From Methanothrix sp. (GTDB lineage: Archaea; Halobacteriota; Methanosarcinia; Methanotrichales; Methanotrichaceae): a stretch of DNA of 44,478 nt. The translations under genes and the position numbers were made by a program. The notes beneath the pieces were generated by a model that saw nothing but the letters and a program-made list of their open reading frames with translations, searched no databases and was not told where the DNA came from. This document shows positions 1 through 44,478 of this stretch, piece by piece; the stretch's first letter is position 1; the number at the start of each line of letters is the position of its first letter. Where the stretch lies: assembly GCA_037128175.1 (NCBI GenBank), contig JBAXWY010000021.1, positions 1 through 44,478 of the forward strand, in the 5' to 3' direction.

Positions 1-1049
1 CGGACTGGATCACAATAGTCTTTTGTGCAGGGATTGCCGTCGTTGCAGTTCTTGGGCGTATGCACGCATGCAGTACCATTGAAAGAGTCGATAGTACAGG
101 GATTTCCATCATCGCAGCTTGTCGCTGTGTGGTAGCATATTCCTTCAAAGCAGTAATCAAAGGTGTCGGGATTTCCATCATCGCAATTCTTCGGTTTATG
201 CTCGCACTTTCCATCGATGAGGGTATCCTCAGTGCAGGGATCATGATCATCACAGCTCTGGGGGTGGCGGGCCATGAGCGCCTCGTCTGAGGATAGGGCA
301 GTGCTATTATTTTCGCTTATGATGCTGCTGCGATCTCTGCTATCTATGGGCTCATTGATACAGTGGCCATCTCTGCAGGAATCAATAGTACTGTCATTTC
401 CGTCATCGCAATTCAATTGTGAATAAACACAGCTTGTTCCATCATAGGCATCCGTGGTGCAGGGATTGCCGTCATCACAGGTGGGCTGTGCGACTGGCGG
501 TGCGATTGCCTCTTCTATGACGATTTGAGATCCATTGATAGTGGTATTCTCTTTAGCGACCTCATTTTGTATTTCCGGCAGGACGGGGCTAAGAAATTCC
601 ACTGAATAGCTTTTTCCGGACAAGGGCATATTGACGCAACCGGATGAGCCGCAGAAGTCTGTCGTGCTGGCGTTCCCGTCATCGCAATTCACAGAATCAT
701 GAACGCAGCCGTTAGCTCCGTAAGAATCTATGGTACACGGGTTGTTATCATCACAGCTTACTGGTATATTGACAGCTTCCTTTAATACAGGAGGCTCTTG
801 CTGGCTTTGTCTTGAACCCTCTCTATGCGCCGTTCTGATATCTGCGTCTTTTCCAGATAGCCCCAACGCAGAGGAATTTGCATTATCGCAGCTCTGGGGC
901 GTATGCAGGCAAATCGTTCCGTCGCATTGGTCCATGGTGCAGGGATTATTATCATCACAATCCCCGCACTGGGCCGAAGCAATGCTTGTTAATAATAACG
1001 CACCGAAAATAAATATGATATAAGATACGCAACGCTTATTTCTACTCAT
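1..1049 (-). CDS. Secreted Cys-rich repeat protein (CDDGNPCTxDxC, Dictyostelium-type repeats), 3' end outside the window
   Basis: Manual translation from ATG 1049 is open to the window edge: MSRNKRCVSYIIFIFGALLLTSIASAQCGDCDDNNPCTMDQC... It has a signal peptide and 9 recognisable C(D/N)D(G/N/H)(N/D)xxTxD repeats. Absent from the ORF track because there is no stop in the window. Confidence 0.9.
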   Translation of the reverse strand, partial: MSRNKRCVSYIIFIFGALLLTSIASAQCGDCDDNNPCTMDQCDGTICLHTPQSCDNANSSALGLSGKDADIRTAHREGSRQSQQEPPVLKEAVNIPVSCDDNNPCTIDSYGANGCVHDSVNCDDGNASTTDFCGSSGCVNMPLSGKSYSVEFLSPVLPEIQNEVAKENTTINGSQIVIEEAIAPPVAQPTCDDGNPCTTDAYDGTSCVYSQLNCDDGNDSTIDSCRDGHCINEPIDSRDRSSIISENNSTALSSDEALMARHPQSCDDHDPCTEDTLIDGKCEHKPKNCDDGNPDTFDYCFEGICYHTATSCDDGNPCTIDSFNGTACVHTPKNCNDGNPCTKDYCDPV

Positions 1050-1138
1050 TTCTTTTTCCACACATTTCACTCCCATTAAATTAAGGAGTTCTTTTTATAT
1101 CTAATTTTCGCTCTTTAGAAGCTCATTTTTTGGTGATG

Positions 1139-2302
1139 TCAAGAGAAAGAGCTCAATGTAGTCTGCCGGGCTTTAAGCAGCTCCTTAAGCAAGTCGCTTT
1201 GCATGATGAATTTTTTTAAAGGCAATTGCAGCTTGCCGCAAATATACCACAAAGCGCTCTTCATATCCTCGAAGGACAAGGCCTTCTCTTGCATGGCATT
1301 TCTCACATTCTCCCTCACGTTAAAGACACCTAACGGCACATATCCCGAATAAGCCTCCCGCAAGATGATCGCACCTGCCTGTTTTTTCTCGCGTGCCAGA
1401 GCCTCCAAGACAGCCATTTTGCAGGAATAGTAGCATCCACCCACCCGGGAATAGCCTTTCTTGCCAACATTTTTCTCATAGTCGGAGAAAACCAGCTCTT
1501 CATTCCCCAGGATGCAGAGGAAGGCCTCCATCCACTCATACTGCCATGACGTGGGTAGGAGAAGGACCGCGTAATAATTGTTGAGGCTGAAAAACTCCCT
1601 CACCTGGCAGCAATCGATGGGGTCATAATCCCTCACCTTTTGCAAAAGCCGGTTTCCAAGGGTGCTGTCACAGGCGGTGATGGACCAGCGTGTGGGAACC
1701 AGGCGGCGTCTTTTCTTGGTACCCATGGTTCCCATGGAGAATGCCTTCTGAATGCTGGAGAAAGGCATGCCCTTTTGGTGCAGATCAACTACAGCGTCCG
1801 CCGCCAGGAGGTCGCCGTCGTAATAGACCTTCTCTAAATTCGGATCCCACCTGGCATTGCTTATTTCCAGCTTTTCCAGAGGCGCACTCGGACCAAAGGG
1901 AGTGTGCTCATCACTAAAGGACATGCCTTTAGGGGCGTGGTGGAACTCGGCTTCACTCTCAATGGAGGAACCGGAGAGGGATATGTCCCGAAGTTTGTCC
2001 AAGTAGCGACCTTGCAGCTGTGTGACTTTGACGGATCTTTTGCCTCTGATCAGGTTTAGCCGGTATCTTATGATCTCCTCCTGGGTCTTCTTTTCCGGTA
2101 TCCATGACTCAGGCCGGTCCATGATGATGGTGTCGCCATGCAGAGGTGCGATCATGGGACCGGCGTAAACCTTAGGGTAGTTCCAGCTCCCAATGAAGAC
2201 GGAAGGAGGAGTGCTGCCATCCAGCTTTGTGCCCACTTCCTGCGAAGGGATATACATATTGGCTGTCAATTTTTTCAGATAGGCTTCCTTGCCTTTGATC
2301 AT
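1139..2302 (-). CDS. Nre family PCNA-interacting DNA repair protein
   Basis: Motifs [45 protein letters not shown] and C-terminal PIP box QTTLSSF. Start re-assigned to MIKGKEAY (ATG 2302). Confidence 0.88.
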
Positions 2303-2439
2303 AATTGAAACGATCCGACAAATTCGAATAAAAGCATAATGGACGCGGGGCGAAAGTGTTTCCCTGACATTTCTCTCCCCGGCCGGCACGGGAACATATT
2401 TACATTCAAAACGCCAATAATTTGTCGAGGTGTCCTCAG

Positions 2440-3174
2440 ATGAAATGGACTGTGATAATAATAGCATTAATGATGCTGCTATGTACCAATGCATTTGGAC
2501 AGATGAACCCCTATTCCACCACCCCAACGGGCGGCGCACCCACACCCAGCACTCCCAGCAGCGCAGAATCGCTGGGGCTGCAAGTGCCAACGGACGTCAC
2601 AGCATCCCAGCAAGCCCCAAGCGCGCAGGAGAGTACGCAAACTCTAATGAGCGCGAGCCAGGATGCAGCTTATGCCTTTGCGCCTACGGGATCAAGGGCC
2701 ACCGCGACCAATCCGGTCTACAGCAAAATGATAATAACCCCCGGAAGCTCCGCGCCCAATAGCCTTTATATCTCATATGCACCACGAACCGTGGCAAGCT
2801 GCAATCTTTATGCCAACCTGCCTTTATGGATGAAGACCTCGGGAACAGGCAATATCTGGTTTTATGAGTGGTATCCGAGCGGCATGCTGGATACTAATTA
2901 TGCAGGATTCGTCAATTACCCGGGCTGGTACAAGAGATGGTTCTCTGCTGATACTCCTGGCTGGCACATCCTCCAGTATTATTGCGGCGGCTGGAGCAAC
3001 TATGTCTACATTTACGTCTCCGGCCCCAGCAGTTATTGGGTCAATCCGAACCCGAGTCCCGATCCTATGCCATATCCGTATCCCTACTGGGACAGCCCGA
3101 TAACCTACACATATCCTCCCACCGGCCATACTTACTACTCTTATCAATGGACCACATCCACGGGAATTGATTAA
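2440..3174 (+). CDS. Secreted protein with Pro/Thr/Ser linker and Tyr/Trp-rich beta domain
   Basis: Signal peptide [20 protein letters not shown], low-complexity linker, aromatic-rich domain WFYEWYP...[19 protein letters not shown]. Confidence 0.75.
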
Positions 3175-3356
3175 GAGGAGTAAATCAACCGAAAACCGGG
3201 AAAATCAGCACCAGTGTAAACCTGTGATTTCCTTCCCCTGCTGGGCCAGGGGAGGACGAACCTTTTTTTGCCGGCCTTCAACCGGCTGGTGTAAAGGGGT
3301 CGATAATTCTCTTGCACAACTCTCGCCCATATTTTTGAGAGCTGTTGCCCGAAAAT

Positions 3357-4280
3357 CTATTTTAATAACATGCACTTCAGCTCTTCTTCGATCGCCTCAT
3401 TCATCTGTGAGCAGTAGCCATGCACGTTGCACCCAACGGTGTGCAATCTCTTTGGCTGCACTCCTCGAGCATAGGTCTGCTCTGCCAATTGATAAGGTAT
3501 GATGGTATCATTACGGGAATGGATCATGACCATTGGGCGAGGTGCGATCATGTAAAGGTAGGTCTCGGGATCGATGGACCGGTAGAATCGGACCAGATTC
3601 TTATCCACTACACCTGCCGAAGCGATTGAGTCATCAGTTCCATAGCCGCAGGTGCTGATGGCCAAAACGCCCTTGGCGGCAAGGTCCAGGGCACAGGCCA
3701 TGATGGCAAAGCGGCCTCCGTTGCTCTCCCCGGCATAGATGATGAGCGTCGGGTCGATCTCGGGCCGGCTGCGCAGTACTTCCCCCGCCGCCAGGGCGTC
3801 ATAAACCATTCTATGCTCCGTGGGCTCAACGCCTTTTAAAAACATCTGTAGATCGGCTTTTGCATCGATTCCCCCCAAATTTCTCTGGTCAAGGGTGATG
3901 CTGGCAAATCCCAGGTCGGCCAGGTACCTGGCCAGCTTCTGCTCCCGCTCTTTGCTAACGGTAGCGCCGGGCAAGAGCACAATGCCGGGAATGCTTCCGG
4001 TCTTTGCATCTCCGCCCAGTTTGGACCATGGGATTCTCAAGAGCGCTGCAATCTTCGCATCACGACTCCTGAACTGGACTGCAGAAAGGGTGCTGTTGCC
4101 GTCATCCTCGGGCGGGCTCAGATTGTATTGGGGCATGGATACTTTGTACTCTAAAATTCCTTTCTCGGATACGGTCCATTGCCCGGCGGATGTGCTATCC
4201 GGAAAAAAATGCCATCCCAAAAAGAGAGCGATGACTCCAACCAGAAGCATCACTGCGGTGCCCTTCCTCTGCTCCAGCAT
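3357..4280 (-). CDS. Membrane-anchored alpha/beta hydrolase
   Basis: N-terminal TM segment, nucleophile elbow GESNGG, HSRNDTIIP (Asp) and VHGY (His). Start probably MLEQRK. Confidence 0.85.
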   Translation of the reverse strand: MLEQRKGTAVMLLVGVIALFLGWHFFPDSTSAGQWTVSEKGILEYKVSMPQYNLSPPEDDGNSTLSAVQFRSRDAKIAALLRIPWSKLGGDAKTGSIPGIVLLPGATVSKEREQKLARYLADLGFASITLDQRNLGGIDAKADLQMFLKGVEPTEHRMVYDALAAGEVLRSRPEIDPTLIIYAGESNGGRFAIMACALDLAAKGVLAISTCGYGTDDSIASAGVVDKNLVRFYRSIDPETYLYMIAPRPMVMIHSRNDTIIPYQLAEQTYARGVQPKRLHTVGCNVHGYCSQMNEAIEEELKCMLLK

Positions 4281-4296
4281 TTTCGAATGCACCACT

Positions 4297-4605
4297 TCAG
4301 ATGGAGGGTTTCCATTGTTCATCGGCCAATTTGGTCAAGGTGCCGTTTTTATTCAATTCATAGCCGATGGGAATTTTTCCCCAGCTCCACAGGCTCGTAG
4401 GTGCGTTGTTGTTTGAGCTGTTTGGCTCTGTTTGGTTGGTTTGATTTTGGGTAATTGTGGCGTTCTCTGATTGGTTGGCTGAATTGTTGGTGAAGTTGGC
4501 CAGGATTGTCATGCCGCTTTCCTGGTTGATCTTAATAGCTTCCAGTGACTGAGAGCTGCATGCCAGTGCAAAAAGGATTAAAGCCGAAATTATCAAATTT
4601 CTCAT
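4297..4605 (-). CDS. Small secreted Asn/Gln/Thr-rich protein
   Basis: Signal peptide, several N-x-S/T sequons, conserved-looking LWSWGKIPIGY tail. Confidence 0.7.
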   Translation of the reverse strand: MRNLIISALILFALACSSQSLEAIKINQESGMTILANFTNNSANQSENATITQNQTNQTEPNSSNNNAPTSLWSWGKIPIGYELNKNGTLTKLADEQWKPSI

Positions 4606-4668
4606 ACCATATCTGAATCGTTTCCTTATTTCTATACTTTTCCTTTCGAGCTAAAGTCATGGACGTTT

Positions 4669-4784
4669 CTCCGTGGTGTTTGTATCGTCAGCCGTTTTTT
4701 TATAACCAGCGGCTAACGACGATCAACCACAGAGACACAGAGCGCACGGAGTACGCACAGAGCGACTAACTAACAACTGGAAAA
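4669..4784. repeat. Palindromic REP/MITE-like element, copy A (left arm truncated)
   Basis: 4730-4777 is a perfect 48-bp reverse complement of 6049-6096, and similarity extends over about 110 bp. Contains CACAGAG/CACGGAG sub-repeats. Confidence 0.9.
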
Positions 4785-4837
4785 AAATAGTAATTGGGAA
4801 ATAGCGAAGAGCCAAAAAAAGGTGTTTTCTATCCATG

Positions 4838-5173
4838 TCAGGCTTTTAGGCACGAATCTTTCTTGAACGCGAATTTCATATCCGAGCTGTCCACTTGCCA
4901 TGCCCCCAGACTCTCGTCCTTTAGAAAGCCCATGGAAAGCCATAGCCCACCCGGAAATGTGCTCTCACCCGGGTGCTCTTCATTGAACCGGCAGAAGAGA
5001 CCATAGACGGCATGCCATCCCTCTCTCCCCATGTGCGGCCTGCCCTCCAGAACATATTCTACATCATCCCAGTTGGAGACGGCCATCGTTAATAGAGCGA
5101 TGAGCACGTCGCATTCTTTTTGGCAGGAGGAGAAGACGGCCCTTACCTGTTCTTCGCTTAAGATCGATTTCAT
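4838..5173 (-). CDS. Hypothetical protein
   Basis: 111-aa ORF with globular composition, co-oriented and tightly spaced with neighbours. Confidence 0.65.
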   Translation of the reverse strand: MKSILSEEQVRAVFSSCQKECDVLIALLTMAVSNWDDVEYVLEGRPHMGREGWHAVYGLFCRFNEEHPGESTFPGGLWLSMGFLKDESLGAWQVDSSDMKFAFKKDSCLKA

Positions 5174-5184
5174 GAGATAGGATT

Positions 5185-5403
5185 TCAGTGATGCGCTCCG
5201 TGCGCATCCCCGTGCGCGCCGTGGGGCGCAGCATTGGATCCCGCCTTGACAGCCAGGAAATCCTTATCGATATAAGCTTGATGTGCCAGGTCCAGGCACT
5301 CCTTGCACAGATTAAACATTTCATCCTTGGGGCCGTGAATAGTAGCCAAATTGAGCTTGATAGGTACAGTCTCCTTCTCAACAAGACACAGCGCGCACTT
5401 CAT
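5185..5403 (-). CDS. Small zinc-finger-like protein (CxxC...CxxC) with His-rich tail
   Basis: CALC and CKEC pairs, tail HGAHGDAHGAHH, SD-like AGGTGA upstream of ATG. Confidence 0.7.
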   Translation of the reverse strand: MKCALCLVEKETVPIKLNLATIHGPKDEMFNLCKECLDLAHQAYIDKDFLAVKAGSNAAPHGAHGDAHGAHH

Positions 5404-5438
5404 TTAATTCACCTTGCCAGTGGCTCTGATTCAAACGG

Positions 5439-6014
5439 TTATAAGCATTTCCTTTCAGGCGTTCCTTGCCACCGGCGGTAAAGATCGTTCTCTACTCCGA
5501 GTAGATCGAGCACCCGGCCTACCAGCACATCCACCAGATCATCCAGACTCCGGGGCCGGGAGTAAAAGGCAGGGCAGGCCGGCAGGACAACCGCTCCCGC
5601 CTCGGCAGCCGCAACCATGTTGCGCAGCTCTACCAAGCCTAAAGGAGTCTCTCTGGGAACTATTATCAGCCTCCTTTTCTCTTTGAGACAGACCTGCGCC
5701 GCCCGGGTGATGAGCGTGTCCGAGGAGCCGCAAGCAATTCCAGAGAGCGTTCCCATGCTGCAGGGTATGACAACCATGGCATCAAAGAGATGCGAGCCGC
5801 TGGCGAATGGCGCGGCGAAGTCGCGGGACGCGTAAACGTGGTCGGCCAGATCTTGCACATCCGCTGGCAGAGAATCGGTCTCAATTTCAATGATCTTTGC
5901 GGCCGTTTCGGTTATTACCAGATGGGTGATGCAGCCCTTCTCCCGCAAGACCTGCAAGAGCCGAATGCCGTACTGTACACCCGATGCCCCGCTTATGCCC
6001 ACAACGATTTCCAC
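5439..6014 (-). CDS. ubiX: UbiX family flavin prenyltransferase
   Basis: VVGISGASG, ASGS, PCSMGTL, RAAQVCLKEKRRLIIVPRETPL, PAFY motifs. Confidence 0.95.
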   Translation of the reverse strand: MEIVVGISGASGVQYGIRLLQVLREKGCITHLVITETAAKIIEIETDSLPADVQDLADHVYASRDFAAPFASGSHLFDAMVVIPCSMGTLSGIACGSSDTLITRAAQVCLKEKRRLIIVPRETPLGLVELRNMVAAAEAGAVVLPACPAFYSRPRSLDDLVDVLVGRVLDLLGVENDLYRRWQGTPERKCL

Positions 6015-6041
6015 ATAGATCTCCCCATTTGCGTTTTGTGG

Positions 6042-6187
6042 TTTTCCGGTTGTTAGTTAGTCGCTCTGTGCGTACTCCGTGCGCTCTGTGTCTCTGCGGT
6101 GGATTGGTCGTTAGCCACTGGTTATAAAAAGCGGCTGACGGTACTACCACCACCGCAGACACAGAGCGCACAAAGGACTCACAGAGG
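6042..6187. repeat. Palindromic REP/MITE-like element, copy B (full hairpin)
   Basis: Arms GTGCGCTCTGTGTC..TGCGGTGG / CCACCGCAGACACAGAGCGCAC with inner stem CGTTAGCC/GGCTGACG. Inverted relative to copy A. Confidence 0.9.
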
Positions 6188-6255
6188 CCTCTATTATTTT
6201 ATTACCGACTTGAATCTATCTATGTTGTATATCAGGTCTCTCTCGCGCAGGACTC

Positions 6256-6933
6256 TCATCCACCTGTCATCTCCTCCATCCTTAGTCGCAGAAGAAACTC
6301 ACGAAAAGCATCTTCGTCGGGCCGGTCCGGCAAAGGGCTGGCCTCATATGCCTCTTCCAGTTGGCACATCTTTTCCGTGACCTCCTCGGCCCCTGGCGTA
6401 CCCAAAGCGGGCGCAAAGCAAATCTTGCCTCCTAAGAGGAGCTTTATCCCAAAATTGAGAGTCCTTTGAGCCGTCCTGTAGCCTTTGCCCCCCATCTTTG
6501 GCTTTTCCTCGGATTTGATCTGGCTTTGTGCCATCCCTTTGACGGAGTGATATGTGTCGCGGCAGAGGTTGGCCTCTACCAGGGCCGATAGCTCCTCCTG
6601 GATAATAGAAGGCTTAATGACGAGCGGGCTTGTGACATACCAGATAGCGTTGACGTTTCCTTTGATGAGCTGATTTATGAGATGGCCGATCTCCCAGCCT
6701 AAGGTGTCATAAATCTCTCCTCCTCGGGCCGTTATCTGCTGGCGAACTGTAGGCGAAATCCTCTCTCCCCGCAAGAGAGACCTGGTGGGAGCGATATAGA
6801 TCATCACCAGGTCTATATCGCTCTCTTGAATTTGCATGCCCCACATGTGCGAGCCTACACAACTGATAAACAGGTTTTTCATCCTGTTGTTGGCAATATC
6901 CGCCAATTCTTGCAGATCAACGCATAGTTTCAT
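6256..6933 (-). CDS. Pol-beta superfamily nucleotidyltransferase (YcgL/RlaP-like)
   Basis: GSHMWG...SDIDL NTase motif, WEIGH..LIKGNVN segment, C-terminal LPDRPD..FREFLLRLR. Confidence 0.8.
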   Translation of the reverse strand: MKLCVDLQELADIANNRMKNLFISCVGSHMWGMQIQESDIDLVMIYIAPTRSLLRGERISPTVRQQITARGGEIYDTLGWEIGHLINQLIKGNVNAIWYVTSPLVIKPSIIQEELSALVEANLCRDTYHSVKGMAQSQIKSEEKPKMGGKGYRTAQRTLNFGIKLLLGGKICFAPALGTPGAEEVTEKMCQLEEAYEASPLPDRPDEDAFREFLLRLRMEEMTGG

Positions 6934-6952
6934 ATTCGTTCACCGATTAGAA

Positions 6953-7870
6953 TCATTTGCTATTCTTTAGCCGCTCCATCGTCGCCGCCACCATCAATGG
7001 CAAGGTAATGGTTGCATCAGCGTAAACCGTGACGAATTTCGCGTTTTCCGATATCTTGCCCCAGGAGACTGCCTCGGAGAGGGTGGCACCAGATAGACCC
7101 CCGTTCTCAGGCGTGTCCGTGGTAAGCTGGATCGCGAGGTCGAAGCTATTAGGGGTGACGAGCATGGACTGCAGGGCGAAGTTCTTGGGAGCGCCCCCGC
7201 CTACGATTACTATTCCCGATCTCTCGCATCCATAGCAGATGTCCACGATCTCCTTGATATCGGCAAAAGCATCTACATTAAGCTTTTTTGTCTGGCTGTA
7301 CATCCAGGCCTGCAGGCCGATCATGGAGTCAGGAAGCGCCGGGCAGAAGATCGGTACATTCATCTCGTAGGCCGAGCGCAGGATGGATCTCTCGTCATTA
7401 ATTTGACTGCCTAAAATGCTCATCAGCTCTCTTCCGGAGAGCCTCTTTTCCGTGTCGGGCAGGATTCTTTGCATCAGCTCCTCAAATGCGGCAAAGTCCT
7501 CGTCCCTCAGGAATACATCATAAATGCGGCTTTTCCCTTCCGCCCGCAGTGCGGCATCATCCGACTCCGCTGTGCCTAGGCAATGGCAGCCGAAGGACTC
7601 GATTATGTCATGGACCAGATTTGCTCCCGTGATTACCAGCACATCCACATGGCCTTTTCTGATCAGATCGGAGACGACATTTCTCATGCCCGCCGGAACC
7701 ATCGCGCCGGAGAGAGCCAAGAATTTGGTGAAATCTCCAGAAAGCATTTTTTCATAAATAGCCGTAGCTTCCGCCAGTCTTCTAGCTCCAAAGCCGCAGT
7801 GGCTCATTCTCTCTACCAGGGCATTTACACCCATCCCCGGCTCGATATCCAGTTGGTGCACTACATCCAT
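6953..7870 (-). CDS. dhs: Deoxyhypusine synthase
   Basis: SGAMVPAGMR, TGANLVHD, GGGAPKNF, GGLSGATLSEAVSWGK (active-site Lys present), DATITLPL. Confidence 0.93.
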   Translation of the reverse strand: MDVVHQLDIEPGMGVNALVERMSHCGFGARRLAEATAIYEKMLSGDFTKFLALSGAMVPAGMRNVVSDLIRKGHVDVLVITGANLVHDIIESFGCHCLGTAESDDAALRAEGKSRIYDVFLRDEDFAAFEELMQRILPDTEKRLSGRELMSILGSQINDERSILRSAYEMNVPIFCPALPDSMIGLQAWMYSQTKKLNVDAFADIKEIVDICYGCERSGIVIVGGGAPKNFALQSMLVTPNSFDLAIQLTTDTPENGGLSGATLSEAVSWGKISENAKFVTVYADATITLPLMVAATMERLKNSK

Positions 7871-7953
7871 TTAATCACCTTAATAATGATAATATTCTTC
7901 AGAATTGTCCCTGAAAATTATGATTGAACTTATGCAACGCGTTATTTTTTCTC

Positions 7954-7967
7954 ATAAACCTTTTATA
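7954..7967 (+). promoter_or_regulatory. Putative BRE/TATA promoter of the fpo operon
   Basis: ATAAACC-TTTTATA ends 36 nt upstream of the fpoA ATG. Confidence 0.55.
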
Positions 7968-8003
7968 CCAGGCCTTATGTTTAGCTTTTACGGAGGGTAA
8001 ACA

Positions 8004-8408
8004 ATGGCCGGCGAACCGATGGCAGTGGTTAATTATATACCACTTATTATATTCTTGATAATGGGAGCTATAGTGCCCATTGCGGCTTTGGCTGCTATTA
8101 AGATAATAGCGCCCAATAAGCCAAAGCGTCAAAAGCTATCGATATACGAAGGTGGGCTGAAGCCTATCCGCGACGCCAAGATCCAGTACAGCGTTCAATA
8201 TTACCTTTTCGCAATCGTTTTTGTTATATTCGATGTTGAGGTTTTATTCTTATATCCCTGGATCTATGTCTACGCGAATAAAGCAATGCAGCAGTTCATG
8301 ATCTTCGGATTCATGAACTACGCCGTCTTCGAGATGCTCCTATTCATCGTTGTACTGCTGGTAGGACTTATCTATGCTATTAAGAAGGAGGCTTTGCGTT
8401 GGGTATAA
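8004..8408 (+). CDS. fpoA: Fpo (complex I-like) subunit A
   Basis: YEGG, QYYLFAIVFVIFDVEVLFLYPW, ALRWV NuoA motifs. Confidence 0.95.
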   Translation: MAGEPMAVVNYIPLIIFLIMGAIVPIAALAAIKIIAPNKPKRQKLSIYEGGLKPIRDAKIQYSVQYYLFAIVFVIFDVEVLFLYPWIYVYANKAMQQFMIFGFMNYAVFEMLLFIVVLLVGLIYAIKKEALRWV

Positions 8409-8971
8409 GCGATGTCATACCCGTGCCCGTAGCAATCGATGAGGAGATTGAGAAATGGACCATCTTTGGCCGACCTGTGGCTGAGGTCTGGTTCACAACT
8501 ACGGAGAAGATCCATCAAATAATCGAGATGGGTCCTATTAAGAATATCTTCAACTGGGGCAGAAAAAATTCGGTATACTTTTTGATGCAGCCCATGGGGT
8601 GCTGTGGTGTGGAGATGTTCGTTTTCGGAGCTGCGCCCTATGACAGCGACAGATTTGGGTGCATTCCGAGAAACACACCCCGTCAGACGGATGTGATGAT
8701 CATCTCCGGCTACTTAACCAGAAAGTACCTACCGGTCTTCAAGAATCTCTGGGAGCAGATGCCTGAGCCCAAGTGGTGCATAGCCATCGGCGAATGTGCC
8801 ATTTCGGGTGGACCTTTCTATGATTCCTATAATATCATCCAAAACACAGGCGATCACTTCCCCATTGATGTCTTCATCCCAGGATGTCCACCAAGACCCG
8901 AGCAGTTCCTAGAGGGCCTCATCAATCTCCAGGAAAAGATCAAACAGCGCAAGGACAAGCGAGACTATTAA
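8399..8971 (+). CDS. fpoB: Fpo subunit B (N2 Fe-S cluster)
   Basis: GCCGVEM, PRQTDV, QMPEPKW..IGECAISGG, IPGCPPRPE. TTG start overlaps the fpoA end. Confidence 0.95.
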   Translation: MGISDVIPVPVAIDEEIEKWTIFGRPVAEVWFTTTEKIHQIIEMGPIKNIFNWGRKNSVYFLMQPMGCCGVEMFVFGAAPYDSDRFGCIPRNTPRQTDVMIISGYLTRKYLPVFKNLWEQMPEPKWCIAIGECAISGGPFYDSYNIIQNTGDHFPIDVFIPGCPPRPEQFLEGLINLQEKIKQRKDKRDY

Positions 8972-8985
8972 GGAGGGATCTTTTC

Positions 8986-10698
8986 TTGACAACAGCAAAC
9001 GAGGTCTTAAGTTCCATCCAGTCCGCATTTCCAGGAGCCGTCTTGGACTCCAGGGTGGAATCGGACCGGAGGCTATGGGCCACAATCGACTCTAATAAGA
9101 TTTTGGACGTCTGCAAACACCTGAGTTCTAAGCATAATTTTGATCACTACTCGGGTTCTGCTGGCGTGGACTGGATAGCCAGAAAGGAGATGGAAGTAGT
9201 AGAGATCATGGCCAGCCACGGTGCGCATCAGGTTGTGGCCATGCTGAAAATAAAGACTCCCCGCGAGAATCCTTCCGTCAAATCCTTGACCGGCCTTTAC
9301 TGGAACGCCAACTGGTATGAGCGAGAGATCTGGGAGATGTTTGGCATAAATTTCGAGGGCCATCCCGAACAGTACCCCTTGCTTCTATCTGATGAGCTGA
9401 TGGGCGCCTGGCCCTGGAGAAAGGACTACAAGGGCTATCCCGATCTCACCACGGGCGAAAGGGCGGTAGAGATCACCACCCCGGATGGCTATACGGAATA
9501 CCGCATTCCTCCCACCCCAGCAGAGGTCGAGGCAGGAACGGTCGTAGTAGAGCGTCCCAAGTATCCCTCCTTCCGGGAGAGAGAAGAGTTGGAGATCAAA
9601 TCAGATTCTGAGATGATCATGCACCTGGGTCCTCAGCATGCCATGGTTCCAGGTCCCTTCTTGCTGGATATTCTGGTAGAGGGTGAAAGAGTAAAGAAGG
9701 CCTTCCTCGATCTGGGCTACATCCACAAAGGCATCGAGAAGATCATGGAGAACAGAACCTGGCTGCAGGGCATAACCTACACGGACAGAATGTGCTACGT
9801 GGCCTCTCTCTCCAACAACGAGTGTTACTGTGGTGCCGTAGAGAAGATCCTCGGCCTGGAGGTTCCACAGAGGGCGCAGTACATCCGCGTCATCTTAGAA
9901 GAACTTTCCAGAATTCAAAGCCATCTCATAGGCACAGGCGAGTTCCTTACACTCGTCGCAGGTGTCGGTTACGCACCATGGCAGTACATGATCATGGACA
10001 GAGAGAAGATCATCTCCTTGATTGAGAGCGTTACAGGAGCCCGTCTGACTCACACCTTCGTGCGCTTCGGAGGGGTTAGAAATGACCTTCCGGAAGGCTT
10101 CGCAGAGCAATGCAAAAAGGTATTGCCCTACATGAAGTCAAGGACGGAAGAATTCATTGAGCTCTTTGCACAGGATCCGATTTATTCTGCCAGGATGGAG
10201 AATATAGGTTCCATCACACCCGAGACTGCAAAACGCATGGGTGTGTCCGGACCACCGCTTCGAGCTACGGGTGTTGCCTACGATATGAGGAAAGAGGATC
10301 CCATACTGCTCTATCCTGATCTGGATTTCAAGGTCATAACTGGAACCAGGGGAGACTCTGCCGACAGAATCGATGTCCGGCTGAGAGAGATTTTAGAGAG
10401 CATTCACATCATTGAGCAATGTCTGGACAGAATTCCATCTGGGCCCATCAAGACCGAGGCAAAGATTCCCAAGAAGGTTCCGGCGGGCGAGGCCTACTAC
10501 CGGGTCGAGGATCCCAGAGGCGAGATGGGAATGTATGTGATTAGCGATGGTGGCGACAAGCCCTACAGAGTAAAAGTCAGAGGGCCATTCTACGCTACCT
10601 TCCAGACTTTGACTCCACTCTTAGAGGGTGTCTACATTGCGGATGCAGTAGCCATTGCCGGTAGCATGGACGGCTGCCCATCCGAGGCGGATAGGTAG
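8986..10698 (+). CDS. fpoCD: Fused Fpo subunit C/D
   Basis: NuoC motif WYEREIWEMFGINFEGHP followed in frame by NuoD motifs GPQH, GYIHKGIEK, DRMCY, EDPRGEMG. TTG 8986 follows SD AGGAGG. Confidence 0.93.
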   Translation: MTTANEVLSSIQSAFPGAVLDSRVESDRRLWATIDSNKILDVCKHLSSKHNFDHYSGSAGVDWIARKEMEVVEIMASHGAHQVVAMLKIKTPRENPSVKSLTGLYWNANWYEREIWEMFGINFEGHPEQYPLLLSDELMGAWPWRKDYKGYPDLTTGERAVEITTPDGYTEYRIPPTPAEVEAGTVVVERPKYPSFREREELEIKSDSEMIMHLGPQHAMVPGPFLLDILVEGERVKKAFLDLGYIHKGIEKIMENRTWLQGITYTDRMCYVASLSNNECYCGAVEKILGLEVPQRAQYIRVILEELSRIQSHLIGTGEFLTLVAGVGYAPWQYMIMDREKIISLIESVTGARLTHTFVRFGGVRNDLPEGFAEQCKKVLPYMKSRTEEFIELFAQDPIYSARMENIGSITPETAKRMGVSGPPLRATGVAYDMRKEDPILLYPDLDFKVITGTRGDSADRIDVRLREILESIHIIEQCLDRIPSGPIKTEAKIPKKVPAGEAYYRVEDPRGEMGMYVISDGGDKPYRVKVRGPFYATFQTLTPLLEGVYIADAVAIAGSMDGCPSEADR

Positions 10699-10710
10699 GA
10701 GGGAGAGGAT

Positions 10711-11763
10711 TTGGATGGAATAATAGAGATCATCACTCAATTCGCCGCAGAGGAGCCGGCGATATTCGCCCTGATTATCGGCATTATCGGTGCTGCGGTT
10801 ATCTCTGGTGTGGTCAACGTTGGAGCCATGCTAGTGATCTGGGGCGAGAGAAAGGTGCTGAGTGATTTCTGCAATAGGTATGGCCCCAATCGTGTGGGCG
10901 GAAGATGGGGCATACTGCAGCTTGGTGCCGATGCCATTAAGCTCTTCACCAAAGAAGATATCATTCCTGGTGATGCTGATAAGGCGGTCTATGTCTGGGC
11001 ACCGATAGTTGCATCCATGGCTACCATGCTCGTGGCAGTGGCCATTCCTTTCGGGGCACTTCATATAAACGGCAAAGATTATCCGCTGGTAGTGGCAAAT
11101 ATGGATATCAGTGCCCTCTACGTAGAGGCAGCCTTAAGCCTGATGGCCATAGCCGTTTTCATGGCAGGCTATAGCTCCAACAATAAGTATTCAATTCTGG
11201 GCGCCTTCCGAGGCATTGCCAGAATGATTGCTTACGAGGTTCCCATGGGTGTCTGCGTCATTTCCGTGGCGGTCATGGCTCATAGCCTCAACCTGGTGGA
11301 GATCGTAGAGAGCCAGACGGTTTGGTATGCCTTTGCTCAGCCCCTGGGATTTGTCATTTTCGTTATTGCCTTGATCACCGATTTAGGAAGAATTCCCTTC
11401 GATCAGAGCGAGGCAGAAGAAGAGATCATATCCGGTTACAATACCGAGTACAGCGGAATTCGCTGGGGTCTGCTCTACTTCCAGGAGTACAATAACGCGC
11501 TCTTGGGATCCATACTGCTGACACTCTTATTCCTGGGCGGCTGGCATGGACCGATCATACCCATACCGATCCTGGACATAATCTCTCCTTTGATCTGGCT
11601 TTTCATGAAGGTGGTAATCGTACTGTGGTTCTTCATTTGGGTCAGAAGCTCGCTCTTCCGCCTGCGCATCGATCAGGTAACCGACTTCGGGTGGAAGTGG
11701 ATGCTGCCGCTCTCCCTGCTGAATTTGGGATGGGCAGTCCTAATCGGGTCCTACTTTGCATGA
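10711..11763 (+). CDS. fpoH: Fpo subunit H
   Basis: ERKV..RYGPNRVG, ADAIKLFTKE, RIPFD..EAEEE..GYNTEYSG, RLRIDQ. Confidence 0.96.
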   Translation: MDGIIEIITQFAAEEPAIFALIIGIIGAAVISGVVNVGAMLVIWGERKVLSDFCNRYGPNRVGGRWGILQLGADAIKLFTKEDIIPGDADKAVYVWAPIVASMATMLVAVAIPFGALHINGKDYPLVVANMDISALYVEAALSLMAIAVFMAGYSSNNKYSILGAFRGIARMIAYEVPMGVCVISVAVMAHSLNLVEIVESQTVWYAFAQPLGFVIFVIALITDLGRIPFDQSEAEEEIISGYNTEYSGIRWGLLYFQEYNNALLGSILLTLLFLGGWHGPIIPIPILDIISPLIWLFMKVVIVLWFFIWVRSSLFRLRIDQVTDFGWKWMLPLSLLNLGWAVLIGSYFA

Positions 11764-11775
11764 GGTGGCATTGAG

Positions 11776-12375
11776 ATGTTGAAGATAAAGTTATTAAAGA
11801 ACTTCAGCTGGCCTTTGAAGATAGCCACGCAGGAAATCGAGATCACAAGGCTCTATCCAGAGAAAATGATGGAGCTTCCTGCTGCGGAGAGAGGCATTCA
11901 TGAGCTGGATGCTACCACATGCATCGGGTGTTCATCCTGCGCCAGGGTTTGTCCCAACAACTGCATTGAGATGGTCCATTTCAAATTCGGGAGCCCTCTC
12001 AAGAACAAGAAGATGCAGTTTCCGCAAATTGACTTTGGCAGATGCATGTTCTGCGGGCTATGCGTGGACGAGTGCCCAGTGGAATGCCTGAAAATGGGCA
12101 AAAAGGTCATAATGGCTGGCTGGGAGCGCAAAGACATAATAAAGGGTCCTGAATTCCTGGCGACGAAGAGGTTCTCTGCCAAAGAGGTAACTGATCTCGA
12201 GGCTGAGGGCAAGAGGATTGCTGCCGAGAAAGCCGCTGCCAAGAAGGCGGCTGATGCCAAAAAGGCGGCGGAAGCTAAAAATGCCTCGAAAGAAGGCGCA
12301 GCTGATGCCAATGGGGCAGCCAATAAAAAGGCAGCTGCAACTGAGGCCAAGCCTAAGGAAGGAGGTGCTGCCTGA
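11776..12375 (+). CDS. fpoI: Fpo subunit I, 2x[4Fe-4S], with Lys/Ala-rich C-terminal extension
   Basis: CIGCSSCARVCP and CMFCGLCVDECP, followed by the tail AAEKAAAKKAADAKKAAEAK. Confidence 0.95.
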   Translation: MLKIKLLKNFSWPLKIATQEIEITRLYPEKMMELPAAERGIHELDATTCIGCSSCARVCPNNCIEMVHFKFGSPLKNKKMQFPQIDFGRCMFCGLCVDECPVECLKMGKKVIMAGWERKDIIKGPEFLATKRFSAKEVTDLEAEGKRIAAEKAAAKKAADAKKAAEAKNASKEGAADANGAANKKAAATEAKPKEGGAA

Positions 12376-12803
12376 TGTCGCAAAAGTCGGGCGCAAATGT
12401 TATTCGGACAATCTTCGAGCTACTAGTTTTGCTTTTAGCTCTGGGTGTGATCTTCGGTGGCCTGGCGTTGATTGTAATTCTATCGCCCTGGTCGCAAACG
12501 GTCTTGGATAAGCTATTGGCCTACGATATACGATTTGCCATTGAGCTTTTGGCCTTCCTGGCTATAGCTGCAATCATCGTGATATTATCGGCTCTTGTCG
12601 TCTACGCCAAAAATATAGTTCACAGCGCTCTTTACCTGCTGGGAAGCTTTGCAGGCGTGGCCGCTTTGTACATATCCCTGAATGCTCCCTTCGTGGGTGT
12701 GGCTCAGATTCTGGTGTACATTGGAGCCGTCGGAGTTCTGATACTCTTCGCCGTGATGCTCACGAGGAAGACGATAATGGAGGAGTCCCATGGTGAAATT
12801 TAA
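12375..12803 (+). CDS. fpoJ: Fpo subunit J, N-terminal half
   Basis: NIVHSALYL, AQILVYIGAVGVLILFAVML NuoJ motifs, plus about 50 aa of extra hydrophobic N-terminus. Confidence 0.9.
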   Translation: MSQKSGANVIRTIFELLVLLLALGVIFGGLALIVILSPWSQTVLDKLLAYDIRFAIELLAFLAIAAIIVILSALVVYAKNIVHSALYLLGSFAGVAALYISLNAPFVGVAQILVYIGAVGVLILFAVMLTRKTIMEESHGEI

Positions 12804-13053
12804 GATAATTATCATAACCCTGGCCTTCCTGGCGGCTCTCTTCGCTTCGTTCTCCCTTACCGATTGGGGGGCCAGCGAAAAACAGCCGACAAGTTATGAG
12901 CCTCAGGAGGGATTGAGGTTGCCGGAGAGCGGCATTGGAGACGTGGGATTGGAGATATTCACCTCTTACGTCTTTGCTTTTGAGATCTTGGCCCTGGTCT
13001 TGACGGCTGCCTTGGTCGGAGCGGTTTGGGTCGCACGAAAGGAGGTTGCCTGA
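12790..13053 (+). CDS. fpoJ: Fpo subunit J, C-terminal half (J2)
   Basis: [34 protein letters not shown] matches the NuoJ C-terminus. Confidence 0.88.
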
Positions 13054-13091
13054 GGAGGGCGACAACCGATGACAAGGAGGGAGATTTACCG

Positions 13092-13394
13092 ATGATACCG
13101 TTGGAGCTTTATATACTGCTGGCATCCACGATGTTCACCATCGGCTTGTACGGACTCTTTACTCAAAAGAACGGTGTCAAGCTTATGATGTGCATCGAGC
13201 TCTTGCTCAATAGCGCCAACATCAATCTTGTCGCCTTCTCGGCGTACCAGCCTAATGTGAATGGCCAGGTCTTTGCCCTGTTCTCCATTGCGCTGGCAGC
13301 GGCTGAAGCAGGTGTTGGATTTGCGATATTGATTGCGCTGTACAGGCTATACGGAACTATTGACCTGGACAACATTAACGCCATGAGGTGGTAA
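13092..13394 (+). CDS. fpoK: Fpo subunit K
   Basis: [36 protein letters not shown]. Start re-assigned to MIPLELY. Confidence 0.95.
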
Positions 13395-13397
13395 GGA

Positions 13398-15440
13398 ATG
13401 TATGCCGATTATGCATATTTGATTGTAGCCCTTCCTGTACTGGCCTTCTTGCTATGCCTATTCGTTGGCTGGCATCTGCCCAGAGGCGGAGGCTTCCTTA
13501 CCGTTCTGGCGACATTTGCAGGTCTTGTATTATCTCTGGGGATATTCTCGGAGATATATCCGGATAAGATAATTCATCAGTCCATGCCCTGGTTCGCCAA
13601 TTTCAACGTGGGCATACTGATTGATCCACTGGCGCTTGTGATGCTTCTCATGGTAACCTTCGTGGTTACACTCATCCACATCTATGCCAATGGATACATG
13701 AATGGAGATCCGGGCGCAGCCAGATACTTCGCTGAGGCGGCACTTTTTACCGCTTCCATGCTGGGCCTGATCTTTGCCGATAACCTGCTTCAGCTCTTCA
13801 TATTCTGGGAGCTGGTGGGACTGTGTTCGTATCTTTTGATCGGCTTTTGGTACCGAAAGCCCTCGGCTGCCGCTGCAGCTAAGAAGGCTTTCCTGACAAC
13901 GCGCGTGGGAGACGTTCTTTTCCTGGCAGGCATAATTCTGCTCTACAATAACCTGGCCAACCTGAACCTCGCTCTCAAACCCGGAGAATACCTCTTGCAG
14001 TTCCCGGTGATCTACGCTCATATCTCACAGATCGCTCCGGATCAACTGACTTTGATCGCTCTGGGACTCTTGGGCGGCGCAGTGGGCAAATCCGGTCAGT
14101 TTCCCCTGCATGTCTGGCTTCCTGATGCCATGGAGGGTCCAACCACCGTATCCGCCATGATCCACGCTGCGACCATGGTTACAGCAGGTGTTTACCTGGT
14201 GGCCAGAATGTTTCCGCTCTTCTACGCCGCGCCCCATGGGCTGACGGCCGTAGCAGCAGTAGGTGCATTCACAGCTCTATTTGCAGCAACCATGGGCCTG
14301 ACTTCCTTCGATATCAAGAGGGTGCTGGCCTTTTCCACCGTCTCGCAGCTCGGCTTTATGATGGCCGGCCTGGGAGTGGGCGCAGCAGTAGGAACCTTTG
14401 CCGTGGGAGTTTCTATCTTTCACCTCATCGGCCATTCTTTCTTCAAAGCGCTGCTCTTCCTTTGCGCCGGATCCGTAATTCATGCCGTTAATACTAACGA
14501 TATGCGGGAAATGGGTGGCGTAGGAAAATACATGAAGTGGACCATGTACACCATGCTCATAGGCTCTCTCTCTTTGGCAGGATTCCCCTTATTTACGGGC
14601 TTCTTCTCCAAGGACGAGATCATAGTAATCGCTTATGAGTACGGTACGCTGATCAACTTCCTGCCCTACATATTCCTGGTCTTAGCCGCCGTTCTGACTG
14701 CTATCTACACCTTCAGAATGTGGTTCTCGGTCTTTACCGGAAAGGAAAGATCAGACTACGGCAAACACGAGTCTCCCTGGGTTATGCTTGGGCCGCTGGT
14801 GATCTTAGCTGTATTTGCCTTAGGATTCGGCTATGTGGCGCAAGAGGACTTCTACAGTTACCTTGACTCCAACTTCAAGCATTACGATCTCGACTTTGTT
14901 GAACTGGGCGTAATCGGAGGCCATGCGCTGGAAGAGCACGTCGCTCCAGCCGCGGAAGGCGAGCTTGTCGCTGCTAAAGGAGAGCACGAAGCTGCTGCCA
15001 GCGAAAGAGAAGCGGGCGGAGAGGAAGGACCGGGAGAGCCCTGGTACATCCAGATACTGCCAATCATTGTTGCTATTGGCGGCATTCTTACAGCTATGTT
15101 GTTCTACTGGGATAAAGTCAAGAAGTTTGACCCAAGCCAGGTTACCGGTGACAAGGATCCCATTAGGAAATTGCTGCTCAAGGGATACTACCAGCATGAA
15201 ATCATGACTGGCTGGTTCGCGGAAACGGTAGTCTACGGCACGGCTTTGATCTGCAATACGATCGACATCAAGCTCGTAGACGGCTGGTTGAACTGGCTCT
15301 CTGCTTTGGTTTTGGGCTTTGCACAGCATGTAAGAAAGGTTCAGACCGGCATAGTGCAAAACTATGTTACGGCGCTGGTGCTGGGAGTTGTGGTGCTGGT
15401 GGTTGTAATTACTCTGGCTAAGGAGGTGGGCCTGGTATGA
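13398..15440 (+). CDS. fpoL: Fpo subunit L
   Basis: WELVGLCSYLLIGFW, GKSGQFPLHVWLPDAMEGPTTVSAMIHAATMV, HSFFKALLFL. Confidence 0.96.
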   Translation: MYADYAYLIVALPVLAFLLCLFVGWHLPRGGGFLTVLATFAGLVLSLGIFSEIYPDKIIHQSMPWFANFNVGILIDPLALVMLLMVTFVVTLIHIYANGYMNGDPGAARYFAEAALFTASMLGLIFADNLLQLFIFWELVGLCSYLLIGFWYRKPSAAAAAKKAFLTTRVGDVLFLAGIILLYNNLANLNLALKPGEYLLQFPVIYAHISQIAPDQLTLIALGLLGGAVGKSGQFPLHVWLPDAMEGPTTVSAMIHAATMVTAGVYLVARMFPLFYAAPHGLTAVAAVGAFTALFAATMGLTSFDIKRVLAFSTVSQLGFMMAGLGVGAAVGTFAVGVSIFHLIGHSFFKALLFLCAGSVIHAVNTNDMREMGGVGKYMKWTMYTMLIGSLSLAGFPLFTGFFSKDEIIVIAYEYGTLINFLPYIFLVLAAVLTAIYTFRMWFSVFTGKERSDYGKHESPWVMLGPLVILAVFALGFGYVAQEDFYSYLDSNFKHYDLDFVELGVIGGHALEEHVAPAAEGELVAAKGEHEAAASEREAGGEEGPGEPWYIQILPIIVAIGGILTAMLFYWDKVKKFDPSQVTGDKDPIRKLLLKGYYQHEIMTGWFAETVVYGTALICNTIDIKLVDGWLNWLSALVLGFAQHVRKVQTGIVQNYVTALVLGVVVLVVVITLAKEVGLV

Positions 15441-16939
15441 TCTCAAACGTAATCTCGCTATTGATTGCCATTCCCCTTCTGGGGGCGGTGATATCCTTCT
15501 ATGCGGGAACCAAGGCCAAATTCGTGGCCCTAATCGCCTCGCTTATACCTTTAGCCCTATCCCTGCAAATGTACATGGAGTTTGACAAAACTTCGAAGAT
15601 AATGCAGTTTGTGGAGAGCTACAACTGGGTTCCTTCCCTTGGCGTCAAGTACACTGTGGGCATCGACGGCATAGGCTTTCCCTTAGTTCTGCTTTCTACA
15701 ATAGTATCCGTACTGGTAATAATATACTCCTGGGGAGAGACAAAGAAGCCTAACCAGTACTTTGCCCTGCTTCTGCTCAATGAAGTGGGCGTGCTAGGTG
15801 TCTTTACATCTCTGGACTTCTTCCTCTTCTACATCTTCTGGGAGATTGTGCTCATACCCATGTTCTTCCTAATTGGATCGTGGGGCGGACCGAGAAAAGA
15901 CTACGCTGCAGTCAAGTTCTTCATCTACACCCACGTGGCAAGCCTGGTGATGCTGCTGGCTATCTTCGCCCTGTACTTCACCTACCAGATGCCCGACGGG
16001 TCGAGAACTTTCGATATGCTGACCTTGCTGGCAGCAACAGCAGACAAGACCATATTCCCAACCAGCATGCTCAATATCATCTTCGCTGGACTGCTTCTGG
16101 GATTTCTGGTCAAGATGCCTGCCTTCCCCTTCCATACCTGGCTGCCGGATGCCCACGTCGAGGCACCCACAGCCGGTTCGGTCGTGCTGGCAGCTCTGCT
16201 GCTTAAGATGGGCGGATACGGCCTCTTCCGGGTCATATTGCCCATGCTCCCCCATGTCGACAAGGCATTCGTGACCATCATCGCCATCATCGCGGTGATA
16301 TCTATCGTCTACGGAGCCTTCATGGCGCTGGCACAGAAGGATATCAAGAAGCTGGTAGCATACTCATCCGTCAGCCACATGGGCTTTGTCACACTCGGTG
16401 CTGTGGCCTTCACCTGGATGTCGGTTACCGGAGCTATGTTCCAGCAGTTCTCGCACGGCATCATCACCTGCGTCCTGTTCATGTCCGCTGGTACCATCCA
16501 GCACGTGGTGGGGACCAGGGTTATTGCCGATCTCGGTGGCCTGGCTGATCGCATGCCCAAGTTCGCAGTCATCATGATGGCCGGATTCATGGCCTCCCTG
16601 GGACTGCCGGGTATGAGCGGCTTCGTGGCCGAGTTCATGGTCCTGACCGGGTCGTTTGCAACGTTGCCAGTCTACACCATGATCGTGGTCTTCCTAAGCA
16701 TAGTTACAACGGCTGCTTATCACCTCTGGGCCCTGCAAAAGGCTATGTTCGGACCGATATTGAAGAAGTACATGAATGTGCATGAACCACATGCCTACGA
16801 GCTGTTCTCCATGGCCATGATCATAGTTCTCTCTTTGATCTTCGGTCTACAACCCGGTCTGATCACAGATATAATGGGAACAGCGGCAACTCAGGTCATG
16901 GAGCCTGTAATGACCCTGACCCAGATGGGGGTGATCTGA
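15437..16939 (+). CDS. fpoM: Fpo subunit M
   Basis: FWEIVLIPMFFLI, KMPAFPFHTWLPDAHVEAPT, LLKMGGYG, AYSSVSHMG. Confidence 0.96.
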   Translation: MISNVISLLIAIPLLGAVISFYAGTKAKFVALIASLIPLALSLQMYMEFDKTSKIMQFVESYNWVPSLGVKYTVGIDGIGFPLVLLSTIVSVLVIIYSWGETKKPNQYFALLLLNEVGVLGVFTSLDFFLFYIFWEIVLIPMFFLIGSWGGPRKDYAAVKFFIYTHVASLVMLLAIFALYFTYQMPDGSRTFDMLTLLAATADKTIFPTSMLNIIFAGLLLGFLVKMPAFPFHTWLPDAHVEAPTAGSVVLAALLLKMGGYGLFRVILPMLPHVDKAFVTIIAIIAVISIVYGAFMALAQKDIKKLVAYSSVSHMGFVTLGAVAFTWMSVTGAMFQQFSHGIITCVLFMSAGTIQHVVGTRVIADLGGLADRMPKFAVIMMAGFMASLGLPGMSGFVAEFMVLTGSFATLPVYTMIVVFLSIVTTAAYHLWALQKAMFGPILKKYMNVHEPHAYELFSMAMIIVLSLIFGLQPGLITDIMGTAATQVMEPVMTLTQMGVI

Positions 16940-16940
16940 A

Positions 16941-18437
16941 GTGGAATTTTCACACTACGCACCCCTCTGGGGAGAAGCGCTACTAACAATCCTGGCAGTG
17001 CTCGTTGTACTGCTGGGATCCCTGATGAAGAACAGCGGCAAGCTCATGGGATACCTGAGCGCAGCCGGGCTGGTGGCAGCTCTGGCGCTGGTGGCCTCCA
17101 ATTTGACCATCAAGCCAACTCTGTTCTTCTTTGATACCATCTCGGTTGATGCCCTGTCTCAGTTCTTCAAGGTCGTCTTCCTGGTAGTATCGCTGCTGGT
17201 AGTAATAGCCTCCATGTCCAAATACACGGGAAAGGGCGCAGACGAGTACTTTGCACTGCTGCTCTTTGCCACCGTGGGCATGATGGTGGTCTCCAGCTCC
17301 GTTGACATCATCACCCTGTTCGTGGGCTTTGAGCTGGCCAGCCTGTCCACCTATGCCCTGGCGGCCTTTGATAGAAGCCGTAAGAACCTGGAAGCGGCCA
17401 TGAAGTATTTCATCTTCGGCTCTGTCGCTTCTGCGTTCATGCTCTTCGGCTTCTCGCTGCTCTACGGCATGGCAGGATCTACTCATCTCGTGGATATCGC
17501 CGCAGCCTCCCTGGCTAACTTTGGCCCGGCAACGCTGGTGGCTTTGCTCTTCGTCATAGTAGGATTTGGCTTCAAGATGGCACTGGTGCCCTTCCATATG
17601 TGGGCCCCGGATACCTACGAGGGCGCACCGCCCCTGGTCTCGGCGCTTCTGGCTGCCGGCTCCAAGAAGATGGGCTTTGTCGCTGCCTTCAGGGTAATTC
17701 TCATTGCCCTGGTGGCTCTGCGCATGGAATGGTACATGGCCTTCGCCATCCTGGCCGCCGTGACCATGACGCTCGGTAACCTTGCGGCCTGCTGGCAAAA
17801 CAATGTGCGGCGCATACTGGCATACTCTTCCATTGCTCAGGCGGGCTACATCGCCATCGCCTTCGTAGTGGTGGGCGCGGCTTATGGAGCTGCTCCGGTT
17901 AATGTGCTGAACATGGGGCAGATTCGAGCCGATCAGTTGGGCATTGCCGGCGCGCTGCTGCTCATCCTGGGACACGCTCTCATGAAGACGGGAGCCTTCA
18001 TCGGCACGGCATTGGTCGCGAGTAATGTGTCCAAGGAAAGCGAAACCGACCCGGATGACATATCCAACTATGCCGGTCTTGCCAAGAGGGCGCCCATAAC
18101 CGCGTTTTGCATGCTCATCTTCATGTTTGCGCTGGCGGGCATACCCCCCACGGCGGGATACATCGGCAAGTTCGTGCTCTTCAGCTCGGCCATTTATTCC
18201 GGTCTGGTCTGGCTGGCAGTGCTGGCCATCCTCAACAGCGCTCTGTCGCTGGTGTACTACCTGAGGATAATCAGCTACATGTACCTCAAGGAAGCAGCCG
18301 GCCCCAAGATCAAAGAGCAGAAAGGATATGTGGTAGCACTCGTCCTGACGCTTTTGGCAGTGGTCTGGATCGGTGTCTTCCCAGAGGCATTCATCAACTG
18401 GGCAATGCAGGCAGCAGCAGTTCTGCTGCCTCAATAA
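16941..18437 (+). CDS. fpoN: Fpo subunit N
   Basis: ELASLSTYAL, EAAMKYF, FKMALVPFHMWAPDTYEGAP, RILAYSSIAQAGY. Confidence 0.96.
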   Translation: MEFSHYAPLWGEALLTILAVLVVLLGSLMKNSGKLMGYLSAAGLVAALALVASNLTIKPTLFFFDTISVDALSQFFKVVFLVVSLLVVIASMSKYTGKGADEYFALLLFATVGMMVVSSSVDIITLFVGFELASLSTYALAAFDRSRKNLEAAMKYFIFGSVASAFMLFGFSLLYGMAGSTHLVDIAAASLANFGPATLVALLFVIVGFGFKMALVPFHMWAPDTYEGAPPLVSALLAAGSKKMGFVAAFRVILIALVALRMEWYMAFAILAAVTMTLGNLAACWQNNVRRILAYSSIAQAGYIAIAFVVVGAAYGAAPVNVLNMGQIRADQLGIAGALLLILGHALMKTGAFIGTALVASNVSKESETDPDDISNYAGLAKRAPITAFCMLIFMFALAGIPPTAGYIGKFVLFSSAIYSGLVWLAVLAILNSALSLVYYLRIISYMYLKEAAGPKIKEQKGYVVALVLTLLAVVWIGVFPEAFINWAMQAAAVLLPQ

Positions 18438-18439
18438 AA

Positions 18440-18460
18440 TTTTTTCGGTTTTTTGGTTTT
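18440..18460 (+). terminator. Oligo-T archaeal terminator of the fpo operon
   Basis: Three consecutive T-tracts immediately after the fpoN stop. Confidence 0.6.
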
Positions 18461-18533
18461 GCTATTCTCCACCTCGATCTTTCCTATTTATTCATAACAG
18501 GATTGCGCCTTGTAGTCGGCGATCGTGGTTTCC

Positions 18534-18601
18534 GACTTCGCGCCATTCGGGGCTTCCCGCGATATCCTGTGTATCACACGAAGACGCGAAGACGCGAAGT
18601 C
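18534..18601. repeat. Imperfect palindrome with CGAAGACG sub-repeats (REP-like)
   Basis: Terminal arms GACTTCGCG / CGCGAAGTC and internal CACGAAGACGCGAAGACGCGAAG. Confidence 0.65.
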
Positions 18602-18787
18602 TCGACGAGAGTGGGTCAATTCTTACCACATCTTTATGTGATCGAAGGTTTTAGATTATGGTGATGGAGGAAGCTGGAATGGGAAAAAGATCGAAGTTGC
18701 TTACGCCACCAATGGATGTATGTACGACCACATCTTAGGAACTTCCTACGTGGGACGCAGATGCAGTAGTTAACGATCTTCAGCCAT

Positions 18788-18938
18788 AGCGGCAACGCCT
18801 GGCTAACCAAGGGCAACGACGATGGCGACATCGTCCGGCTGCCCTTCCACGTCTTTCCGCAGCCGCACGAGGCCGCCGCCCACACATGCGCGGGGGGGCC
18901 GCACAGGCGTCCACGAGAAGGAATAAATAATTTGTAGT
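18788..18938 (+). repeat. GC-rich TA-array repeat, copy 1
   Basis: CAGCCGCACGAGGCCGCCGCCCACACA...ACGAGAAGGAATAAATAATTTG is shared with copy 3, and CATCGTCCGGC is shared with copy 5. Confidence 0.85.
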
Positions 18939-18968
18939 TCTTCTCGATCGGGGTGGACTGCTCATGGA

Positions 18969-19271
18969 TCAACTTCCTAAAACATCTTCATGCAGTCCGA
19001 AATCAACTATTACGATGCGATTATTATCATAATCGATTCTGTAACGAATGACCCAATGGTCCTTAAGGTGAACTTCTCTATCCCCAGCTTTATCATGACT
19101 GAGGGGTTTACCGCATTCTGGCTCACGGCAAAGCTTTTCGAGTCTCTTTTCGATCTGTCTTTCCAGCCCTTTGCCTTTCTTCTTGGCATCGGATAAAAGC
19201 TTACCAACCGATTTAGGGATAAACAGGTCAAAAGGCGTCTTCGTTTTGCCAAGAGGAATAAACCTTAACAT
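18969..19271 (-). CDS. RelE/ParE family toxin
   Basis: 100-aa basic protein with LCREPECGKPL..DKAGDREVHL..WVIRYRID....IVIVDFGLHEDV RelE-type pattern. Confidence 0.85.
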   Translation of the reverse strand: MLRFIPLGKTKTPFDLFIPKSVGKLLSDAKKKGKGLERQIEKRLEKLCREPECGKPLSHDKAGDREVHLKDHWVIRYRIDYDNNRIVIVDFGLHEDVLGS

Positions 19272-19274
19272 ATT

Positions 19275-19466
19275 TCAAATCTTTTCTAGATAATCTTTTA
19301 ATCCCTCAGATGAGGTAATAAGCGTACCTTCCCCGCGCAAGTATTCCTCCCAGGCCGCGTTTGTTCTAGCCAAAGCGACTGGATCTCGGATTAAAGCCCG
19401 GTCTGTCTTCTTTTTCCTGGAGAAACGATGAATCATTGCCCGAACCCAAGATATGTTAATAGTCAT
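19275..19466 (-). CDS. Putative cognate antitoxin
   Basis: Small ORF 3 bp upstream of the toxin; AWEEYLRGEG...SSEGLKDYLEKI resembles RelB-type C-termini. Confidence 0.7.
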   Translation of the reverse strand: MTINISWVRAMIHRFSRKKKTDRALIRDPVALARTNAAWEEYLRGEGTLITSSEGLKDYLEKI

Positions 19467-19609
19467 CTGAAGCTCCTTCTATCACAAATGTAATAAACTC
19501 CCTAGGATTATAAGTTTTCCTGTCGAATGATCGATGGCCACGCTCGTCCCTCTGCTCGGCTAGGCGGACTAGCCCGCTCCCGCTCGCCCTGCTTTCTGGG
19601 GCACACAGA

Positions 19610-19660
19610 CGCGCCCCCGGCGGGCCTCCGCTGCCCAGCCCCCACAACGCCCGCACGGCA
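19610..19660 (+). repeat. GC-rich TA-array repeat, copy 2
   Basis: CGCGCCCCCGGCGGGCCTCCGCTGCCCAG; core 14-mer GGCCTCCGCTGCCC at 19623. Confidence 0.85.
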
Positions 19661-19747
19661 ACCTGCAAGACCTCATCAGATTAAAGAGAGGCCAGACGGC
19701 CCGCCTATTTTATCTATCTGAATGCGGAAAGATAGGACTGTGATCTC

Positions 19748-19963
19748 ATGTTCGTTCTAACTGCGGTGATTCACAAGGAAGAGGAAATGTACATCGCTGA
19801 GTGTCCTGAGGTTGGGACAGTGAGCCAGGGTTTTACTGTGGAAGAGGCCGTAGCCAATCTTAAGGAGGCTACGGAACTTTACCTTGAGGAGTTTCCCTTG
19901 GAAGGAGAACTCAAGATGGCTTTTGTGACAACCTTCGAGGTGCCACAGGTTGCCAAGACTTAA
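19748..19963 (+). CDS. hicB: HicB family antitoxin
   Basis: AVIHKEEEMYIAECPEVGTVSQGFTVEEAVANLKEATELYLE is a canonical HicB domain. Confidence 0.93.
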   Translation: MFVLTAVIHKEEEMYIAECPEVGTVSQGFTVEEAVANLKEATELYLEEFPLEGELKMAFVTTFEVPQVAKT

Positions 19964-20181
19964 GGATTGTCTCTGGAGAAGATACAATCAAGATTCTCTG
20001 CAACAAATTCGGATTCGATATATCCGGTAGCTCCAAAAGTCACATTCGGCTCTCAAAGATGACTTCAGAGGGAAAGGTAGGAACAGTTGTGCCAAAGCAC
20101 CCCGAACTGAAGATAGGCACATTAAAGGGCATTTTGAAGCAGGCCAGAGTGGACCCGAAGGATTTTGCGGAATTTCTATAA
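19950..20181 (+). pseudogene. hicA: HicA family toxin, start codon out of frame with the body
   Basis: Body 19960-20181 reads LRIVSGEDTIKILCNKFGF...SHIRL...VVPKHPELKIGTLKGILKQA with no in-frame ATG/GTG/TTG at its 5' end. TTG 19950 (after SD GAGGTG, giving MPRL) needs a +1 shift. Confidence 0.85.
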
Positions 20182-20234
20182 CTTCAATTCAGGGCAAAAA
20201 AATCGACTTCAGTACGAGAACTCAGCCTCCCAGT

Positions 20235-20350
20235 GCCCCGGCGGGCCTCCGCTGCCCAGACCCCGCACAGCCGCACGAGGCCGCCGCCCACACACGCGCG
20301 CGGGCGGGGGTCGCACGGGCATCTACGAGAAGGAATAAATAATTTGCAGT
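20235..20350 (+). repeat. GC-rich TA-array repeat, copy 3
   Basis: Core 14-mer at 20244; the 3' about 80 bp is nearly identical to copy 1. Confidence 0.9.
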
Positions 20351-20392
20351 GCATCTCTTGATATCAGTGATTGGATCACGGGGACAAAGAGC

Positions 20393-20683
20393 TTGAATAT
20401 TTATAGCAAATTACAGGAGAGCCGTGCGGAGATATTAGCCATCGCTGCCAAGCATGGAGCCTACAACGTCCGCATCTTTGGCTCAGTAGCCAGACATGAG
20501 GCCGATTCGGCCAGCGACCTTGACCTGCTGGTGGAGATGGAGCCCGAAAGGAGCCTTCTCGATCTGGGTGGACTGCTCATGGATCTTCAGGAGCTTCTAG
20601 GTTGCCGGGTTGATGTCGTGACCGAGAAGGGGCTGCGCGGACGTATCCGGGAGCGCGTCCTCAAAGAGGCTAGGGCGTTATGA
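20393..20683 (+). CDS. mntA: Minimal nucleotidyltransferase (MNT) antitoxin
   Basis: [19 protein letters not shown] (GS-x10-DxD) and [13 protein letters not shown]. Confidence 0.92.
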
Positions 20684-21027
20684 GAGATGACAGAGAATGG
20701 TTGCTGGATATCCTGGAAGCAATAGAGAGAATTGAGAAGTATTCTTCCCGAGGCAGACAGACTTTTGAGGAAGACGAATTGATCCAGAACTGGATAGTGC
20801 ACCAGCTACAGATAATTGGCGAAGCTCTCCGCTCAATATCTGACGATTTTAGGATAGAGCACGACGATATTCCCTGGAAGGAGACCATTGGTATGAGAAA
20901 TATCCTGGTCCACCGCTATTTTGATCTGGATACGGATCTGGTCTGGAAGGCAGTAATCAGAGATCTGCCTTATCTGAAAGAAAAAGTAAGATCCGTCTTA
21001 GAAGAATATGACAAAACATCTTCTTGA
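20680..21027 (+). CDS. hepT: HEPN (DUF86) RNase toxin
   Basis: [23 protein letters not shown] (R-x4-H plus Tyr); 4-bp overlap with the MNT gene. Confidence 0.92.
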
Positions 21028-21081
21028 AAACTGTCTGATTGGCTTATTCCTTTCAGGTACCGGGCCCTTGCGAGCGAGCCC

Positions 21082-21160
21082 CGCGCCCCGGCTGGCCTCC
21101 GCTGCCCGGACCACGCACAGCCGCCCGGAGTCGGGGCTGTGGTCAGGAGGAGGCAGCGGA
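21082..21160 (+). repeat. GC-rich TA-array repeat, copy 4 (hairpin)
   Basis: Core 14-mer at 21094; TCCGCTGCC (21098-21106) is complementary to GGCAGCGGA (21152-21160). Confidence 0.85.
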
Positions 21161-21219
21161 TTGTCAGTCCAAAGATTCATATCCAACCATCAGCATAATA
21201 GTAAGAGAGGCATACTAGC

Positions 21220-21372
21220 ATGGCACGGCCAATTGAATTAGGCTTAATCCTGGAAGGCGAAGATGCAGAAGAGTTCTTAGAGGATATCAGGAACCCCAAA
21301 AAACCCACAAAGGAGCAGATGGAGATGTTTCGGGAAGCCATCCGGATATACAAAGAGCATCCTGCTTCATGA
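21220..21372 (+). CDS. 50-aa putative antitoxin of the GNAT toxin
   Basis: Manual translation MARPIELGLILEGEDAEEFLEDIRNPKKPTKEQMEMFREAIRIYKEHPAS resembles the toxin-binding C-terminus of DUF1778/TacA. ATGA overlap with the GNAT start. Not in the ORF track. Confidence 0.8.
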   Translation: MARPIELGLILEGEDAEEFLEDIRNPKKPTKEQMEMFREAIRIYKEHPAS

Positions 21373-21916
21373 AGCTCTTTCCTATCGATCAGCTTCGGGT
21401 AGAATATTTAAGAGAAAGTCATAACATCTCGTTTTTTAGTTGCAGCAATGGCGACCTGAATGATTCTTGAAGAGTGATGCAAAGAAATCCCAGGAGGATC
21501 TGATAAGCAGGACATATTTGTGTCTTTGGCAAGACAGCATACTGGGCTACCTGACGCTTGTCACGGACACGATTGAAGTCAAGCTGATAGAAAAAGATGA
21601 TGGCGTGGATGGCTATCCCTATCCCAGATATCCCTCCATAAAAATTGCCAGGTTGGCTGTTGAGGAAAAGTTTGAGGGATGTGGCATAGGGCGCTTTCTG
21701 TTGTTTTGGGCTACTGGTAAGGTTTACCAGTTGTCTAACGAGGTCGGATGCAGGTACATAACCCTGGACTCGAAACGCGAATCTCTTGGTTTTTATGAAA
21801 ATTTCGGGTTTAAGGTGATAATGAAATATGCAAGCCGCAACTTTCCGCCCATGTACCTCAACATGTATCCAATTGTCTTGCAGATGCGGCAAGAAGATTC
21901 TGAGAGTGTGGTGTGA
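21369..21916 (+). pseudogene. GNAT acetyltransferase toxin (TacT/AtaT-like), frameshifted
   Basis: MKLFPIDQ...FSCSNGDLND then a stop. Adding one T at about 21465 restores DLNDFLKSDA and joins to YPSIKIARLAVEEKFEGCGIGRFLL...LGFYENFGF. Confidence 0.85.
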
Positions 21917-22060
21917 TGTCCTGCTGCTCAAGCTCGATGCCGACGGCAACATCGTCCGGCAGTCCAGCCGGGGCGCATGCGAGAACGCGCCCCAGCGGGC
22001 CTCCGCTGCCCGGCCCACGCACAGCCGCACGAGGGCAGCCGCCCAGACACACGTCAGCCC
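21915..22060 (+). repeat. GC-rich TA-array repeat, copy 5
   Basis: Core 14-mer at 21998; GCTGCCC (22005-22011) is complementary to GGGCAGC (22033-22039). Confidence 0.88.
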
Positions 22061-22158
22061 GCCCTGACAAGCTGCGTTAGCCCAGGCTGGGCCCACGAGC
22101 GGCTGTCTAAACCATGCGAAGAAAAAGTCTATATCTCATCGAAGATTATATTTCTTTG

Positions 22159-22194
22159 ATGTTTGCAGAATATATTCAGGCTGCACTGGATAGC
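22159..22194 (+). pseudogene. Truncated HicB-like antitoxin start
   Basis: MFAEYIQAALD resembles the N-terminus of a HicB subfamily; similarity ends after about 11 codons. Confidence 0.5.
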
Positions 22195-22268
22195 AGCGCA
22201 TCTGGCGTCGGGCTACCCTGTCCCTCCTCTTCGACTATCCAAAGTACTATGCCAAAGCTAAGAAGAAG

Positions 22269-22424
22269 AATCGATCACTCAATGCAAGCATGGTAATCAG
22301 AACCCTCGGACTAAGGGGGATAGCCTGTGGAGAACCGACCTTTGGCTTGGGCCAGACTGCCCGGGTAAGAGTCGGTTAGTCGAAGTAAGAAAGCCCCATC
22401 CTTTAGGGGTGGGGAGGAAGTCAC
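22269..22424 (+). mobile_element. tnpB: IS200/IS605 remnant: tnpB 3' tip, omega-RNA scaffold region and right end
   Basis: 22269-22379 translates NRSLNASMVIRTLGLRGIACGE (TnpB DRDxNAAxNI...ACGE tail). It is followed by the hairpin AAGCCCCATCCTTTAGGGGTGGGG and terminal AGGAAGTCAC. Confidence 0.85.
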
Positions 22425-22426
22425 CG

Positions 22427-22921
22427 ATGAGTGTGCATAGCGGCGGAATTCTCTTATTCAGGATAAAAGACAAAAGGCTCGAGGTGTTGCTTGTCCATCC
22501 GGGTGGCCCTTTTTGGTCCGGAAAAGATAATGGTGCCTGGTCGATACCCAAAGGGGCATTTGAAGGGCAGGAAAGCCCACTCGAAGCCGCTAAAAGGGAA
22601 TTCAAAGAGGAAACCGGCTCTGAGGTTACAGGACGGTTCACAAATCTTGGCACAATAAGGCAGCCCAGCAAAAAGATTGTGCACGTGTGGGCACATCAAT
22701 CTGATTTAGATGTGGCTTTTGCCACTAGCAATAAATTCACCATGGAATGGCCGAGAAAATCAGGAATCATAAGAGAATTTCCAGAGGTCGATAAAGCCGA
22801 ATGGTTTGATATTGAGATAGCCAGGAAAAAGATCCTGAAAGGGCAAGCCGGTTTTATTGATAGACTTCTGGGTGCGATCAATTATGGGCCAAAAAAAGAA
22901 GCTATTAGAGGGCCTTCTTGA
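22427..22921 (+). CDS. NUDIX hydrolase
   Basis: LLVHPGGPFW, WSIPKG, Nudix box GAFEGQESPLEAAKREFKEETG, FPEVDKAEWF. Confidence 0.92.
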   Translation: MSVHSGGILLFRIKDKRLEVLLVHPGGPFWSGKDNGAWSIPKGAFEGQESPLEAAKREFKEETGSEVTGRFTNLGTIRQPSKKIVHVWAHQSDLDVAFATSNKFTMEWPRKSGIIREFPEVDKAEWFDIEIARKKILKGQAGFIDRLLGAINYGPKKEAIRGPS

Positions 22922-23603
22922 CCTTATCCACCAGCTCCGCCCGGATGGCGCTTCTGCGGTCTCCACCGCAGACGATGCCCCGTACGCCGATGATGTCCGG
23001 CTGCAGTCGCCCGAGAAGCTCCAGGTGGGCGAAGCTGATGCTTCCGGCAATTGCTACCTCCAGACCGGCGGCATGACCCAGAGCAATAAAATCCAGCAGA
23101 TCCTGCTCGCTCATGAAATCAAAGGTAGGCTTCCCGTCTTTGATGGCCGTGTCCACCATGACCAGGTCTGCGCCGGCTTTGGCAGCAGCCGCGGGCAGGA
23201 GCCGGGGCGAGATGGATCCGACCCGGGCGTAGTCGGAGTAGCCTGATGCAACTACCTTCTTACCGGCATCGAAGTCCTTGACCGCTCGCACAATGCCCAC
23301 CAGCATCTCTTCCGCTTGAGCCGGAGTCTTCACACCCAAAAGGCCCGCCTTTACGTACTCGGCACCGGATACGGCCGCGCCTAAAGCCGCCAGGCTCGCT
23401 GTGCCCGGTTTGAATTCCAGGTCGCCGATGGTGGCGGAAACCGGCACCCGGCCTTTGGCCAGGTCTACCACAGCCCGGATGGCCCAGGGAAAGTTCGCGC
23501 CAAGTGATCCCTCTTTGGGATTTTTTACGTCAATTATGTCTGCACCGCCGGCCAGAGCCGCTTGTGCTTCATCGATATTCATGGGGCTAACCAACAATCT
23601 CAT
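22905..23603 (-). CDS. mfnB: (5-formylfuran-3-yl)methyl phosphate synthase, methanofuran biosynthesis
   Basis: MRLLVSP..EA, GGADIIDVKNPKEGSLGANFPW, VSATIGD, YVKAGL, MVDTAIKDG, DIIGVRG. Confidence 0.95.
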   Translation of the reverse strand: MRLLVSPMNIDEAQAALAGGADIIDVKNPKEGSLGANFPWAIRAVVDLAKGRVPVSATIGDLEFKPGTASLAALGAAVSGAEYVKAGLLGVKTPAQAEEMLVGIVRAVKDFDAGKKVVASGYSDYARVGSISPRLLPAAAAKAGADLVMVDTAIKDGKPTFDFMSEQDLLDFIALGHAAGLEVAIAGSISFAHLELLGRLQPDIIGVRGIVCGGDRRSAIRAELVDKVKKAL

Positions 23604-23630
23604 ATTCATCCAATCCCGAAAGGAGCAGTC

Positions 23631-24320
23631 GTGCGATGTATCTATGTCCTCGATATACTTAATGGTGCTGTTGTCCATGCCGTGCGCGGAGAAAGAAGCA
23701 GTTATGAGCCGATAGCCGGCTTTTCTAGAATCGTTTCCACATCAGAGCCGCTGGGCATTCTGCAAGAGCTTCGACCCAGAGAGGTTTACGTCGCCGACCT
23801 TAACCTGCTGACGGGTCGCGGCGATAATCTGGCGGTCATAAAAAAGATATCGTCCGTGACCAGGACCATGGCCGATACAGGGATTTCGAAGTCCGGCGAT
23901 CTGGATCGTCTGCCGGCATCCGTCTCTTTGGTATTGGGCACGGAGACAGCCTCGCTGCAACTCATTGAAGAAGCGGCAAGAGAAAAGAGGGTAGTAGTAA
24001 GCATCGATATGATGAAAAGGAAGGTGCTTGCCCGCGATCCCGAACTGGCAGGGAAGACGCCCTTGCAGCTCTTGCAGAGGTTAAACGGCCTGAAACTGGA
24101 GGGCGTTATCCTTCTGGAGCTGGATCGTGTGGGTACATCTGCAGGACTAGACGGACCGTTTCTGGAGGAGGCAACGGCAATCGCTAAACATCCCCTCATA
24201 TTGGGAGGCGGCGTGAAGGATGAAGAAGACCTGAGGACTTTGCAGGAGATGGGCTTTTCAGGAGCGCTGCTGGCTACGGCTCTGCACAATGGCAGAATAC
24301 CTATAACGCGAGTGCAGTGA
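23631..24320 (+). CDS. HisA/HisF-related TIM-barrel protein (methanogen/methylotroph type)
   Basis: VLDILNGAVVHAVRGERSSYEPI, VYVADLN, LDRVGTSAG, LGGGV, LATALHNG. Confidence 0.88.
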   Translation: MRCIYVLDILNGAVVHAVRGERSSYEPIAGFSRIVSTSEPLGILQELRPREVYVADLNLLTGRGDNLAVIKKISSVTRTMADTGISKSGDLDRLPASVSLVLGTETASLQLIEEAAREKRVVVSIDMMKRKVLARDPELAGKTPLQLLQRLNGLKLEGVILLELDRVGTSAGLDGPFLEEATAIAKHPLILGGGVKDEEDLRTLQEMGFSGALLATALHNGRIPITRVQ

Positions 24321-24332
24321 TCTGACAATCCT

Positions 24333-24587
24333 TCATTCCTGTAATAACATATTGTTAACTTTACTTATGGTTTCATACATATTTGCGCCTTCTTTAGTCG
24401 TTCTGTATAATATGTGACTCTCTTGGCCGGCCTCTAATAAATTATTTTTAATAAGGATTTGCAAATAGGGATTTACCGTTCTGAAGTTAAGGTTGGCTTG
24501 ATATACGATTCTTGTCTTGCTGGCACCATTTATACATATTTCCAGTATTCTAGAAAATATCTCCTGTTTGCTTCTTTTCATGGTCAA
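24333..24587 (-). CDS. Small archaeal winged-helix DNA-binding protein
   Basis: RSKQEIFSRILEIC..GASKTRIVYQANLNF..YL..L...YRTTKEG pattern. Confidence 0.85.
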   Translation of the reverse strand: MTMKRSKQEIFSRILEICINGASKTRIVYQANLNFRTVNPYLQILIKNNLLEAGQESHILYRTTKEGANMYETISKVNNMLLQE

Positions 24588-24867
24588 ACTTCCTGCATTT
24601 TTATCATCACTATAGAGAAGAGATCATCTTGGATCATATAGACGATTATGTATAGTTAGAAACTACAGATCTGACCAACACTATTCTCCTTAACATTGAT
24701 TCGTATCAATGATTACTGATTATAGATTTTTTTTTAAAAAGCATAGCAATCCTGAGCTTCAAAAATAGTGATATGTGCTCGTTGGCAAGAAAAAGATTTG
24801 GGTCTGGAGCAGGACGTAGCTGCCCGGATGATGGGAAGTAAAAAGAATATGAAATAGACTGGTTCTT

Positions 24868-25596
24868 TTACAGCTTCCTGTGGCAGAACCACCAGTCTTC
24901 ACAGACCATATCTCCGCCCGTCTTCCTGGTAGCCGCTGTCTTTTCGTCGCCGGGAGGCGGAATGATCACCTGATCGCCGATAAGCTCATTGTTGGGCCAG
25001 TTAGCGGGAGCTGCTACCTTGTTCTTGTCCACAACCTGCAAAGCCTTTACTGCTCTTACGATCTCATCCATATTCCTGCCTACTTCCTGGGGATAGAAGA
25101 GGATCAGGCGGACGGTTGCCTCTGGGTCGATGATGAACACAGCCCGCACGGTGTTGGTAGCTTTTCCAGGATGGATCATGCCCATTCTCTGTGCAATCTT
25201 TCCCTGGTCGTCGGCAATGATGGGGAACTTGATCTCTACCTTTAGATTCTCTTTGATCCACTGCGTCCACTTCATATGGGAGAAGACCTGATCGATGGAC
25301 AGGCCGATTAGCTCGCAATTGAGCTTCTCAAACTCCCCTCGCCTCTTTTCAAAGGCCACAAATTCCGTTGTGCAGACTGGCGTAAAGTCTGCAGGATGGC
25401 TGAAGAACACAAACCACTTTCCTGCGAAGGCATCGGGCAAGGTCATCATGCCGTGGGTGGTCTTCACCTCCATCCTGGGCATCTTGTCCCCAATAAGCGG
25501 AAAGCCACCCTCGCTTCCACACATGTTATGCATCATTCCCATATGCTTCATTCCCATTCCCATATGTTTTCCCATCGGCGTTTCCATCTGACACAT
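24868..25596 (-). CDS. Peroxiredoxin (Prx6/archaeal type) with Met/His-rich N-terminal extension
   Basis: [45 protein letters not shown]. Confidence 0.95.
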
Positions 25597-25814
25597 GTAT
25601 TTTCCCTCATTTTACAACTATGAGATTTACAGTCTACCCAGTAATTAAAGGTTACTATCATCAGGTGAGCAAATGTCATCCCATGCAGACTCAAAGGTCG
25701 GTTATCATGCGGCACACGAGGTGCGATCTGTTACATGCGCGACAAAATGGCTTGAGCTAATTTTGTCTGCTGCAATTATTCTAGATTAAGATGCATGCAT
25801 TATGGCTCACGCTT

Positions 25815-26090
25815 TTACAGGATTTGTCCGATTTGCCGGCTCATAACCCTAGACTTTTTTAAAAATATATCCGGTGCCATGAACCCAGGATAGACTACAG
25901 CTCTTTTAGCCAGAGCATTCCAGCATTCCCAGCAATTCAGCTTTTTCTCCAGTTCTTCAGCTACCCAGGAGGGAGCATTGGACTGGCGTATCTCGGCTAA
26001 GATTAAATGCTTCATGATACTGCAATCCCGTTCGTCCACTGCGTCACAGGTGTGTTCAAAAAAAATGCCTTCCTCAATGAATTCATTCAT
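25815..26090 (-). CDS. Hypothetical protein with CxxC
   Basis: 91-aa ORF with 4 Cys including CWEC and an AT-rich TATA-like region upstream. Confidence 0.5.
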   Translation of the reverse strand: MNEFIEEGIFFEHTCDAVDERDCSIMKHLILAEIRQSNAPSWVAEELEKKLNCWECWNALAKRAVVYPGFMAPDIFLKKSRVMSRQIGQIL

Positions 26091-26179
26091 ATGTAACTAT
26101 TAAGCATTATAAAACTATTTAATCCTGCCGCCAATCCACTAACTTGATAACCCATAACGCGGCATAAAGGTTAGCAGAG

Positions 26180-27361
26180 GTGCCGGCCCTGCCCAACATC
26201 ATTCCCGACTTTGAGCTATCTGTAGTCATGCGGCATATCGCCCACAAAAAGAGAGGCACTTTCCTCTCTGTAGCGGCTATTGCAATAGCTGTGGCCATAT
26301 CTCTCATATCCGTCTCCATGCAGGATGGATTTCAGGGCATGCTTTTTGATATAATCGTTGAAGATCTTCCTCACATCACAGTCACACCCCGGGAAGGTGA
26401 TGACTACATTTACCTTTACAAGAGCCTCATGGACAGGATATGGGCCATTCCCGGTGTGATTGCAGTTTCGCCCAGCCTTGGCATGGAGGTGACATTCACC
26501 TACAAGGACAACGTGGAAAGCGTAGCCCTGTCGGGCGCAAATCCGGTCGATGTAGACAAAATCTACCACATAGGAAAGTATGTCTTCCAGGGAGACCTCT
26601 CTTCTATCCAGGATGGCAAGAAGGTGGTCCTGGGGGAAAAGCTGGCAGATCGGCTGAAGGTCAAGTTGGGACAGACGATCTTTGCCGGCATCCCCGATGA
26701 AGGAGGCAGCAACCTGGTGGTCTCCGGAATCTTCCGACTGCCCACGGGATGGCCCGAGAATATCGCCTTCGTATCCCTCTCCACAGCCAGAGACTTCTCC
26801 GGCAAAGGAGATGTGGTCTCCTCGGTCGATATAAGGCTGGAGGATGTCTATTTGGCGGATGGCGTTGCCGCAAATTTGCAGGGGCAGGGATACAAGGCGG
26901 AAAGCTGGCAGACGCTTTACCCCGAGATCTTGAAGACGCTGGCCATAGAACAGTTTCAGAATCGACTGATTATGTTATTGATAATGATAATAGCCGCCTT
27001 TGGAATTGGCAGCGTAATGTACATGCTGGTTAATGAGAAGACCAGCGAGATTGGCATGTTCATGGCCATGGGAGCCTGCGGCAAGAACATTAGAAATATC
27101 TTCCTCATGGAGAGCCTAGTATTGGGTTTGATGGGCGGCTTGCTGGGTGGCGTCCTGGGGCTTGTCGTTGCCCTTTATCTAAAGAGCCTGGAGATCAAAA
27201 TGGAAGCGCCCGGTGGTCAGGAGATCACTCTGCCCGTGGTGATCAATGCGGGCAGCTTCCTAACAATAGTACTGGTGGCAGCAGGGCTCAGCGTGATTGC
27301 CGGCATGTATCCAGCCTGGAAGGCGTCCCGGCTTGATCCCGCTCTGGCCATCAACGGTTGA
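26180..27361 (+). CDS. FtsX/LolE-family ABC transporter permease
   Basis: TM1, large extracytoplasmic domain (PHITV, VVLGEKLADRL), EKTSEIG..AMGA, YPAWKASRLDP. Start uncertain. Confidence 0.9.
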   Translation: MPALPNIIPDFELSVVMRHIAHKKRGTFLSVAAIAIAVAISLISVSMQDGFQGMLFDIIVEDLPHITVTPREGDDYIYLYKSLMDRIWAIPGVIAVSPSLGMEVTFTYKDNVESVALSGANPVDVDKIYHIGKYVFQGDLSSIQDGKKVVLGEKLADRLKVKLGQTIFAGIPDEGGSNLVVSGIFRLPTGWPENIAFVSLSTARDFSGKGDVVSSVDIRLEDVYLADGVAANLQGQGYKAESWQTLYPEILKTLAIEQFQNRLIMLLIMIIAAFGIGSVMYMLVNEKTSEIGMFMAMGACGKNIRNIFLMESLVLGLMGGLLGGVLGLVVALYLKSLEIKMEAPGGQEITLPVVINAGSFLTIVLVAAGLSVIAGMYPAWKASRLDPALAING

Positions 27362-27409
27362 GCGAAGTGAAATGAAGATGTGCAATGAGGATTTAGCAAG
27401 GAAGGCAAA

Positions 27410-28570
27410 ATGTACGAGTTCACCGTAGCCAAAAGTCACATCCTCAGAAATCCCAAGTTGGCATTCTTCACAATCGCCGCAGTGACGCTGGCCGTTGCAG
27501 TAATTGTTGTATTCATGGGCCTTTTGGGCGGCTTTGAGGAGGAGATCATCACTACAACTGTTGAGAACAATCCTCACATTTACGTCCAGCCCAAGTCGGA
27601 CGAGAAGTACATCTATCTCTACAGGACGGTCTCCGCCCATTTGTGGGATTACCCGGGAGTGGAAGCGGTCTCAGCAAGGTTGATGGGAAAGGCTGCCGCC
27701 AGGTACAAGGATAAAGTAAGAGGTGTAGAATTCCTGGGCGTCGATCCGGCGGATGAGGACCGGCTGATGAAGGTTGCAAAGGATATTGTCATAGGCAACT
27801 TTCAGGATCTACAGAGCAGAAAGTTTTCCGCGTTCATGGGAACCAAGCTGGCCGAGGAGCTGAAGCTACAGCCTGAAGACGATTTTATTCTGGCCAGAGG
27901 AAACATATCCATGCGGCTGAGAGTTGCCGGTCTCTTTGAGACGGGATCAGCCAAAGACAAGTCTCTGGTCTACATCCCTCTAACGACTGCCCAGGATCTG
28001 GTGGGGAAGGGAGATGTGGTCTCCGAGGTTGACGTTCGAATAAAAGACATCTACCAGGCGCCTTACATCGTCTCAAACCTCAACTCAATATTTCGCTACC
28101 AATCCAAATCCTGGCAGGATATGAATGCCGACATCCTCAAGCTGATTCAGACTCAGTCCATCTTCTCCTGGATATTCTATCTACTCATATTCGTCATTGC
28201 CGGCTTTGGCATAGCCAACACCATGATAATGATAATAAGCAGGAGGACAAAGGAGATCGGCATTCTTATGGCTATGGGAGCCACCCGCCGATCGATTCTC
28301 AAGATATTCATGCTGGAGAGCCTGATCCTGGCCCCGCCCTCAGCCCTGCTGGGAAGCCTTTTGGCTTTTCTGACAGACCAGCTCATAATGTCCTACGATA
28401 TCCAGCTTCCCTCCGAGATCTACATGGTATCCAGGATGAACATCACCATGAAGCCGGAGTTCTTCATTTATGCCATTGTCTTCGCCCTGGCTGTGAACTT
28501 TGTGGCCGGTCTGTATCCTGCCTGGAAGGCCTCCCGCATGGACCCGGTGGAGGCTATAGGGAGTATATGA
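27410..28570 (+). CDS. FtsX/LolE-family ABC transporter permease (paralog)
   Basis: RRTKEIGILMAMGA, YPAWKASRMDPVEAI. Confidence 0.92.
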   Translation: MYEFTVAKSHILRNPKLAFFTIAAVTLAVAVIVVFMGLLGGFEEEIITTTVENNPHIYVQPKSDEKYIYLYRTVSAHLWDYPGVEAVSARLMGKAAARYKDKVRGVEFLGVDPADEDRLMKVAKDIVIGNFQDLQSRKFSAFMGTKLAEELKLQPEDDFILARGNISMRLRVAGLFETGSAKDKSLVYIPLTTAQDLVGKGDVVSEVDVRIKDIYQAPYIVSNLNSIFRYQSKSWQDMNADILKLIQTQSIFSWIFYLLIFVIAGFGIANTMIMIISRRTKEIGILMAMGATRRSILKIFMLESLILAPPSALLGSLLAFLTDQLIMSYDIQLPSEIYMVSRMNITMKPEFFIYAIVFALAVNFVAGLYPAWKASRMDPVEAIGSI

Positions 28571-28571
28571 A

Positions 28572-29159
28572 TTAGTTATCAGAACCCGGTTTTTTCCCCG
28601 ACAGTCTTTTCCCGATAATGCTTCGAAGCGGCTGGATCTGGCCGCGCTTGGCGCTCATGGGTGCGACCTTATCCGTCCACTGCGTCCAGGGAGGCATCAT
28701 GCCCAGCCGCTCGCAAATAAGATCCAGTGCTCCATCCACGTCCACCTTGGCTATGCGATCCATCTTGTTTGCCGCCAGAACCACATCGAGCCCCATATCG
28801 ACTAAGAACTCCCAAAGCTCGATCTCAAAAGGCACCTCGCCCCGCCCTTCCCAGCGATCGGCGATATCCAGGAAGGAGGCGGCATCGATTACCTGTATGG
28901 CCATGATGATCTCCTCTGCATTCTGCTCGAAATACTGCACAATTAAGTCCTTGGTCTTTTCCTGATCGGCCTCTGAAGCTTTGAGCATGAAGCCGTATCC
29001 AGGCATATCCACATAAAAGATGTCACCAACCTTTGCCTTGAAGGGGTACCTAGTGATTCCGGGACGTTTTCCTACTCTGACCTTAGTTCCTGTAAGCTCC
29101 CAAAAGAGAGTGGATTTGCCGACATTTGACCTGCCGATGAGGACGATCTCCCTGGACAT
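28572..29159 (-). CDS. engB: GTP-binding protein EngB/YihA
   Basis: GRSNVGKS (G1), PGIT (G2), DMPGYG (G3), NKMD (G4), SAK (G5). Confidence 0.93.
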   Translation of the reverse strand: MSREIVLIGRSNVGKSTLFWELTGTKVRVGKRPGITRYPFKAKVGDIFYVDMPGYGFMLKASEADQEKTKDLIVQYFEQNAEEIIMAIQVIDAASFLDIADRWEGRGEVPFEIELWEFLVDMGLDVVLAANKMDRIAKVDVDGALDLICERLGMMPPWTQWTDKVAPMSAKRGQIQPLRSIIGKRLSGKKPGSDN

Positions 29160-29191
29160 AATTATCATAGGGAAGGGCAAGATTGAAAAGG

Positions 29192-29824
29192 ATGCCTATG
29201 CAAAGAAACCTGGCTGAAATGATAGAAAAAACAGGATTGACGAAATTGGAGAGAGATCCGAAAAATGTAGCTTTGCAGCTCCTCTCAGCTACATCCCTGT
29301 CGGACGGGCGGGTCTTCAGGGACCTGGACGCTCCCCGCTACACCACAGTCGATTACTATCGCATGGCATGCCACATGATCTTTATGTGCCAGAGGTGCGG
29401 AAATTGTTGCACAACGGGCGACCCAATAAGGCTGCGGCCGGAGGATGTGGCTGCCATAGCAAGGAGCCTTAAGATCCCTATCAACAAGGCTCTTAAGAAG
29501 TATACTATCCAGGATCCGGAAAAAGCGGGAGTACTGGACTTCAAGCATATCCTGCCCTGCAAATTTTACGATTTATCAGCCAAGGGCTGCAAGATTTACG
29601 ACATCCGGCCCTGGTCCTGCCGCATCTTTCCCTTCCTGGGAATTTATGGATCTGAGGATCGAGTCTTGGTAAACGAATTATGTCCCGGATCGGTCGAGAC
29701 CATGAATATCCTGAAAGAGGCAATAAAAATCGTCAGGGCAGATACGAATATGTCTAATGCTGCCGATCCTGCAAAAGTAAGAAGTGCAAAAGTATTTTTA
29801 AGGGAAGCGTTGAATTCGATTTAA
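29192..29824 (+). CDS. YkgJ/CxxCxxCC family Fe-S or Zn cluster protein
   Basis: CQRCGNCC, PCKFY...GCKIYDIRPWSCRIFPF, CPG. Confidence 0.88.
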   Translation: MPMQRNLAEMIEKTGLTKLERDPKNVALQLLSATSLSDGRVFRDLDAPRYTTVDYYRMACHMIFMCQRCGNCCTTGDPIRLRPEDVAAIARSLKIPINKALKKYTIQDPEKAGVLDFKHILPCKFYDLSAKGCKIYDIRPWSCRIFPFLGIYGSEDRVLVNELCPGSVETMNILKEAIKIVRADTNMSNAADPAKVRSAKVFLREALNSI

Positions 29825-29834
29825 TAATCTACCC

Positions 29835-29861
29835 ATCGTCTTATGGCGATATGTTTATATT
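29835..29861 (+). promoter_or_regulatory. Putative ArsR operator and TATA box
   Basis: Imperfect inverted repeat ATCGTC-TTAT-GGCGAT immediately before TTTATATT, which ends 26 nt upstream of the arsR ATG. Confidence 0.5.
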
Positions 29862-29887
29862 CGAATACTCTTTAAACAGGTTCTATC

Positions 29888-30232
29888 ATGGCACAGAAAT
29901 CCGTCTCAAACTTGCGCGTTAAGATTCTCAGCGCTTTATCCGATCCCACCCGGCTGCAGCTGCTGGAATATTTATCGAGAGGCGAGCGCTGCGTCTGCGA
30001 GATTCACCCCGCTTTTCAGAGATCCCAATCCACCATATCCAAGCATCTGAATATCCTCTACGAAGCGGATATCCTGGAGCGCAAGGTAGACGGCAAAAGG
30101 ACAGTCTACTGCATAAAAGACCCGCAGGTATTCGAAATAATTCGCATGGTAGATTCCCTGGCCCTAACGCAGATATCACAGCTTGCAGAGGCCGGAAGAA
30201 TTCTAGAGAAATCATTGAACAACAGGAGCTGA
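29888..30232 (+). CDS. arsR: ArsR/SmtB metalloregulator
   Basis: ALSDPTRLQLL, ERCVCEI, QSTISKHL. Confidence 0.92.
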   Translation: MAQKSVSNLRVKILSALSDPTRLQLLEYLSRGERCVCEIHPAFQRSQSTISKHLNILYEADILERKVDGKRTVYCIKDPQVFEIIRMVDSLALTQISQLAEAGRILEKSLNNRS

Positions 30233-30254
30233 TTTTACGGTTACATACACCATC

Positions 30255-31325
30255 ATGGCGGCCTTTCAAGCAGGACTGCAAACATTGCTGGAATACTTAT
30301 CGGCGCACGTTTTGACCTGTCTGATACCCGCATTTTTCATAGCAGGTGCCATAGCAGCACTCCTCAAGACGGAAATGGTGCTGAAGTACTTTGGAAAAGA
30401 TGCTCCAAAGTGGTTATGCTACAGCGTAGCAGCTACATCCGGAACAATACTGGCGGTCTGTAGCTGCACCATACTGCCCATGTTCGCAGGAATAGAAAAG
30501 AAGGGTGCAGGGATAGGTCCAGCAACCGCTTTCCTTTTCTCAGGACCTGCCATAAATCTCCTGGCCATAGTCCTCACTGCCAGAGTTCTTGGATTGGATC
30601 TAGGAATTGCCAGGGCAGTTGCAGCAGTATCTATGGCGGTTATCATCGGCCTGATCATGGCTGCCATATTCGAGAGAAGCTCTAAGAAATGCGAGATTCC
30701 ATCAAACAATGCACCAATTCAAGCTGCACAAGCGACTACCGAGCCCCAAGTTGGCCAAACAGAGCGCATATCTGTATTATTCATTGCGCTCCTGATTGGT
30801 GTGTTGCTATCTGCCACCTCGAAATTCGAATTCTCGATTAAATGGACGACCGTAGCAGCATTCATAGTGGCTGCTGCTTATGTCCTGACAAGATATTTCT
30901 CCTCCGAAGAGAAGAGCGCCTTCTTTGGAGAGACCTGGTCTCTGACCAAGAAGATCTTTCCCCTACTGGTGATTGGAACCTTCATAACGGGTATTATTGG
31001 TTACTTTATGCCCACCGAGCTGCTTCGGACCCTATTAGGCTCGAACAGCTTCCTGTCGTGCTTTATTGCTTCTATCGTGGGCGCTTTGCTCTATATGCCG
31101 ACCCTGCTGGAGGTACCAATCGTAGGGACGCTGTTCGGTTACAGCACAGGAATAACTGCTGCAGGTCCGGCGCTTTCTCTGCTCCTGGCCGGGCCATCGC
31201 TGAGCCTGCCAAGCATGATAGTAATCACGAGAATCATAGGCCTAAAGAAGGGGGGTGTTTATATCGGCCTGGTGGTGATAGTCTCCACTCTCGTGGGTAT
31301 GCTCTACGGAGCGATTGTCCAATAA
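30255..31325 (+). CDS. arsP: ArsP/DUF318 family permease
   Basis: LAVCSCTILPMF, FLFSGPAIN, MPTLLEVPI, LLLAGPSLSLPSM. Confidence 0.88.
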   Translation: MAAFQAGLQTLLEYLSAHVLTCLIPAFFIAGAIAALLKTEMVLKYFGKDAPKWLCYSVAATSGTILAVCSCTILPMFAGIEKKGAGIGPATAFLFSGPAINLLAIVLTARVLGLDLGIARAVAAVSMAVIIGLIMAAIFERSSKKCEIPSNNAPIQAAQATTEPQVGQTERISVLFIALLIGVLLSATSKFEFSIKWTTVAAFIVAAAYVLTRYFSSEEKSAFFGETWSLTKKIFPLLVIGTFITGIIGYFMPTELLRTLLGSNSFLSCFIASIVGALLYMPTLLEVPIVGTLFGYSTGITAAGPALSLLLAGPSLSLPSMIVITRIIGLKKGGVYIGLVVIVSTLVGMLYGAIVQ

Positions 31326-31344
31326 TTTTGCAGCTCCAATTACT

Positions 31345-32196
31345 ATGATACATCCATCCGGGAAGACTGGAACGAAGGCCGCCAAATATTGTATCACAGC
31401 AATCTTGCTGATAGTAGCCTTAGTCATGGCTTCATCGCCTGCCTTCGCCAGTGATAGCTCTCAGATCATCATAATTACCTCTCCTGGATGTGCTTCTGAA
31501 AATGCTCTCAAAGATCTTACCATATCGTCCATGGCTACCGTCTTTGCAGCTGGCCTTTTAGCGGGCTTCAACCCCTGTCTTCTGGCCATGCTGGCATTTC
31601 TGGCAAGCTCAATGCTGGCAAGTACGGGCCAGAGAAGAGATATCCTGATTATGGTGGCCTTCTTTTCCCTGGGTACATTCGTGGTCTACATTATTTTTGG
31701 AGTGGGCCTATTTAGCGTTCTGCAGGAAAAGTCCACTGCCGCTATGTTTCGCTTTGTCCTGGCAATTGTCCTATTATCTTTGGGAGTAATGCAGTTGGAG
31801 GACGCGAGGAGGCTGCAACGTGGAGGCACGTCCCTCTTCCGCACGGATTGGACTAAGAAATATGTCAATAGTGTCATTGCCAGCCGGAGGATCAGCTCCT
31901 ATTTCCTCTTAGGAGCGCTCTTCTCGCTGGTAAGGGCCCCCTGTGTGGGAGGGGTCTACATAGCTATCATCGGCATAATCTCCAGCCAAGGATTTGCCTC
32001 GTCAGGGCCAATTTATCTGATGATTTATAACCTGGGAATAGCACTTCCAGTGCTGCTTCTGGGTGGAATCATCGCATTAGGTATGAGTCCAGAGCAAGTG
32101 GATAATTTCCGGAACAAACACAGAGTTGCCATCCGGTTGATAACGGGAATCACGCTATTATCTCTGGCTCCGCTCATCTACTGGCAACTGATTTAG
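31345..32196 (+). CDS. CcdA/DsbD-type transmembrane electron transporter with truncated N-terminal thioredoxin-like domain
   Basis: GFNPCLL and RAPCVGG redox Cys motifs in TM helices; signal peptide followed by only IIIITSPGCA. Confidence 0.82.
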   Translation: MIHPSGKTGTKAAKYCITAILLIVALVMASSPAFASDSSQIIIITSPGCASENALKDLTISSMATVFAAGLLAGFNPCLLAMLAFLASSMLASTGQRRDILIMVAFFSLGTFVVYIIFGVGLFSVLQEKSTAAMFRFVLAIVLLSLGVMQLEDARRLQRGGTSLFRTDWTKKYVNSVIASRRISSYFLLGALFSLVRAPCVGGVYIAIIGIISSQGFASSGPIYLMIYNLGIALPVLLLGGIIALGMSPEQVDNFRNKHRVAIRLITGITLLSLAPLIYWQLI

Positions 32197-32247
32197 GCTA
32201 AATAGAAGATTGAGAAGAAGGCAAATTAAACACTAGTGGTGAATGAA

Positions 32248-32484
32248 ATGGTGAAGATAGAAGTCTTAGGAACAGGCTGTGCCAAGTGCAAGAGCTTGAC
32301 AAAGAACGTAGAGAAAGCAGTCCAGGAACTGGGCATTCAGGCCGAGATCATGAAAGTAGACAGCATCCAGGAGATCATGGAACGGGGAGTGATGATGACC
32401 CCCGCCCTGTACATAGATGGGAAGTCCGTTATGATGGGCAAGACGGCTACCGTGGAAGAGATCAAGAGAATGCTCAAGAAATAA
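32248..32484 (+). CDS. Small redox-active disulfide protein (MTH895-type thioredoxin)
   Basis: IEVLGTGCAKC, GVMMTPALYIDG. Confidence 0.92.
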   Translation: MVKIEVLGTGCAKCKSLTKNVEKAVQELGIQAEIMKVDSIQEIMERGVMMTPALYIDGKSVMMGKTATVEEIKRMLKK

Positions 32485-32495
32485 GAAGGCCATTC

Positions 32496-32936
32496 ATGGA
32501 AGAGAAGAAGAAGTGTATGTGCGGCTGCTCGGATGTGCGCGTTGTGGCCTGCTCCGGAGCCTCAAATGTGGGACAGATCGCAAACCAGGCGGCAATTGAA
32601 CTGGCCAAAGAGAAGGTGGCCGGATTCTTCTGTCTGGCAGGTGTGGGCGGTCATATCAAAGGAATGGTTAAATCGGCAAAGGAGGCAGGCTTAATGGTGG
32701 CCATAGACGGCTGTCCGGTACAGTGTGCCGCCAAAACTTTGCAGCATGCCGAAATTGAGCCGGCCATACAGATAATTGTGACGGAACTTGGAATTGAAAA
32801 ATCCCATGAGATCACATTCGATAAAAAGGATTGCCTTATAGTCGTAGAAAAGGTCAAAGAAGAGCTGGGCTGCAAGCCGCCTGAACCGAATTCATGCTTG
32901 AATCGTGGAGCTAAGGTTTATGATTACACTGAGTAG
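32496..32936 (+). CDS. DGC-domain putative zinc-binding protein
   Basis: ACSGASNVGQIAN, CLAGVG, AIDGCPVQCA. Start re-assigned to MEEKKKCMCGC. Confidence 0.9.
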   Translation: MEEKKKCMCGCSDVRVVACSGASNVGQIANQAAIELAKEKVAGFFCLAGVGGHIKGMVKSAKEAGLMVAIDGCPVQCAAKTLQHAEIEPAIQIIVTELGIEKSHEITFDKKDCLIVVEKVKEELGCKPPEPNSCLNRGAKVYDYTE

Positions 32937-34281
32937 GCCGTCAAATAATTCAGATCCCATTAAAGGAGAACGCAACGGATTCTCCGTAGCGAAGACGATG
33001 ATCATTTACGTGATCATTTCCATCCTTTTGTATGGACTGGTCTTGACTTCGCCCGTCCTGGCGGGCACGGAAACGGGCAGGTTTGCGAAGGTGCTTGTCT
33101 CCCCCGAGAATGTCTCCACAAAAGACATTGTGCTCGACATCAGCCCCAGCGCGACCAAGTACATGGAAGGTGCCGTCAATATCAACTACGAGGGCTTCTT
33201 AGGTGAAGGTGGTCAGCTCAAGCCCGTGTCGGATATGGCAAAGCTGCTGGGAGATGCGGGCATTTCCCAAAATGACTCCCTGGTGATAGCAGGCGAGTGT
33301 CTTCCCTGCGGTGGCGGGCCATCCCCGGCAATCTTCACCTACTGGCTGCTCAAGTACATGGGACACGAAAAAGTTAGAATCCTGGATGGCAACATGGATG
33401 ACTGGGCAGCAGCCGGGCGAAATATCAGCAATAAGTCGGCCACAAGACAAAAGACTGAATATGTTCCCCAGATTAAGCCTGAACTTCTCGCCACCTATGA
33501 ATTCGTCATTAACGGCGGGGCTCAGATCGTAGATGCCAGGCCGGCCAGGGACTACGGCATGGGCTCGATTCCCGGAGCCGTAAACATTCCTTACGAGGAT
33601 GTGCTGGAAAATGAGAGCATAAAGCCAGAGAAGGATCTGCAAAAGGTCTTGGCCGGGCTGGATATGGATCGGCCCGTGGTGGTCTATACCAATGTGGGCG
33701 TCGAAGCCTCACTGGTCTGGTTCGCGCTGACCCTTTCCGGTTACGATGCTAGGCTCTATTCCTGGCGTGACTGGCTGGAAAATCAGCCCAAATTCAACTT
33801 CGAGCTGGCTGATGTAGAGGCAAAACCCAACCCCGTGAGGTCTGGCTCGACTACGACCATAACGGCATCCTTCCAGGTGAAACCGATGGCTACTGCGGGC
33901 AAATCCTCAGGCGGTGAGGCCAAGCTCACAATCAAGGGATGCGCCACCTGCGGATTTGAGGGGTTCGCTCTGGGCACATCTGGTGCTTCTGGTGCCTCTG
34001 GAAACAAATCTGGGACGATTCAACTAAGCTCCTCCGGAAAGACATCGCAGTCAAGCACCGCAGCGCAGACTGCGGATAGTGCCCTGCGCTGCACCGCCAT
34101 TGTAAACGGCCCAGATGGCTCTGAGGTAGCAAGTACAAGCCTACTACGCACCTCTGGATACAAATTTGTAGGGATCTGGAATGCCAAGGTCGATCCGGGC
34201 GTGTATAAAGTGAGTATAGTCGCTTCGCAGTCCGGTTCCTCCAAAACCTTTCCGGACGTACTGGAGGTTAAGGTAACGTGA
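32920..34281 (+). CDS. Exported tandem-rhodanese-fold protein with C-terminal beta domain
   Basis: Hydrophobic N-terminal segment, LLGDAGIS, VRILDG..DDW, IVDARP..Y..GSIPGAVNIP. Active-site loop VVVYTNVG lacks Cys. Start uncertain. Confidence 0.85.
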   Translation: MITLSRPSNNSDPIKGERNGFSVAKTMIIYVIISILLYGLVLTSPVLAGTETGRFAKVLVSPENVSTKDIVLDISPSATKYMEGAVNINYEGFLGEGGQLKPVSDMAKLLGDAGISQNDSLVIAGECLPCGGGPSPAIFTYWLLKYMGHEKVRILDGNMDDWAAAGRNISNKSATRQKTEYVPQIKPELLATYEFVINGGAQIVDARPARDYGMGSIPGAVNIPYEDVLENESIKPEKDLQKVLAGLDMDRPVVVYTNVGVEASLVWFALTLSGYDARLYSWRDWLENQPKFNFELADVEAKPNPVRSGSTTTITASFQVKPMATAGKSSGGEAKLTIKGCATCGFEGFALGTSGASGASGNKSGTIQLSSSGKTSQSSTAAQTADSALRCTAIVNGPDGSEVASTSLLRTSGYKFVGIWNAKVDPGVYKVSIVASQSGSSKTFPDVLEVKVT

Positions 34282-34308
34282 GGGATGCGAAATACCAGCC
34301 GAGATGTA

Positions 34309-34333
34309 CCAGGGAGCCGGACCCGGCCCCTGG
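34309..34333. terminator. GC hairpin between convergent genes
   Basis: CCAGGG-A-GCCG-GACC-CGGC-C-CCCTGG. Confidence 0.4.
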
Positions 34334-34335
34334 GA

Positions 34336-34800
34336 TTATCTCCCAAAGGTCTGAGAGATCCAGTCTTTTATCTCGTCTCTGACCTGCCGGAATGCCTCAA
34401 GCTGCTCCTCCTCCGCTCCGCTAGCCGCTGCAGGGTCCGCAAAGCTTTTGTGAATGACCTCTCTTGCTTTGGGATTCTTGCTGGGAAGTTCGAGCTGCGT
34501 GCTGCAGATAGGACAGGCTTGTTTGGCCCGGTCGCAAACTGTGACCGCCAGGTCGAATATCGTATCCTGAAATTCTTCGGAAGATTTGGAGCGCTGCGCG
34601 GAGATATCGATGCCGATTTCCAGCATGGATCGCACAGCGCGAGGATCGACGAAAGTGGCCTCGACTCCGGCGCTGTAAGCTTCATATCGATCACCGTGCA
34701 TGGCCCGCAAGAGGCCCTCGGCCATCTGGGAGCGAGCGGAGTTGTGGGTGCAGAGAAAGAGAACCTTCTTCTTATCCTGACCACTTGCGTCTGCTGTCAT
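34336..34800 (-). CDS. arsC: Thioredoxin-coupled arsenate reductase (LMW-PTP fold)
   Basis: FLCTHNSARSQMAE (C-x5-R), VCDRAKQACP resolving Cys pair, DPA, FRQVRDEI. Confidence 0.92.
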   Translation of the reverse strand: MTADASGQDKKKVLFLCTHNSARSQMAEGLLRAMHGDRYEAYSAGVEATFVDPRAVRSMLEIGIDISAQRSKSSEEFQDTIFDLAVTVCDRAKQACPICSTQLELPSKNPKAREVIHKSFADPAAASGAEEEQLEAFRQVRDEIKDWISQTFGR

Positions 34801-34919
34801 CTTGTGTCTCAATGCTCATCATAATAGATCAGCATTTTGATTGCTCATCTGTATGGGATTTCAGGCAATTTTGAGGAGGCGATAACCTTGAAATGCTTTA
34901 ATATCCTTTTTACAGGGGA

Positions 34920-35213
34920 ATGACCAGGGACGGGCAAGAAGCGAGAGAGATCTTGCAGGAGATTGAGGCGCTCTGCAATATGCACGAGAAGCTAATTCAA
35001 TCCTCTGAGTGCAGGGAGTTTAACCGTCGCACTGCCCTGCTACTGGAGAAGCTGGAAGACAGAGGATTCTCTCGGCTGGCTGACAGAGCCATGGATCTAC
35101 TGGCCTCCTGCAATCCCAAGGACCTCTCCCAGTGCGACAGTGTGCAGCGGGCCAGGGATATACAGGAGAGGCTGAGAGAGCTGGCCAGGGAGAGCTTTGG
35201 CATACACGAGTGA
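34920..35213 (+). CDS. Hypothetical helical protein with 4 Cys
   Basis: 97-aa charged helical ORF containing ASCNPKDLSQC. Confidence 0.65.
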   Translation: MTRDGQEAREILQEIEALCNMHEKLIQSSECREFNRRTALLLEKLEDRGFSRLADRAMDLLASCNPKDLSQCDSVQRARDIQERLRELARESFGIHE

Positions 35214-35339
35214 TTTGCCCGCTGGATGAGGGCCGGGGCTTGGCTGGACCCTGGCTTGAATCTCGCCAAAAAGCTGGCAGATAGATCGTAATTGCGATAA
35301 AGATATATGCAGAAAAGACAATATTACTATCGAGGAGTT

Positions 35340-36401
35340 ATGATCAAAGAGACTAAACGGATACGATTGCACATAGAGACAAAAAATAACAATCATAAGC
35401 CAGTATCAGCCGTTATAGTCGCAGAGAAGTTCCAAAAAATTCAAAATATAATTTGCTACATAGTTGATGATTTAGAAGGAAACGCATCACGCAGACGTGG
35501 AGATTTTCCGAATAGCGTCAAAGATAGGTGCGAGCTGGTGCTCACGGGCATGAGCATGGGAAGCCTTGACGCGGAATTGAGCATATCTGATTCGCAAATA
35601 GTTTTACCTGGTGAAGAATCCTATGGTGAGAAGGCAATCGCTATCAGCAGTGAAATTGTAAAGGCAATCTCAAAAGAGGGTGACGTATTCGCCGTGGTTT
35701 CAAGATATATAAAAAATGAAGAGCGATCATATCGAATCATTAGAGAATTTGAATCAATTTGGCCGGATGGCGAATCGAGATATAATATTCATTTGAACTT
35801 CGGCAAGACTCCTGTTATACTCCTGGACCCTGCCCGAAAGAATGCTCTCCGGGCCGTACTTTCCAGGCCACCTGAAAATACGGAGAAATCCGTGATGGGG
35901 CGATTGATGGAGGTCAGAGTGGATCAAAAGCGAAGCTTTCAGATCGATACGATGGAAGGATTGGTGACCTGTCTATATGCCCCTGCACTAGAAGAAAAAG
36001 TTGTTGAGAATATAGGTCGATTAGTTCTCGTTCGAGGTGTCATGGCATTAGAGCGAGGAAAATATAATTTAAGCCTAAAAGATGAGCAATCGCTGGAAGG
36101 AATAGACTGGCTACCTTTATCGGATGTGATGATTGGGGGAAAATCAATAAAGCTAAAAGAGCCTATTTATCTCGATGTATCATATGAAGGTGATAGTTAT
36201 ATTATATCAAATGATAGATTTCATTTAAGAGCTGAAGACCCCAGTTTGAAAGCTGCAATCGCAGAGATCAACGAGGAAATTGAGATCCTATGGGAAGACT
36301 ATGTTGAAGTCGGCTTTGATGAATTGAGCCAAGATGCACTGGATCTTCGAAGAGAGCTGATTTCGGCATTGGGCGGAGAATCTGCTGATGCCCAAGCGTA
36401 A
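35340..36401 (+). CDS. Multidomain hypothetical protein with C-terminal HicB-like domain
   Basis: SD GAGGAG before ATG. C-terminus LDVSYEGDSYIISNDRFHLRAEDPSLKAAIAEINEEIEILWEDY matches the HicB beta-beta-beta-alpha pattern. Overlaps the HicA-like gene. Confidence 0.7.
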   Translation: MIKETKRIRLHIETKNNNHKPVSAVIVAEKFQKIQNIICYIVDDLEGNASRRRGDFPNSVKDRCELVLTGMSMGSLDAELSISDSQIVLPGEESYGEKAIAISSEIVKAISKEGDVFAVVSRYIKNEERSYRIIREFESIWPDGESRYNIHLNFGKTPVILLDPARKNALRAVLSRPPENTEKSVMGRLMEVRVDQKRSFQIDTMEGLVTCLYAPALEEKVVENIGRLVLVRGVMALERGKYNLSLKDEQSLEGIDWLPLSDVMIGGKSIKLKEPIYLDVSYEGDSYIISNDRFHLRAEDPSLKAAIAEINEEIEILWEDYVEVGFDELSQDALDLRRELISALGGESADAQA

Positions 36402-36681
36402 AACACGCCGGATCGTATCATCCTTAACCAAGAAAGGATTCATCCCCAAAAAAGGTCGATCGAAGCATACAAAATATACCCTATTTGTGGACGGAAAAAA
36501 GACCAGAGTATTTACCTGGATAGGTCATGGCCGGGACGAATACGAGGATCAATTGTTGAATGCGATGAAGAAGGAGCTGCGTCTCGAATCATCTCAAGAG
36601 TTCGATGATCTTATTGACTGTCCAATGTCTGCGGAAATGCTAATTTCATTGCTGGTCAAAAGATGGGCAATCAAGACATAA
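36388..36681 (+). CDS. HicA-like toxin
   Basis: Basic 97 aa; LTKKGF...SKHTKYTL...TWIGHG...LLNAMKKELRL. Confidence 0.75.
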   Translation: MPKRKTRRIVSSLTKKGFIPKKGRSKHTKYTLFVDGKKTRVFTWIGHGRDEYEDQLLNAMKKELRLESSQEFDDLIDCPMSAEMLISLLVKRWAIKT

Positions 36682-37099
36682 GAGCTTAAGAAATCTAGCC
36701 TGTCGAATCGAATAGGATTGCCGTCATGTCTCCATCTACTGAGGTACAGAGTTTGGCTAAATCCAGTTGAGAGGATTGCTAGATCCAAATCAGTGGTTCT
36801 GATGTGGTATCAGTGGCTTGCTGAGATTTTGGCCCAAAAGAGCCCAGCCAAAGGTATTTTCCCGAAGAGGCTGGCTGCTCTTAGCTAATCAACGATTGTA
36901 GGTCGCCGTCATGAAATGTTGCGTGCGAAAGGCAATCGATTGTATATTTAAATGGCGTTTGCAGAATGAGAATGGATTTTATCATGCCGAAAATAAAAAT
37001 CTGGCAAATATTTGCTTCTGCTGGATTTGACTTTTTGCTTTGGCTCAGGAAAATAAATATATCCAAAGGCCTAGATGACTTAGAAAGTGGTGATAATTA

Positions 37100-38134
37100 T
37101 TGTATAAAGTTGATATTACAGGAAAGAGACTTACTAAACTCAATCCAAAAAAATTTTTAGATATTGGGGCGAAGGAACGATTTGATATCGAGGAGTGGAT
37201 TGCAAAATCGCCGGATGTCTTAGGAGAGGATCTTCTGGTAATTCAAAAGGAGCTTCCCCTACCCTCAGGGATTCGTCTAGATATTCTGGCGATTGATAGA
37301 GATGCGAATCTAGTTGTAATCGAACTTAAACGTGATTTATCAGGCTGCGACGTTGAATGGCAAGCTATCAAGTATGCCTCATATTGCTCAAACTTTATCT
37401 CTACTGATATTTTTTCGTATTTTGCCAAGTATCTTGGTTCAGAGGAAAATATAGATATTGCTAAAGAAAAAATTGGTGAATTCATCGACGAAGAATTGGA
37501 TAATTTGAACCAGAACCAGCGTATTATTCTTGTCGCGAGAGAATTCCATTCTGATGTGATTTCCGCGGTGTTATGGCTGCGTGACAACTACGAAGTAGAA
37601 ATAAAATGTATTAGATTGCAAATATATGAGGATGAAAATAGAGGTTTGTTCCTCAATCCAGAAGTAATAATACCATTACCAGAAGCTGAAGATTATGTAG
37701 AAAGAAAACAAGTAAAAGAAAAAGAATCGAAACGTTCCTTGAGCAGTTCATTTTCGCTTGAAAAAGGCAATTTCGAAAATTCTGATTTAAGGAACAGACT
37801 GAATGCGACATTAAATCGGCCGGGAGACTTAACGCCCAGATTAGTTGGCCTAATAGAGATTCTTTTAACTGAAGACAGAGTATTTAAACGGGAAGAGATT
37901 AAGGAGAAATTATTTGAAAAGAAAGTAGGCTCTGATATTGGACGAACAGGAGCGTATCTAAGCAATCTCTCCCAATTCCTAACAAAGAAATCAAATCCTC
38001 ATTTACGACAAGTAATAGAGTTCACAACAGATGGAGAACATGGACAGATGAAAGATAATTATAAAATTACTTCAGAATATCGTGAATTATTGAAATCTCT
38101 GATAGATGAACGGGGATTCGATGACGCTTCCTAG
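37100..38134 (+). CDS. NucS/EndoMS-like PD-(D/E)xK nuclease with unknown C-terminal domain
   Basis: ERFDIEEWI, RLDILAIDRDANLVVIELKR, QAIKYASY, RIILVA. TTG start after GGTGA. Confidence 0.82.
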   Translation: MYKVDITGKRLTKLNPKKFLDIGAKERFDIEEWIAKSPDVLGEDLLVIQKELPLPSGIRLDILAIDRDANLVVIELKRDLSGCDVEWQAIKYASYCSNFISTDIFSYFAKYLGSEENIDIAKEKIGEFIDEELDNLNQNQRIILVAREFHSDVISAVLWLRDNYEVEIKCIRLQIYEDENRGLFLNPEVIIPLPEAEDYVERKQVKEKESKRSLSSSFSLEKGNFENSDLRNRLNATLNRPGDLTPRLVGLIEILLTEDRVFKREEIKEKLFEKKVGSDIGRTGAYLSNLSQFLTKKSNPHLRQVIEFTTDGEHGQMKDNYKITSEYRELLKSLIDERGFDDAS

Positions 38135-38181
38135 AAGTGAGATATTCTATTGGAAGCATTGAGTGGTGATTGAGTTATATC

Positions 38182-38805
38182 TCATATAAAAATTCTCCAC
38201 CATTCAATTCTAATTTCTTCTTGTGGAATGCTAAAAACTGTATCATTTCCCAGGGGATCAACTGCCCACATCCATTCTGCATCAGTTAAATCTCTTCCAA
38301 GTTGAATGCTCCTTTCAGAGAGAAGCTTGAAAGTTCTATCATCTCCAAGTCTGCAATACAACTTTAGTATATAATTACCTCGTATGAACCTTCGATTTTC
38401 TTGATTAGCGAAATAGATCCACTTTGAAATCGTAGATTTGGATTCAACTGAAAATGGATTAACTGGACGATCTTGTGGTGAAGGAAATCCTTCTCGCTCA
38501 GCAACGAAACCCTCGATGAGCGGAAGATACAATAATCTCTGGTCCCCACCACTATGCCAAGGCTCTAGCGAAATAGCTATTCTGTCGATGACGCCTGATC
38601 TATAGCCAGTGTTAGTGAAGACAAGACTTGTACCGATCATTGTTCCATTTCCGCTGTTAACAAGTTGAATGGACCGAAACGCGGAACATTTAATATCAGG
38701 GCCTCTCCAATAATTATACCATATAGTAATAAGGGCAATAACACCCGATAACCCTGATAAGCTTGACAAATATTGCGCCCAAAGGGGCAAGTCGCTACAT
38801 GGCAT
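38182..38805 (-). CDS. Single-TM hypothetical protein
   Basis: N-terminal TM (SGVIALITIWYNYWRGP) followed by a beta-rich domain (FTNTGYRSGVI); AT-rich. Confidence 0.65.
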   Translation of the reverse strand: MPCSDLPLWAQYLSSLSGLSGVIALITIWYNYWRGPDIKCSAFRSIQLVNSGNGTMIGTSLVFTNTGYRSGVIDRIAISLEPWHSGGDQRLLYLPLIEGFVAEREGFPSPQDRPVNPFSVESKSTISKWIYFANQENRRFIRGNYILKLYCRLGDDRTFKLLSERSIQLGRDLTDAEWMWAVDPLGNDTVFSIPQEEIRIEWWRIFI

Positions 38806-39357
38806 CCTAATTGACCATCCTCTCATCCGGGTTTGCTGAATTAGATAATTCACGTTTGAGTGATATTATATGGCTATCCTCTACTTAAACAAATCTGCAA
38901 TACGAATCTTAAGCTAGAATTTTACTAAAGCAGATGCCCTAAAAAAGCGGCTCTATTTCATTGAAGATCAGTAAATTCAAGAGATTTTGATCTTCTTGGA
39001 ATTCCGCTCCAGTTGACTCATTGAATCCAAATGTAATCGAAATTCGAAATTATTTGCGCAACCCTTGAATCCACCATTTTTTTTAGATTTTTTCCGCCAT
39101 CCAAACACTCATTGCCCTAAATCCATCATTACACTACATCTACATCGATTGCATCGCCCATATCCCGGAGGACAATGGATTCTTCGCTATCAGGCTGAAA
39201 TGGCTAGCAAGATGCATCTCAGCTGATCAGCTTCCGAAGATTGCAGAAGTGGCGAAGAATACGGCCATGAACATCAGTTCGCATCGCAACCCGGCATAGG
39301 ATGCAGGTCTGATTTATAGATATTCCTTTGGCCGTTGCCCCATGTTTCTTCCCACAT

Positions 39358-40773
39358 TCACCACATCTTGAATCCCAGGTACCTCACCGCATAGATCAGC
39401 CCGATCACGATAACCGCCACCCCGAAGACCTTCGTCACCCATTTTCCCGCTGAGATGTACTTCTCGCCGATCTGCCCGCCCACAGCCCGGGAAAACGTAG
39501 CAATGGGAATCACCGGCACGCCGTGCCCAACGCCGAAGACAAAGAGCATCAGGCCACCTGCCAGGGGAGTTACATCCTGGGAGATGAGCCAGATGAGCAC
39601 GGGAAAGACCAGGGATACGGCACAGGGAGCCCAGCCCAGGGCGAAGAAGACGCCCAACGTGAAGGCGCCGATGAAGGCCGAGTACTGAAAGAGGCCCATA
39701 GAGAAGTGGACCAGCCTTTCCATGATGCCCTTCTTCTCCGCCGCACAGTCACCAAGAATGTCATCGGAATGAGCCCGGCGCAAAGATAGTCTAGAGCGCA
39801 CCGGCTCGATGATCTCTCCGATGGGCTTGATGATATTGATGCCCAGGATTACCATCAGCAGGCCGGCGGCCAGATCGAAGAAACGGGCCTGGCGAATGAA
39901 GACGCCGATGTCGGATAGGAACAGCCCCACCACAAAGAAGACCATGGCCATGCCTAAAGTGAAGGCCACTCCGATCATGAAGCCCTCCTTGGATGCCGAG
40001 GCTGACTTTTTGAGGTACTCCTCCTTCCTGCGAGCCGTCATGACGTAGGAGAACATGGCCAGCAGCAGGGCTACCGAGCAAGGGGAAAGGGAGGTTACAA
40101 TTCCCAAGCCAAACATGCCCAGGTAGTTTACGCCTCTTGTGGATGCCACCCCCTTGAAACCGGAGGCAGAGGCCTCGCCACGCTCCAGGCCTGACAGATC
40201 GCGGGATAGATTCTCAACGCTCTGGATGCCGTCTATCTCTCCCTTGCCCAGCTGATAGACATGGTAGAGGCCGGCCACTTTTCCCTCTTTATCTATCAAG
40301 ATCAAGGTAGGGTTGGCAAAGCCGCCTTCCAGGGTGGAGTAGTCGATGTACTTGCCCGTGAGCGGATAGGGCTCAAAATCCTCAATCCAGGGCCAGGTTA
40401 CATTGATGTTCCACCAGGCTTTGGCCAGGGTAGGCCCGTCTTTGGAATAGGGATTTTTCCGGACGTTGAGGGTTAGGATTTTTATGCCTGGATCTTTCTT
40501 GGCGAGCAGGGAAAGCTGGCTGGTTTGAGCGCTTAGTGCATGTTCGCACTCCCGGCAGAGGGGATTTTCAATGTTGGTGATGTGCAGAAGAACGGCCTCG
40601 CCCCGATAGTCGCTAAGAGATACATTTTTTCCATTCTGGTCCACTGCCTGAAAATTGGGAGCTATCGCCGCCTGAGATAGGACAGAGGACGAGCTTAAAA
40701 ATAAGATAAAACAAAAGACGACAAAAAATTTGATAGACCCTGATATCAGGGATTTTTTACATCTTATTGACAT
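39358..40773 (-). CDS. Exported redoxin (TlpA/AhpC-TSA) fused to CcdA/DsbD TM domain
   Basis: Signal peptide, APNF..VDQNGKNVSLSDYRG, CREC, PTLILIDKEG, and TM motifs LSPCS and WAPCA. Confidence 0.88.
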   Translation of the reverse strand: MSIRCKKSLISGSIKFFVVFCFILFLSSSSVLSQAAIAPNFQAVDQNGKNVSLSDYRGEAVLLHITNIENPLCRECEHALSAQTSQLSLLAKKDPGIKILTLNVRKNPYSKDGPTLAKAWWNINVTWPWIEDFEPYPLTGKYIDYSTLEGGFANPTLILIDKEGKVAGLYHVYQLGKGEIDGIQSVENLSRDLSGLERGEASASGFKGVASTRGVNYLGMFGLGIVTSLSPCSVALLLAMFSYVMTARRKEEYLKKSASASKEGFMIGVAFTLGMAMVFFVVGLFLSDIGVFIRQARFFDLAAGLLMVILGINIIKPIGEIIEPVRSRLSLRRAHSDDILGDCAAEKKGIMERLVHFSMGLFQYSAFIGAFTLGVFFALGWAPCAVSLVFPVLIWLISQDVTPLAGGLMLFVFGVGHGVPVIPIATFSRAVGGQIGEKYISAGKWVTKVFGVAVIVIGLIYAVRYLGFKMW

Positions 40774-40780
40774 TCTGCCT

Positions 40781-41314
40781 TCACATATTCCAGTCAGCGG
40801 AGAACTCATCATAGTGGCTTAATGCATCCACCACATAATTCTTGACCCAGGCATCGCCCGTGACCTTATCTGTGCTGTGCCAGACCGGCACGACCTCGCC
40901 TTCGGAATTGGGAGCCAAAGTTAACAGGACGGTCAGAGGCACATACATGGTGCCGCCATCGGGATCATAGATCTGCAGGGCTTCCTCGGACCTGGCATCA
41001 CTGCCATCGGCACCTATCTCGAAATATGTGATCTGGCCATTGAATTCATCGGTTATGTTCTTCACGGCCTCTGTCTGGGGCAAACAGGTACTGCACGACT
41101 TGTGCACATAAATCAGCACAGGCTTGGCTTTAAGGGCGTCCAAGACCCAAGATGGGTGATTGACATCGCCGCCTGCGCCTGAGGACTGGTCAGGATAAGT
41201 CGTCCACCAGTCATCATTTCCTGGTCCTACAGGATACTCTGCTCCCATGGCATTGATGCCGGATGCCAGAAGAATAATTGCAATCAAAGATGATATTTTC
41301 TCAATTTTGTCCAT
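40781..41314 (-). CDS. Exported thioredoxin-fold protein
   Basis: Signal peptide, KPVLIYVHKSCSTCLPQ (CxxC), cis-Pro motif YVPLT. Confidence 0.82.
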   Translation of the reverse strand: MDKIEKISSLIAIILLASGINAMGAEYPVGPGNDDWWTTYPDQSSGAGGDVNHPSWVLDALKAKPVLIYVHKSCSTCLPQTEAVKNITDEFNGQITYFEIGADGSDARSEEALQIYDPDGGTMYVPLTVLLTLAPNSEGEVVPVWHSTDKVTGDAWVKNYVVDALSHYDEFSADWNM

Positions 41315-41587
41315 TAAACACACTCTCCACATTGCATGCTATTCTTTTCCACACTCATTCCCAATGCCGATAGCATCGACATTATTGGATATAAGTCTTT
41401 CGACTTTATGACCCATCTAGCCATACATTAAAAAAATATTGGCTCAAATCCCAATGGATCAACTATATTTCAAAGAGCGGATGTGTTATCAATTGTTAAT
41501 TTAGATTCGCTTGTTTTGTAATTGTAAATATCAAATAAGTTATATTTAATTAAAGACAGATGTCGTACCTTGGTTTAACTGTATGAC

Positions 41588-41629
41588 GGGAAAATCTTAT
41601 ATATCGAAATAACTGGATATGGATGTCCA
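41588..41629 (+). promoter_or_regulatory. Putative BRE/TATA and ArsR operator
   Basis: GGGAAAA-TCTTATATA followed by imperfect inverted repeat TGGATAT-GG-ATGTCCA (41614-41629). Confidence 0.5.
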
Positions 41630-41676
41630 ATCAGCCCTGAAGTTGGGGCGGATCAAGCTGCATGAGAATTAGGTGA

Positions 41677-41838
41677 ATGACCAAAATGATCCCAGTGAAA
41701 TGCGAAATCTGCAATAGAGAAGTAGAATCCCTCTTCATAGTCAGTCACAAAGAGAGAGGGAGAATAAGGATCTGCGAGGGTTGCTTGAAGCAAGAAGCGC
41801 ATAGCCTCCTGGCTCAAAAAAGCTGCGGTTGCTGCTAA
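41677..41838 (+). CDS. Cys-rich microprotein (CxxC...CxxC...CGCC)
   Basis: Manual translation MTKMIPVKCEICNREVESLFIVSHKERGRIRICEGCLKQEAHSLLAQKSCGCC. SD GGTGA fits ATG 41686 best. Ends 14 bp before arsR. Confidence 0.8.
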   Translation: MTKMIPVKCEICNREVESLFIVSHKERGRIRICEGCLKQEAHSLLAQKSCGCC

Positions 41839-41852
41839 AAAAGGATAATTTC

Positions 41853-42245
41853 ATGGCATGTATTCCAAAAGAGGCAGTCAGCAGGATGACGCGGCTGATT
41901 GGAGATGCCGATAAGGCCGAGTGCAAGGTCAATAAGCTGCGCTCCATTACAAGCAAGCTGGACGAAAAGGACATCGAAGTTGAGGCTGAAATATTCAAGG
42001 CATTGGCCGATCCCTGCCGCCTCAAGATCGTGTCGCTTTTGCGGGAAGGCGAGCTATGCGTCTGCGAGATCATGGTCGGCGTGGACCGACCGCAATCCAG
42101 CACTTCTCACCACCTCTCCATCCTCAAGGATGCAGGGCTCATCAAAGAACGCAAGGACGGAAGATGGTCCAGATACCGGCTGTCCGAAGGCGCTGTGATA
42201 GATATGCTAAATTTAGTGAAGCTGATGAAAGAATCTAAAGTCTGA
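41853..42245 (+). CDS. arsR: ArsR/SmtB metalloregulator
   Basis: FKALADPCRLKI, ELCVCEI As(III)-type site, QSSTSHHL, RKDGRW..Y. Confidence 0.93.
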   Translation: MACIPKEAVSRMTRLIGDADKAECKVNKLRSITSKLDEKDIEVEAEIFKALADPCRLKIVSLLREGELCVCEIMVGVDRPQSSTSHHLSILKDAGLIKERKDGRWSRYRLSEGAVIDMLNLVKLMKESKV

Positions 42246-42260
42246 GAGAGGCAACAATCA

Positions 42261-43271
42261 ATGACAAAATTCAATGCAATTGGAATTCTGATACTTTCCT
42301 TGATAGCTTTTGCTCCCGTGGTGGACGCAGGCTGCAGTTGCAGTGGTGGCACCTGGGATCCGAGCGGTTTCCTGAACTCTGAGATTGGCACAGGCTTGCC
42401 AGGCAGCGCCGGGGATAGCTCTGCGGGAAATTCAGGGAGCGGCACGGCCGGTACGCAAAAGCCGTTCGATCGAGTGGCCTCCTTTCCTAATGGTGCGATC
42501 CTCAAGGCTATGAAGAGCGTTTCCAGCTCAGATGTGGTAATGGACGTGTCCAACACAGACAGCTATTCTACATCTCACATTAGAAACGCCATCCACATTC
42601 CCAGCAAAGACTTCCTTAACGGCGAAGGCAACCTTAAGACAGATGAAGAACTTGCCAAGGTTCTGGGAGATGCCGGTGTCTCCAGAGACGATTCCATAGT
42701 TCTGTACGCCGGCAAAGAGAGCTCTGGGGAGGCTGAATTTGCCTTCCTGGTGCTGCGCCACCTGGGGCAAAAGGATGTGAGGCTCCTGGATGGAAGTCTG
42801 GCCGACTGGAAAGCTTCCGGCCTGCCTGAAGAGGCTCCTGCAAACATACTGCCGGGCACGGAGTACAAGCCTCTGGTCAAGCCACAGGTAATAGCTGAAT
42901 ACCAATACGTTAAGTCCGGCCAGGCCCAGATCATGGACGTTCGGCCGTTCGTCGAGTTTGGCAAAGGCCGCATACCCGGTTCGATCGCACTGGATCCAGC
43001 CAATGTGGTCAAAGGAGATAAGATCAAAACCGGTAAGGATTTGGGCACGGTGTTCAGCAGGCTAGACAAAGAAAAGCCGATTGTGGTCTATTCCGATGAT
43101 TACAGCCGGTCTGCTCTGGTCTGGTATGCCTTGCAGCTCATGGGATATGAGGCCAGCATTTATACCTGGGAAGACTGGAAGGCCCAGGAGGCAGCGCTGG
43201 TGCAGGCCGGGACCGCTCCTGCCGCAGGGCCTGCTGTCGCCTCGAAGTACACTAAGCTGGGCACGACATGA
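42261..43271 (+). CDS. Exported tandem-rhodanese-fold protein
   Basis: Signal peptide then GCSCSGG; HIRNAIHI, LGDAGVS, VRLLDG, DVRP..EF..GRIPGS. Active-site loop IVVYSDDYSRS lacks Cys. Confidence 0.85.
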   Translation: MTKFNAIGILILSLIAFAPVVDAGCSCSGGTWDPSGFLNSEIGTGLPGSAGDSSAGNSGSGTAGTQKPFDRVASFPNGAILKAMKSVSSSDVVMDVSNTDSYSTSHIRNAIHIPSKDFLNGEGNLKTDEELAKVLGDAGVSRDDSIVLYAGKESSGEAEFAFLVLRHLGQKDVRLLDGSLADWKASGLPEEAPANILPGTEYKPLVKPQVIAEYQYVKSGQAQIMDVRPFVEFGKGRIPGSIALDPANVVKGDKIKTGKDLGTVFSRLDKEKPIVVYSDDYSRSALVWYALQLMGYEASIYTWEDWKAQEAALVQAGTAPAAGPAVASKYTKLGTT

Positions 43272-43312
43272 TCTATTAAATTCTAATTTTTATCAAAGGA
43301 GGGAAGAACAAA

Positions 43313-44392
43313 ATGTCAAATGGTGTCAGTAAGGGCCTGGATTTCTTATCCCGCTACCTCACTATCTGGATCTTTGTAGCCATGTTCCTGGGTGTGGCCG
43401 TGGGCTACTATGCTCCCGGAATTACCCGGTTCATCTTAAGCCTGCAAATCGGCACAACATCAATACCCATCGCCATCGGCCTGATTCTCATGATGTACCC
43501 GCCCCTGGCCAAGGTAAAGTATGAAGAGCTGGGAAGGGTTTTCGAAGACAGAAAGGTCCTCAGTCTTTCACTGATACAAAATTGGATCATCGGTCCCATT
43601 CTGATGTTTGCATTGGCGGTAATCTTCCTCAGAGATTATCCTCATCTCATGTACGGCATAATCCTTATCGGCATAGCCCGTTGCATCGCCATGGTCATCG
43701 TCTGGAACGAGCTGGCTCGCGGCTGCACCGAGTACTGCGCCGCCCTGGTGGGGTTAAACTCCATCTTCCAGGTGCTGTTTTATTCCGTTTACGCTTACGT
43801 TTTCATCACGGTGCTGCCGGCAGCTCTAGGCATAGCTGAGGGAACGCTGGTCAATGTAACAATTATCCAGATTGCACAGAGCGTTTTCATCTATCTGGGC
43901 ATACCCTTCCTGGCCGGCATAATCACCAGATTCAGCCTGATCAAGGCCCGAGGAAGAGTCTGGTACGAGAGGGATTTCATACCAAAAATCTCGCCCCTGA
44001 CCCTCATCGCACTGCTCTTCACAATTGTGGTGATGTTCTCCCTGAAGGGGGATTACATCATCCAGCTTCCCCTGGATGTGGTGCGGGTGGCCGTGCCTCT
44101 GGCCATTTACTTCCTGCTCATGTTCTTTGTCAGCTTCTTCATGGCATACAAGCTGGGCGTGAATTATGAGAATACAGCCGCTCTCTCCTTTACTGCGGCC
44201 AGCAATAATTTCGAGCTGGCTATCGCTGTGGCTGTGGGCGTCTTTGGCATCGCCTCCCAGGAGGCCTTTGCAGCCGTCATCGGGCCGCTCATCGAGGTAC
44301 CCATGCTGATCATGCTAGTGAACGTGGCACTGAAGCTGAAGGCGAAGTATTTTGCGGGGGATCGGGCAGCATGTGATATCAGGAACGGATAA
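43313..44392 (+). CDS. acr3: Acr3 family arsenite efflux transporter
   Basis: [54 protein letters not shown]. Confidence 0.96.
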
Positions 44393-44478
44393 AAAAGATA
44401 TATCACCCCTTTTTTTAATAGCGCAGTGAAACGGCGGCGGCGCACCCGCGCAGCAAGCTGCGGGGCATCCGAGGCGCC

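Follow-up and report, generated by a model that had tools for sequence, protein, structure and literature searches.

Toxin–antitoxin cassettes rearranged within a lineage-specific junction repeat in Methanothrix: a possible integron-like platform

CIMEs, found beside ICEs in streptococci, are integrase-less elements that accrete in tandem at an attachment site. The pdif modules of Acinetobacter plasmids are Xer-dependent and often contain toxin–antitoxin (TA) or resistance genes; the pdif sites, 28-bp XerC/XerD sites, lie on these plasmids in alternating orientation. Sedentary chromosomal integrons commonly include TA modules in reverse orientation. These integrons and the CALINs, exemplified by the Vibrio superintegron, whose VCR attC sites are nearly identical, and by the archaeal integrons of Ghaly et al. 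2022 (PMC9668308), are among the systems closest in kind to the array that we describe here. Like them, it consists of co-oriented small cassettes, each followed by a species-specific repeat of ~100 nt; its TA-rich content differs among related strains, a given cassette recurs at different positions, and, as in many of their arrays, there is no adjacent integrase.

The array also departs from each of these systems. In contrast to integrons, the exchange point lies in the middle of the repeat, and each cassette therefore has one arm at each end. The cassettes have their own 5′ regions, and the arrays occupy three fixed chromosomal sites, each of which can hold a solitary repeat. CIMEs share with it recombinase-less units arranged head to tail, att-core direct repeats between the units, hybrid arms and a plain site when empty. 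However, the units here measure 0.6–1 kb and contain a TA pair only, the target is neither a tRNA gene nor a gene 3′ end, and ORF scans of the neighbourhoods found no integrase-bearing partner at or near the sites. The pdif modules are likewise small, discrete, rich in TA pairs, bounded by short conserved sites, variously combined and devoid of a recombinase gene of their own, but the sites here are direct, GC-rich, ~100 nt long and located on an archaeal chromosome.

The window, the whole analysed stretch of 44,478 nt from Methanothrix sp., contains five GC-rich junction repeats between 18808 and 22101, all on the + strand, and the intervals hold one module each: ParE/antitoxin, HicBA, MNT/HepT and antitoxin/GNAT. 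An earlier note on this DNA had proposed a repeat-separated TA array with all repeats in the same orientation and a single module per interval; Pfam and NCBIfam searches confirmed the gene order, and the five + strand repeats confirmed the layout. The array is bordered on the left by fpoN, a gene for an fpoN/nuoN-like membrane subunit (16941..18437, + strand; Pfam Proton_antipo_M, E 1.5e-64) that forms the conserved left flank of hotspot 1. Its 3′ end was kept in 24 of 24 same-genus genomes compared, and the similarity of relatives to the window ends at ~18444–18451, past fpoN. The right border is an IS605 remnant (22229..22425, + strand) comprising the 3′ end of an internally deleted IS200/IS605-family tnpB and ~150 nt of 3′ flank. 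It was aligned to G000:C68, relative to which ~402 nt are deleted and whose ORF matches Pfam OrfB_IS605 and Cas12f1-like_TNB. Many IS605 tnpB copies in the genome sit at contig ends. A NUDIX hydrolase gene (22409..22921, + strand; Pfam NUDIX, E 3.3e-15) is the conserved right flank both here and in genome G012, to which the window is 98% identical from ~22243 onward.

The anatomy of the junctions could be seen directly. A left arm of ~45 nt (C-left) contains the 14-mer GGCCTCCGCTGCCC and is often preceded by an L module of 50–100 nt; it is followed by a core of ~16 nt (consensus CACAGCCGCAYGARGC) and by a right arm (M) of ~40 nt, in which GC-rich flanks surround an alternating CACACGCGCGCG tract and which ends near CGCACGG. 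A cassette opens with the M arm, continues with a 5′ (promoter) region and a gene pair of its own, and closes with the C-left arm and core of the following junction. Core and M form the best-conserved block among 36 repeat copies; the core is not strictly conserved, exact matches to its degenerate 16-mer being limited to 10 places in five of the 59 genomes. The 14-mer is exact at 19623, 20244, 21094 and 21998, as had been noted before. With up to two mismatches it has five matches in the whole window against 0.57 expected, a number reached by 0 of 100 shuffles, and one more exact copy in the 2.96-Mb genome lies on contig C77 within unrelated sequence.

Repeat 1 (18808..18925, + strand; families D5, D3 and D2; nhmmer E 9e-16; model R1 match 18821–18927) is a short form with L-start, core and M arm that lacks the C-left arm and hence the 14-mer. 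Repeat 2 (19520..19665, + strand; family D1; nhmmer) has a long L module and a C-left arm with the 14-mer, and its M arm is deleted. The most complete copy is repeat 3 (20213..20339, + strand; nhmmer E 1.8e-21, model E 2.1e-24), with C-left arm, core CACAGCCGCACGAGGC and M arm; the likeness of copies 1 and 3, put earlier at about 80 bp, extends over 90 nt at 85.6%. Repeat 4 (21068..21132, + strand; nhmmer, model and five-context alignment) retains C-left arm and core, its M arm having been deleted between the short 8-nt direct repeats GCACGAGG/GCACGAAG, and the 5′ module of the GNAT cassette begins at ~21120. Repeat 5 (21929..22101, + strand; families D1 and D5; nhmmer and model) combines L-start, C-left with the 14-mer and a core variant with a different GC-rich 3′ module that is common to two segments in G012.

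The first module pairs a ParE/RelE-family toxin of 100 aa (18969..19271, − strand; Pfam ParE_toxin, E 3.8e-7; NCBIfam YafQ and RelE subfamily matches, both below cut-off) with a presumed cognate antitoxin of 63 aa (19275..19466, − strand), an ORF without Pfam or NCBIfam match that is kept with the toxin in G049 and G051. The pair is nested in an old MNT cassette. A remnant of the 5′ region of that cassette (18926..18970, + strand; family D6; aligned to G051) includes a 31-nt MNT coding fragment (18940–18970) that is 97% identical to 20555–20585, and upstream of its ParE module G051 retains the promoter and the N-terminal half of MNT. In sequencing run X10, a contig joint (20553 to 18939) falls at this remnant. 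The HicBA module consists of a HicB-like antitoxin of 71 aa (19748..19963, + strand; Pfam HicB_lk_antitox, E 8.4e-4, below cut-off), syntenic with HicA, and a HicA toxin gene (19966..20181, + strand; Pfam HicA_toxin, E 6.6e-12). The same pair is found in G051:C33. Alignment and contig comparison revealed an additional base at 19963 relative to G051 and run X10, which shifts the hicA reading frame close to the 5′ end of the gene; no ATG, GTG or TTG start precedes 20059. An MntA-like nucleotidyltransferase (MNT; 20393..20683, + strand; Pfam NTP_transf_2, E 1.9e-12; NCBIfam MntA below cut-off) and the HEPN RNase HepT (20680..21027, + strand; Pfam HepT-like, E 1.7e-28; NCBIfam HepT below cut-off) together constitute a predicted type VII TA pair (20393..21027). 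In the last module, a 50-aa ORF (21220..21372, + strand), the presumed antitoxin, has no Pfam or NCBIfam match and is ~100% conserved beside GNAT in G016, G013, G020 and G051. The toxin-like GNAT acetyltransferase gene (21372..21916, + strand; Pfam Acetyltransf_7/10/1) is broken by a 1-nt deletion near 21463; run X10 has a T inserted behind 21463, and relatives have an intact 182-aa ORF. A truncated ORF (22114..22228, + strand) beyond repeat 5 is cut off by the IS remnant. Its earlier label of 'HicB stub' received no backing from Pfam or NCBIfam, and its possible likeness to HicB lies in an N-terminal motif. G012 contains HicB/HicA-like remnants at the matching position.

The repeat model had seven matches at three loci in this genome; it identified the repeat in 21 of the 59 genus genomes and in none of the 71 genomes from other families of the class. 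The scan, which the earlier note had suggested, thus revealed a low-copy element that is not scattered genome-wide. Nor is the repeat the end of a known IS: nhmmer found no other copies, and the IS605 remnant at 22229–22425 is a different sequence. TA-family matches were present, as a raw count, in 16 of the 22 inter-repeat intervals. One junction, always in one orientation, accompanies modules that are unrelated to each other (ParE, HicBA, MNT/HepT, GNAT, TumE, PIN/AF2212-like and DUF4258/MqsA-like). The repeat loci, ~3 per genome, are orthologous between genomes; this pattern fits vertical inheritance with local recombination.

Comparison with related genomes and metagenome contigs revealed that the same cassettes have been gained, lost, reordered and moved to a second locus, with breakpoints within the repeat. 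The cassette shuffling in the interpretation of the earlier note is therefore supported, by the very strain comparison that the note had suggested; its capture enzyme, retained secondary structure and RNA element are not. At the fpoN hotspot, where this genome has the order ParE, HicBA, MNT/HepT, GNAT, we observed HicA remnant, ParE, GNAT in G051; TIR, PIN, ParE in G049; HNH, GNAT in G016; and deleted MNT/HepT, HicBA on contig L075. G012 has quite different genes between flanks that are 97–98% identical. Hotspot 2, flanked by an Ogt gene and a PhoU-like gene, also houses GNAT, MNT/HepT, HicBA and PIN cassettes. Between the same flanks, one solitary short-form repeat is present in G067, G074 and G015, and no repeat in G024, G042, G005, G043 and G023.

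Cassette-specific sequence always begins and finishes inside the repeat, around the ~16-nt core. Sequence proper to the GNAT cassette, compared in five contexts, starts at one point immediately downstream of the core or M arm and stops in the L/C-left arm; the limits of HicBA and MNT (two contexts each) and of ParE (three) likewise lie at the repeat. In pairwise comparisons, which drew on 32 of 40 junctions, C-left identity followed the upstream cassette (9 pairs) and M identity the downstream cassette (8 pairs), which places the exchanges at one point. Contig G051:C33 and C22 of this genome differ by one HicBA cassette, and the homologies on the two sides have nothing but the 16-nt core in common; a deletion between 16-nt direct repeats would explain this difference equally well. 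In the run X10 contigs of an abundant related strain, repeat 2 is joined to repeat 3 without HicBA, and MNT follows GNAT. These joints were at the full depth of the related strain, and neither a circular cassette form nor excision within the population was seen. A ~75-nt 5′ module and a long L module are common to the GNAT and TumE cassettes, whose genes are unrelated. These shared 5′/3′ 'frames' and the ParE module within the MNT cassette indicate that gene content can change without core exchange.

The array might be a canonical integron remnant (CALIN) with highly diverged attC sites. The architecture, the TA-rich content and the one reverse-oriented TA module are as expected, and CALINs are reported in Archaea (PMC9668308). 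However, RYYYAAC...GTTRRRY pairs (R″/R′) numbered 0 in the whole window, with one single box across the five junctions, IntI was over cut-off in 0 of 59 genus genomes, no hairpin is supported, and the crossover falls in the middle of the repeat instead of at the 3′ end. Moreover, the published screen of 6718 archaeal genomes includes only one MAG of this family (genus Fen-7, 2 attCs; PMC9668308). This origin is thus very unlikely, in line with the earlier opinion that the array is not a canonical integron. Alternatively, the cassettes may be passenger-carrying, PATE-like derivatives of IS200/IS605 elements, moved as single strands in trans by a Y1 HUH transposase, with a C-left hairpin as right end and a core + M hairpin as left end. 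The genome has 4–5 Y1 transposase genes and many IS605 tnpB copies, and the ends are direct, without terminal inverted repeats or target duplication. In the leftmost junctions the repeat begins sharply at a CACAGCC motif, and ~27–28 nt separate two small palindromes, close to the presumed sum of the IS608 end-to-hairpin distances. In contrast, the repeat resembles no IS end in the genome and is present at only three loci per genome, a very low copy number, and the hairpins lack statistical support. Core + M persists beside the flank at the distal end of the arrays and stands alone at cassette-free sites, an arrangement more in keeping with a chromosomal attachment site than with cut-and-paste ends; we consider such derivatives distinctly improbable. 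The repeat may also be a functional RNA or cis-regulatory element (processing site, 3′-end element or an upstream operator common to the cassette promoters) that is conserved for this role, with recombination as a side effect. Its orientation relative to the cassettes is fixed, core + M precedes the AT-rich, promoter-like region of every cassette by ~60–150 nt, and where a change in the M stem affects only one side of a pair, it mostly yields G-U on the + strand (13 such cells, 0 double changes). But Rfam gave no match at E ≤ 1, RNAalifold found no consensus pairs in 36 copies, and single-stranded DNA folds of the five copies on both strands (z −2.2 to +1.9) were within the range of shuffled sequences. 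The covariation score of the hand-drawn M-stem hairpin was below the shuffled mean and reached by 485 of 500 shuffles; of the two hairpins drawn, the test is valid for the M stem only, the C-left columns being off by one. The element is also absent or half-deleted at junctions with intact neighbour genes (repeats 2 and 4). The fold, consensus and covariation tests thus lend no support to the structured repeat of the earlier note, nor do the Rfam and covariation results to its RNA alternative, which we regard as unlikely.

The main rival needs no dedicated system. Gene conversion would keep the copies of an inherited intergenic repeat alike, homologous recombination, short-homology deletion and exchange between related strains would shuffle the units, and new TA pairs would enter existing cassettes by illegitimate insertion and later erase old content. 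Consistent with this are the nested ParE module, the modules common to GNAT and TumE cassettes, the loss of the M arm between 8-nt direct repeats, the confinement of the low-copy repeat to orthologous loci in one clade, and hotspot 2 sites with remnants only (HepT 3′ end in G049 and G021, C-left stub in G011). A recombinase is neither nearby nor co-occurring with the repeat. Neighbourhood scans reaching 1.5–8 kb from the arrays and solitary copies examined, which took in 94 of 169, 70 of 110 and 36 of 45 candidate ORFs, found none. Neither of the two full-length tyrosine recombinases of this genome goes with the repeat: one occurs in 12 of 21 genomes that have it and 23 of 38 that lack it, the other in 9 of 21 and 16 of 38, respectively. 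The genome has no serine recombinase. The searches of array surroundings and genome thus yielded no candidate for the dedicated capture enzyme proposed earlier. Against this rival, at least seven unrelated module types have the same ~100-nt junction in one orientation, and frame re-use is seen in just two pairs of cassette types. Conservation has its maximum at core + M instead of decaying evenly, the two arms follow different cassettes as if exchanged at one point, the HicBA difference has only 16 nt in common at the crossover, and solitary repeats lie exactly where other genomes hold arrays. We regard ordinary recombination among inherited repeats as possible, if somewhat doubtful.

We tentatively favour an integron-like platform on which cassettes recombine at the repeat core through a putative enzyme (probability roughly 0.45). 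Against it count the lack of IntI and of a recombinase near the arrays, the two tyrosine recombinases that do not follow the repeat, a core that varies, the missing M arms of repeats 2 and 4, the absence of a significant fold or covariation, and the few, orthologous loci. The varied orders at two hotspots, the repeat-confined breakpoints and the solitary-repeat and empty sites are direct observations. Such a platform would be a chromosomal array built on a lineage-specific junction site instead of attC and IntI. Cassettes would be inserted, excised or reordered when the core of a free or donor cassette recombines with a second core, located in the array or at a solitary chromosomal site, and the TA modules would then keep the array in place. 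We infer that core exchange is site-specific, that a circular cassette intermediate exists and that a trans-acting recombinase performs the exchange. The enzyme may sit on a virus or plasmid or belong to an unrecognised family; alternatively, it may be lost, leaving a sedentary array that would now change mainly by short-homology deletion. The methanogen chromosome thus carries an array that resembles a bacterial integron, yet without its enzyme or its usual sites.

The interval between the fpoN/nuoN-like gene (16941-18437), the left neighbour of the array, and the NUDIX gene on its right (22409-22921) contains ~3.9 kb of lower-GC modules broken up by five islands of 60-70% GC. The gene order given in the earlier note was recovered: a minus-strand pair of ParE/RelE and a small partner, HicB-like/HicA, MNT/HepT, and a 50-aa ORF with GNAT. 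The family matches (ParE_toxin, HicA_toxin, NTP_transf_2 with a HepT-like protein, and GNAT) identify these as type II/VII toxin-antitoxin (TA) pairs, and two antitoxin ORFs matched no family. The 14-mer shared by the repeats is exact at 19623, 20244, 21094 and 21998 as reported, a count matched by no shuffle of the window; one further exact copy in the whole genome lies amid unrelated sequence. The fifth module, previously read as a HicB stub, is present and truncated, but its identity as HicB is backed by no family match. It is cut off by a tnpB remnant at the right array border (22229-22425), composed of an internally deleted tnpB 3' end of the IS200/IS605 family and ~150 nt of 3' flank, which is possibly a guide-RNA or right-end region. 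Compared with contig C68 of the same genome (G000), ~402 nt are deleted from the remnant. A 145-nt piece of it also occurs at the ends of contigs C8, C61, C88 and C68 and in many relatives, and it therefore probably breaks assemblies.

Two of the toxin genes carry 1-nt frameshifts, called relative to the genomes G051, G016 and G013 and a metagenome strain: HicA contains a single additional base close to its 5' end (19960-19970), and in GNAT a base is missing near 21463 (21460-21470). The partner genes of both are intact, and the toxins are the first members of these TA pairs to decay. Just 3' of fpoN, ~95 nt (18537-18630) are 84% identical to positions 41608-41699 of contig C10 of the same genome and also match several places in G001, G016 and G008; this stretch contains a short GAAGACGC tandem and may be another small dispersed element.

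We aligned the five window copies of the junction repeat and then 36 of the 40 distinct copies from related genomes, the four omitted being M-deleted or atypical. From 5' to 3', the repeat comprises an optional L module of 50-100 nt, which begins directly past the upstream stop codon, the C-left arm of ~45 nt (consensus GCGCCCCGGCGGGCCTCCGCTGCCCGG), found only at cassette 3' ends, the core (consensus CACAGCCGCAYGARGC) and the M arm, in which GCCGCCGCC is followed by the alternating tract CACACGCGCGCG and then by GGGCGGGG, ending near CGCACGG. Conservation is highest in the core and the M block, and all array copies are co-oriented. Repeat 3 is complete, and C-left is missing from repeat 1, which is a short form; M is absent from repeats 2 and 4, the deletion in repeat 4 falling between 8-nt direct repeats, and in repeat 5 a variant core precedes a different GC-rich module. 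The best-conserved M stretch (window 20288-20302; alignment A2 of 36 copies) is the alternating purine-pyrimidine tract. Such sequences are of a Z-DNA-prone type, and that the tract is relevant to recombination is speculation. At the start of the L module (window 21929-21960; fetched segments L005, L012 and L011), one frame reads K-L-D-A-D-G-N-I-V, which we take to be like the motif at the N terminus of AbrB/SpoVT-type antitoxins and which could be the relic of a gene start.

The earlier note had suggested that structure is retained in the repeat. Folding of the five copies as ssDNA on both strands gave z values from -2.2 to +1.9, within the range of dinucleotide shuffles, and RNAalifold on 36 copies returned zero consensus pairs. 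No covariation was found in hand-drawn hairpins, whose overall score was below the shuffled mean and of which the M stem alone was properly tested; in this stem 82% of cells are paired and all changes are one-sided. The sole small palindrome read from the 36-copy alignment is CRGCGG-GCCT-CCGCTG in C-left, and Rfam yielded only one sub-threshold chance match, to an unrelated lncRNA family. Fold z values, RNAalifold, covariation and Rfam thus gave no evidence of conserved structure. Repeats 4 and 5 fold into long but differing hairpins: in these two copies GCTGCC does pair with distinct downstream arms, but not above chance.

The distribution of the repeat was determined with a sequence-only covariance model made from the 36 copies. 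In the 2.96-Mb genome this model gave 7 matches at 3 loci, which speaks against the genome-wide scatter that the earlier note had considered; an iterated nhmmer profile found strong copies only in the array and on contigs C22 (two) and C42 (one). Within the genus, 21 of 59 genomes were positive by the covariance model, each with 1-7 matches, and 17 of 59 by BLAST with repeat 3 as query. A class-wide draw yielded 10 positives among 30 genomes of the genus and one weak match in one sister genus, and the model found the repeat in none of 71 genomes from the other four families of the class. We conclude from the covariance-model and BLAST counts that the repeat is low-copy and lineage-specific. 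It occupies three kinds of site: 3' of fpoN (hotspot 1), in the gap between genes for Ogt and a PhoU-like protein (hotspot 2), and near HIT, MFS or DUF4258 genes. Across the genus, the exact core pattern matched known array loci only, with no att-like copies elsewhere. A pattern scan of metagenomes returned nine loci, two on the window's own contig, one on an unrelated 72%-GC contig and six in related arrays. A MITE or other dispersed intergenic repeat would have many scattered copies with terminal inverted repeats and target duplications, and the low copy number, the co-orientation and the lack of inverted termini argue against it; a viral origin was rejected, two repeat motifs giving no match in viral contigs. 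The copy on C42 (17227-17365) is solitary and partly deleted; a Fic-like gene flanks it on one side and a 130-aa minus-strand gene on the other. In G051 and G049 the 3' region of the 130-aa gene comes after the last repeat of the fpoN array, which points to an earlier rearrangement that broke within the array.

Using BLAST and covariance-model coordinates, we defined 22 intervals, each bounded by two adjacent repeats. At least one TA-family match was present in 16 of them, and the remaining six held only ORFs without family matches. The families were ParE, HicA, MNT with or without HepT and GNAT, together with those of relatives' arrays, namely TumE, PIN with an AF2212-like partner, and DUF4258 with a YgiT/MqsA-type finger. 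Further cargo near arrays included an HNH nuclease, a CAP12-type TIR protein, a NosD-like beta-helix protein and a histidine kinase.

Gain, loss and reordering of cassettes between strains, which the earlier note had proposed to look for, were seen in genomes and in metagenome contigs, with co-oriented cassettes in varied orders. At hotspot 1 the order varies among G051, G049, G016, G013, G065 and the metagenome contig L075, and in G012 flanks 97-98% identical to those of the window enclose 3.1 kb of very different genes with one recognisable repeat. GNAT, MNT/HepT, HicBA and PIN cassettes occur on both hotspots in different genomes. The GNAT cassette was found in five contexts, and in each its own sequence begins at one fixed point past core/M and stops in L/C-left. 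In the closest relative, the fpoN-NUDIX interval (positions 1582-4460 of segment L011, G012:C1:632500-638500) contains, in place of the four TA modules of the window, a secreted NosD-like beta-helix protein, a 114-aa ORF, further GC-rich segments and HicB/HicA-like remnants.

Behind the ParE 'cassette' is a former MNT/HepT cassette that received a ParE/antitoxin pair in reverse (window 18926-19466; L059:4225-5224), which explains why ParE alone is on the minus strand. Traces of this nesting are the MNT promoter and N-terminal half kept in G051 and a 31-nt MNT fragment (18940-18970) in the window. We also compared four metagenome runs, using assembled contigs of at least 88% likeness only; uncovered stretches are uninformative. 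Contigs of run X10, from a very abundant related strain (depth ~450), contained three joints: repeat 2 to repeat 3 without HicBA, MNT after GNAT, and a fusion of MNT with ParE as in G051. All three represent alternative orders that are fixed in the related strain, and not excision products or circles.

Three comparisons locate the exchanges. On contig C22 of the window's genome the order is Ogt, junction, TumE cassette, junction, PhoU; contig C33 of G051 has one extra HicBA cassette behind the first junction, and a 16-nt core is the only overlap of the left and right homologies between the two. At hotspot 2 we read 11 of the 12 fetched sites (the twelfth, G050, being taken from other comparisons) and distinguished four states: one short-form repeat and zero cassettes (G067, G074, G015), neither repeat nor cassette (G024, G042, G005, G043, G023), the last ~45 nt of HepT only (G049, G021), and a C-left stub (G011). 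In pairs drawn from 32 of 40 junctions, C-left identity tracks the upstream cassette and M identity the downstream one (eight pairs for one arm and nine for the other, the pairs not being independent). Taken together, these observations indicate that exchanges fall at or near the core and that solitary sites exist.

A complete integron combines an array with an adjacent gene for IntI, a tyrosine recombinase with an integron-specific domain, and its attC sites carry R'' (RYYYAAC) and R' (GTTRRRY) boxes in an imperfect hairpin with extrahelical bases. The best IntI scores (TIGR02249) were 40.7 bits in the window's genome and 65.1 bits among 59 genus genomes, the cut-off being 265, and RYYYAAC/GTTRRRY pairs 40-130 nt apart numbered zero on both strands of the 44,478-nt window, with one lone box across the five junctions. 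A canonical integron was rejected on these IntI scores and zero box pairs, and the box scan and IntI profile confirmed that the window has neither consistent boxes nor an integrase. Xer enzymes of the host act on dif sites of 28 bp, which have two inverted binding arms and a 6-8-bp spacer.

No tyrosine recombinase was found among the window ORFs beside the array and no serine recombinase in the genome, which has two full-length tyrosine recombinases, neither near an array. One, at C7:3657-9297 (L018), has a 988-aa ORF and several small ORFs as neighbours, in what looks like an integrated element unrelated to the arrays; the other is at a contig end. The earlier note had proposed a search for a recombinase or HUH gene that co-occurs with arrays. 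Neither tyrosine recombinase shows a phyletic link to the repeat, one being present in 12 of 21 repeat-positive versus 23 of 38 repeat-negative genomes and the other in 9 of 21 versus 16 of 38. In relatives and metagenome contigs, the subset of ORFs scanned within 1.5-8 kb of an array or a solitary copy contained no recombinase, one IS66 fragment at the metagenome-scan loci being the sole exception. The genome has four to five Y1 HUH transposase genes, but the repeat is unlike the ends of IS200/IS605 or PATE elements, and an origin as such an end was rejected. Iterated nhmmer with the repeat recovered array loci only, with likeness to no IS end, and alignment of the tnpB remnant at 22229-22425 indicated that it is separate from and unrelated to the repeat; the possibility that the repeat is simply a known IS end, raised in the earlier note, was thereby dismissed.

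The data fit an integron-like platform with exchange at the central core, and to a dedicated platform of this kind, which would be site-specific, we assign a probability of about 0.45. The main alternative, which is quite possible, is that plain recombination without a special enzyme would account for the arrays: conversion would keep the inherited repeats alike, short direct repeats would mediate deletions, strains would exchange alleles, and TA pairs would nest into old cassettes. For ParE such nesting can be seen directly, and 'frames' common to the GNAT and TumE cassettes suggest it there. The leftover weight is divided among three further readings, namely a mechanism based on Y1 transposases, a role as RNA or in regulation, and a canonical integron that has diverged. 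As regards the dedicated platform, a fuller version of it, which we consider doubtful, would be an undescribed site-specific system of methanogens in which TA/defence cassettes are captured, excised and reordered at the ~16-nt core within a ~100-nt GC-rich junction by an enzyme other than an integron integrase. The enzyme could be an integrase supplied in trans by a virus or plasmid, a member of a so far unrecognised family of recombinases or a host protein that uses the Z-DNA-prone CACACGCGCGCG tract, and solitary chromosomal copies of the site would act as landing pads.

Integrons are the textbook means by which bacteria stockpile and reshuffle small genes. To our knowledge, archaeal integrons come only from metagenome bins and were recognized only through the models of IntI and attC built for bacteria. 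Ghaly et al. (2022; PMC9668308) detected archaeal integrons with IntI and attC models; their data S1 include one MAG of the family (genus Fen-7) with two attCs and no IntI, and in the same data the genus Methanothrix has no entry. No paper on such repeats or arrays in the genus was among those listed by our full-text literature searches. An abundant methanogen lineage here displays integron-like behaviour, with strain-variable TA stacks at fixed sites, site-to-site sharing and empty landing sites, and none of the defining parts of an integron is present. A dedicated enzyme, if there is one, would make this a new system of recombination and perhaps a tool for a genus in which genetic manipulation is difficult. 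If there is none, the arrays would be a clear natural case of a short conserved repeat and selfish TA modules mimicking an integron, which would bear on the interpretation of CALIN-like arrays elsewhere.
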